A stretch of 62,835 nt of DNA, the filler included, from Rhabdomonas costata (taxonomy: Eukaryota), in the NCBI GenBank assembly GCA_019059605.1. It is 44 parts of 44 records of this genome, joined end to end, with 100 filler letters (N's around TTAATTAATTAA, not from the genome) between each part and the next. Parts side by side here need not be neighbours in the genome. Positions count along the whole stretch, not along the records: positions 37,204 to 38,533 come from JAHMHO010019178.1; 43 more parts are not named here. One strand, 5' to 3'. The notes beneath the pieces were generated by a model. It saw only the letters and a list, made by a program, of their open reading frames with translations, did no database searches and was not told the DNA's origin. The position numbers and the translations under genes are program-made. Within the stretch, counting starts at the first letter, position 1. The number at the start of each line of letters is the position of its first letter. Shown here piece after piece: positions 1 through 62,835 of the stretch.

Positions 1-1331
1 GGGTGGTGTAAACCACGTGGTGGTAGGGAAGCGGGCTGGCAGGCTGCGGCAGGGCTGGCAGAGGTTGCGGCTGAGGAAGAAAGGAGGACCGAGGGGGGTA
101 CGGGCAAGACGGTAAGGCGGGTGGGCTCGCAGGGGCGGTAGACGACCAGCAGCAAGGCGGGAGGGTGCACCGCGCTCCCACCTCGGGAGACAGAGACCCA
201 CACCTGGGAGAGGAGCAGATTATAAGCACAACCTCTACCGCAAAACAAAGAATTCCACCCTCTGGGGGAGGGGGTCTGAAATTTCGTTCACGCCATTTAA
301 CTCCCTGCAACGACTTCAAACATACGAAATAGCACCGCTGGTCTTATTATCGGCAGAATTTTCAAAGTGGTGGGAAACTCTGAAATATAGAGCGCTACAC
401 TAAAGCAGTCCTGTTTTTTCTTAAACAAACAGCGAAACAACGACAACTTGGCATTAAAGACCACATTCTGGTGTCTTCGGTGAATGAAGTTCGCGGGTAC
501 CTGGAACCCCTGGTAGATGGCTTGGGAGGGAAAAACGAAAAGATAGGACAAACTCCAAGCGCCACACACACATTACGAAATTGGAACGCGGAACAGGTAT
601 TAATGGATCGGTTTATCGGTTAACTTCGACTTTTGCTGGATTCACTGAATCCTCAGACTGGATCTTGGAGGGACCCTACTTGCGGCAGTGTTTTCGGTCG
701 GAGCTGCAGGAAATGCATTTTAGGAAAATGAAAATCAGCGGACATACTGGGGGCTCCGCGTTGAAGACTCAGCGTCCGAAAGCCGAGGAGAAATTACGGA
801 GGTCATCCCTGAGGATAACAGGCAAACGAGCCTCTCAAAGAAAAGACCTTTTGCTTTTGTTTTGGTTGGAGTTGCAGGAAAGCACAAGAAAAACGACCTT
901 GCAACATGTCTACTGCATTCGCACAGTAGCACAGTAGCAATCGAAGGGAAGGGGGGGGTATCAGCAGGAGTGTCATGAGCCTGTGTATTTCTTTTTCAAC
1001 TAAATGAAACCTTTTTCATTAGGCGAAGCCGAAGCAGGCCTTTTGGGGTCTTTTGCATACACAGTGGGCCTCCCAAAACGCTGCGTAAGTTTTTGCGTAT
1101 GGACCAAGGGACAGAAACCACCCGCAAATAGTGAAAACGGTATGAGCCCTCGAGCTAGCACAAAAAAGGGTGAGATAAACTTTAAAAAGCAACCACAAGA
1201 TCCCCCATTTGAACAGCACAATAGACCATCCCGAAAACGCAGCCGGCCAATAGCTCTCTTGCTCTAAAGGTACTCAACGGTAACCTGCAAACCCGCGCAC
1301 AAAGCCCATGGAAGACCATATCCCCACAAAC

Positions 1332-1431
1332 NNNNNNNNNNNNNNNNNNNNNNNNNNNNNNNNNNNNNNNNNNNNTTAATTAATTAANNNNNNNNNNNNN
1401 NNNNNNNNNNNNNNNNNNNNNNNNNNNNNNN
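1332..1431. other. Artificial contig spacer (44 N + TTAATTAATTAA + 44 N); first of 43 spacers recurring about every 1430 bp up to 61410-61509
   Basis: Same 100-bp linker each time, with stops in all six frames. Flanking contigs are 1326-1339 bp, consistent with a length-sorted concatenation of unplaced contigs. Confidence 0.99.
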
Positions 1432-2081
1432 GGTGTGTGTGTATATACGGTTGAATGCAGAAGGGAGTGGAAGTTGGGAAGAGGAAGAGAAGAGAAAGAG
1501 ACGGAAGAAAGATCGCGAGGAAAGCGAAGAGAGAGGGGATGGCGCTGGGGAGTGCGAGAAAACCCTGGACGACAAGAGTTCACCACAAACAACAGGCCCA
1601 CTTGAGGAGATGCTCGGTTATGAAAGAGTGTAGAAACGAAGCGGGGTCTAGGACAGACCGGGCATATTGTTTCCTTTTTGTAAATAACTCTCTGTCATCT
1701 GACATTCCATGTTCGGAACCCTGTTGGTATAGCCTCCCATTTTCAGAGCTTCTTCACTTGATTCCTACATCAGGATAACAACTGAATATTCGGCAAGAGG
1801 GTCGGCAGCGAGCCTCCAGGAGCATGCTTTGCATACCTTTTCATGCCCTCACACCTTCTGAGAAGAGGCATGCTGTACAGACAAGGCAATAGTAGTGTGC
1901 AGGGAACAGGGCGCAAAACGGCCTGATGCGCGCAGAAGAAATCGCGGCCAACGGGACCAAAAGTGAGCGGTCCCGAAACACCAACACAAAAGCATCCGCT
2001 GTGTCCCGCTGTGGCCGGATGCCCTCCTCTACTGTACACGCCAACTCAGCACAACTGACATCCGTGAAACAGCCAGGGGGG

Positions 2082-2658
2082 TTACTGAGCTGTTGTCTGT
2101 GCCAGTAAGGCACTATACTCCCTGTAGTCATCCACAGCCTCCTCCACCGTTGCCAAAGCGCGGCGGCGGGCGATAACGGCGTCCCCGGAGTCGGTCTCCA
2201 TGGCTTCACTGAACAGCCGAATAGCCTGGGCGATTTGCAACCATCAAAATCATAACCTCGTTTTGCTAAGAACGTTTTGTGCGATTTAATGCGTGCAATT
2301 TTGCACGCCGAATGAGGCACCTGACATCACGGATAACAGAAGGACAACAGCGAGAGCAGTTTGGTTTTCGGGACTCGCACACAGTTACAAAAAGGGCAAC
2401 AATCACAGAGGGGGTGGCAACCGCACAAGTGAGAATACCCCTGGCAACAGAACAGAGGGATATTCTGGAATGCATGTAACTGATGGTCCATATCCTTTCC
2501 TTTCACTTGAGAAGGAAAAGAAGGGTTGGCGAACATACTTCAGCCCACTCGAAGCGTTCTGAAGCGCGCATGGCCTGAGTGAAGGTGCTCAGAGTTGAAA
2601 GCTTCCGCTCCTCGCACGGCCGGATCACCTCAAAGGCCTTGATCCGGCTCTTGGTGTC
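2082..2658 (-). CDS. Last two exons of a probable class III nucleotide cyclase-like protein (C-terminal TPR-like tail)
   Basis: Exons 2658-2539 (cag|...|gtatgt) and 2225-2082 (cag|...TAA) join in phase 0: DTKSRIKAFEVIRPCEERKLSTLSTFTQAMRASERFEWAE|AIRLFSEAMETDSGDAVIARRRALATVEEAVDDYREYSALLAQTTAQ*. The pattern resembles the 'VYEL...F..A...W.EA...F...P.D' tail of CyaA-like cyclases. Confidence 0.55.
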
Positions 2659-3624
2659 CTGAGCAGGCATGCAAATGGGAAAACCCTTTCCGCCCTTTCC
2701 ACTTCAGCGCACTAGATGCACACCCGCCCCTCCCCAAACTGCTTTGCTCTCGTCTACCAAANNNNNNNNNNNNNNNNNNNNNNNNNNNNNNNNNNNNNNN
2801 NNNNNTTAATTAATTAANNNNNNNNNNNNNNNNNNNNNNNNNNNNNNNNNNNNNNNNNNNNTTGTTTGGTGAAATACATTAGACGCCCCCCCACCACCAC
2901 CCATGATTCAGTTTTTGCTTAGCGGTCGCTACGCAACTTTTGTCACGGCTTAAGAGTGCTGCACCTGTCCCCTGCGAACCCAATATCCTGGGTACTACAC
3001 TTCCGGAATCGGTATCCCCCGCATGCGCAGCGATGTAGCAATAGCTCCGCACGGGTTTGCGCAACGGGGGTAAGTAAGTATAATGTATCAGAGGAAATGT
3101 GTGACACGGCGAAGGAGAGGGAAGATCTGATGACCAATTAATGAGAGGGGATGAAAGGTGCGAGTGATAATCCGCCAGAGAAAAGGGGAAACCCAGGGGA
3201 AACACACCCACACTTACCCCGTCCTACGAGTCCTAAGAGGGATGTCTAGCTCCATCCTCTGCGTGAAGGTGCTGTGGTGAGGAAGACCTCTGAGCCACCC
3301 ACCCACTGACGGCTTCCTTGGAGGTGGGCAGGGACACGCTGCACGCGCACAAAGTCTCACCCAGACGCGTTGCCCAAAGAATTGAATGTTAGAGGAGGAC
3401 GCCGAGCCCGTTCGCGCGGCATTGGCGTGTACCACTCACCCCCCCCTCAAGCAATGAGGAACTTAAGCCGATGCAACGAAAAATCATCTAGCCGGATGGA
3501 AGGAAAAGTCCAGACGGCCTGGAGGAGTGAAGTGCACAATGCTGCCGTCTGTGGGAGGGTGTCTAATGTAATACTCCCATGGGTTTATTTGTCGGTGTGC
3601 CTCCCCCTTCCCTCTCTGCTGCAG

Positions 3625-3713
3625 CTGGACTACGCCTCGCTGAATTTCCTGTGCAAGCAGACCCCCGAGGACCGCGAGAAGATTCTAGCCAGGCTGGCCG
3701 GCATGAATCTCAG
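3625..3713 (+). CDS. Internal exon, unknown protein (LDYASLNFLCKQTPEDREKILARLAGMNL)
   Basis: Pyrimidine tract + CAG acceptor, GT donor at 3714, high GC3. Confidence 0.55.
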
Positions 3714-4292
3714 GTCCTTGCAGGGGTTGCTTTCTTGTGCCTACCGCAGACCCTCGCCCACTGCGTGCTCCGCTGAACTGGCCGAATAATCCCTGTCCTT
3801 GGACGGAGAGATGGAGGAATACAAACTCCCTTCGCCACATCAGGGTGTTTTACCGTTGGAACTAAAGGAAGCCCAACTCCCTTGCCACAATAATTTGGGG
3901 CTGTTGTATTTTTTTTTGTGTGATAAAGGCTGCCTCTTCCCTGTGGTTGATATGCATTCTTTCTTCCGCAATCGCTTCGAGCGAGGAGCCATTCTTCCAC
4001 TAACCAAAGCCGACCTTCACCCCGAAAGTGCAACGGCAGCTTCAGCCTTTTTGCAGGCTTTTTGGGCCGTCGCGTCATGTCACGGTTCATTGTTTGGGTG
4101 CCAGGATACATTGTCCCCTGAAATTTTTTGTCCAGGTTGTCTTGGCCACGAGGCGCATATCCAGGTGCTAAGATGTAGTTCACACCCCACACNNNNNNNN
4201 NNNNNNNNNNNNNNNNNNNNNNNNNNNNNNNNNNNNTTAATTAATTAANNNNNNNNNNNNNNNNNNNNNNNNNNNNNNNNNNNNNNNNNNNN

Positions 4293-4443
4293 GTGGTTTT
4301 GGGCAAGTGGAGGCTCCCATGCTTCCGGCGGCATATGCTTGTTAACAAATCCATTTAACTAAAAATTCGCCTCACCGCTAACAACACTGTCAACAAGCAT
4401 ATGCCGCCGGAAGCATGGGCGCCTCCACTTGCCCAGAAATCAC
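4293..4443. repeat. Inverted repeat / hairpin, about 55-bp arms, 40-nt loop
   Basis: 4293-4347 is the reverse complement of 4388-4443 with a few mismatches. Confidence 0.92.
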
Positions 4444-6427
4444 CGACAAAACTGCAAGCGCTTAGCTCTATCTCCGCGGTTCAGCCGTTGTCTTAGCTGT
4501 AACTTGTAAGGAAAGAGCCCAAGCTCACGCCGCAACAGACGATGAACGGTGGTTTTTGAATTCATGTATTAGCGCCCAGGCTCCGGACTGACATCTGAGG
4601 GTTACAACTGATGGCACGTCGCAGTATGGCCACAGCAATAACCTGTGATACAAATTGGACATTGTTCCACTGGTTACCCCCAAAACATTCTCACATGGTG
4701 GAGCATCTAAGCGAATAAAGCCCATGTTCGCGAACATCTTTTTGCAAATTTATTCCAAAAAATAAATTTCATCATTTTAAATGGGAAACCCGGTAGAACA
4801 ACAATGTCTTCGATTTATGCGACACCATGACCTGGTAGAGTGCAAGGCAATTGACTTCAACTCTAACTGTGGCTTCAGAACTGGTGACGGCGTGGTGTAC
4901 AACTACCGCATTTGGACGTCGGCAAATGAGAAGCTCAGATATATTGATGGAACCAGATTCAAACCCGCCCAGAAACTATGGTCCACATCGGAAACATCTA
5001 TTTAAAGTCCACAACACCCTTGATCGCCTGCTGCAGGCAGTGGAGAAAACACTTTTAATCCATTACGAAGCACGGCAAACACATCTAGTCCTTAAAGACA
5101 TGATATTCTCTTTCATCCCTTGCAGTTAAACATCTGATCCCGATGACACCACATCTATTTCATGAACCACTCTCCACAGCGTGCAACTTCAATCAGTGTT
5201 TCCATCCATATCTTCGGGATATATATTCGGGATATAGAGCTGCATACTTCAGGTTGGGAAGAACGTCAAACAGTTCAGACAATTTCACATACAGTCTGGC
5301 TGTTGGCAAACTGAAAGAAAAAGGAATCTTGAATGTTGTCCTACTCCTGTTTCACTAACTTCTCACTGTTAATGATTTTTCGCAAACAGTTTCCCGCCTG
5401 AATGTACACTGTAATACTGCCAGACTTCGCGCTCATTTCATTCGATAACACGATCAATTCTTTCCATTTGAGCTCTTCCGAAGATTCTGTATTCTTGAAT
5501 TTCTTCCCTCCCTTAATGTATTCGACTCTCAACTCATCCAAAACCTTTCGCGCTCGCTCCTTCAATTATTTTGCACTCACATTATTTCGCTTCCGAGCAT
5601 GATTTTTAGACTCCCCAACACANNNNNNNNNNNNNNNNNNNNNNNNNNNNNNNNNNNNNNNNNNNNTTAATTAATTAANNNNNNNNNNNNNNNNNNNNNN
5701 NNNNNNNNNNNNNNNNNNNNNNGTTTTTTTGTAATATCATGATCGCCTTGGGAACGGAAAGCACTGGCAGTGCGTTTGCTCTTTTTGTTGGACCGCTTCA
5801 GAACGCTCAAACAGGGTGAAAAATGGTTAAGTGTGCTTTTAAAAAATATGCCCTAGTCAGCTTCCAGACAGGGTTACTTTGTGGTTCGGGGTGGTCATTG
5901 AGTCATTTTTCGGTTTCTATTTCTTCGAAGAAGGACGGAGCTGTGGTCACCGTGACCGGCGTTTGACACTTTCGGATGCTGTCTGAAGGTTGCCTGCAGA
6001 ACCTCAATATGGTGCTCCGCTCCAGGGGTTTCATCTGCTTACCGGGAGACTGTTTCCCCTTGTGGTGTGCGGTTGGGTCTTGTGGTTTCGGTCCCACTTT
6101 TTAACTTTGATTGGTTTCACAGATAAGTGTCCCGTAGACGAAAAAGCCGTTCCGTTACGGTGTACTCCACGATAAACTGGACGCCGGGAACCACAGTAAA
6201 GAGCTTTCTGAAGAAATGCCATGGAGAATGGGACTCTCCCATACGTTTTTCGGTGTGTAGAGCCCATACGTGTTTTTAAGGGGCGTAGAGCAAATCAAGT
6301 GTTCACTGCTCGATTTGCAACAAAAAAACAAACTTAACAGGATACGAAGGAGGATAGAAACGCTTTTCAGCGTGGTGTTAGGTTTCTTTTTTTCAACCCT
6401 TTGTTGTCTTTTCCCGCCCTCTGTTAG

Positions 6428-7030
6428 GACTTGATTCACCTCCGGAACTCCTCCGAGGTGGTGGCTGAGATGAGCAAGATGGTGCGCTCGCTGAGTATGT
6501 GCGTCTACTGCCTTGTTGCCCACCCCACACACACACACTCTCTCATTTTGGTGGGCAATGGTTTCTCAACTTCTTCCGGGTTTTTTTTTTATACATTCTT
6601 CACCGTTTTCCTTACCTTACATTTCTTCCTCCCCATTTCGAGACCCCTGTTGCCGTGTGGCTCCACCCCCGAAAGAAAAGAAAAATGTGTATGAGCAGCA
6701 GCAGTTCATGCAATGCAAGTGCATTGGTGATTGCGTTGGGCCTTTTGCGCTCCTGGAGTGAAGACAGCGAATCCGGAGATCAAGATATCATGGCTGTGTG
6801 CCGGGTGCCTGAAACAATTGTTCACACGAGCTCTAGCACCTTGTTAGGGTTTCCCGGCATTGCCGTAGGCATTCATGCACGTCCACGGCTCAGATGCCTT
6901 CTGGTACGGCCGCATGGCGGAGCCCAAGGAGGGATTCCATCTGAACAAGAACCCTTCGACGGCGTACTGCCTGCTGTACAAGCTGTTCACGTTTCGGCCT
7001 TCCGTCAGAGTCATCCGCAAGATGCTGACC
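6428..7030 (+). CDS. PRP38: Pre-mRNA splicing factor 38B-like (PRP38 family), two exons
   Basis: Exons 6428-6494 (tag|...|gtatgt) and 6894-~7030 (cag|) join in phase 1: DLIHLRNSSEVVAEMSKMVRSLNAFW...NPSTAYCLLYKLFTFRPSVRVIRKMLT. This matches the PRPF38B motif STAFCLLYKLFTLKLTRKQV. Confidence 0.85.
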
Positions 7031-7362
7031 ACCCCACACCAAACACACCCCACNNNNNNNNNNNNNNNNNNNNNNNNNNNNNNNNNNNNNNNNNNNNTTA
7101 ATTAATTAANNNNNNNNNNNNNNNNNNNNNNNNNNNNNNNNNNNNNNNNNNNNGTGGGTGTGTTTGGTGTTGTGGGGGGGGAGAGGGGTTGCTGACACAA
7201 AACCCAACAAAACTGCAAGGGAGCTGGTTGGTGCCCAAATGAGAAAAACTTCCACTCGTAACGCTGGAAAAGCTCGCCAAAAATCCTCTCCGCTGTCAAA
7301 GCAAGTGGTGACCCAGAGCTGTATTCCTTTGAAAAAAAAAGCAAAAGAAAAACAAAGTCCAC

Positions 7363-8240
7363 CTCCTTCTCACACAGCTTGATCTCGCCATCCAACGTTC
7401 TCAGACACTTCTCTTTCCCATCCTGAGCAAACGATAGAGGCAGGAGTGCAAGGTTGCTCTCATCAAGAAGCACGTGTATGAGCGTGCCCAACGCTTGGTG
7501 TTCAGAACCATTCTTGCCCCTCCAGTGACCCAAAAACGCAGCACGTTTGCTGGGAAAGGAAACCATGCAGCTGGATTAGATAGTAATGTTCATTTCAAGG
7601 ATTCGGAGGCCATGGTAGTTGCCGTGTAATCGCGTTACATGGATATGTGGGAGAGGGGGGGCAGGGGGCAGTAGTGTGTTACCAAACAATAATTACGGTA
7701 CGGAGACAATTGCAACCTAACCCAAAGCCGCGGGTCTAGTTAATTACAACGAAACACCGCGAACGTTCGTTGTTGTTGTTCTCGTCTTTCTGCTTCCAAT
7801 GGCAATGGGTTCCAATTCGAGGTTTTCGCTGCTTCATGGCAACTTTGAGCGGATTACCTCTCTAATGCTGGGCGATCTTGAGACACAAATACACACTTCG
7901 TACACATGGCATGGTTTTAGAGATCTTTTCTACCTCCAGCGGGATTTCAAATTCTCTTCCGCTGCCTAAATCCCCTCAATCTTGGGAGCTTCATTTCTCT
8001 GCGCTCGCCCAGTGGCCTGTATATGGTGCTCAGTGACCTCTACACACACACACCACACAGAGAGAGAGAGCGAGAGAAGGAAACTCCACGGAGCACGCGC
8101 CTTGAGGTCCTGGAGCTGCCTCCAGTACTGCTGGAACAGCGACGCGAACATCTCCGAGTTCCCGGCCAGCCGAGCCTGCAGGCGCTCACTCTGCTCGGAG
8201 CACACCTTCCGCAGCGAAGCCACGTGGGCTTCCATTTCCG
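7363..8240 (-). CDS. Two exons of a coiled-coil protein, unknown function
   Basis: Exon 8240-8101 (EMEAHVASLRKVCSEQSERLQARL...QLQDLK, GC donor gcgcgt) and exon 7422-7363 (DGKEKCLRTLDGEIKLCEKE, donor gtggac), phase-consistent. Confidence 0.65.
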
Positions 8241-8651
8241 CTGTGTCACAACATCATCCCACCCGTTCATCTCAGTTCAGCTTACCACAGCCCACCTGCC
8301 CTCCCCTTTCTCCCTTCATGAGGGAACAAACCGCATTGTATCTTTTTGGCGTTTGAATGTGTGGGTGTGTGGGGGAGGGGGCGTAAAACGCACAACAGTG
8401 TGGAAAAGTGGACAAGGAATTAATGTTTACGTGAATGTGCAGGTGTCTGTATCTATGGGATATCTCTGGTTCAGGTTCGGAGCNNNNNNNNNNNNNNNNN
8501 NNNNNNNNNNNNNNNNNNNNNNNNNNNTTAATTAATTAANNNNNNNNNNNNNNNNNNNNNNNNNNNNNNNNNNNNNNNNNNNNGTATGTTTGTGTGTGTG
8601 GGGGGTGAACTTTCGTGTTCACTTCTTTCGAGGGACTGCAACTTCGCACAG

Positions 8652-9444
8652 GGGGCTTCGTGCCTTTGTGAAGTACGTGCCCCGAGACGTGGTGCAGATG
8701 ATGCTGAGCGGAGAGATGGAGTCCACCTGCGCCATGCACCGGCGCACCGTGAGCATACTCTTCATGTATGCATCTCTCTCTCCCTCTCTCTCTCTCTCTC
8801 GTGTGGGTGGGTCCAAGGGGAGGCAAGGAAGGGGAGGGAAGAATGGAAGTTAAATTTACGCTCTGCTTGTGTATTTCCACAACACCCTCTTAGTGCCAGT
8901 CAGCACTGCGACAGAATGTCCTCTGTTACGTTATTCCCAATTCTTCCACTCTCCTCTACTTTTTGAACGCAACACCTTGGCGCCTCTCTGTCTTCCTCTG
9001 CTTCTGGCTTCTCTGTCTGGCGGACCATCGGACGATGGACATTTGCATCGTCCTTAGCCTAATGGCTGAAAAAAAAATGCCGGAGTAGCCTGGGGCGGTT
9101 ATTTTTTTCTCTATTAGAAATGCTTTTGTCATCACTTTCTTTTTTACCATACTTTACCATCTGCCCCTCGAGACGTATGAGTAGCGAATGGTTGCGGTAT
9201 CAATACTGACCGTGTGCCGAGTTTAACTGCTACATATCCCCAGCAGTCCTGTTGATTAGAGTCGCGCTATTTTCACTGTTGCATTCTGGTATGGCGTTTC
9301 CTTGTGTTATTTTTTTTCAGGGACATCGAGGGCTTCAGCGCGCTATGCGAGTGGATCCCGTCGGAGCAGCTCATCCGTCTGACCACGGAGTACCTACAGG
9401 CGATGTGTGAGGTCATTGACAGCTCCAGAGGAACTTTGGACAAG
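8652..9444 (+). CDS. Class III adenylate/guanylate cyclase, N-terminal half of catalytic domain (two exons)
   Basis: Exons 8652-8765 and 9321-9444 join AT|G: GLRAFVKYVPRDVVQMML...RTVSILFMDIEGFSALCEWIPSEQLIRLTTEYLQAMCEVIDSSRGTLDK. Contains the F-x-D-I-x-G-F metal motif and GTLDK. Confidence 0.92.
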
Positions 9445-10404
9445 GTTTGACCCCCTCCCCGCTGCTGGGACGTTCCGCTGGGGCCTTGGATATGGCGTTA
9501 TCGCTCTCCAAACACTACTAGCAATAGCTTCCGCTCTGTGCAAAATGTGTTGTGGTGTGCTGTGGTATTGTGGTATGCGACAAGAGAGCGAGTCTTTCTC
9601 CGCGTGAGGGTGTATTTTCCTTTCTAAGCCGTCTTCCCAAGTCTCTCGCCACTACTCAAGACTCCGGTCAATCGTCCCGCGCCGAGGCACCTCCTGGCCC
9701 CCTGGCTTCACAGGAAGCCCTCCGGTTGGGTGCGGCCACAGTTGCCTTCACCATGACGCCTGAGAGAGGCCAGCGTGGTGGACCGGGAAAATCGATTTGA
9801 GTCGATTTCGGTGCCTGATAATATCCGTACCACTGTTTTCATTTACACCCAAGTTTCTGTGAGTGAATGTGTATGAAATCCGTGCGAGATGCGGGGCGGT
9901 GAACCAAAACCACCNNNNNNNNNNNNNNNNNNNNNNNNNNNNNNNNNNNNNNNNNNNNTTAATTAATTAANNNNNNNNNNNNNNNNNNNNNNNNNNNNNN
10001 NNNNNNNNNNNNNNACGGCGTTTGTTTTTGAATATGGCAAATAAACGGCATAACTCCAAATGACCGGCCATAGGAAGATCACGAAACACACCAAGAGCCA
10101 TTGGAAGTAGCCATCACGGATGCAACACAGCAGGGAACATGGCTGTAAAAGAGCAGGAGAACACTCCCTAACCGTAGGTAAGTTGCGGGTGACACCCCGG
10201 ACCCCCCCTGCACGTGCATGGCGTCCTAACCCCCTGCAAGAAATCTATTATCTATTATTGCTCTATGGCCGGTCATTTGGAGTCCTGCCTAATAAACTTT
10301 TGAGTGGGTTGGGGAGATTATTTTTGGGAGTCATGACAATGAACCCAACCGGCGGTTTGGACAGCCCTGCCGGGCGTCACTCTCTCTCTTGTCGTTTTTT
10401 TTAG

Positions 10405-10420
10405 GATCACGGTACAGACG
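10405..10420 (+). other. Possible 16-nt microexon
   Basis: Long pyrimidine tract ending TTTTTTTAG, 16 nt, then the consensus donor GTGAGT. Confidence 0.3.
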
Positions 10421-11454
10421 GTGAGTGATGTGCGCCAAGTGACTTTCCGGTTCACGATTAAGCCGCTGCAGGCTCGCTACAGGTTCTCTTTTGTGTGGTC
10501 CCTCTTCCTGCTTCCTATCCCTCCCCACCCTGCTTGTCTGATCCTTTGGGCAGTTTATCGGCGAACTCTTAATTTGTTCCCGAGATAATGGTGACGAGTG
10601 AGACGTGGGATGTATGGGACTGAGAATGTTATGGGGACTGGCTTTGGACGCCGTGTTGCCCCATGGGGACCCCATCAGTGTAGCACGGTAGGCCAGGGAA
10701 GCCTGTCCACCGGACGTCCTTTACCGTACCCATTGCTTTGGACTTTTCGCCGTCTAACGTTTAACGGCTTGTCGCGTTTTTGCAGCGTTAAACGTTCAAA
10801 AATCCTCTTGTTGAGCTATTTGTCTGACGGGTATTCGGGAATTTGTGCTGCACCCTTGATGAAGTTTAGCATGCGGGGTCACGTAAGCTGTGCCATTGCC
10901 CTCCGCATAGACGGAACAGAAAAGAAACCTCAGTGAACCTCAGACAACTTCTTTTGTTTACCTGAATGCCCCGCGCGTCACCTAGCAAAGTGCGATGCCT
11001 TCCGACTGCACTTTCGATGCGAGTGATTAGGATTTGATGGATTTGCCCTGCTGTTCCTTCTAACCTGTAAAGGTCTTCGGTGGCTTTCTGAATTCACCCT
11101 GGGTGTCCCCAAAAGCAGTGCGTATCAATATGACTTTGAGTCGGATGCATGCTTGGCAACATCTCTGCTTAGCACGTACAACTCCGCTTTTGGTGGATGT
11201 CCTGCCAGCTGCCAAGTGCATCCCTGCACCGCAAACAATGACGCAGAAGCCTGCGTAACGCTTACCCTTCTCAACGACCGGCTGCCCTGTGTTTCACAGG
11301 GCACAGGTTGGGGAGCTTCTGTCGTACCTCATGAATACCAAGTATNNNNNNNNNNNNNNNNNNNNNNNNNNNNNNNNNNNNNNNNNNNNTTAATTAATTA
11401 ANNNNNNNNNNNNNNNNNNNNNNNNNNNNNNNNNNNNNNNNNNNNGTGGGGGGT

Positions 11455-11677
11455 GCAGTGAACATGCTAAAGCAGAAAAGAAACCAAAGAACCAAAGCAA
11501 GTAGCTGGAGCGGAGGAGGGTGGGGTTGACCTGCCCTGTACTTGGTGGTTTTGGCTGTGCTCCTGCCTGTTTTGTTCTTGTTTGCCTTCCTCCCCTTCCC
11601 CCGTTCTTACTTTCTCCTCCGCCCCACCTGCTTGCTTTGGTTCTTTGGTTTCTTTTCTGCTTTAGCATGTTCACTGC
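11455..11677. repeat. Fold-back element (MITE-like): 64-bp inverted arms, 95-nt spacer
   Basis: 11455-11518 is the reverse complement of 11614-11677 with 3 mismatches. Confidence 0.92.
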
Positions 11678-12012
11678 TCCCCTTTCCTAAACAACTCTTC
11701 AAAACTGGATAGGTAAGCACCCCCCCCTCTCCACCCGTATTGCTATCAGCTCCCCCTACCTAATTTGCTTGCTTGCAATCTGTCTCACAGTTTCTGTTTT
11801 TTTTTCTGCAAATTACTCTTCAGTGCATTTACTTTTCTTTGCGCGGGGACCAAGAAACAGAAACCGCGGTGCATACTACTTTGCTTGATGTGCACGTTTG
11901 TTGTTTCCCAGGCGAAGTTTCTTTTTGCGGTCTAAGGCTTTTGCTGGAGGGAAAGTGAAAGGCTGGAACCGCAACCACCGAAATACAAAAGCAAGAGATT
12001 CTGTTGCTGGAC

Positions 12013-12325
12013 CTAGCTCTTCAAGCGGGGGCCTGCCCTTCTGCCGAGCGTGCACCAGTAGGACTTGCAGGCCCTGCTCCTTCACTGAGGCGTACCACGC
12101 GTGGTAAGCCGCCCGCGTCCTCGGCTTGAGGTTGAACATCACCGTGATCCCCCACAGGGTGCTAGTGTTGGCATCCGTGGGGTAGTGAAATGCCTCAGTC
12201 CACAGCCGTCTAAGGCGGGCAGCACCGCCCTCCTCCGACCGGGACCCAACCAAGCAGAGCGCAGGACGAGCCAGAAGAACGGCAAGCCAAAGTAAAAGAA
12301 CGGGGAGAAAGGAAACCACCGACAT
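12013..12325 (-). CDS. First exon of a secreted or membrane-anchored protein, possibly glycosyltransferase-like
   Basis: ATG 4 nt after a CAG (possible trans-splice acceptor). Hydrophobic leader MSVVSFLPVLLLWLAVLLARPALC, then LWGITVMFNLKPRTRAAYHAWYASVKEQGLQVLLV; GT donor at 12012. The function is a weak inference. Confidence 0.6.
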
Positions 12326-13187
12326 ATCGCTGTTGAATTTCAGCCGGCTCTCCCCGGTAAAAGTAAAACCATTGTCGGACTTGGGATGCACAGACAAAGC
12401 GAACCCACCGGCAAGCCCTGAGACAAAATGAAGCGAGCGGATTGCCAAATGCTTGCCAACAGTTCATCCCTTTTAACACGTATCGTGTCTTCTTTCTTGC
12501 TCATCATATGAACATTGCTTCCTACTACATTTTCTTCCAGCGAAACTGGTATCATTGATGTGTATCAATACCTCCAAAGCGGCATATTTCGGCACCTGAG
12601 GAGCAACAGAAAACAGCACCAGAATATTCTCATCTCACTGAAACTGAAGATAATAAACCGGAAACTGGCAGAACGGCGGCCATGGAAACTTCTCGGAAAC
12701 CCTTTCCGCAAAGACTCTCTCCAATCGCCAGCGATGAAAAAACCCCAGGTCCACCCACCGAGTGGACAACACAACNNNNNNNNNNNNNNNNNNNNNNNNN
12801 NNNNNNNNNNNNNNNNNNNTTAATTAATTAANNNNNNNNNNNNNNNNNNNNNNNNNNNNNNNNNNNNNNNNNNNNTGTGTGTGTTCGCGCAAAGGTTTCT
12901 GTACAAATGCCTTTGCAGCGAGCCCGGTAGAAGGGCGGGTGCCATTCTGCGTGGCGGAAAATCTGAGTGGCATTCCATCTTCGGAACCGTTTGGCCCCAA
13001 GCAACAATTTCCCTTCATCAACGGGCAAGCTGCAATAAAGAAGCCTGCAAGGCAAAAGTACAGTTTCCACTAAGAAAAGCAGCACGCAACTTCTCAAGAG
13101 GACATTCTATCATACATGGACACTGGAAGAGAGGGCTCCACATCAATTCCTGTCGGTGGGAGTGGTTTGTGCCCTCTTCCGCCTCAG

Positions 13188-13973
13188 GTCCTGGCCAGGT
13201 GTGTGCAGCGGCTGGTCCAGGGCCCCTCGGTGGGCTCCCTGTGGTCGCTGATGGGCTCCACCCTGACGACATTCCAGAGCCTGGCCCTGCTGGAGGGCGT
13301 GCACTCCGCTCTGGGCATGGTCTCCTCTCCGCTGATGACTACCGGTGTGCCATCCTCCCCCCGCTCATCTCGCCCGTCCTCTGCCCTTTTGCCCTCCACA
13401 TTATAGACAACCACAACCACACTCACACTCAGAATCACACCTCTCTTGGCCCTCTTTGCGTGTGCGCATGCGTTAAGTGGTGCGAAGGTGTGGTTTTCTC
13501 ACTGACCCACGGGGGATCGGTATTGGAACAGCTAAGGTGAAGGTCGGCGGTGACTTCAACCAGAACTCCCGCCGCTGATGATCGGTAGCTGGGAATTTCT
13601 GGAACTGAGGAATGGAGGGGAGAGCAGGTATGATGTTAAGTCCTTACACTCATTACAAGGGACAAGGGTGGGCGGAGATTCAGGTCTCACCTGAGGAAAT
13701 GAAATCACCCAAAGTGAAGAGACACGAGGCTGCTTGACAATATATTGCATCGCCTACGGGCGGAGGTATGGTTCGGTATTGCTGTGAGTCCCGGTGGGTG
13801 CCATCCACGGCATGCATATGCACTCGCACACTTTCTCTCGCGTGTGCGCACCTTCAGCGATCCAGCTGTTCTCGCGGCTGCTTCTGGTGCAGGCCATCGC
13901 CTACGCCCCAGAAGTGCAGCCCGACTCCAACACGTTCCTGTGGTGCTTGAGCCTGGCCTGGTCCATCACCGAG
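13188..13973 (+). CDS. PHS1: Very-long-chain 3-hydroxyacyl-CoA dehydratase (PTPLA/HACD/PHS1), two exons
   Basis: Exons 13188-13344 and 13858-13973 join in phase 1: FQSLALLEGVHSALGMVSSPLMTTAIQLFSRLLLV...LAWSITE, matching the HACD motifs Q..A.LE..H...G.V.S, Q..SR and AWS.TE. The second exon ends at a GC donor. Confidence 0.9.
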
Positions 13974-16512
13974 GCACGCTCCCCCGCATCCCCCCTTCCC
14001 GTCGTTGTCTCAATTCTCTCCTTCTGGACCCCTGATCCTAGCCACTGGTCTCTCATTCTCCCAATCATTGTTTTTATTCGGAAATACATGTGGCTTCTGC
14101 GACGTCGAAGGTTAAAGGTTAAAACCACAGGTGGCAGTATTATAGTATGACAAAACGAACAAACGAAATGACGAACAAAAACCCACTACTTCCATTTCGA
14201 AGGTTTNNNNNNNNNNNNNNNNNNNNNNNNNNNNNNNNNNNNNNNNNNNNTTAATTAATTAANNNNNNNNNNNNNNNNNNNNNNNNNNNNNNNNNNNNNN
14301 NNNNNNGGGGGGTTGGTAGCATTGTGCCATCAAAGTCCGGATACAGTCCGAAGCAAGAAGGATCCAGAGGCATAACCACCTCCAGAGATAGTAGCCACGT
14401 AAGTGTTCCAGTTGGAGTGTGACAAAATGTGTGGCTCAAGATAGGAAATGGCAACACTCGAGCTCAAGTCGACTAACTCATGAACTAAATGATAGAGCAC
14501 GACTACGTCAACGTCGGCGGTCTGGTTCTGCGACAAATGAAGGGGATGCCAAGGGTAATGCCCGCTGCAACGCAGATTGCCAAACTGGAATGCTACACTG
14601 TACATTTTCCGTGTGTGCGCGTGAGCATGTGTGTGCCAAAAACAGCTGTGCAGAACAAGCAGCACAATGACACTTCAGAGCACACAGCGCCAATGCGACA
14701 TGTGTGACGGCGGCCACTGTCTGTAGCCTCCACGTGCAAACTCACCAAACTATGTCCGCTGGGGTCGTTCTCACCCAGGGCCGGCGTTTACACACCCAGA
14801 AAGAATACTGGGACACAATGTTTCAGCGGGATTACGAGGCCTTCATGGAAGCTTGTGGTAACCTCCGGTACGAGATCTGGTCGGGCTGGTTCAATAAGGA
14901 GCGCCGCTTGGTCTGCCTTTCCAGCGAGCTGCGGTCTCTCTAAATGCAGCTGCGTTGAAATGTGCATAGCAAGCACGAGCCGCGGCGCGCCAGTGAAGCG
15001 GACAGTTATGACGAGGAAGAACAAGAAGACTGGTCCCTCCCCAAGGCCTCATCATCCTCATGGTCAGCAAGGCGGTCAGGCGGGGAATCGAGTAGAACGC
15101 GCAGCTGATGCACGTTCTGGACAGAACCGAGATGCACTGCTATGTGGAGGACAGCAACCTCTGATGTGTACAACAATGGCTACAGCCTAGAGAACGAGAA
15201 CGAGAAGATCTTCTGTGTCGCGGGGAACTCCTCCACTGCGCCGGTCCACGTCCTCACCCGCGAGGAACCAGGCCAAACCACAAGGTTCGACAAGCCGTGG
15301 CACCACGAGCCTTCCCACATCGGTATCAATCCTTCACACCAGCACAACAACCTAGATGCAGGAGTGGCTGCGCGAACTCCTCTCAATGAAGATTCCGCAA
15401 CTTCTTCTGGAACCACCTCACACTACAAGCAAACACCAACGCCTACCGCCACACCCCTGAGATCTGCGGAGGAACAGCTCATGACGGCTCACGCCTGAAT
15501 ACGCTGTTCCCATTCCGTGAGCTCCAGAGGACTCCACATCACGGAAGCGCTGGAACCAACCCACGTACACACTCAGCTAGACACCCTCCACGCAGCTACG
15601 CCGACTCCGTGCGCCGTCTCCCATCCCCCCCCCACACNNNNNNNNNNNNNNNNNNNNNNNNNNNNNNNNNNNNNNNNNNNNTTAATTAATTAANNNNNNN
15701 NNNNNNNNNNNNNNNNNNNNNNNNNNNNNNNNNNNNNGGGGGTGGGGGGATAGGCGAAATGCCTCGCAGGCGACTGGCTGGGAAGGTCGTGTTCGGGTGG
15801 GCACTGATTTCACCGGCCTTTCGTCGCTGGCACTCAAATCTCATAGAAGACCGTGCGTCAGCCTTAATTGTCTGGGGCTCCGGCTATCGGTGTTTTACGC
15901 TAAACAAAGGGGCTTTGAGGTTAATCCTCCAAGACAGAAACTGCCTTGCAGAATTGAAATGCACACACTTGCGAGAGCTGTTGTGTCTTTTGGCATCCAT
16001 GAGTGGCGACTCGTTCGCACAGACACAACAGCTTCCAAAAAGGAACAGAAAGGCCCAACAGCAGTTTGAGTACAGGGCGGAAAACCAAGGTAAAGTAGTC
16101 GTCTGCCTCATATGAACGCCGTTGTGAGCACATGGCTCGCGCGGTATGGGTCACTGAGATCTTCTCACCAAACAAGGAAAATCCCCGAAACAAGAAATCA
16201 GGGCAAACAAGAAATTCTGCCACGACAGAAATGACAAGCAGGCCGCTTCAAAAGACAATCATGACCACACAGAGTTCATTACCTAAGTCCAAAGTACGCT
16301 TGTGCGCACTGAGAAAAGCTCCCTCCCTCAATTGCTATTCTCACACACGTGAGCACGAACACACACACTCTGGTGGATTTAGGAAAGGAGAAAATAGAGT
16401 GATAAACAAAAACAGCGAATAAAAAACGGATAAATAACCTCTGAATAACTCAACCTGGAGCTAAAGCGTGCACCATGTGGAGCATGAACCGTCGGCTTAT
16501 CCCCTCCACCCC

Positions 16513-16695
16513 TCAATGGACGCCACATGTCACGAAGGCCTTCTGCAGCGCGAACATGGCGATAAAGCCCACTCCCGTGCACAGCGCCATTCGGCCATGC
16601 CACCACATCTTGGACTTCTCCTTGGCGTTGATGTTCAGGAAGGGCAGCCGGGCGAAGTGGGTCTTGTTCAGCGCTGCACGCGTGACCCGGAACAT
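16513..16695 (-). CDS. Complete intronless 60-aa single-TM mitochondrial protein, cytochrome c oxidase subunit VIIc-like
   Basis: MFRVTRAAL presequence-like start. LPF...KMWWHGRMALCTGVGFIAMF aligns with COX7c LPF...KWRLLAMMTLFFGSGFAAPF. Upstream pyrimidine tract + AG at 16732-16731. Confidence 0.6.
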   Translation of the reverse strand: MFRVTRAALNKTHFARLPFLNINAKEKSKMWWHGRMALCTGVGFIAMFALQKAFVTCGVH

Positions 16696-17211
16696 GGTTG
16701 GTTGGAGGAAGTGGGAGACAGAAAGCTTTGCTAGGAAAGGGTGAAGCCGCGAAATATTGTGAAGCGCAGAGCAAGCTGTGCGAGAAGGTACGGATTGGAG
16801 CACCATGCATTGCTTTGTGAAATTCTGACCCTTCACAAGAAGTCACTGGGGCTCACGCACAGGAAACGGATGTGTGCTGGTTCTTGCACCCCAGGGCGGC
16901 TCATTTATATTGTATAGTCTTGTGCCGCTTCTTGCCCGCATCAGCCGGAGGATTTGCTTTCTGTATAGCATCACGCGAGTTTGGGGCGGTGCTCGGAAGA
17001 ACAACCACACACACACACACACAGAACACTAGGAATAAGAAAACCCGCATTTTATGACCCCCCAACACNNNNNNNNNNNNNNNNNNNNNNNNNNNNNNNN
17101 NNNNNNNNNNNNTTAATTAATTAANNNNNNNNNNNNNNNNNNNNNNNNNNNNNNNNNNNNNNNNNNNNGGTGTGGTGGGTCTTCATGTCTCTCCCATTTA
17201 ATTTTGGCAAG

Positions 17212-17855
17212 GCCTGTACTACGGCGCTGATGCTTCGCGACACGGTAGCGCAGAACGCGCAGGCTCTGCGGTCGTGGCGAGTAAGGATGGCGGTGGCCAG
17301 TGGGCCTGCCCATGTGGGTGAGTGCATTCCGTTGCTTATTTTTGTCCCTGTCCCTCTTTCACATCTCTTTTCATTTTCCATTTGCTTCCCCGAAGTGCCG
17401 AAGCTGTCCCCTCACCCACCCACCCACCGCACTCTTGGATTGCGAACCACTTTGTTCTGCATGGACTCCGTTGTCTAATTTCTTGCTGTCCTTTCCATTG
17501 AGTTATTATCTTTGGTCTCGCCTTCAAATGCTTCTGCTTATCTTCTGCCGATTCATTGGGTTCGAAAAGGGAGAGTTCTGGTGTTGCTGACCTCTCTTGT
17601 CAACTCCTGTTCTTGTTTCCGTTTGAATTGTGGGTTGGGAACGTCTCGCGGTGATTGTTTGTGTTAGAAACAAAGGATATGCGTCGGTTTTTGCCAGGGA
17701 ACATGGGCTCCCAGGCCAAGCTCAGCTTTGCTGTGCTAGGGGAAGTCCCGACGAGAGCTGAGGCGCTGTGCGACCTCTGCCGTCACCTCACAGTAGACAT
17801 ACTGGCCTGCGGGAATGCCTGGAGGGAGGTCCAGGGCATGTTTGTCGGCCAGCTG
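17212..17855 (+). CDS. Class III cyclase-homology domain, C-terminal half, divergent (two exons)
   Basis: Exons 17212-17317 (donor gtgagt) and 17698-~17855 join G|GG: ACTTALML...RVRMAVASGPAHVGNMGSQAKLSFAVLGEVPTRAEALCDLCRHLTVDILAC. Confidence 0.8.
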
Positions 17856-18777
17856 GTCTCCCCATCCCCCGAGTCCTGTGTCGTCGATTCCTTCGAGTTG
17901 CTCAGAAGCCCAGACTCCAACTGTGATGTCTCCCTTGACGCCAAGGTTGGTGCTTTCAGAGCTCGAATGACTTGCGGACCTCATTTTGTATTTTCATTTT
18001 CTTGTCTTCCATTTCAAATGTAAATAATTGAAAATTGCCCCGACAATTTCTCTGCACCTCCCCAACTCCTGGATTCCGACGGGCGCTAAATGGAGTGTTG
18101 CATTCTGGGTCCTCCCAGCGGATTGCAACTGGGACGACTGTTTTTGCTTTAGAGATTCCTGGTTTTTTCGCCGTCTTTTTTGTATGTGTGTTTTTCGCCG
18201 TCTGGACCGAAATTTATATGCCGGGGAAGCCGATTGATGGAAGGTTCTTCAGTGCAGATGTATAGTGCCCTTGTGTACTGAGGAAGAGCTGTTCTAAGAG
18301 CAGACTCCTTCGTTCGAGAGAAATGGGGGCTCGTGCTTGCCCTGCAGCGGCATGGCCAGCTGCCCATGCCTCTACCCCTGCATGTGCCTCTCCGCATAGG
18401 ATCCCCCAGCGCTCATCGCTGAAGTCCACCTCTGGTGGCTCCCCGGTGAAAGGCACTGTATCTTTCCCAGCCCTTTCGTGAAGCCCAGCACCCACCACCN
18501 NNNNNNNNNNNNNNNNNNNNNNNNNNNNNNNNNNNNNNNNNNNTTAATTAATTAANNNNNNNNNNNNNNNNNNNNNNNNNNNNNNNNNNNNNNNNNNNNT
18601 TTGTGTGCCCCTTCTTTCTTTGGGAACATTCCGGTACAAAGTTAGGTGTGTAAGTGCCCAGTGGATGGCGCTGGGATGACACCAGCACACTGAGACTACA
18701 AGGGCTTGACTTACGGGAAGAAAGGCCTCGCAGGCCTCGCAAAGTCCGATTTCTCGCCCAGGGCGGCTGCTCAGGGC

Positions 18778-19523
18778 TCAGTCCTTCACGCTGGCCTCGT
18801 GGTTGGGCTGCACCAGAACGCGGCCGTCGGGGCCCACGACCACCTTCACCACCTCCTCGCGGCGCACGGAGCCGTTGATGATCATCCGGGCCAAGGGGTT
18901 CAGGATGTCCTTCTGGATCAGCCGCCGCAAGGGCCGCGCCCCGTAGACGTGTGAGAAGCCCTCCCGCCCCAGAGTGGCGACAACCTGCCGGTAAACAGCA
19001 GTGGTGGAGCCCATCGCACTTAGCCATTTCAAGAAGGTTCCCTCCTCAGCTGCGCGTCCGTCCTTACCGTGAACAGACCCACAATACTGCTGCCGCCTCA
19101 CGGGCTCGGCAAAATCCGATAGCGATACCTTCACGAATCATTTAGCGCCCACCCACCCCATCTCTCCCAAACTACCATTGCGGTGTGAAGTGGGACCAAA
19201 CCAAAAGTAAATGCACACATGAAGGGCGGGCTTGCCCGTCATCTATTGTGGCAGACAGCTCCGTCATCGCTGAATCACAATACACCATGTGTCAAGATGA
19301 GCATTGGCTTCTCCCTTCCTTCCTCACTTCCATTTACGGGCGAGCTGGGAGTTCATTGGGGGTATAAGAATAGAAGTGGACGGAGCAAAAACGGGACCGT
19401 CAAGAAGGGATGGGGGTGGGTGGTGTCATGACCTCGGGAGCAACTGCCAGAGTGATCTCCTGCTGCTCCAGCATGGTCGAGACTTGCTTCAGGAGAAGGT
19501 CCACCAGGCTCTGGATGTTCTCC
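18778..19523 (-). CDS. clpB: Hsp100/ClpB chaperone C-terminus (D2-small domain), Hsp78-like; last two exons
   Basis: Exons 19523-19433 and 18984-18778 (stop): ...LEQQEITLAVAPE|VVATLGREGFSHVYGARPLRRLIQKDILNPLARMIINGSVRREEVVKVVV...VQPNHE. GARPLRR motif; the terminal PNHE is as in mitochondrial Hsp78. Confidence 0.9.
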
Positions 19524-21950
19524 CTGAATAAGATGCAAGAGAGATTGTGTTCGGTGCTTAACTTGCACTCACGCGAAAGAAAGTGCCGGGGAAACAAGAG
19601 AGGACATAAAACATAGTTATACACTGCCGCGTCTTTTTTGATCCTCGAATTTATCAACACACACGGCAAATGCCCATTTCACATTGGGGGGGGGGAGGAA
19701 GATAACCAGTGCCGACAGAAAACATATCCAAAGATGCTCTGTTTAACTTGCAAAAGGTAAGGTAATTGAAGGAAGTACCTTTGAACTTCATTTTTGGTTT
19801 CAGGGCTTGGTTTGCACGTCTAGTGCGTCTGGGGAATACGGACTACCTCCACTCTTCCTGCACCATGCGGGAAGAGAAAAGCCTATCAAAGGTAAGGCCC
19901 CCCTACACATGAGGTGGCGAAATGCAACANNNNNNNNNNNNNNNNNNNNNNNNNNNNNNNNNNNNNNNNNNNNTTAATTAATTAANNNNNNNNNNNNNNN
20001 NNNNNNNNNNNNNNNNNNNNNNNNNNNNNGCACGTGGACGTGGCCCGCCGGCGCCGGTCGCCGTGAAGTCCCGGTCGAGGCTTGCGGTGGGAAATTTATG
20101 GTTCGGTTTGCGCCCACGGTCTTGTTGATCTGTTTGAGATTAACTGGTCCGCTGATGAAGAATGTGGTGTGGTACATTGGGTGGGCTCTAAAAGGTACCA
20201 CACAATGAAGACACAAATGTCCGAGGGGCTAGACGATAGAAGATGTGCCGCAGCAGCTGCCGGAGGAGGGAACTGGTCCATTAACCCCCCCCCCGCCGAC
20301 TGCTGCACTCTATCAGCTGACGTTTTGATGTTTTGTTTCCGACTCCGATGAGGCATGTTGCCTGCTGTGTTGCCGCTTTTTACGTCGCCCCAGTTTTGGT
20401 GTAGCACTTTGCCGTTGTTGGCGCATTTGGCGCGCGCTCTCCCACGGGAATTGCCGCCGTTCAACATCATTTGCTGGAGTTTTTTCCATTCCATGTGCCC
20501 GGCGTGCGCATGCTCCTTTTTATCGTTGTTTTTGCTGTCGTGAAAGCGTCAGACAGCGTGCCGTTGAATAGGATGAGATTTGTTTGAACAAACAGCAGCT
20601 TTGGCATGACATCCCCGCTTGTCTTGCGCACGCAACTTATTGACTCATCATCTTTTTAACAAGCGACCAGCAATCCACCCACAAGCGTCTCGGAAGGCCC
20701 CACTTCGCCCGCGCAAGTTCGCTTGCCGGAGTTCATAATTCTTCAATGGCTCGATGGTTCTTTCAACGATGATCATGAGCTGAGCTGAGAGGAAACGGTT
20801 TGAAGGGACAACCGCTCAGATACTAACCTGACATTAGGCGAGTCACCTCTACCACAAAGAGAGGCCTTTCCCGTGGGGTCAAAGCTGCTCGAACAGTGCA
20901 AAACCAGCGAACAGCAACACCGACAGCGTTCCATCCAAAAGGGAGGGCAGGACGAGGGGCGACAGGTGCTAGTGCACCCCTCTCTCTGCCGGCGTGATCT
21001 TTCCGGAAGAACTTTCCACAATCAACTCCAAAAGACACACACACACAGACACGAACAGACCTCAACTTTAGAAACGGCCACAAACACACACGTTCACACA
21101 GATACTTTCATAGGCGACCCTGGTACACGCACGCACACACCACCACGAGCAGTGCGCAAGAGAGAGCCTTCTCTTTTTTTCCACGTACATCGCCTGCAGA
21201 CCACAGTCTGGCGGAGGGACCAAAAGACAAAAAACCCGAAGGTGGAAGAGCGGTGGAGATAAGCACAACCAACAACCGGTGGCGGTGCAGCCCGCGCCAC
21301 AACAGCAGAAACCCAAACAGGGAGAGACGCAAACAGAGAGAGGGGCAGTCCCCACAAAAANNNNNNNNNNNNNNNNNNNNNNNNNNNNNNNNNNNNNNNN
21401 NNNNTTAATTAATTAANNNNNNNNNNNNNNNNNNNNNNNNNNNNNNNNNNNNNNNNNNNNACCGTTTAAGGCAAATGGAAAAAGGGAATTAAATGGGTCA
21501 AAATTAGTTTGGTATATATACACTGGTGATCACAGAGGTTTTGTCACAGGTTGTTCGTGTCCGTTCCAACCCCCCCATCATGAGTTTCTCTGCTTGAATG
21601 GTTTCTGCCCTGTGGACTCTGCAGTACGCATTTTCTCACGGAGCTTCTTCGTTTCTGCAGCAAGCACGGAAATCAAGTTGGACCGCTTAGGCATTCGGCC
21701 ATTCTAGGCCATCGCATCGAACCGGAATAACTAGTCCATGAAGCCAGGCTTGGGGCGAACGTATTGGCATTGGTTGTTTTCAACTCATGATATGTCGAAA
21801 CTACCGACTCACAAACATAACATGTAAAGACCACCGCTTCCTCCCTCCCTCCCTTCAAACATAGCATCACAAAAAAAAACGTTCAGTCGTTGCCCGCCAT
21901 TACAGAGGGATGGGCCATCTCATCAGACGCGTGTCAAGTGCATACACAAA

Positions 21951-22476
21951 TCAGTGGACCTCGTCGAAAGACAAAGCCACAAAATCGATGAAAAACAGAA
22001 CGCAGGTCACAGCTGATCCAACACTTGCCGCACACTGCGAAGCACGAGCGCTGTGCCCACTAATGTACCTCTCCATAAATATAGCCGTTTCGAGGGCGCC
22101 CTTCCCCACAACCGTCTCGCCGTCCACTACGATATTAATGATGGCAATCATGCCATCCCGGAACTCCAGCTGCCACTCCGTCTTGTCGCCATGGAGATGT
22201 GGGCTCCCAAAAGTCTCTCTGAGCGCAGAGAAGGTTGCGTGCACGCTTCCCAACCAGCTCTTCCTTCAACCCTTCCTTCCCGTTATAGTTCTGGGTCGCG
22301 ATGGCGCCGTCCGTGGTGAGAGTGCCATCCTCGAACTCCAAAGTCCATCTGGAAAAACTCCAACAAACGCCATCACCACAGGGCAGTGGGTCTCCGAAGG
22401 CCTTCTTCAAATCGGCGAAGGATGCCGCCATGCGTCCCTGAAGGGAAACAAACTCCACAAGGTGAGGTACAGCCAT
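21951..22476 (-). pseudogene. Frameshifted tandem pair of a small domain resembling uncharacterised bacteriophage proteins
   Basis: Copy 1: SLQGRMAASFADLKKAFGDP..GDG...WTLEFEDGT...IATQNYNGKEGL. Copy 2, in another frame: WLGSVHATFSALRETFGSP..GDKTEWQLEFRDGMIAII...YISGHSARA. Frameshift near 22255; no introns evident. Confidence 0.55.
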
Positions 22477-23521
22477 CTTGCACCTCCTGGACGTCTGCCC
22501 GACTCTTCCGTGCCACAGCGGTAAGCCCTGAGAACCTGAAGATATCGTGGATAACGTGAGGCCGCAGAAGGCGCCCGCTCGCTGCAGGGTTCGCCGCACA
22601 AGCCGAGGAGCCCGACGGCTGTGCATTTATCCTTTACCGTTCAGGTTCGAGGGCTGGTACAGTCCCTGGCGCTGTTGCCTTGGCAGCTGTAAATGGAAGC
22701 CAGCGTGCCATCCCCGACGTGCAGCGTCCATTCGGCATCGGCAGAAGAGCCACATTCTTTGCCATAGAGATGGGGCTGCCCAAAAACCAACNNNNNNNNN
22801 NNNNNNNNNNNNNNNNNNNNNNNNNNNNNNNNNNNTTAATTAATTAANNNNNNNNNNNNNNNNNNNNNNNNNNNNNNNNNNNNNNNNNNNNTGTGGGGTG
22901 TGGGCAGGGTGAGGGGGGTCAGTTCTACGTATGTATGTGAGTGTATGTGAGGGGCACCGCGCAAGGTATCGCTTCGTTGATGGTCATGCGTTAGCTCACA
23001 GAATCCCGTGTATTGTGGGTCCCGCGGGATGCTAGTGTGAGTGTGTGCGTGTTTGTTCTGGGCCCTTGGAAGTGCGACACTGCGTCATTTTCTTCCCCTG
23101 TCGCCGTGTCGGACCGCTGAAGAGAGCATCGTCTCTCACAGCGTCTGCGTCCGGATGTGCTCGTGCCGAACCAACGAAAACCCTAACAATGCGAGCACTT
23201 CCTTTTTTGTTCACGCCACAGCCAAAGCCCCCTAAGTATGCGGTTCACCAGCAACCTGCAAAAGAGCAGCGGCGCACCCACAGTTTTGCCAACCTCGGAG
23301 GCATCTCAGGCTGCGCAGTGGGCCGTCGAACACCTGGTTTACAATCCTCCCACTACAACTCCGTAGGTGATGTGGTATGCAATAACGAGGCGGGCTCTGC
23401 GCATTTGAGCAAGGAGCTATTGGGTTGGTTGCCCCGATTTCATCCCACCGTGTGAGTCGCAGGACCGCAGGACGTCAACAACCTTTCCCAGGTGTATGGT
23501 AATTTCAAAGCGGTAGGATAC

Positions 23522-24128
23522 CTTGAGGGTCTCCCGATCGACCTCCACCTTGGCCGTGCCCAGGTGAATGCCGACCCGCACCCGCAGCCCTCGCCACACC
23601 AGCGACCCACTGGGGCCAAACTCCTGCAGGCCGTCCGGCAACTCAAGCAGGCTGAAGACCCCAACCGACCCTCCGGGAAAGGTCAAACCACCACAGGAAG
23701 CCATTGGGACGAAAATGCAAAAATGCATTGCAATGCATTGCAGGTTGCATTCTTCCCCCTTTGCCCCTTTGCCGGGCAGGGCAGCGGATCGAGACCCCAG
23801 CGGATCGAGACAGCAGCTTAATGTGAAAAATGATATCAATGGAATGGAAAAAACTCTGACACTCGCGCACACTTTAGGATGAAGAAAAAGCACCTTTCTT
23901 GGTCAGCCATGACCGAGGCCGGGAGCTTCACAAGTTTGACCAGCGCCATTGATTTTTTAAAGTCATTCTCAAGTTATATTCTTCACGCACATGAAATCAC
24001 TGCGCACCTGGGGGGCCAAGCGGCGCCCATCAGCTCCACCTGCAGCTGAAGGGCAAACCGCACCGCATTAGCAGGATGCGGGAAGGCCACGAAGAAGCTG
24101 TCCCCGATCGTTTTCACCTCGTACCCCT
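23522..24128 (-). CDS. Adenylate cyclase catalytic domain, trypanosomatid/fungal receptor-AC type (two exons)
   Basis: Exons 24128-24008 and 23651-23522 in phase: GYEVKTIGDSFFVAFPHPANAVRFALQLQVELMGAAWPPSLL...VWRGLRVRVGIHLG. YEVKTIGDSF and WxGLRVRVGIH are diagnostic. Confidence 0.93.
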
Positions 24129-24322
24129 CTACAAAAAACAGCAAAATGGGCATAACAGGGGAACCTGCAGGACAGCACATGGCACAGTCGGACCTGTAAA
24201 TGAATATACGACAACCCCCCCCNNNNNNNNNNNNNNNNNNNNNNNNNNNNNNNNNNNNNNNNNNNNTTAATTAATTAANNNNNNNNNNNNNNNNNNNNNN
24301 NNNNNNNNNNNNNNNNNNNNNN

Positions 24323-25037
24323 GTGGTGTTTTTAGAGAACCTATTACTGACAATGAGTCACAGGTTGGGTCACCTTGCCGCAAGGAAACTGCAGTTCCCT
24401 TGCGGCAAGGTGACCCAACCTGTGACTCATTGTCAGTAATAGGTTCTCTAAAAACATCAGGCAATGGATCTGTCTCTTCAGTCTCGTTGCAAGGCACCGC
24501 AGTGCTGTCTGCACAAGGATGATGTAAAGGACCATCCGCGTCAGCCACAGCAGGAACTTCCCTGTTCTCCGCAGGAAGACCGGGACCACCGAAAGTTGGA
24601 AGAAGGCCTTCTTGGCATTCCCCACTCGCAGAAGTTGCATGGTCAGACGCCGACGAAATGGCGAGCCCAGGTACGCACCTTCGTTCTCGATGCTGTGTTG
24701 CAGCCCATTTGTTAACTTCACTTGACATGGTGCCACGGTCGTTGGTGGAAGGTCGCCGAGCAAGAGCAAAGGACAAAGTTGGTTCAGTATGCCCTTCCTG
24801 TGACAAGGCAGGTTCCTTGACCACAACCTCCATGCTTTGCATCTGAGCATGTCGAGCAACACGCAAGGCTCCGCCCGCAACAGAGACGCAGCCAGGGTCA
24901 GAAGATTGTTCAACAATGGGGCGGGACGGAATGGCGGGGAACGGGGAGGGCTGAAGTCGGGTGGAGCGCGCTCGAAAACCGAGCTTCGTTTTCGCATCCT
25001 GCGAAGGGCAATCACCGGACACCCTGAAATAAAACAA
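24323..25037 (-). CDS. Long open frame, low-complexity S/P/E-rich; possible large exon
   Basis: About 238 stop-free codons to the contig edge; no recognisable domain. Confidence 0.3.
24327..24456. repeat. 130-bp near-perfect palindrome with no loop, centred on CTG|CAG (24391/24392)
   Basis: 65-bp arms, one mismatched pair next to the centre. Confidence 0.95.
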
Positions 25038-25581
25038 GACATATATCAGCTCAGTTCAGTGCCATGCGAGTAATGTAACAATCTTTGAACTAGATCGACA
25101 ATGACAACAGGAGGAACAATGTGAGAGTGAAGACCTGCCCTCGGGAAGGGTCATTGGACTCTCGAGATCAGTCGTGAAACGACCCAGGTCAATGGTCTCT
25201 GCCGTCACTGCGCGGCTCGGTGTATCCCTGGTCACACGCCAAACACCATGAACTGGTGAACAAACGCAAAACAAGAAGCTAAAACAGCAAAATTAGAGGG
25301 CGGAACAAGAGGATTGCCTTTCAGCCCTTCGGGATGCACAATGCAGTCCACCGTGGACCCCTTCCTGCCCTGAGCGTGGCATTCTGTCAAACCCAACCTG
25401 CAAAAAAAAAAGGAGCAGCAATAGCAATGTGTACAGGAGAAAATGATGTTTGGTCGCAATAGATAATGCGAAAATAAAAAGAAGGTCACTGAACCGTAAA
25501 TTCAAAACTAAACCAGCGCCATCTATCCCTGGGCAACGACCCACCTTCTTGTAATTGTATGATAAAGGACGAAAACACCAG

Positions 25582-25583
<2 letters not shown>

Positions 25584-25641
<58 letters not shown>
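25584..25641. repeat. (AC)29 microsatellite
   Basis: Perfect dinucleotide run. Confidence 0.97.
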
Positions 25642-25644
<3 letters not shown>

Positions 25645-26433
25645 TTGAGAAACAAACCAAANNNNNNNNNNNNNNNNNNNNNNNNNNNNNNNNNNNNNNN
25701 NNNNNTTAATTAATTAANNNNNNNNNNNNNNNNNNNNNNNNNNNNNNNNNNNNNNNNNNNNTTGGTGTTGGGTAACGTGGTAACCTGGGTCACGGGAGGG
25801 GGAAGTAATCGAAAAATTTTCGGATTCGGGATTTTTGTGGTGTCCCCACGGTCATTCCTCAGGCTCACGTAACATTCTTGATGCACAATTTGTGAGCCTG
25901 ACAGAAGAAGAAGCCGGCCTTGCCATGAGTATAGTCCCAGCATCATTTAGCTGGTTCCATTCTTTTTCCTGCAGCATATTCTTTGTTTACTCATGGGAAC
26001 AGCTCTAGAAAGCAGGGTGAGCGCAACAACTGGTGCTTTATGCAGAGAGAGTACGGGTACGTCTCGAGGAATGGTCGAGACACCCTTCATGAGGCCTCCT
26101 CAGGCCTTGGAGTGGCCTCCGCGCCGCGTACAGGGCGCCCACGAGCTTCTGGGGACCGGGAGCTTGACCAGAAGCTGATCCGCGCTGCCTATAGCCTCGG
26201 AACACGGCAAGAGAGCTTCGAATGCTGTTAAATTGTTGACTACTGTGTTGGGTCCATACGTTTGGCGTCGAGGTGGGCTTATACTTCTGGCAGGCTGTGT
26301 ATATACAACTGCTGTCGAAATTGGTAGCTTTTAAACAAATAAGAAAGGTTAAAACTGAAAAACTGAAAAATGAAAATACCAGGAACAAATTCTTACCGAA
26401 GAAACTGCATCCTCCTCCCGTCCTCTGCCATAG

Positions 26434-26690
26434 GCTCTACGTGGACTCAGATCAACGATGGGAGCACCGGAAGCTACAACGTGGATGGCGGGCAAGGGTG
26501 CGGGGTGCTTAATGGGAAAGTCTGGGTCGTCGGAGGCAGCAGCACTAATGTGTGGAGCAGCAGCACCGGGGCCACTGGGAGTTGGTCGCTGATCTCTCCC
26601 ACCACATCTATCTGGAGCGTGAGGGGCAACTTCGGCTTTGCCGTCCTGAACAACAAGATGTGGGTGGTTGCGGGGATTTACCTCAACGAT
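26434..26690 (+). CDS. Exon encoding kelch-like beta-propeller blades
   Basis: tag|...|gtatga. Two repeats: STWTQI...VLNGKVWVVGGSSTNVWSS and SWSLI...WSVRGNFGFAVLNNKMWVVAGIYLND. Confidence 0.82.
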
Positions 26691-27540
26691 GTATGAGTCC
26701 ACGCCTTCTCTCCTCTTTTAAAAAGATGAAGAAGCCAAGCTCCTTTAGGTGAGGACCAATTTAGGGAGAAGGATTTTAGCTTTGGCCCGAGCGATCGTGC
26801 AACCTGAAAGACCTTGAGCAGGACGGGTACTAACCACTGGGGGGCATCTCCAAGCACTGAATGCGCACTCTGGGGAGGAACCCCACCACCACCAGCACCC
26901 GGCACATGTACCACACGGTACTTAGGGTGGCAGTGCGTGGTGTAGTGATCATTACCCAGTCTGTGTACGGTGGTCAGTCCTGCATGTCGTCCTCAACCCA
27001 AAGTCCGCAGGGAAAACCCCTTTCCCAGTTTTGATCTTCTTTTTATTCCTGCACTTTCCTTTGGATGAGCAGCGGAACTCCGCGCTCAGTTCNNNNNNNN
27101 NNNNNNNNNNNNNNNNNNNNNNNNNNNNNNNNNNNNTTAATTAATTAANNNNNNNNNNNNNNNNNNNNNNNNNNNNNNNNNNNNNNNNNNNNGTTGTTTT
27201 TTTTTGGAGTTGCCTTCTTTTCCTATACCTGTGTAAGCAATGCCTTTTGGGTAGAAGGACTTAAAAGCTGGCGCTTCATTTTAAGCTGGTTAGGGATCAC
27301 GCTGTTCTATTTCACAGGCACTTCCTGGGACACCCTGTGAAGCTCAGCGAATCCAGTGAATGAAAAGTTGGATGAAAAGCCCCCGCAGGATTGGTGTGTC
27401 GTCATACAGAAAGGGACCAAGTTTGTTCTCGAGAGTTATCATCTGCTCAAACTCAACCCAATGAAGTGCAGGACCATCCCTCTCCATCTTCCAACGCTAG
27501 CCCCCTCGTCTCCCCCCCTCTCCCTCTCTTTTGATTTCAC

Positions 27541-28201
27541 CTTGGGCCTTGCGGAGGCAGCAAAAGTGGTTGAACATCTGCGAGCGGATGGCCTGACGGC
27601 GGACGTTCCGGGGCTCATCGGGCAGCGCCGCGGAGGTGGCCAGGTCATTGCGGGTCAACATCACTGTGGCCTCGCCCAGGATGTTCCTCTGGATCAGGTC
27701 CTGGGTGCGGGGGTAGCAAGCAAGCGGAGGAGATGAAGGTGCTGGGGAGGCCATAAAAAGGGAAACGCAAGGGTATGCATTGGCGCAAAATAATGGGGTT
27801 GGAAAGCGAGCAGCAAAGCCAGGAAAGAGCGCAGTTGTGAGGATGGGGACGGGTGGCAGGTGCTGCATTGATTAACTATAGAGCTCACATTTCACAACAT
27901 TGCCTGTGCGGGCTGCTCCCAGATGCAACTCTCAGCAGCCTTCCCATGGATCCTGCCTGCTGGCGGCAGCTCCGCGTCAGCGGTGGTGTAGTGGAACAAA
28001 TGCCAACGCAAAACCGTAAAAAACAAACTCTTCGTAGCGCTATCACACAAACGCGTACGCATGTAAACAAACCTGGGCCACAAGGTTGGTGAGCTCTGCC
28101 ACCTTAAGCGCTGCATCGGCGGTCTCCGGGGAGTCTCCGAAATGGGCTCGCCTCAGCTCCAGGGCCTGCCCCTGCAGCTCCAAAGCCTCCTTGTAGTGTA
28201 C
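27541..28201 (-). CDS. TPR-like helical-repeat protein (two exons)
   Basis: Exons 28201-28073 and 27700-27541, phase 0: VHYKEALELQGQALELRRAHFGDSPETADAALKVAELTNLVAQ|DLIQRNILGEA...MFNHFCCLRKAQ. Confidence 0.7.
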
Positions 28202-28689
28202 CTAAGAGAAAAGAGAATGCATCTAGCCATGCTCTTCACCCTCCCTCCCACATTACTCAACCGAATTCCGCGCAACCTCCGCTGCTCCACAAGTTTCCTT
28301 CACAAAAGGTGCCACTACAACCAACGGCGACATGCCATAAGACTGTATACCTGCTGAGTAAAAGGAGGGGGGGGGCGCCGGCAAAAAACGTAGTGCGTCC
28401 GGCGTGCTTCTTCACTCCTTCGGCCCTTTCCCTCCGCAACGTGACATCACCCCACCTCGATCTGTGTACGAAAAAAATACGAATGTTGAAAGGGAGAGAG
28501 AGTCAAGGCTTCCACACACAANNNNNNNNNNNNNNNNNNNNNNNNNNNNNNNNNNNNNNNNNNNNTTAATTAATTAANNNNNNNNNNNNNNNNNNNNNNN
28601 NNNNNNNNNNNNNNNNNNNNNTGTTTGTTCGGGTACCGAAAGAAAAAGACAATTAGTGAGTATTATTGAGGTATTTGGTGTGAATAGTG

Positions 28690-29680
28690 GGGACTATTCA
28701 TAATTGAACCCCGAAATGTGGGGCTTTATACATAAAATGTACTTTTGTGAAGTGTGTTCTATCTATGTTATAGTGCGCATTATTTACCTGCCAATTTGTG
28801 AATAGTGGGCACCATCTATTGTATCGGTCACTGCAACAGGTTAACCTACCGGTTTCCAGGCAAGCTGGAAATGAGCGGAAATTTGTAATACTTGCAATAC
28901 TTGGACTCGTGCCAGCGCGCCCGGTCACACTTTTCCTCTTTGTAGGTTTCGGCGGGCCTGGAGAATGTGGTGGTGCTAGACGACCTAGACGCTTAAGATC
29001 GGAGGGGGGGGTTACGAATAGCGTGCGCTGTTTTCTTATCATGTGAACGTTTTGGCCCTTTCGTCCAACTGCAGGATAAAACACTGTGCACCTCTCCTTT
29101 TTCTTCGTCCTTCCGGTCGTCTCTGCGAAAGACCCCACAGCACACAGGCCCGCCTCGCCCCTTCCATCATTTGTTACCCTTACGATATCTGTGTTCCTGT
29201 CTTCCGGGTATACATGTATTGCCTTTGCCCCCTTTGGAATCACACCACAATCCACGGCGCGTGTTCTCCGTTTTTTCTCTAGTTTCCCTCTATGATCACT
29301 TGACCTCCACGCAATGTCCACCACGCTTTTCCTTCGTTGCCAGTGTAAGTTATTGCATTGCCTATTGCCCGGACCCTGAACAACCTGTACGCTGCTGGGT
29401 TTGTTTCCCCAGCCAGCCAAACCTGCCCCTCAAGAACAACCACATGCACTTCGCCTTCCGCGCCACTGGCGCGTTTCGCCTGAGGACGGGTATTGTCAAC
29501 TTCACAAGCCCAACATACTGGTGGTCCCCTTGCAGAACTTGCTACTGCGGGCTTCGGTTTCGCCTTCGGTTTCGGAATCCGGTTCGTTTCCGGTTGAACA
29601 GGAGCCGGGGCTGCCGGAAGGACGGAGCGGAGCCGGAGGCTTGGGTTGAACAGGAACGAGTCTGCTGGAAGTCTGGGTAA
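28690..29680 (-). mobile_element. Possible degenerate retroelement relic (gag-like and RT-like remnants)
   Basis: KPKAKPKP...PPVCWAC (partial zinc knuckle), then ITNFR...LFTNWQVNNAHYNI...YKAPHFG...NSP, loosely resembling RT motifs. Frameshifts, no splice structure. Confidence 0.3.
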
Positions 29681-30968
29681 ACGTTTATCGCCCTCTAACT
29701 TCTTGCCCCTGCAAACAGTCTACTGAAAATTCTCAGTATATTGTCGTTTAAACGCGTGTAGCGGGGACTATACGCCGTGGTTGTTTGAATAGTCCCCACT
29801 GCGCGATCCGATAGTGGGCACTACACAAGCCTTGAATTTGGTGGTGTTCGGAGTCAAGATCGCTAAAAACTCGAATATTGCAGGTGTTTCAAGGATTCGA
29901 ATCCGCTCCGAAGATGACATGGCTAGCGTGACTTAGGAGGAGTGGGTAACACNNNNNNNNNNNNNNNNNNNNNNNNNNNNNNNNNNNNNNNNNNNNTTAA
30001 TTAATTAANNNNNNNNNNNNNNNNNNNNNNNNNNNNNNNNNNNNNNNNNNNNGTTGTGTGGTATGGGCGGAGACAACGAGAAAGGGGAGGGGACGGGTGG
30101 CGTGGCGCTTTCATGTTCGCAATGCAAAGTAATTCGTCGTATTCGTCATATCGTGACCGTTGAGTGAGATGAAGGAATGATTTTCGGACGGAGCTGAAAG
30201 AAATTCCACGGCACTCGTGTCAGGTATGTCATCCAGCCTAAGGATTGACTATTTGATTTGATCAGAAGGATCTGTCGCCGTTGCCGCTTGTCTTGGGCCA
30301 AGGAGAAACGATGACCACTTCAGAACTCATCGGCACTGACTGTGCGGTGCGGGTACCCCAAAACAAATTTCTAGTGTCGTAACAACATCAAACTATTGAG
30401 CTTAAGTGGAATCTCGACCCCCCCCCCCCCGTGAACCACCCCTGTAGTTCATGTTGGTGAACCACGGACGGGGGAGGGAAGCCATAGGTGTGCCGTGCCA
30501 AAGTTGGGGTGTGGGTGGAACTCGGGAGTGAGGTGGCTCCGGCCGCACCGCGTCTGGCCTTAGCATCGTATATAATTCAATCCCTCATGGGGAGTTAGAC
30601 CCAGGGGAACAAAGAAAACGTCCACTCAACAGACAAACAGACAAAACTGTCCCTAAAAGAAAGAAGAAAGTCCACTGCACGGGGTTAAGCGTTCTCATAG
30701 GGTTGGGGTTTTGTGGCTGTTGTGACAAGTCTGCCACAACACAACTTCGTCCAAAGCAGTCACAGGGAAGGCTCGGGAGCTACAGGACACAGAGACGGGA
30801 GAGCAAGGACAAATACGGTCGCTGTGGACGTTTGTGGTTCACGGCGGGAGGGGGTTGAGTTTCCACCTCACAACAATTTTCCCCCCTGACCCCCCCAAAA
30901 TGCATCAGCCTGAGGATCAGAGGATCAGGGATGCTGTGCATCGCAGGTTTTGAGGAGGAAGCGCAGAC

Positions 30969-31215
30969 CGGTGTCTCGGACGACCCCCTTGGGCTTCCCC
31001 GTGGTGCCCGAGGTGTACAGGATGTACGAGGGGTGCTCGCTTGGCACCCACTCAGGCTCCACGATGACCCCGGTGCCCACCTCGACCATCTCCTGGGCCA
31101 GCAGCACGTCGCGGCCGGGCACAACCTGGAAGGGCACCAGCCCGCGGTCCACCACAATGCAGTGGCGAACCGCGATGCCGGCCTTTCCCGCGGCCACCAC
31201 AGCGTCGTCCACAAT
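30969..31215 (-). CDS. prpE: Propionyl-CoA synthetase / acyl-CoA synthetase exon (AMP-binding motif)
   Basis: cag|IVDDAV...VVDRGL...[27 protein letters not shown]|gtctgc. The AMP-binding signature plus DRGL and GVxRDxG are typical of PrpE/ACSS3. Confidence 0.85.
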
Positions 31216-33639
31216 CTGAGACAGAGAAAAGTCAGGAAACTCAGATTCCTGGCCCAGAGCCAAACCAGCCACACCAGCTCATGGAGAATGATAACGGAAA
31301 CGCAAGCGACAAGAGCTCTTGAAAACAGAACCGGAAAGCACCGAGCAAAAACACTAAAAAAAATGCATGAACGAGAAAGAAGNNNNNNNNNNNNNNNNNN
31401 NNNNNNNNNNNNNNNNNNNNNNNNNNTTAATTAATTAANNNNNNNNNNNNNNNNNNNNNNNNNNNNNNNNNNNNNNNNNNNNAAAAGTCTGGGTTTCCAG
31501 CCGGCCTAGGCCAGGGCGGGTCCGCGAGGCCCGAAAGGGTGAATTGCCCATGGGTCGCCATCTTTCCACCTTCTTGCGCTTCATTGCCATTGCTCCTCGC
31601 GATCTTTGCTACCAACGGCCGGCCGGTCATTGAGGCCGCGTGTCCGCTGCACGTGCTACGGCTGAACCGGCACCGTAAAATTTGCACGTTGCCAGTAACC
31701 GATGATCGGATGGGACTCAGCCCTCAGACATTTTTTTAAAACCAAGTGACCGGTAACCGGCTTGTTCGAGCAAGGTGTCCCGGAGTAGGGTGTGATTCCA
31801 TAACGGAGGCACATGACTACGTGCAGCTTTTCCGCCTTTTGCCATGAAGGGGATGCCACATGATTCACTTTTAAAAGCTGCGAAACACACACTGTCCAGG
31901 AAGTTGTATTTGTTGTGGAAGGAACGTTGAGGCGCTCGAGTTGTGCAGTTCCAGAGGCACTAGCAACGCCTGTAGGGTGGTTCTTCTAGCTATGCCTGCC
32001 GGTGCTTGCACTCCAATGAGGCCACCACCCAGCTGTTGTTCATATGGTGGCCGCGCTCGTCGTTGTCCAATTCCCCCGATGAGCGAGGCATGACCAAACA
32101 TTGAATCTGCATGGGCGTGCGACCGCACACACCAGGTTGGCCAGAAAGCCGCCGGATGCCAAATGCCAACAAGTCGTGTGCCACTACAAAGACTTGCGGT
32201 CTTGGTCAGCGCGGGATCTTGTCAACACGGATGTTTCCAGTGCGGCACTTGTCCAATCAACGCAAATGGAAATTTTAGTGTCCCACCAATCATTCCAGTG
32301 AACGCGGCCGTACATTAATCGGTTTACAAAACCCTGACCATTCTGATGCTTCAACACGATCAGCAATACGGCAACGCTTTCCAAGAAAAAATTACGACTA
32401 TCTTTACAGCAACACTTTTCATTTAACATGATGCCATATTTTCACATCCTTACTGTATAATTACCGGCAAAAAACTTGCAATTCAAATTTATAACAAGCA
32501 CAAACAGACAGGCAAACTTCTTTGCAACATAATACAGAAAACATTTAGCCTCATACACAGCAAACTAAAAACACAGGTTTTTTTAACCTCATTAGTATAA
32601 CCCGTTTAAAGCAAATTTTTGTACACATTTAACAACCTCTGAAATTAGTGAGACTAATTTTTAGTTTAAGAATGCAAATTAACTTGCCAAAAGTACTCTG
32701 AAATTAAGTCTAAAAACAACATTGCTTTCAAAAGCGAAAATTACACGCTGCCTGCCTCATGTTCTTTTGTTTTCTTGAAATTATAGTCCGCACAACACAG
32801 GTTTGGAGTTTTNNNNNNNNNNNNNNNNNNNNNNNNNNNNNNNNNNNNNNNNNNNNTTAATTAATTAANNNNNNNNNNNNNNNNNNNNNNNNNNNNNNNN
32901 NNNNNNNNNNNNTTGTGGTGTGTGGCGCCGTGCCTTCTGCCAGGCGACCGCCTTGGAGTGCTGTCCTCGAAGGGTTTGTAGGGCAGCCGACCGCGCAGCC
33001 ACGGAGTCCTGAAATGAGTGGAATTGAAAGCGTAACGCGCCACAGCATCAGCACCCGGGGTCATCTGTGTGACATCCGGAATCGCGGGGCCTTTTTTGTC
33101 GGGGGGGGTCATGGGCGTCTTTCCAAGACGAAGGCAATTTTGCAGAACAGCAAGTACATGCAGCAAATACCCAACGCAGGTTACATCGTAAAGAAAGAGC
33201 TCGTGTTTTGGGGGTAAAAGGGACATACAAAAGGCGATATGGGAGGGTATACGTTTATTGTTTTGAAACAAAAACATACTCCGGCACTGACCAGCTGGAA
33301 AAAGGAAGCGTGCGCATACTCCATTGGCATCGCCCCGCTTCGCTTAGCGCACGTCGCTCGCCTCGCAGCGCTACGTTGGGCGCTCGGAGGCGCATATACG
33401 CGCCACAAAAGCAACGTGGTTGAAAGTCGCCGTTAAAAAATTCATGCCGAAATTAGTTGCGCGCTACAGCCTACTTTTGGGATGTTACTTGCTTTGAAGC
33501 CGTTACGTCAGGCGAGTTTATATAGTTTTAAGCGTCGCGCCATAAAAACAAAACCTTCGACGTGACGCTCTCGACCGATCGAAACGTTATACGGGGCAGT
33601 TGAGCGCTGCGGACTTCCTCACAAAATCCGCCTCCACAC

Positions 33640-33767
33640 CTTCAGCTTGCCCAGAGTAGCCTTCTTGTCTTCCAGAGCGGCCTCCCGAGCGCTGTTCTGC
33701 TCCCGCAACGCAACGAAGCGCTGCACGCGGCGCTGGCACTCGGCCTCAACCTTCGCCACGGTCTCCT
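33640..33767 (-). CDS. Coiled-coil exon, unknown protein
   Basis: cag|ETVAKVEAECQRRVQRFVALREQNSAREAALEDKKATLGKLK|gtgtgg. Confidence 0.6.
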
Positions 33768-34342
33768 CTGTATGGCATAGATGGTGTTACAACGGCTCAG
33801 GTTAAACTCCGCAACTCTGAGAACCTTCTGCTCATGTCACACACAACTATGCAATCCAACGGATTCTGCAGGAGCAGGACGTACACTCGCCACCGGGAGC
33901 CAGCTGCTGGGCGGTCCAAAGAACCACACAAAACCACTCATGGACACAAGGTCAAGGAAAGGGCTTCAGTCAAGAGTTGCAGTGTGAAAACGGCACATCT
34001 TTCATCAGGAGATACCTTGGCAGTGAATAGTGAAGGTTCACGTTGTTTTCAGCTAGCTTTCTCCTCAGTTGATCAAGATTTATTTGGTTTTCAAGAGAGT
34101 GGGCACACCATCCTCAGGGGCCCCCGCTCTCCTTCTGCTTCTTTTACCTGTACTTCTGCTCATTGTTTTGTTTATGATGAGACGCACAACCAAAAATGTC
34201 CCCTACACTCCGGCCAACAACAAGATGCGCAAGAAGACCAGTNNNNNNNNNNNNNNNNNNNNNNNNNNNNNNNNNNNNNNNNNNNNTTAATTAATTAANN
34301 NNNNNNNNNNNNNNNNNNNNNNNNNNNNNNNNNNNNNNNNNN

Positions 34343-35673
34343 GGTGTGGGGGTTGATGGTGCTTGGTGGTTGATGCGTTGGGTTGTCAGGGCGTCTGGTG
34401 TTGTTGGGTCTTACGGTCTGTTGGGTTGATGCGTCTCAAGGTCTCATTGTGTCACGGTCACTCTGTCTCAGCCTCCGTCTCATGGCCTTCCTGTTTCTGT
34501 CTGTAGTGTGTCTGTAGTGTCTGTAGTGTGTGGTGTCATGTCCTCTGTAAGCGTATGGTGTATGGTGTATGGTGGTGTCATGGTGTTACGGTCTGTAAGG
34601 GTATGGTGTTGGTGCGTTCGTGTCACGGTCTCTGCCTCTGTTTGTGTCTCAAGGATGGTGTCATGGCTTGATGTCTCTGTTTCTGTAAGCGTATCTGTAA
34701 TGGCTGTGTGTTTCCTGCTGTTGTGAGGGGTTGAGTGTCACGGTTTCTGTCTCAAGTGCTTGTAGAGTGGTGGTGTTACGGTGTCAGGATGTCCAGTGCC
34801 TCATCAGTGCTTGTCGTGTTCCAGGGTGTGTCATGGTGTCTTTGGGTGGTGAGGAGGGGTGTCAAGGATGGTATCATGGTGTGTATTCTGTGCTGATGTG
34901 AAGGGCTGTATCCTGTGTGGAGGGGTTGTAGGATGTGTAAAGGGTGGTATCCTGGTGGTATTCTGTGTGTATTCCTGACGGCTGTATTCTGGTGTAGGGT
35001 ATTGGATGTTGGATGTTGAGGGGGTTTAAGAGAGTGAGGGGTTCTGTATTCTACCTGCGGTGCTTTTATGCCTTCTACTACGCTACGCTTCGTGACCTCT
35101 ACCTCTACTACGGCATGTCCGTACCGACCATGCCTACATGATGCCTTGATGCTAAAGTGAGACCCAAACCTCTACCTCTACCTGTATTGTTCTTCGTGTG
35201 GCTACGCCCGGACGGAGCATCCTGTACCGCCTAATGGCGGGGAGTGAGGAGTGGGAGATGGAGGCATGATCCGAGGGACCGAGGGGCATGCCGACCAGTG
35301 GATGTTGAAGACCGCCTTACGGCGACGCTCTCACTACGTTACGCTACGCTCCACTCACTTCGTTCGTAATGCGTTGTTCCGTCGCTCCCCGCAATGCGGT
35401 ACGCTCCTTCACGACGACTGGATGCTGGTCGTCACTCGTCACTGCGTTCCTCGTTCCTCCTTCTATTCTTTACGTCGTCATGACTTCGCTACGCTCGTCA
35501 TTCCTCCTACTATCCCCACTCACTCTCACTGCGTTCGTGTTCGTGGGGCCCCTTTCTTAACGCTTCGTCACTTCGTTCCTCGCTAAGTTTACCAACTAAC
35601 CAATCACTAAAAGACAAAAAAGGAAGCACAACCTCAACAGGTTGTCGGTTTCAGTTGGAGGAACACCCCAAAA
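34343..35673 (-). other. Hairpin-core element family, member 1: G/T-skewed region (34343-~35060) plus mini-hairpin core (~35070-35593)
   Basis: Shares 34/35 nt with 38132-38166 and 34/37 nt with 42050-42086, both inverted. Dense RCGNAGY motifs on the minus strand; no credible ORF. Confidence 0.8.
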
Positions 35674-35870
35674 NNNNNNNNNNNNNNNNNNNNNNNNNNN
35701 NNNNNNNNNNNNNNNNNTTAATTAATTAANNNNNNNNNNNNNNNNNNNNNNNNNNNNNNNNNNNNNNNNNNNNCATATTTTCCCTGTTTGTTTTTCTCTT
35801 TCCCCTTTGAGTGTGCTCGCGACTGCCCACCTGCTTCCCCGTCCTGCTCACCCTTTTTTCCCCTCCCACG

Positions 35871-37084
35871 ATGACCTCGGCTTCTGCGGTGCCGTCTCCG
35901 GTGCCACCCAGCGAAGACACCGGCAGTCCCCACCACAGGGCCGCGAGGCAGCCCTCTGCACTCCCGAGGCCGCTGTTTCGGGAGAACCTGGCTCGGGCCC
36001 AGGCCCTGCGCGGGCAGGAGCGGAGCTCCTACCGAACGCTGCCCTACGGGGGCTTCTCGTACCTTCCGCCAGCGCCTTCGCCCCACATGAACACCTTCCT
36101 GCTCTCCGCCGAGTGGGGCGACAGCGCGGTGCAAGCGCTGCGAAGGGTCTCTGGAGCTCCCTCATGGCCCAGCGCTACCAGCCTGTTCCAGGCAAACACA
36201 ACACGTGCACACGTACACAAACACATAAGTAAGACTGCCTTATTGCGGAGACAAAATCACAATCACCTCAACAGGCAATTTGCTAAAAGCAACCTGCACA
36301 GGAAAAACAACGGTTTCACACGCACACACACACCACACACATACGCACTGCTTCCTGGCCGCTTCTCGGAATTGGGTCACTCCTGTCCCTTTGTATGTAG
36401 ATCCTTGCGAAACCTCCCTGGCTCACATTCTTGCGCTCACGCGCTCACTCACAAGCATCCACGCAGAGTCAGAACTGCTTTTTTCTGCCAGCCTTTCGAC
36501 ACTCAGCAGAAAGTTCAGTCGACTGGGGACAGTCAGTACAGCGTGGTGGGAATAGAAAGGCGAGCTGCCGGTAATTTTGGAATGGGCTGAAGAGAGACAA
36601 AAACGAATAATAAGGAAATCGTGCAAAACTCTGATGTCACAGTGATGCAGTTCTTGGATAATATGGCAATGATGCGGAAAGTCGGAAAAGTTGGGGGCCG
36701 CTGGAAAAAATCCAGGATCCAGCACCTGCCCCACGTGTCCAGGCATGCACACCAACGCAAAGGCAGACTGACGTCAACTGAATTGCTGGCTACCCCAAAC
36801 CGCTTGCAATTTTAGTTTTAATATACTTTTGTAGCAGACGTCGGCCTCTCTCCGCAGACCTGAAGAGGGCGCGCTCTCATCTCCGGAACAAGGTGTGCCT
36901 CCTTGATATGAATGATGCCTCCCACAGGACTCCCTGCTGACACCCTCGTCGTGGCCTTCCACGGCGGTGGGGTACTCGTCGGCTGCCGGTGGGCAACGGG
37001 CCTCCTGGACCAGCAGCTCGGGCTCCCTGCTGCGCCAGCCCTTCCCCAGCCACTCGGGCGCGGCCCCGAGTCCCGGGGCGTCAG
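35871..37084 (+). CDS. Two exons of a Ser/Pro-rich protein, unknown function
   Basis: 35871-36191 (ATG...CAG|gcaaac, GC donor) and 36928-37084 (cag|DSLLTPSSW...|gttcgc), phase 0. Confidence 0.55.
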
Positions 37085-37203
37085 GTTCGCACACACCACA
37101 CACNNNNNNNNNNNNNNNNNNNNNNNNNNNNNNNNNNNNNNNNNNNNTTAATTAATTAANNNNNNNNNNNNNNNNNNNNNNNNNNNNNNNNNNNNNNNNN
37201 NNN

Positions 37204-38533
37204 CATCCTCTCACCTTCTCTCTGTCCCATAAAACTCAAAAACTGCAGTTCGTTCAACAAAAAAAGAACCTAAATATCATCTGCATACCCATTCTGAAAT
37301 TCGAGTGAGATTCGCGGCAGTCAAGGGAACGGCGGAAGCAGCATCTGTTCCGCCAGCGCGGGGAGGGGCGGTTTGAGGAGCCCCACTCAACTCACCAGCT
37401 TCACGCTTCCGGGCGAGCTCTGAAAAAAAAAGAGTTGTCCCATTATAAACAGCAGGAGCCCGAGAGCGGACGTTTTTCTCTTATGAAGAGTTGCAAACCC
37501 ACACCACTTCTTGCTCTCTTGAGTTCTTCTAACTTCTGCCTTTTCTCGGCCAGATCCGATTGAAGGCTCTCGAATTTGGTCTGGGAAAGAATGCGAAGCG
37601 TAAAGCAAAAAAAAAAGGGCAACTTTTGGTTCTGTATCATTTTTGGGAGCTGGCTACGATGTGACATCGCAGTTGGCAAGGGTCCAGTCACATGCATTCG
37701 CGCTGAAATAGCTGATAGCTCCTTCCCAACGTTGAAGGAGAATGCAGTAGAGAAAAAACCAAAGGAGGAAGGGGACACCAAACTAAACTTCAAAAACAGC
37801 AGACATAAAAATCGTTTTTCTAGCTTTTTTTATGTCGCCACGGCACTGCGGCACAGGCACAAGAGCAGGTGAAGAATGCAACACGAAAAACAAAATTTAC
37901 AATGAAAAAACATCTAGGGAGTGACGAGCGCAGCGAGTCACGACCATCACAAAACAAGGGGCCCCATGGTACGAACGGAGTGAGTGCCATGGGGTATCAG
38001 TCTTACTTCACTTGGTTCGCTTCGCTCACATCCACCTTAGAAGTGAACGAGCGTACCGCCTCATGGCGGGGAGCGAGTGAACAAGACATTTAGGAGGAGT
38101 GATGGGAACGCAGTGAACATCACGACGACCGGGTAAACTAAGCGAGGAACGAAGTGACGAAGCGTTTTGGGGCCCCACGAACACAGTGAGTGGGGTATCA
38201 TACGAACATGATGGGCAGCGAGGTACGAGATGACCATCATGAGAACTATAGGAGTGAGCAACGTAGCCGCATAGCGGTGGAGTGACGAACAAGTACATCT
38301 AGGGAGTGACGAGCGCAGCCACGACCAGCAAACAAAGAGGGGCCCCATGGCACTCACTCCGTTCGTACCATGGGGACATCAACCATATTACTCTTACACA
38401 GATTGTCATCCTCTCACCTTCTCTCTGTCCCATAAAACTCAAAAACTGCAGTTCGTTCAACAAAAAAAGAACCTAAATATCATCTGCATACCCATTCTGA
38501 AATTCGAGTGAGATTCGCGGCAGTCAAGGGAAC
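37204..38533. mobile_element. Contig assembled as a 1203-bp circle (or tandem unit); hairpin-core family, member 2
   Basis: 37204-37330 is identical to 38407-38533 (127 bp). The core at 37910-38395 is homologous to two other contigs. Confidence 0.75.
37396..37580 (-). CDS. Two small spliceosomal exons (coiled-coil fragment) within the circular contig
   Basis: 37580-37505 (ttcccag|...|gtgtgg), 85-nt intron, 37419-37396 (tttttttcag|...|gtgagt): TKFESLQSDLAEKRQKLEELKRARSELARKREA. Confidence 0.6.
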
Positions 38534-38966
38534 NNNNNNNNNNNNNNNNNNNNNNNNNNNNNNNNNNNNNNNNNNNNTTAATTAATTAANNNNNNNNNNN
38601 NNNNNNNNNNNNNNNNNNNNNNNNNNNNNNNNNGGTGGTTGGGGTGCAGCATCGTGACAAGAACCAATGGTAGTTTCTTCGTTTTGTTCGTTTTAAGAAA
38701 AGGCTCTCTAGCGGGGGCGAGTCGAGGCCCGTCCACGCGAGACTCAAGAAGTAAGAAGTGAAAGTGATGTGTCAGCGTCACAGACACAGTCGTCGACTTG
38801 GCAAGTTTATGTGGAGTCTTCTGATTTTTTCTGCACAACCGTGACATGATCTCGCGCCGGCTCTGGGTGCTTGATAAAGATTGTCCCGGTGTTTCAGTCG
38901 CGGAAGCGGGTTTCGACCGGCGGGTATGCAAACAATCCCTATGCGGTACACCTTCTCCGCCCGCAG

Positions 38967-39097
38967 GCTCCGGAGATCGAGTACTCAGACTTCACGTTCG
39001 ACGTCCCCAGCGGGGGGTTTCCCAGCAACCCCATCCAAGTCGGAACCCTGGGGCCGCTCGTGAACGGCACCCCGCTCAACCAGCAGATCACGGAAAG
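38967..39097 (+). CDS. Internal exon, unknown protein
   Basis: cag|APEIEYSDFTFDVPSGGFPSNPIQVGTLGPLVNGTPLNQQITE|gttccc; high GC3. Confidence 0.6.
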
Positions 39098-40764
39098 GTT
39101 CCCCCCCCCCTCCGTCTGCAGGAGCCTCTGCCCGAAACCTTCCGACCCAACTGCAAATAATTGTAGCTTGTGCTGCTGAAACCCTTCCGGCGAAAACCTA
39201 TCCTGCAGATGTTCTGAAATCTATCACCAGTTGGCGAGCCAATGGCCCGGCGTTGGGATCCGAATTCCGCACTGACGATTGGTCCGGCCTTGAATCCACG
39301 CAAACCCGAATTCCGCGGACCTGGCGACATGCCTACTGCCGCATGCTTGTTTGTGGTTACTAAACCTGCCTGAAATGTGTCGTAGAAAGCTCCCGAATCC
39401 AGCGAGTCGTTGACCCCCCCCCCTACCATGGGTCGAAGCCAGCTGTATATTCAGTGAAAGCTTTTTACTTTTTTTTTTTTTGCATTTTACCTTTTTCCCT
39501 ATCCCTTATCGCTCTATTGGAGGGAATTTGATGATGTCAGAATTTCACCCCAAAAAGTTTACGTTTGCTAATTTTGAGACCTTTATTACCTTCTTAACTC
39601 TCAACTGGGTGAAATACCTCGTCGTGTGGTTGACCGTCAGGCGCCGAGTGTACAGATTTGTTGTGGTCAAGAACCGGGTTTTAATTGTTTTCTGTCGTGT
39701 CGCGTTTGCCATTCGGTGTTCCGTTGCATATCGCTTTCTTGGCCGCGCGATGTGCTATAGCGCTTAGTAACTTTTGCTAACTGCTGTTGTGCACCTGACA
39801 TTCCCGTTGTTGAAAAAAAAAACAAGAACCGCGTATTTTGCTCATGGGCGCTGCCCCTGTTTTTTTTTGGGGGGGGGAACCGACAACCTTATGCCATAGA
39901 GAGGGTTGCTATTTTGTTTTCTGTTTCGGGAACGTGGGGTCTTGCTGTCCCCCCCCCCACCCCNNNNNNNNNNNNNNNNNNNNNNNNNNNNNNNNNNNNN
40001 NNNNNNNTTAATTAATTAANNNNNNNNNNNNNNNNNNNNNNNNNNNNNNNNNNNNNNNNNNNNTGTGCATTCGATTGGTTTGGTTCGATTGGTCATGTTT
40101 TGCGTAAAACCAAAGAGCCTTGTGGTTTCAATTATTGTGCGATTTTCCATGAGTGCGTTGCACAAGGGGACAGCGCACAAACAACAAAACGAAAGAAAAC
40201 AAACAGTCACAACAAAGAATTTCTGGTGGCAATGCGGCGGATTAAGCTGAACCCCCCTCCTTCGGTTTGTCAGTCTTGCGGTCGTCAAGACACACAAGGA
40301 AAGGCTGCAAACATGGGTCGTTTTCACTTTTTTGGGGTTTGCTGGTGGGAAGGGGCTGATGAACCTCCTGTTTTGACCCTCCAAGAACTTCCTTCCCACC
40401 ACTCCCCTTTCACTCGTCTTCTTGATGGTTCTCATTACATTTTTTTCTGTGGTGGTCTCTTTCGTCCCAGTGAAGCGCGCACGATAAGTGAGTCCAAACA
40501 GGGACGTCCTCAAAGATCTAAGCACGACAGCAAAGCAAAGCTGTGCAAAGCGTCATGTGGAATGGTTTCTGTCCCCGTTCACACCCACACAAGAACCGTA
40601 CAATACGTCTTCGGTTCTCCCGTTTCGTGCCCAGTTGTACTTTGTTTTTCTTTGCTAAGCAATGAACACCCTACTGGTTCAACCATCGAACCAGTAGCAT
40701 TAGAGCATTTCGCTTTGTGTGCACCATCCTCTGCGAGCCTTCATTAAAAAAAACATGACAACAG

Positions 40765-41082
40765 GTGAAAGCCGCAGTGCAGGACACGATGGAGAACCAC
40801 GCCGTCCTGCACCGACGGTTCTGCAACTTTGGGGAGGCCGTGGTGCTTCAGGTGGTGGTCTCCAGCCCCATGGCGGGCGGGCTGCAGTGGAAGCTGGCGG
40901 TGGTGCTGCCCGATTCCGACTACTACGCCGAGATTAAGCACCAGAATGAGGTCGCCGGGGCAGAGGCCGCTGGGATCCTGGTGGCCTTCCTGTTCACCGT
41001 GGCGCTGATGATGCACATCCTGGTGACACGGCCGCTGCGGCTGCTCGCCCGACACATCGATCAGCTGCGCCAGACCTTGCTT
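40765..41082 (+). CDS. Sensor protein exon: end of Cache-like domain, TM helix and start of HAMP (receptor cyclase/kinase type)
   Basis: GLQWKLAVVLPDSDYYAEI, then hydrophobic GILVAFLFTVALMMHILV, then TRPLRLLARHIDQL. Confidence 0.7.
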
Positions 41083-41493
41083 GTCGGGTTGGCCTGTCCC
41101 TTGTGTCTCAACCCACCCCCACACCCACAGCCATCCCCTCATTCCGTGTGTATGTGTGATGCACCGCTTTGCCTTTCTGTGGTTGGCCTGGCTGGGTTGG
41201 GTTCGTCTGCCATTGCCTGACTGCAAGGCCGTTTGTCCGTGGAAAGAAATGCTCACTTTTGATTAGCAGTGCAGATCGTGAAATATGCAGGGAGGGGGGA
41301 TCGTCTCGGAGTTGTTGGGTCTTCTAAAAAAAGAAGAAAAAAAGGCGTAGGAGCATTTTGGGGACCCCCCCCCTTATTTACGGTGCATTTTATNNNNNNN
41401 NNNNNNNNNNNNNNNNNNNNNNNNNNNNNNNNNNNNNTTAATTAATTAANNNNNNNNNNNNNNNNNNNNNNNNNNNNNNNNNNNNNNNNNNNN

Positions 41494-41603
41494 GCTGGGG
41501 TCCCGTGTTCTTGCTTTCCTGATCCGCTCGTTTTCGATGTGGTTGTGGTTCTGTTCGCGGAAGCACGGAAGCTGCGTGATGCTGCAGGCGTTGATCGCGA
41601 GCT
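41494..41603 (-). CDS. Possible partial exon (LAINACSITQLPCFREQNHNHIENERIRKARTRDPS)
   Basis: AAG acceptor and GC3-rich frame running to the contig edge. Confidence 0.35.
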
Positions 41604-41779
41604 CTTGCCAAAAGCCGCGGGAAGAAAAATGATGACGTTACATAACCCGTAATCATTTGCAAAAGGCCACAATCAGAAGAAAAATGGCAACGCTTGCCCC
41701 CTTCTACAGTCAGTGCGTTATTGATTCTTCCGCATTCACGCCACACACCCACCGCAAACCACCACACAAAGAAAGCAGC

Positions 41780-42824
41780 ACGGCATGTCGACTGACATCC
41801 ACGACGTTCCCACGACATGTCCGACATCCAACAATATCGGCCCCCCTGTGCCTCAGACCTCCTTGGCATCGAGGTCACTAGATGGCATGGATGGATGAGA
41901 GGTGAATGCCCGTAGCCGTATAGCTGTGCAGGGCATGAACCATCACATCTAGGGAGTGACGAGTGCAGCGAGTCACTACCAGCAAATACCACTCTTTAAC
42001 CCCACGTTTCACTTCGCATGCCCTCCCCCACCATTAGGTGCGTACGGTCATGCTCCGTCCGGGAGTAGCCACAGGAAGAAGAATACGGGTTCACTTTAGA
42101 GGTAGAGGGTACGAAGCATGGTTGCGTCAGCGAGCCATGCGTAGTAGGCGTAGTAGAGGGAAGGTGAAGGGCATAGCGATAGAGGGTCATATTGGCATCT
42201 TGGCATCTTCTCTCATACCTGGTTGAATGCTGACACCTTACACCCCAACTCACCACTGAACTCAAGGCCTCGAAACACCAGCATCCCTCACAACATCAAC
42301 ACATACAAGCACTCATGAAGCAGTGGTAACAACAACAACAGCAGCAAGGACAACAGGAGCGTCAGAATTCAACACTTCGTAAATCCACACGTCAAAAAAC
42401 ACAGAAGGCAGCAATGTTGCAGGAACACACACCGTAACACAAGCACTGGTAGAGAGCATGGAACCAGGAACCACCACCACAGGAACCAACAACGCAAGAT
42501 CCACGCAACGTCACACCCTCCAGTTCAGCATCCACACACACCCTACGACTCAGCTTGACATCAGCAACAGCAACACCATTACCATTACGCTAACCCTTAC
42601 CCTGACACTCCACCAACTCCCTCACACCAGCAGCAGGAACCCTAACAAAAGAGGCAGACACAGGAAGCACACCACAAGCACTAACATGGACCGGTACACC
42701 CTACGCATCAAGAACAGAGACAGAAACAGTGAGCATGGTTGACGGAGACACCAAGATGCAGAAGCCAACATCAAGCACAGCACACACTAACCCTAGCGAC
42801 TACGACAACTACACCACTACAGCA
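41780..42824 (+). other. Hairpin-core element family, member 3: core blocks (41945-42170) plus C/A-skewed region (~42200-42824)
   Basis: 41945-41981 matches 37910-37946 at 35/37 nt; 42050-42086 matches the reverse complement of 35184-35220. The skewed region shares words (ACAAGCACT, GAGACAGAAAC) with the minus strand of 34343-35060. Confidence 0.8.
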
Positions 42825-43174
42825 NNNNNNNNNNNNNNNNNNNNNNNNNNNNNNNNNNNNNNNNNNNNTTAATTAATTAANNNNNNNNNNNNNNNNNNNN
42901 NNNNNNNNNNNNNNNNNNNNNNNNACAATCTGGTAGCTTGAGAGCATCGGCTGATCACTTCGCCAGGTGGTTAGCTAGTTTTTTGGGACCTTTGCAACGC
43001 TTTGCAAGTTGTCACAGCGCCTAACACTGATAGGGCGCGGTATGACTCAGAATTGCTCAGTCCACTGCTCCTGTTTAACGGCCCGTCCCATGGCACCAAT
43101 TCACCGCCACCAACAAGTGCACCCCGGCTGCTCTGGTGTTCCTTTCCTGCCTTCTCGATCGCTTTTCCTTCCAG

Positions 43175-43775
43175 CTTGTTCCGTTTGTGGCATGGACGGT
43201 TGCAAGGATCTATGGATCTAGCGCCTGGTTCCGCTCTCTGCCACCACTCGTCCGCCGCGTGAAGAAGCACCCCCGAATGGACTCTCGTGTGCACTGCAGT
43301 CAGTATTTTGACGACCCGGAAGACCAGGTCTGCTCTCTCTCTCTCTCTTTGGCCCTTCTTACGATATGGACTGCCTACCCCCAAAAGCTATGGGACAACC
43401 TTATCGCTATGTACGTATCGTTCCCTATCCCTATCTTTATCGTTGGTTGACCCCCTTCTGATGTTTCTTTCTGTTCTCTCCATAAATTCTCCTCATAAGT
43501 AGGTAAGAGCCTGGATCACTCAGCACAACGCATCCTCGTCTGCATCACTGGTCGGCGCATAGCTTGGCTTCTTGTTTGGCGGCATTTGCAGCTCCCAGCT
43601 GCAGCGGTTCCGGTGCAGGCCGGCTCTTCTCCTCTGGGGCGCCCAAAGCCAGAGGTGGTGGTGGCGGCGGCTTGTTCTTCCTGGAAGGCAAACGCTGTAA
43701 ATTCTCCGGTGGTGGAAAGGCCCCTGCCTCGGCGGCCGTGCTCTGTCTTCTTTGACGAGCCTGGCGATTCTATCT
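43175..43775 (+). CDS. Two exons, unknown protein
   Basis: 43175-43327 (cag|...CSQYFDDPEDQ|gtctgc) and 43592-43775 (cag|...CSVFFDEPGDSI|gtaaga), phase 0. Confidence 0.5.
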
Positions 43776-45273
43776 GTAAGAACTCAGGCTGTAAGGTTTG
43801 AACGCATTGATTATGTAATGGTATACAGCTCTTTTCAGTCAAACCTGCGCTCCCTGCACGAGCGTGCAAAATGCATGGTTGGGCCTCAAAAACAAATTTC
43901 CTTTATGCTGGCGTCCAAAGCCTCTGTTCGATGCAAGCAAGACTGAATTATGCGGTATTTCTTGTCCCAGAGCGCTGTTGAACCAAATTGCTCTGTTGAA
44001 GGTGACAAAGGTGACAGGCTTTCAGGATCGAAGGAGTATCCTGTGCTGTCCTTGTGTCAGCGCCGCTGTCAAATCGCTGGACCGGAGATCATTCTCCCTT
44101 TTTGTGATGATCGCAGGCTGAAACCCCGCCCAGGTTTCAAGGGGCCTCCTCCCCCGCCAGCTCTTCTTCCTTCTCTCGCGCTGCCCAGCCCTCCACTTAT
44201 TCCTTGCCCTGGCCCCCCAAGGCCGTCCCCGCGGCTCTTCAGCTGCGCCACCNNNNNNNNNNNNNNNNNNNNNNNNNNNNNNNNNNNNNNNNNNNNTTAA
44301 TTAATTAANNNNNNNNNNNNNNNNNNNNNNNNNNNNNNNNNNNNNNNNNNNNGTTGGTGGGGGGATTGATACTATAGACAACCGAGAGCCGTGCTCGTCT
44401 GGGAACCCCAAGACGGCCTTTCGCTCTCCCATAAATTTGCCCGGAGGTTCACCATATTCTCATACCACACTTTCCTCCTACTTCTAATATGGACGCGATG
44501 TGAAATGACGAAAAGTATCGGTCTCAGTCATTGTGATCGGTCGATGACAATCTATCTATCAGTAGGGAGTTTGGGCGGCGCAAACAGTAATCATTGCTTT
44601 TTTTCAGACAATCTTTTCATAAATCATACAGGATAAATCAAGGACATATCAAACAAGGTTTGAAGGTATTTCAAGACGGAGTGACATTGTCATCTTCGCC
44701 ACAGCTGCGGTAGAGCAAACTGGCAGATGTCATGCAGGGAGAATCTCTGCCCCAGTTACGCTCATCCGTCAATTCGTCAACCTACATTGGGGACCCGAGC
44801 GAACTCCGATGGGCAGATCCCGTGTGCACAGAAAAGGTTCTGGTTACGTATCCCTTGGGCAAGTTTCCTATATTGCAGGTCCAGATCGCCCTTGCAAAGC
44901 GTCACTAAAGAAACGAATGATACTAAGAAGGCAGTGTCGAGGAGACAGTCTGTGGAGGGGGGGGGGAGAGTAGAGGAGACTGAACACAAAGCAGCTATAT
45001 GGGAAGATCGCAGAAATAAACAAAAGACAATAAAGGTGAAAATGCCAGTCGGCTGAGACAGCCCCAGCACCATATGCACTGCGACAAATCAAAAATACGT
45101 CGTGCACACACACAGCAAATTGCAAGACAAGTAACACATTCTTTCTTGTACTTTCGGCATCTCTCAAAGACGTGTATTCTGCTACTCAACCCAAAATAGA
45201 TTCAGGCACCGAGAATCACACAAAAATCAAAACGCGCACGAACTGCTCGGGAAGGGTGAACAGCACCCCCTGC

Positions 45274-45665
45274 TCACATTACAACCCGCACGGCATTTCC
45301 GGTTGTGTACAGACTTACAACGACGTAGGCGTCCTCGGTGAAGCCCAGCGGCACAGGGAACGGGGGCTCTCCCCCGCCCACCACAGCGGTGCCGTTGACG
45401 GTGATCACGACGGTGCCGCCCGAGGGGTCCTCGAAGACACTGCGGTCCACCCGTAGCTCTACACGATCCCCGGCCCGGATCCCGGAGACCCAGCGCTGAA
45501 CGCCATTGTAAAAAAATTGGCCGTCGCTGAACAGGCACAGCCCAGGGACCCATTTGCCGAGACCAGGTGCCTGATCGGGTGGCTGCCGCAGATCTTTGCA
45601 AAGGCCCACAGGACTTACTCCAAAGACTACGTAATCCTCTGACGTGGCTGTCACCTCGAAGCTCA
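45274..45665 (-). CDS. Terminal exon encoding a SPRY/concanavalin-like beta-sandwich domain
   Basis: VVFGVS...LFSDGQFFYNG...AGDRVELRVD...GTVVITVNG...AYVVVSLY follows the SPRY/B30.2 pattern; ends in a stop. Confidence 0.65.
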
Positions 45666-45889
45666 CTGTGGTTGGGCCACGCNNNNNNNNNNNNNNNNNN
45701 NNNNNNNNNNNNNNNNNNNNNNNNNNTTAATTAATTAANNNNNNNNNNNNNNNNNNNNNNNNNNNNNNNNNNNNNNNNNNNNGTGGTGGGTGTGTGTGGG
45801 GTGTGGGTTATCAGAACCCTTCCACGAGCGTTGCAGGCTTTTAGTCGATTCGGCGTCTCCACACATTCCTGTTGCCTCTGACTGAAACT

Positions 45890-46500
45890 ATTCTCGCGAC
45901 GGAAAAACGTCATTGTCCTGAGGATCGTCTGCTCGAGAGAGGCAAGAAGCATCACACGTCTTTGGTGGAAAGAGACCCTCTTTCTGAGATCTGTTCTCAC
46001 TCGCAGTGGCTCCTTGAAGTGCTGTCCGCCTCCCGGTCACTCCTCCGCCAAGGGGCGGCTTTCTCTCCGACATGGCGTGTGTTGCTTGTTGCAACGCAGT
46101 TATAGAAATGCCGCGGTCCCTTGGGGGGCATTCTCGGAAAACTGCGTTCTGAAGGTCTTTGCGATGGTCTGGGTCCCGATCCACGTTTGGGTTACGGTAA
46201 GCACCAAATGCTGCCCGCCTGTCGCCCGGTACAGGATGTGCTCAAGTTGGATGTTTAAATGCTCTTTCAACAGCAGCGGCCGAGCGAAAGACTCTGGGGT
46301 CGGGGTTTGCTTCTCGAAGTTCTTCCGTTCGTCGTTGATTCGAGAGCAATATCCCTGTAGACTGCAGCAGATGGATGGGCCGCAACTTGGCAATACCATT
46401 TCTACGGTTCGGCTTTCCCACACACTCCGCAGACCCAGGTTCAGGAATTCCTTTTAAGCGACAAGGCCCTTTTTTCGAGGCGGAAGCATCTAGCAACCGC
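45890..46500 (-). mobile_element. Possible degenerate reverse-transcriptase relic (DIRS/Ngaro-like)
   Basis: Across frameshifts, in RT order: SRINDERKN, KDLQNAVFR, ERKPPLG, ADD. Confidence 0.28.
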
Positions 46501-47232
46501 CCAGTTTGGGGCACGCATCGATCATGCGAGGCCACACGACCCCTGCGCTCCCCACAGCACAGCTTGGTGTGTTTTATCATGGGAGATGGTGAATGGGCCG
46601 CCCGTTTTCTGGAAATTAGCCCCCTGTGACAGTGCTAGAGCAGTGCATCTTGCCTCACTGCTGTGTAGGAGCGTCTGGGGCAACCACCTTTGGTGCTGTT
46701 TTACGCTGTATTTTCGACTGGAGGGGTGATGCTGCGTAAATTCCCCAGAACACTACACCGCAATGCTCCCAGCCAACAACCCACCCTGAACGTCTTTGTC
46801 GCTGCTCAGACGAAAGGCTGTGTTCAAAGCAATGGGGGCACCTGTTATCTGGGGTTTTCATCTTTGAATGAATGCCGGTGCGAAAGACGCTCCGAGCCTC
46901 CTTCGGAAATCCAGGTGCCATGCGCCGTCATGATCTGTTGACACATACAGCTGAACAGCGAAGTTACTCTCCGGAGCAATTCACATTGAAGAAGCCCAGA
47001 AAATATGTCATTCAAGGTGAGACTGACGTACCCCCCGCTTGTTCAACTATGTGACTTGATTGCATTGCCTGTATGCTCTCGGAATAAAAGCGCTGAGGTT
47101 CACAACCCCCCCNNNNNNNNNNNNNNNNNNNNNNNNNNNNNNNNNNNNNNNNNNNNTTAATTAATTAANNNNNNNNNNNNNNNNNNNNNNNNNNNNNNNN
47201 NNNNNNNNNNNNGGTTGGTGTGGGGGTGGGGG

Positions 47233-48078
47233 GCGAAGCATCGGGAGGTGCCAGTTCCAGAAGAGGATGCAGCCATTGTAGACCAGCCAGTGGTCCTCGA
47301 ATTTCTGGGCAATCAAGTCCTGGCCCAGCTTCAGACCTGCCGCAAGATAAAAGTAGGTCAAGGAAAGTGGTAAAGACAGCGCAAAATGCATTCATGAGTG
47401 AACAGGCAGCTAATTTTGCTCGATAACCACAGAGCATGTGAAGATGGATCTCCGATCTCGTTCATTTTTTGGAAGCGTTTCTGGGATACTTTTGAGCCTC
47501 CACTAAAGTGAAGATGGATCCGCCAAACTCAATCCACCTTCTCCCATCTTTGAGGCGCTTTAAGATGCGCTAAAAAGGTAGAATGTGTGCTTGCTGATGA
47601 TTGAAACGCACGAATGACTTGGGCTTCAGCGGAAAGACGGGCAAGAAAGGCGAGACCTCAATTGCAGTGCCGCCAAGGGGCACATCTGGTGCATCCCTGC
47701 AGATCGACCCGACCTCCATCACTGCATAAGACCGAATTAACCACCCGTTAAAACATTACTCTTTATGTCCAATTCCCATCGCCAGAACAGCAGACGGTGA
47801 CGGCAGTGGGTCGGTTTAAAGAATGGCAAGCCGACTCGACCTCTCAGCAGAAGCGACGCCACTGCGGCCTCCGCCTCCGCAATGGAGGCCTCCTTGGCCT
47901 GCAACTCCACCGCAGGGTCCACAGCAGGGAACCGCACCGCCTTGCTGGGGCCCAGCGACGCTGCCGCGGCCTCCGCGGTGTCGTCCCCGACGACGATCAT
48001 AGGAGCCGTGGGGCGCCCAAAGCGCTGCCCCAGGAACAGCCCTTGGGCCTGCAAGCCTCGGACGTAGGTCTCCGCAAC
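47233..48078 (-). CDS. CFAP46/TTC40-like flagellar central-apparatus protein, two exons
   Basis: 48078-47841 and 47336-~47233, phase 1: VAETYVRGLQAQGLFL...LLLRGLKLGQDL...HWLVYNGCILFWNWH, similar to the CFAP46 pattern AE....L..EG..L ... G.EL...W.V.N...Y.WN. The exons are secure; the family is tentative. Confidence 0.55.
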
Positions 48079-49162
48079 CTACACGAAGGACAAGAAGAAG
48101 TGCTAAGAACCCAAGGCGCTTTCGCGCTCAGGGGAAGCTCAGAACAGGGCCCCAATGACGTTGAAGGAAGGGGTGGGTGGCCGTGACATTGGTACACTGT
48201 TACCAAAAGAAACCATTCCCAGTGGTGAGGTTTTGGTATTTTTGAAAATGATTTGGTTAGATGTACCGGCACCCTCGAAATTAATACTTATTATTTATTT
48301 ACTTACTAAAGCAGGTAACACCCCAAAAGTATGAGAATAGTGCGCAACGAATTCCGATATGAAGTTTTTTCACGGTGACTTTCAAACGCTGGCCTTTTTC
48401 AGCTTTGGATATTCTGTTTTACCGCCAAACCGTAAGTTCTTACTTTACGGTGTAACCTGCTTTATTTTGGTAGAAGACGGAATGCGAGCCAAATAAAGTT
48501 GGACGTCTTACAGTGAAAGACGTCTAACGCCCCCCCCCCACNNNNNNNNNNNNNNNNNNNNNNNNNNNNNNNNNNNNNNNNNNNNTTAATTAATTAANNN
48601 NNNNNNNNNNNNNNNNNNNNNNNNNNNNNNNNNNNNNNNNNAACCATTGTTGGTGGTGAGCGGGGTCAAAGCACCTGCCTGGAATTGCCGAATTTCCCGG
48701 TTCAAGCAAACGTAACAAAAAAAAAGCAAGTGTAACGGCTTCATGTCTGCCGGCGAAAAAAGGGGGGGATACAACCAAGTGAACATCGGCAACCACTTGC
48801 AAACCAATCTCCACTGCAAAATTATCTTCCGGGATGAACGGGACATATGCGGGCCTCAACACTACAAAGTAACACACACCGGGTCGGAAGAAATCAACAG
48901 AACTTATCAAACAGAAAAACCACAGCGCGCAACAAAATGAGGTAGCGGTTCTTCGCCAATGGGAAAAGGTTGTGTGGGCGGCATTCCCCCTCAAAAAGGA
49001 GAGATTTCATTTCCAGCGCCGCCCGCACACACCAAAACCCACCACCACCACCAGTAGGCAAGGCCCAAGGCTATTGTAGAAATCCCCACTCATCCACCCA
49101 CCCACCAGAAACACAACTTCTCAGAGCGAAACAGAAAAAGATGCAGAAGGAGCAACAGAAAT

Positions 49163-49934
49163 CTACTTTCTCCGGAGCCTTTCGAAGCATGCCCCAACGG
49201 TCCCATTGCTTTTTTTCCGGAAGGCCTTCTCCTTTTCGGCGCTGTCAAGGGCAGCCTTTGCCATTGCCCAAAACCCCTGCCTGCACATCCCATGGGTGTG
49301 GTGGCCAATCATTCCCTCAAAGGCGGTTTCGTCCGCCATCAGGGCGTCCCCATACGTGACGTCTCCAACCACCGCCAGCCACTTCTCCCGTTTCGCTTTG
49401 CAGAGCTCAAAGTAGACCCCCATCCGCAGGTCGATAATCATCTCGTTGTAGGTCAACGAGTCCAAGATGCTCTTTTGGGTAATGTTTGCCCGTGTTTGTC
49501 TATCGTGGTGCAGCAACGCTTGCATAAACATTGTCATCGGAACTCTCTCATCAGCCGCCGCCTGACCTATTACAGGAAGTGCAACAAAACATGACAAAAA
49601 TGCCCCGAAATCATCCAAAAGGTGTCAAGCCTCGTTGCAAACACAAGCCAATGCCAAGGCAAATGCCACACAAGTTGTTCATTATCAAGTTTGGCGCATG
49701 ACACACGGCATGAAGCCTGACAGCAACTGAAAAAAATCACGAAGACAGAACAAAGACAGTGCAGCAATATCTTGGCGGTGATAGGTCACACCTATCATCT
49801 CCAACACGGTCTTGCCCCTCGCACTCCGTTGCATATATGCAACCAAATGGAACCAGGGTGGCGGGAGTCGATCCAATGGCCTCCATTTCGGCAACAACGT
49901 CTTCCCAAGTACGGCGGTTGTCGCGAAGAAACTG
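49163..49934 (-). CDS. Last two exons of an unknown protein
   Basis: 49934-49844 and 49566-49163 (stop), phase 1: QFLRDNRRTWEDVVAEMEAIG...FGQAAADERVPMTMFMQALLHHDR...FERLRRK*. Confidence 0.65.
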
Positions 49935-51303
49935 CTGAACCCCCACCCCCACCCCAACCACACCCACCACANNNNNNNNNNNNNNNNNNNNNNNNNNNNN
50001 NNNNNNNNNNNNNNNTTAATTAATTAANNNNNNNNNNNNNNNNNNNNNNNNNNNNNNNNNNNNNNNNNNNNGGGTGGGGGGGCGGCCAGAGCATGGGCTC
50101 CGAAGGAACAAAGAAATTGTCCGTCCTGGTAAACAGCAAGGGCAATCTCAAGCGTCAATTTACAGGGTGCAGAGTGTGGCGAACAGGCACCTTATTTATC
50201 CGCTTGCTTCAGCACATGCAATCGAATGTGCCTGCTGACTAGCTCAGCCCAGCGGACCCGCAGTCTCCGGAACGTCACGCTTTAGTCAAGCACCTAGAAC
50301 TTATGTAATGTGGTCCTGCAACTGCTGAGCATGCTTCCACTTCGACACTGGCTGAAAATATTCTCAAAGCGTCCGAGAACATCATGTGGGGAAATCTCAC
50401 TGGCAGAGGGGACAGGTAGCTCACCGGACGTTCAAGAGACAAGTGAGGTCTCTAACCGTTACAATGACCTGATGGAGTTTTGAGCCACCCCTAATGCCGT
50501 GATCCTCGACATGCTACTGCTTTCTTTTCGAGGTCGGGCTGGGGTGCAGATGATCAGCCAGACTTCACGAAAGCACCCGATAAAAGTATCTTTAATGAAA
50601 GAAAGTCTTATACTTTTCTGACATCATCTTATTTTGAAGGGTGGAGTCTTATATATATGGACAAAGTCTTTTGCTTTCCAAGGCTGTCAGTCTTATACTT
50701 TTCTGAAAAAGTCTCATATATAGCGTCCCGACTGTTATTTCTCAGCATTGAGGTGCAACAAGACTTAGAAAGAAGGCTGACGACCAAAAGTCTCGCTACC
50801 CATGATTCATCCCAACAGAACACTGACCACCTCCATTGGCAGAGTTACTACAAGACAATCCAGATCGCAAATATGCACACCAGGAAACATGACACGACAG
50901 GCACGAGACTGAATTTACGCAAGAACTCTTTCAGAAGACCCGAACATAAACCAAATGAAGAGAATGCTTCCTTTCAACACACACACACACACTTTTCCCA
51001 AACATCTGGCTATTAAAAAGCACAGTTAATGAGGACGAAGGTGGCGTGTACCAGTGCAGCAGTCAGTTCTGGTGCAGGGCCCGGAGAGGCATTCCGTGCT
51101 CCCGCTGTTCGGAGTAAAACCCACCGGGGGGCACTCATACATCACTGCACGGCAGGTCGGGTGCACTGTGCAAAAAAACGAATCCTCCTATTGACTTTAG
51201 CATATAAAGCTGATCGAGATTCACACCCACCAAAATAAGGTTAGCGTGCACTTATAAGGGAGGCCTGCAAATTGGTCAAGACCATCTCGCTCTCAGTCCC
51301 AAC

Positions 51304-51382
51304 CTTCTCTCCGCAGCAGCAGCAGGTACAAATTGGCCCATCGATGTAACTGCGCTTCGCGGCCCAAGATATCGTCAAATTC
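51304..51382 (-). CDS. Possible short exon (EFDDILGREAQLHRWANLYLLLLRRE)
   Basis: ttccag acceptor and gttggg donor; frame uncertain. Confidence 0.35.
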
Positions 51383-51501
51383 CTGGAAATTCCACACCAC
51401 ANNNNNNNNNNNNNNNNNNNNNNNNNNNNNNNNNNNNNNNNNNNNTTAATTAATTAANNNNNNNNNNNNNNNNNNNNNNNNNNNNNNNNNNNNNNNNNNN
51501 N

Positions 51502-52831
51502 TACTGAGGTTGTAGTTGTACATCGTGAGCAGCATCCGTCCACCTTCAGCAATGATCGGCTCACCCTGTAATTTCCAGTCACCAGGCAATGCGGATACAA
51601 TAAAAACCACCACACATAAGACGCTCTTCAGGACGCTCAGGTTCTCAATACCTGCCACACTCAGTTGGAAAAATACCCACAGGAGATGAAAATACACAAC
51701 CACAAATTTGTCTACACGAACCCTCATGCAACCTCCTTCAGGCACCGCCCAAAAATCAAAAGGATAGCCCATCCGAATGTAAACTCTCGACTTTTGAGGG
51801 GGGGAGGGGGTATGGGGTAGGTCTGAACATCACACATGTCAACCACTTAGGCATCCACAACGGTGGCTACAGTGGCAGCGCCTGCCAAAAAAGTGAACGA
51901 TGGACTCAGTGGAGAAAAAAAGCATCGACAAAGAGCCAAGGCGCTGGTGCGTTTTGGGGACTCCACACACGCATGTGCCCTGGGACAAGATAGCAGGTCT
52001 CGCATGGGGTTAGGTGGCGACCCGCGTGGGTCCGCAACATTTAATGGGGGGGGGGGGTCCAAAAAATGCACCTACGCCAAAACCAAGTAGAGGACGGTGA
52101 GAACAGCAGAGTAAGTGAGTGAGAGAGACAGACCCCGAGCTGCCAGATCCCAAACCAAGTGTCGTCCAGCGAGGTGTAGGCCCCAAACGGGTGCTGCGTG
52201 GTGTCCACCGTTGCGGCGATCAGCGACCCGTTCCACGTGACAACCGCCCATTTCCACTTCCATAGCCTACCAAAACCCAAAAAGACAAGCCACGTGACCA
52301 CGCCAGACCCCCAAACAAGCAGGTAATATGGTGAACTATGAATTTGTATTGCCCCCCCCCCCAAAAAAAAAAGCGGTCAGTGATGGCTGTGAAAAACCTG
52401 GAACCTGTGCCAGATTGATTGCCGCAAAAATGTTCCAGATTTCAGATATTACCACGTGTTGTCATGACTGACTCCCACCCATAACATCAATTGCGGTTCT
52501 TGGTTCTTGGTGATATTCTTGCTAAAAAAAAACAGTACAATGAATTCTCATTTGGGTCGGTTTACTAAAAGGTACTCCAATTATGGACTGAAGTCTTGAG
52601 ACGGGGTGTGTACGTGGGGGAGGGGGTGCACCTGTCCCGCCGGTCCCCGAGCGCAATCCGCCCGCACGGACTCGGGCACCACCTCCAGCTCCACCGGGTA
52701 CCTCTCTCGGAGCACCGCCCGGGCCTGGCTCAGCACGCTCAACGTCACCAGAACACTCCCCGGAGAAGTATTTGTGCGGAGCACTTGGCGGTTCACCCCG
52801 CGCTCGAACCGCTGCACGACCACAACCCCAC
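51502..52831 (-). CDS. Three probable exons of an unknown protein (~52831-52632, 52266-52134, ~51566-51502)
   Basis: Splice signals and GC3 bias. The middle exon reads best as LWKWKWAVVTWNGSLIAATVDTTQHPFGAYTSLDDTWFGIWQLG; phases not fully reconciled. Confidence 0.4.
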
Positions 52832-53330
52832 NNNNNNNNNNNNNNNNNNNNNNNNNNNNNNNNNNNNNNNNNNNNTTAATTAATTAANNNNNNNNNNNNN
52901 NNNNNNNNNNNNNNNNNNNNNNNNNNNNNNNTTTGTTTGTTAGAAAATGCGCACCACAGGACATTTTCTTCCGCATCATCTTCATTCCAGCAGTTGCTAC
53001 CAAGGCAAGCAGTGCGGTGTCCTGAGCAGGGCCTTCAGATTGCATTCGATTAAGAAACACAAAAACAAACACTCGCTCTACGTCGCATGCAAAGGGAGAT
53101 TTCCACAGTTTCGACGGCGAAGGGGCGTTTGCACTCCCTAAAAAACAGCTTTTTGTCTCTTCCCCGAGTTCCGTTTATCTCCTTTGCCTTCCTCCTCGAG
53201 CAATTCGGGCGGTGGCACACCTGTACCCCGCCGTGCAATAGACGAGGCATCACTGCTTTCTGCAAACTTCTCACCGCGCCGCCGGCATCCGCACCCACCA
53301 CTAGCACTACCGCTACCGCGTACACTCCAG

Positions 53331-53735
53331 GTGGAGGTCCACATGCCGTGCATGCCCTGCACGGCGCTGCGGCTGAGCTACCGCAGCCCCGCCTCCGTGG
53401 TGCTGCCGTGCTTCCAGCCGTTTGAGGAGCCCGCCACGGGGATTTCCGACGACCAGGACCTGGAGTACGCTTGCACCGCCACGACTACCCCCCTCCCCCC
53501 CCCCCCGTGCGCTCTTCAGAGATGCTTGAGACAGGAAGGAATAAGAAGTTATGTGTAGGAACCATATTCTGTCCGGCAGGCTGCTTGCCGGTTCCGATCA
53601 ACGGGGGCCAGGCCACGGTGCTGCTCTTCCGCACCTTTGTGTCGCTTTTGGAGGAGCTACAGAGCAGCCCTGCGTTTGCCCGGGCCCTGGTGGTGTTCCG
53701 CACTAACGGCAGCGACATGGCGGACCTGCTGCAGG
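53331..53735 (+). CDS. Exonic segments of an unknown, possibly HAD-like protein
   Basis: cag|VEVHMPCMPCTALRLSY... and VLLFRTFVSLLEEL...ALVVFRTNGSDMADLL; junction between them unresolved. Confidence 0.45.
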
Positions 53736-54054
53736 AACCCGCACCCGCACCCCTCACCCCTGCACTGGAAATTATTATGCGCTATAAGGATCCTAAAAAA
53801 TATCATAAATACAACAGGGTTTGTACATGTAGTTGTTTGAAATTGGTCAATGTCTTTAGATTTTAAGACTTTTTTGAAACAGGGTTTTGGAACAGGGTTA
53901 AGTGACAAAGCACACGGCAGGATTGAGCCGTCCCAAGTGCCAGCTTTCGACAAACAGAAAAATGGTGTACTTTTTGGTCCGCTCTGCAATACGAAACAGA
54001 AAAATTCAACCATGCTGTAAAAAGGGTAAAGAAGGTAAACGAAGCGTCCCGGTT

Positions 54055-54081
54055 AGAAGAAGAAGAAGAAGAAGAAGAAGA
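54055..54081. repeat. (AGA)9 microsatellite
   Basis: Perfect trinucleotide run. Confidence 0.9.
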
Positions 54082-54428
54082 CTTGCAGTGTTTTAGACCA
54101 ACGCTTGCATCATCGATGGTCATCTTAAGGGTCACCTTAGGCCGCAGATCCCGCAGGAATCTTGGATCTTAGGAGCTTTTTTCAGCTCCTAAAAGAGAGG
54201 AGATTTTAGAGAGGGGATCTTGCATGGACATGGGCACCCAGTACCTGAGCCACCAACACNNNNNNNNNNNNNNNNNNNNNNNNNNNNNNNNNNNNNNNNN
54301 NNNTTAATTAATTAANNNNNNNNNNNNNNNNNNNNNNNNNNNNNNNNNNNNNNNNNNNNGGTGGGGTGGTGACTGATATGTCACGCTGCACGTTTTGCCG
54401 GATGAGCTCAAGTTGCCTGAAAAGCTAC

Positions 54429-55613
54429 CGAGTATCGCCGAGCCACCGCGGGCAGGCCTGGGTTTGCCCGCACGGGCACCACCCGTGGGGGCCGCGGCAT
54501 CCCCAGGACCAGGCTGGGCGACCCCGCCAAAGCAGGTGGAGGAGGCGGAGGAGCAGGTGGTGGTGGTGAAGGCAGCTTCACAGCAGGCTCCGTGGAAACC
54601 GCTGGTGAGAAGCCTGTAGACGGGAAAGAATCCGCGGGGGGTACCCGATGGCCGGTGGACTGGGCCTGGAGGTGGGCCAGGAACTGCCCCAGGAAGGGCC
54701 CGCCCACGCCCAGCAGGCGCGCGTAGTGCACCAGCCACGGCTGCAGGTCCGCGCTACTCTCGATGAATAACTGAAGCGAGGCAGACAAAAGCCAGAAAAA
54801 AAAGACAGCCCAGAAGTTTGGATAAGGGCATATAATGATAGTGACATAGTTGCTAACCAACAAAACCGTCGCACATCGACAGGTGGCTTAAAATAGCTAT
54901 ATTACGCTGAAGCTATACCCCAGGGAGCCCATCGCTGTGTTCGGAGTCTTGGACAGTCAGCCCAGAAATGTTGAGCAGTTCAATGGTGGTATCGCAGAAG
55001 AAATTCGGAAGGAAAAACAGAGCCGAAGAAGCCAAAAAGCAGAGAAAATACCAGTGCGGTGAAATATTAGCTTGGAATCTTGCCACGACGGGTATTGGTG
55101 CTGTGGTAACCACAATTACCACCATCCCCCCTACCCCACCCCAAGACAACTAGCTTTGCACCGACAACCAAGCTGCATTTTCTGTGCGAAAAACACGGAT
55201 TATTAGCAAGAAACACACTTCGCTCTCAGGGCTCATCCTCAGGATGGCCACCCGGAAGGCCTTCAGGGCATGGGCGAAGTACCGGTTCTGCACCAGAGCC
55301 TTGGCCTGGCCCCACTCCACCGAAGAAAGCTCATCCTCAAGCAACTGCTGGGCCAAATCCTCCCTGGGCAGCCCCAGGCGTGTCGCGGCCTGGTCAATGG
55401 CACTGTCAACGCTCGGCACGTGACGAGGCCCACTGCCCGCTTTCCGGGGGTCACCCACACCACGGGAATGTGCGAGCATGAGCAGGTGGACGCCAACAAT
55501 GTAGTGCCTGTCCTGGAGCTGCTGAAGAGCAGAGGAGAGAAGCTCCTCTGCAGAGGCCACTGGGGGGCCTTCCGCCGGGCCACTGGGAGGCAAGGAGGGG
55601 AACTGCCCTTCCG
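54429..55613 (-). CDS. Two exons of an unknown protein with a polyproline tract
   Basis: 55613-55219 (donor gtgtgt) and 54770-~54429, phase 0; helical region then PSPPPPAPPPPPP. Confidence 0.65.
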
Positions 55614-56363
55614 CTGCAGGAAAAGGAAGAGGGTACCGCATCAGGCCCAGCTCAGGCAGCCCAGCAGGGATCGGTACCCCCCCAACCCCNNNNNNNNNNN
55701 NNNNNNNNNNNNNNNNNNNNNNNNNNNNNNNNNTTAATTAATTAANNNNNNNNNNNNNNNNNNNNNNNNNNNNNNNNNNNNNNNNNNNNCATCTGAAGAT
55801 GATGTCAATAGCAGTGGCGCATTTCATGCCGCCGACACGCTGAAACATAATTAGTTTTCAGTTTTCATTCAGTGCTCGCACTGCTTTTATGAGGATGAAG
55901 GGGAAGTGCAAGAACAGAAAAATTCCCACCTTCAAGAGCCAATTGCAAAAAGTGATCTACACGGGAAAAAACAAGGTTCGGTTACATTTTAGCAGCTCAC
56001 AGAAGGGAAAGACAGGGGAGAGACGGCACAGAACACGCTAAGAAGGGTGATGAAAAGACCGGTATTTTCCCGTGGGTGATTTTGCTTTCTTTTTCGGCCT
56101 GTTCTTTGTTTGTCGTTTTTTTCTCACCTTTGAAATGAAGCGGGCGATACCAAAAGATAATGTAAATATAAAAAGAGTGTGCAGATCGTGGTGTGTGCCC
56201 GGTTGAGCCTGATTTGCGTGCTTGCGGGTATCAGAACGCGAGCTTCTGAGTCTGAAAATGCCTGATCCTGACATCACACCCTTTTTTCTCGATAGTGCCA
56301 TTTTGAGGTGACGCGGACAATGTCTTGGTATGTTGGTTTGGTGTATGCGTGATGTGCTCCCAG

Positions 56364-57119
56364 AGCTGGTGCTACAGCGCGAGAGCGTCACGGAAGAGCG
56401 CCGCGCCGTGGCCGCGGAGTGCCTCCGGGAGCAGGCCGCGGTGAGCAGCGGAGGGGCGGATGCCGGGGATCTCTCTGCGGTGGCCACCGCTGCCGCGGCT
56501 GCAACCATGAGCTACCTCAGCACCCCTCTGCCTCCCGCGGGAGGAGGTCTCTCTCTCTTTTTTTTGTGCCACTTCACTGTGCTGTCTGCGGTGTTCACCG
56601 ACCGATGTAGAGTTTTGTAAGAGTGTCACAAGACCTGTGGCTCGAAACTTCTTTGTAAGTGTTGTGGAAGGGCCCAGACGTACCAGAAAACACTTTTTAA
56701 TTGAAAAGTTGAACAGACTGTGGTGTTTTCCTCCTTTTGCTCCATCATGTGTGTTGCAGTCCCCGGGATTGGTCGACCACCGACTTGCCACATTTTTGCT
56801 GGTTGAGGTTCCTGTTTTCCTGTTGTGGTGTGTGCATCTGTAAATTGTCGCTTGTGTGTCACTCCGCAGGAGCGGATGCGTTTTCGTGGACCCAAAGGGA
56901 GCATCTTTATGGCCATGCGCATCGCTCTCTTCCCTGCGGTCACCAACCCCACCACTACCACCACCACCGCCATCACCACCACCACCACCGGTGCGCGCTT
57001 CACCGCCAACCCGTACGCCATGACTGCCACCACCACCACTACCATCACCACCACCACCACCGGTGCGCGCTTCACCGCCAACCCGTACGCCATGACTGCC
57101 ACCACCACCACTACCATCG
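56364..57119 (+). CDS. Two exons; the second encodes His/Cys-rich repeats
   Basis: 56364-56546 (donor gtctct) and 56870 to the contig edge. The phase-1 join selects the frame GADAFSW...HHYHHHRHHHHHHRCALHRQPVRHDCHHHHYH. Confidence 0.55.
56970..57118 (+). repeat. 72-bp tandem repeat, two exact copies plus the start of a third
   Basis: 56970-57041 is identical to 57042-57113; truncated by the contig end. Confidence 0.95.
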
Positions 57120-57416
57120 NNNNNNNNNNNNNNNNNNNNNNNNNNNNNNNNNNNNNNNNNNNNTTAATTAATTAANNNNNNNNNNNNNNNNNNNNNNNNN
57201 NNNNNNNNNNNNNNNNNNNTTTTTTGGGAAGCGCTCTCGCCATGCCAAGAACAGGGAATTGATGCACAAAAAATCAGCCGGATCATTTTAAACAGCCTGA
57301 CTCTCGGCCTGATTCCTAGTTGCGAACCAACTGGACAAAAGTCGTATCCCTAATCGGTCATCACCAAACCCGCATGAGAGTCATGGCGAGTGCGTTTGGA
57401 GTGTGCGCAATCATAC

Positions 57417-57803
57417 GTTGTGCACGACGGCCAGGTATGTGCTGATAACTTCCTCCACCTGCTCCGGCCGGGTGCGCACCACCGCAGAAAAGTCGGTAAT
57501 GTCCACGAGAAGCAGCGTGACCGTGCCGCATCGCAGCCCCAGATCCGTCTGGGGCAGCACAAGTTGTGCCGCGGGGAGGTCAGGGCTGTGACGTCCCACG
57601 GGAGGTGGGGCCCTGCGAGGGCTGAGGCGAGTCACTCCCGCTTGCTCGAGCGATGCATATGATTCTGGCTGTGGTAGATTCGGCCCAGAAGGCTCCCCTG
57701 CTGAGCCGATGATTTCCCTCGGCGCTAGGCGCGTTGGGAAGAGCGTTTGCGGGATATAGCACCGCAGCTGGGAAAGAATCCCGATGGTATCATTCAGCCA
57801 GAC
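57417..57803 (-). CDS. Class III cyclase-like exon (linker and first strand of cyclase domain)
   Basis: cag|...LSQLRCYIPQTL...LGLRCGTVTLLLVDITDFSAVV...STYLAVVHN|gtatga; D-I-x-x-F motif. Confidence 0.75.
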
Positions 57804-59149
57804 CTGCACCCGAAGGAAAGAGATGTCTGTGTGTCTAGTATGTTTCGCCGGTGTATCTAGTCCAATCAAATCATGTGTTTGCCGGTGTATCCAGTGCAAT
57901 GATTGGGGAAATGCCCATGTCCAAATATCCAATGTCCAAATCATTTCTTCACACCTACAGATAGTCAGTGCGCATACTACCACTATAAGCAGGTTAATCA
58001 AACCCAATCGAATCTAAGACAAAACTCGAAATAAAAAGGGGCTTGAAATGGACAATAATTCTGAAACTCGGTGCTCCCTTGCGAGTGGAAGTTGAGTATT
58101 TTCGAAACTCTCCCTGGAATTCCATCATATCAGGGGGAAACGGGAACGGGGGAGGCCTTGCATGCGAGAACTCGAACTTTTGTACATTTTTTCCACAGTC
58201 ATGGCCCCTTTTTAAATCGAGTTTTGTCCTAACGCCAGCAATGCACTGAAACGTTTCACGATCTCCAACTTCAACCCACAAAAACAGCCCAGCGCTAGAT
58301 ATATACAATCCTCTCACCTGAGCGATGGCCAAAGTTGATATTGCGTATGATGCATGCAAATAGGTTCTGCCTGTTAGCGGTCAACGGGCAGTATCGTATT
58401 GCAATCGTAAATCCTTGGTATGACAAAGGTAATTACAGATTACGCCGTGCAAACCCACCCAAAACTCCCATTTATCCACACCCAAACAAAGCCGGGGGCA
58501 TGGCGAAGGAACAAAGCACCAACACTTCCACAGCTGGAACTTACACCCANNNNNNNNNNNNNNNNNNNNNNNNNNNNNNNNNNNNNNNNNNNNTTAATTA
58601 ATTAANNNNNNNNNNNNNNNNNNNNNNNNNNNNNNNNNNNNNNNNNNNNTGTGTTGTGTGGAAAGCAATTCAAAAACTAGCAATGCTGCTTTTTGAATTG
58701 CTAGTTTTTTTGGAAGCAGAAAAGCAAAATAAAATTCGATTCACTATAGTTGGTTTTGGTGCGCTTCAGCTTGGAAGAATGGAAGACAATGAAATACAGG
58801 CCGATTTCCGATGAGAGCAGCCGTACCAAGAGGGGTGATCATCCCTTGCAAACGCTTGTCTCATCGGTCATGGAATGCCTGAACTTCTGAAATTTACGTG
58901 CGGTTAACGTTGCGTGCAAAATGGTTTTACTCCTGATGTTCCTGAAGCGAAGATGTACGACGTCTGCTGCGCAGCAGTGGCTTTGTTTGTGTCTGCTTTA
59001 CATAGGCTGCTCACATCTTTTATTGCTTGCAACCCAATCGCATCACCACCTGCGAGTGGACCTGGTTTTATTTTTGGGGAGGGATTTCGGGAGGCCGGCC
59101 AGAAAAGTAATCAAGAAAAGGAAGCCAGCAAGGAAGCAAGTCCGAGAGA

Positions 59150-59466
59150 ATGCTGCAAGTCCTGGGCAAGGAAGTGAAGCGGGAGTCGGGCCACAAGGCC
59201 CAGGTAGACAATATCATTCGCGCCAAGGCGGTCAGCGACATCGTCCGCACCACCCTGGGCCCCCGGGCCATGCTGAAGATGATCCTGGACCCCATGGGGG
59301 GGATCGTGATGACCAACGACGGCAACGCCATCCTGAGGGAGGTCGACGTGACCCACCCCTCAGCTCGGCACATGATCGAGCTGGCCCGCGCGCAAGATGA
59401 GGAGGTCGGGGATGGTACCACCTCCGTGATCGTGCTTGCCGGGGAGATGCTGCAGATGGCCCTTAG
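59150..59466 (+). CDS. CCT3: T-complex protein 1 subunit gamma (CCT3), N-terminal exon
   Basis: KRESGHKAQ..NI..AKAVSDIVRTTLGPRAMLKMILDPMGGIVMTNDGNAILRE...AQDEEVGDGTTSVIVLAGEML; donor gtttga at 59467. The exon may start at the AG at 59158-59159 instead. Confidence 0.95.
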
Positions 59467-60445
59467 GTTTGAGCACAGTTTTCGTCTCGGGTGACGGTGG
59501 TGAATGGACGTTTGTCATTATGCTGCAATAATAATCCTTTGGAGGCGGATATCCTGTGGAGGCGATTGCGACTTTGCGTTCGAGTGTGATTTATGAGACC
59601 CTACCAGACAGTTCAGCTTTTTTCGGACCAAAATCTGTCTCTGTTGGGGTTGAAAAGTTGCTTGTTGACGATTGGATGGCTTTCAAGGTGAAAGACGTGA
59701 TGTCAAGGATAGGTGGATAGAAATTGTGAGGCGTGCATCCTTCCGTCTCCCCTGCTCTGTGCCAGCCACACAAGGTGCTTGGGGGTGCTGCTTGCCTTTG
59801 GGAGCAGGGCCCCCACCTGATGCCGTCCCGGTCCTCTGCTCCTTTGCCCATGGCCCTTTTGTATTGGAATATGTTACGTGGTTTTGGTGAGCACCTCCCA
59901 TGCAAAGCGTGCTGCGTCGTCCGCTGCAAGCGTGGCCTTCCGGGGGGTCGTCCCCATTTCACGAGGCTCCCCACCCACANNNNNNNNNNNNNNNNNNNNN
60001 NNNNNNNNNNNNNNNNNNNNNNNTTAATTAATTAANNNNNNNNNNNNNNNNNNNNNNNNNNNNNNNNNNNNNNNNNNNNATTCCAAGTTCGACAAGAATT
60101 GAACCTCTGTACGGGTTTGTTGATTTTGAAGGAAATCCTGCAACTCCGGACCACTGAGTTTGCTGCGGCTTTTTGCCCATTTCTTGTCGCTTTGATTGCT
60201 GAGTCGCAGTCACATGCACTCCTCTGTGAGTCTCTCTCTTTCCATTTTTGATTGACTTTTTTGTCAATGCCTACTGGAACCTCGAACATCTTATGACGTG
60301 GCATGATGTGTGTGCGTGTGCGTGCGTTCGCAATTCACAGCACCCATTCGGACAGCAGCAGCTCACAACCTGAAAGCTTGTTCCTCTCCTTCCACACACA
60401 CACACACGGACGCACGCCAGCCCCTCCCGTCCCTTCACGGCGCAG

Positions 60446-61073
60446 AGGTGGGTGGACCCCGTTGCAAGTGGTGCGCGTGAACATGGACAACAGCATCGTC
60501 CGCTTCTACACTCCCGCCGTGACACTTGCCGCAAACACTGAGTACACCGTCTCCGTTACGAGGGGCTTTGCCAGCAATGCCACTGGGCTGCTTGCCAGTA
60601 TGTGCCCCCCGCCCCCCCGCTCACCTCGTTTCCTTTCCTTTTCAGCTGAAGGTCCGGAAGTCTGTGCTGCCCAATTGATGCTGGGGCATAGCACTTGTAT
60701 TCAGGCGGAGGTCAGTGGCGTGGCCGGAGTGGTTGGCTAGGGCTACTAGGGCATTTTTAGAATTTTTAGATGCTCTGCTGGTATAAAAACTTGTTACTAC
60801 TGGTAACTGTCCACCTTCAACAGCAAGAGGGTGTTAGAAGGCCCAAAATAAGCTGGTAGTCGATTCGGGTTGGTTTTGGTGATCCCTGCCCGCTTCCCAG
60901 CTTGCTGCCGCATCTTCCCTTACTCCCCCAATTTTGCTATTTTCTCTCCACAGCCCCCCCGGCGAGTTACTGGGTCTTCAGCACCGCGGGCAGTGCCACG
61001 GAGACTTCGCGGAAGCTCCAGCTGTGGCTTGCCATGGACATCACTTACTTCTACTACCAGGCCTTCTTCTCGG
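60446..61073 (+). CDS. Bacterial-type Ig-like (Big_5/SbsA-like) domain protein, two exons
   Basis: 60446-60597 and 60954-61073, phase 1: VRFYTPAVTLAANTEYTVSVTRGFASNATGLLATPPASYWVFST, matching F.P...L...T.YTV....G.......L.....W.F.T. Confidence 0.72.
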
Positions 61074-61526
61074 GTGTGCCGCGTTGGGCTCACTTTTGCT
61101 TGGCAGTTGCTCTGTGTGCAAGGGGGGTTAGAAATGGAGGGTGGTGAGAAATGAAAAGGATGTGGAATGGTGGGCTGAAAGAAATCCCTTGACCTGTGGT
61201 TTTCGCCGGTTGACCCACCAGCAGCGAATGAGTGAATCTGTGATCCAGAAAGTAAGGCGTCAATTGGAGATTATCTGCTGCTCTTCTCCTCGCGTGCCGT
61301 GGAATGGCCGGAGCTGGTTTTTGACTCTCGAAGGCATTGTAAGAAAGCAGCATGATCTCCTTTGCCCCCGCTGCCTTCTTACAATGTCTTCGAGAGTCAA
61401 AAACCACCANNNNNNNNNNNNNNNNNNNNNNNNNNNNNNNNNNNNNNNNNNNNTTAATTAATTAANNNNNNNNNNNNNNNNNNNNNNNNNNNNNNNNNNN
61501 NNNNNNNNNGGTAGTAACATCCCCAC

Positions 61527-62039
61527 CTGCAAGGCATTGGTGAACACTGAGGTCGTGCCACTGGAGTCCTTCCGCACAAAGCGGCTGATCGAAACATTGG
61601 GGAGGAGCCCACCTAGCGCGGGGTTCAGCATCACGATGCGTGGGTCGTTCCAAGCCGTCACTCGTTCCGAGTATATGTCCACCAGGAGCTGCGTGGTGAG
61701 GTTCAGCGGGGGGCTGTTGATGGTCATCCCAGGAAGGTTGTAGATCACCGCCACACCGATCACGAACAGCGGCAGCTGCTGGATATCCGATGCTCCGGCT
61801 GCCTTCTCCGCGGTGCTCAGGCTGGCCTCCGAGCACGCGAAGTCGCTCTGGCCACCCAACACCGCCATCTTGCCCGCACCGCTGCCCGTCCCTGTGTACG
61901 TCACCTTGCACGACGGGAATGCGAAGGCCAGCTGCTGCTCCAGGGAGGCCACCATGGTGGACCCCTGGCCCTGCAAGGGAATCAGGCCTTGCGCACTCAG
62001 CGCCGCGGCAAATGTGAAGAGTACTGGAGTGTAATACAT
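61527..62039 (-). CDS. pstS: PstS-like phosphate-binding domain with signal peptide; first exon
   Basis: GQGST, VTYTGTGSGAG, DFACSE, VIYNLPG, LVDIY..VTAWNDPRI..LNP and RKDSSGTTSVFT are PstS family motifs; GT donor at 61526. Confidence 0.92.
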
Positions 62040-62835
62040 CGTCAGAAGAGACTGGAAAGATCATATACAGAAGCATGACAAGAATACAGAATACACTAGT
62101 GCAGTGTTACGCAGCCCTCCAGGCTGTTAAAATGCAGAGGAAGAGCCGCGAATCGCAAGAATCCGCCACCGGAGGCCAAGTCTGAGGTGACTGCCACAGC
62201 CTTCCTAGGAACAGAGATGTATACTGCCGATCCAGCAAGTGCGCGAAGTGCAATACCCTGTTCGCACCATCAAACCTCAGATGACACCTAGGATGACTTC
62301 GCCGCTTCCCTCCTGACCCTCTTCACATATCACCTCACCATATGGCCTGGCCCCTGGCCTCTGGTTATGAGACGTGTTTCCGTTCCTTTCTTCTGAGGCG
62401 AAACAAAGTAGGTTGGTGGGGTGAGGTCGGGTTAGGGCGATGAGTCTTTCCCTAACAAAGGCGCCCGCTTAAGGAGTATTAATTTTGTCAGATAAGGCGT
62501 GCGGGGGTGCGAAGTTGGGCGTTACTACACGTCACTGCGTTGCTGCCTGTATCTCCAATATCACTGCTTGGAAACCGAAATACAACAGGAGAAACACAAA
62601 GTAGAAGGTAATAACGGCAAAAAAAATCATGAAGTGGAAAAGATGCGTCAAGCAAGAATCTGGACAGCATCCGAATAAGCGTGGGAAACATTTCTCCCTG
62701 CAGCATCCCCTGCCCCCTGATTCTCTACCACGCGTTTCCAAACTCCCTATTTCCCCACAACATAGTGCCGGATCGCCCTCAATCCCCCATCCCGTCCATT
62801 CATCCACCTAACATCCTCCCATCTCACCCACACAC

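What the first reader, a model, noticed from the sequence alone, without database searches (positions are those of the whole stretch)
37204..38533. 1203-bp contig that closes on itself
Seen: the first and last 127 bp are identical, and the contig lacks the ragged GT/CA ends of most neighbours. Known: an exact terminal overlap equal to a common maximum assembler k-mer (127) marks a closed loop in a de Bruijn graph. Inference: a free 1203-bp circle or a perfect head-to-tail array.
Basis: partly seen in the sequence, partly recalled or inferred. Interest (0 to 1): 0.8.

Follow-up and report, generated by a model that had tools for sequence, protein, structure and literature searches.

The report
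Looped contig from dynein gene start
A short contig that closes on itself is not a free-standing DNA circle of its own kind: it is the start of an ordinary chromosomal motor-protein gene plus upstream repeats, most likely present as a small head-to-tail duplication or joined up during DNA amplification.

Summary
The 127-bp exact terminal overlap is real (contig G000:C19178, 1330 bp, unit 1203 bp). The loop is not isolated. Contig C4164 starts with the same 127-mer and diverges exactly at the loop's first base. C4164 carries the middle exons of the cytoplasmic dynein intermediate chain gene. The loop carries that gene's only detected 5' exons, which splice GT-AG in frame into C4164 and match residues 14-38 of a Eutreptiella homolog. 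The rest of the unit is two dispersed nuclear repeat families. The one mismatch between the two 127-mers fits overwriting by a G/T-only amplification primer, not divergence of copies. What remains is one head-to-tail junction whose upstream flank is missing from the assembly. Best reading: collapsed 1.2-kb tandem duplication (0.58); amplification chimera 0.27; passive eccDNA 0.12; autonomous minicircle 0.02. The scan noted self-closing contigs before on other DNA of this genome (about seven notes); I confirmed one. Ordinary; reads would decide.

The parts
37204..38533 (.). Whole contig G000:C19178: a 1203-bp unit plus a 127-bp terminal overlap
37204..37330 (.). Shared 127-mer (graph vertex); repeated at 38407-38533 and, reverse-complemented, at the start of contig C4164 (126/127)
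38406..38407 (.). Head-to-tail junction: intron 3 of the dynein gene joined to the far end of the hairpin repeat, 1203 bp upstream in gene direction
37255..37270 (+). A/C-rich run; base 37266 is the single mismatch to C4164, where the other strand becomes a pure 16-nt G/T run (inferred primer landing site)
37289..37419 (-). Exon 3 (131 nt) of the cytoplasmic dynein intermediate chain gene, AG acceptor and GT donor
   Evidence: weak homolog support
37505..37580 (-). Exon 2 (76 nt): N-terminal helix, matching residues 14-38 of homolog P0002
37692..37697 (-). Candidate two-codon exon 1 (start codon, then a GT donor); inferred only
37839..37901 (+). Left end of a dispersed repeat with a sharp start, cut off after about 63 bp; matched in 16 of the fetched contigs at 86-89%
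37910..38406 (+). Copy of a dispersed mini-hairpin repeat family (pieces 70-91% identical to other contigs), with an internal direct repeat
37962..37994 (+). 33-nt hairpin, family orientation
38343..38375 (+). Same 33-nt hairpin with its loop inverted (exact reverse complement); the only flipped copy among 10 classifiable; ends 31 bp before the junction

Best explanation
The contig is a collapsed head-to-tail duplication (two or more copies) of 1203 bp at the 5' end of the cytoplasmic dynein intermediate chain gene of a euglenid. Shown: the unit contains the gene's 5' exons and about 700 bp of upstream DNA with two repeat fragments, and continues into C4164 at one end. Inferred: a break or template switch in intron 3 re-engaged about 1.2 kb upstream, inside the hairpin repeat. 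That leaves a truncated copy (exons 1-3) in front of one intact gene. The assembler folded the copies into a loop. The outer upstream flank dropped out of a patchy, whole-genome-amplified library, so only one edge is attached. Most likely the duplication is neutral.
For: C4164 shares the 127-mer and diverges exactly at unit base 1, so the contig break is a branch vertex. Exons 2 and 3 splice in frame into the C4164 exon with the LC8-type motif, 134 aa open. Homolog P0002 (Eutreptiella) aligns colinearly: residues 14-38 to the loop (best hit in the whole window, E 0.012; E 2.6e-4 against the two contigs) and 114-317 to C4164 (E 1e-16, 1e-11, 5e-9). The C-terminal WD40 exons lie on C2345, and no second set of N-terminal or middle exons appeared. 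The arrangement is harmless: it leaves an intact gene, and exons 2+3 total 207 nt, frame-neutral. In MDA only 11 of 475 chimeras were direct joins under 10 kb (PMC1855051, passages). Tandem turns and circles cannot be told apart from a graph (PMC9104695, passages).
Against: The outer flank beyond unit base 1203 is in no other contig, so the second edge that a duplication predicts is not seen. No divergence between copies is visible: the one mismatch is better explained by a primer. The library is amplified, and the MDA chimera figures come from a different chemistry. No read depth was available. Another loop in this assembly, C752, has no contig sharing its 127-mer, so loops here need not all arise the same way.
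Confidence: 0.58

Rival explanations
1. Amplification chimera. The gene is single-copy and normal. During whole-genome amplification one strand ending in intron 3 re-primed 1.2 kb upstream, and that molecule was amplified enough to close the graph loop while the true upstream flank dropped out.
For: Contig ends carry a G/T-only signature about 10-12 nt long: 56 of 88 ends against 142 of 4989 internal 10-mers; 82 of 118 ends in size-picked contigs. The mismatch at 37266 is one of only 2 of 381 possible substitutions that create a run of 16 or more such bases, so primers demonstrably altered this locus. WGA chimeras are mostly intra-chromosomal between neighbouring amplicons, and this class of kit covers only 39-52% of a genome (PMC9102663, passages). 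The junction lies 31 bp from a hairpin.
Against: Short-range direct joins were 11 of 475 chimeras in MDA, about half of all chimeras in reversed order. The junction shows no G/T primer run. A one-off molecule must be the sole survivor over the native flank. The frame-neutral, gene-sparing layout would be luck (about 1 in 3 for frame).
Confidence: 0.27
2. Passive extrachromosomal circle (eccDNA) cut from the 5' end of the gene, present in the sampled cell or cells and over-amplified by strand displacement. It would not replicate by itself.
For: The same single junction is predicted. In Euglena gracilis, eccDNA candidates are mostly 600-1000 bp and come from repeats, introns and housekeeping genes; 5' UTRs and exons are cited as hotspots in general (bioRxiv 10.1101/2023.11.29.569251, main text read whole). 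A circle would explain a closed loop that outweighs its missing flank.
Against: That paper's junction-based caller found no circles in any sample; its candidates rest on repeat mode and coverage. Individual eccDNAs are rare per cell (own knowledge). Nothing here shows circular topology.
Confidence: 0.12
3. Autonomous or organellar minicircle, plasmid or viral satellite, with the hairpin repeat as origin.
For: Size 1.2 kb; mini-hairpin motifs; one hairpin in two loop orientations, which recalls flip-flop termini (recalled resemblance).
Against: Attached to a nuclear gene contig. Half of the unit is spliceosomal exon-intron DNA. Longest stop-free stretch around the circle is 128 aa and is the dynein exon frame; no Rep-size ORF. 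No match in 72,556 plasmids. A 25-nt family motif has no exact match in viral contigs. Recalled nonamer and CSB motifs are absent. No Rfam hit at gathering score.
Confidence: 0.02

Closest known systems
Short tandem duplication collapsed into a graph cycle ('phantom' cycles; PMC9104695, passages)
   Same: One head-to-tail junction, exact k-length terminal overlap, loop attached to a unique chromosomal contig at the branch vertex.
   Different: Only one of the two expected flanking edges is in the assembly; copy number unknown.
Cytoplasmic dynein 1 intermediate chain gene (homolog P0002, Eutreptiella; PF11540 motif; PDB 2pg1, 3l9k, 7z8k)
   Same: N-terminal helix exon in the loop; light-chain motif and following segments on C4164; WD40 exons on C2345; 45-69% identity to P0002 per exon.
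   Different: Only the 5' exons lie in the loop. The gene is split over at least three contigs and residues of roughly 320-525 were not found.
Nuclear eccDNA candidates of Euglena gracilis (bioRxiv 10.1101/2023.11.29.569251)
   Same: Size class, chromosomal origin, content of intron, housekeeping-gene and repeat DNA.
   Different: No evidence of circular topology here; other species; amplified library.
Direct-orientation WGA chimeras (Lasken and Stockwell 2007, PMC1855051)
   Same: Two segments of one strand joined in reversed order within 10 kb.
   Different: That class was rare in MDA (11 of 475); the chemistry here appears to be degenerate-primer PCR type, for which I found no count.

Membership tests
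Free circular replicon (plasmid, minicircle, satellite) | Isolated loop with no edge to chromosomal DNA | tested here: not met
   C4164 shares the terminal 127-mer and branches at base 1
Free circular replicon (plasmid, minicircle, satellite) | Own replication protein or known origin motif | tested here: not met
   Longest stop-free stretch 128 aa; no Pfam hit for the unit's longest ORF; recalled nonamer and CSB motifs absent; no plasmid match
Tandem duplication | Head-to-tail junction between two points of one chromosomal segment | tested here: met
Tandem duplication | Unique flank on both sides | tested here: inconclusive
   One flank found (C4164); the other absent from the assembly
Tandem duplication | Read depth a whole multiple of the flank; junction in unamplified DNA | not testable with these tools
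   No reads were available for this window
eccDNA | Chromosomal origin of the sequence | tested here: met
eccDNA | Covalently closed, exonuclease-resistant molecule | not testable with these tools
   Needs bench work
WGA chimera | Library was amplified with degenerate primers | tested here: met
   End composition; primer-type mismatch
WGA chimera | Short complementarity at the junction | tested here: inconclusive
   Native flank missing. A junction-like motif occurs 4 times in 30.7 kb of repeat-family loci and 0 times in 57.7 kb of window, but only 2 of 10 genome-wide exact hits lie in family contigs
Cytoplasmic dynein intermediate chain | N-terminal helix | tested here: met
   P0002 14-38 aligns at 48% to 37583-37509, best hit in the window; alone the exon finds no dynein in the PDB
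Cytoplasmic dynein intermediate chain | Light-chain binding motif region | tested here: met
   PF11540 E 0.0028, 17.9 bits, below the 25-bit cut-off; top PDB hits 2pg1, 3l9k, 7z8k, each weak (E 1.2, 0.063, 0.008)
Cytoplasmic dynein intermediate chain | C-terminal WD40 propeller | tested here: met
   P0002 has WD40; its residues 528-650 match C2345 at 49-63%; physical link of C2345 to C4164 not shown
Helitron or other gene-capturing transposon | Defined termini, target-site signature, related autonomous element | not tested
   Only checked that the second repeat's left end has no inverted partner in 8 contigs

The most novel reading that the evidence does not exclude
The mini-hairpin repeat family is an active single-strand replication or recombination signal that loops out or rolls over adjacent host DNA, making circles or tandem copies that carry gene starts. 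Here the product would be a frame-neutral repeat of exons 2-3, which could yield a dynein intermediate chain with a doubled dynactin/NudE-binding N-terminus if spliced across the 911-nt loop intron.
Probability: 0.06. Interest if true: 0.65.

Novelty: new member of a known kind. Interest (0 to 1): 0.14.

Why it matters
As it stands it matters little: a small duplication or an amplification artefact at a housekeeping gene. It is a useful caution for this assembly. A k-length terminal overlap does not mean a free circle, the 127-mer should be looked up among other contig ends, and single-base differences in A/C runs can be primer marks rather than alleles. If the duplication is real and cis-spliced, it would double the segment that binds dynactin p150Glued and NudE (PMC9771362, abstract), a natural test of dynein regulation. 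If the hairpin repeat drives such events, it would give that unexplained family a function.

Tried and rejected
Rfam: no hit at gathering score in the window; a RAGATH-25 match at 18 of 49 bits is chance. Pfam on seven ORF pieces: none. ESM Atlas on one C4164 exon gave bacterial PutA look-alikes at 0.90 or below, rejected in favour of the colinear homolog. Two word-index homolog searches found nothing; the HMMER library search gave 4 hits, of which 3 (P0001, P0003, P0004) were unrelated and dropped. I first read the mismatch at 37266 as divergence between copies and rejected that. Microhomology from a repeat motif stays only suggestive. I tried to verify the DA1-type loop noted earlier: family search empty, with an empty control, and no loop among contigs C16312-C16363. 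Eight contigs near 1302 bp plus seven spaced probes did not include the 1175-bp loop. An endless ORF round the circle does not exist unspliced. Literature searches on chimeras in degenerate-primer kits and on SPAdes false circles returned nothing on point. bioRxiv supplements were not seen; the eccDNA tables there could bear on the size and source claims.

Full report
Observation. The window is 44 unrelated contigs of about 1330 bp joined by N spacers. The contig at 37204-38533 has an exact 127-bp terminal overlap, unit 1203 bp, and is the only one of the 44 with such an overlap. In 79 other contigs picked by size there was none (59, 20), so loops are uncommon in this assembly. That 127 equals a common maximum assembler k is my own knowledge; the assembler is not known.

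The loop is attached. A search of the own genome with the unit placed it on C19178 and found C4164, whose first 127 bases are the reverse complement of the same 127-mer with one mismatch (40 of 168 candidates scored). The two paths differ from the first base outside the 127-mer. An isolated circle is cut at an arbitrary place; this contig is cut exactly where a second edge joins. For contrast, I confirmed a second loop in this genome, C752 (3531 bp, 127 overlap), and found no contig sharing its 127-mer among 24 of 24 candidates.

The unit holds the start of a nuclear gene. Three C4164 exons each gave cytoplasmic dynein intermediate chain as top PDB hit, each weakly (E 0.063, 1.2, 0.008), and one gave PF11540 below its cut-off. 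A HMMER library search returned 4 proteins; one, P0002, is a 671-aa WD40 protein from Eutreptiella, a euglenid. It aligns in order to three C4164 exons (E 1e-16, 1e-11, 5e-9) and, with residues 14-38, to 37583-37509 in the loop, the best hit in the whole window. The loop's exons at 37580-37505 and 37419-37289 (minus strand) have pyrimidine-AG acceptors and GT donors and splice in frame into the next C4164 exon across a 210-nt intron, 134 aa without a stop. The C-terminal exons lie on C2345 (20 of 20 candidates scored). No second copy of the 5' or middle exons appeared. So the unit's DNA is chromosomal at least once. The organism is a euglenid by this homolog and by earlier notes; I did not try to place it further.

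The other half is repeats. 37839-37901 is the sharp left end of a dispersed element, matched at 86-89% in 16 of the 20 contigs fetched (several are graph neighbours, so independent loci are fewer), and cut off after about 63 bp. 37910-38406 belongs to a second family with pieces 70-91% identical to other contigs, rich in short G-N-A loop hairpin motifs (8 in the unit; the label is recalled). It contains a 33-nt hairpin twice, the second with its loop exactly inverted. Of 11 family hairpin contexts printed, 9 were in the usual orientation, 1 flipped (this one) and 1 unclassifiable. Loop inversion between palindromic arms is the plain reading. No Rfam family, plasmid or exact viral match to a 25-nt family motif was found, and no Rep-size ORF exists around the circle.

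The library was amplified. 56 of 88 contig ends are at least 9/10 G/T at the 5' end or A/C at the 3' end, against 142 of 4989 internal 10-mers, and the signal fades after 10-12 bases (82 of 118). This fits self-inert degenerate primers (PMC9102663, passages); that such primers are G/T-only is my recall. The one mismatch in C4164 turns an interrupted run into 16 straight G/T bases, which only 2 of 381 possible substitutions do. I read it as a primer mark, so it says nothing about divergence of copies.

The junction. Intron 3 is joined to a point 1203 bp upstream, 31 bp past the flipped hairpin. The native continuation of that upstream point is in no other contig. A motif resembling the junction occurs 4 times in 30.7 kb of repeat-family loci and never in 57.7 kb of the window, hinting at 6-8 nt of microhomology. 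Against that, only 2 of 10 genome-wide exact hits are in family contigs, and the version with the junction's extra base has one other hit, not in the family. This is unresolved.

Weighing. A duplication, a chimera and a passive circle predict the same graph (PMC9104695, passages). For duplication: short direct joins were 11 of 475 MDA chimeras (PMC1855051, passages), the layout spares one intact gene, and exons 2+3 are frame-neutral (207 nt). Earlier notes say two other genic loops in this genome are also in frame; I could not verify them. For a chimera: amplified library, heavy dropout, missing flank, different chemistry from the MDA study. For eccDNA: candidates of this size and content are reported in Euglena gracilis, on weak junction evidence (bioRxiv 10.1101/2023.11.29.569251, main text read whole; supplements not seen). 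I give 0.58, 0.27 and 0.12, and 0.02 to an autonomous minicircle.

Verdict. The overlap is real, the free-circle reading is not supported, and the feature is most likely an ordinary collapsed duplication at a housekeeping gene. The scan has noted about seven self-closing contigs on other DNA of this genome. The one open point of interest is whether the hairpin repeat causes such junctions and whether the doubled N-terminal exons, which encode the p150Glued and NudE site (PMC9771362, abstract), are ever spliced together.

Noticed in passing
whole window; contig ends: Most contig ends carry about 10-12 G/T-only bases, the mark of degenerate amplification primers; terminal bases of contigs in this assembly should not be read as genomic.
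   Followed up: yes
L062 = G000:C752:1-3531: Second self-closing contig (127 overlap, 3404-bp unit) with a PF02621 gene; no contig shares its 127-mer. One dispersed repeat ends and another begins about 14 bp into the contig.
   Followed up: partly
L020-L035 (e.g. G000:C24127:964-1194): Dispersed element with a sharp conserved left end starting CACGGCAC, at least 250 bp long, A-rich; right end and target-site duplication not seen.
   Followed up: partly
L003-L018, L036-L039: Mosaic mini-hairpin repeat family with modules on one strand, next to intron-like DNA in some contigs.
   Followed up: partly
window 61510-62060 (-), 23417-23902 (-), 57411-58013 (-): Exon-like ORFs that look like a phosphate-binding periplasmic domain and adenylate cyclase pieces (recalled resemblance; Pfam gave no hit on the fragments).
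   Followed up: no
window 56372-57119: Short tandem unit of about 60 bp with (CAC)n-type runs near a contig end.
   Followed up: no
L140 = G000:C2345: Carries the C-terminal WD40 exons of the same dynein intermediate chain family (49-63% to P0002).
   Followed up: partly
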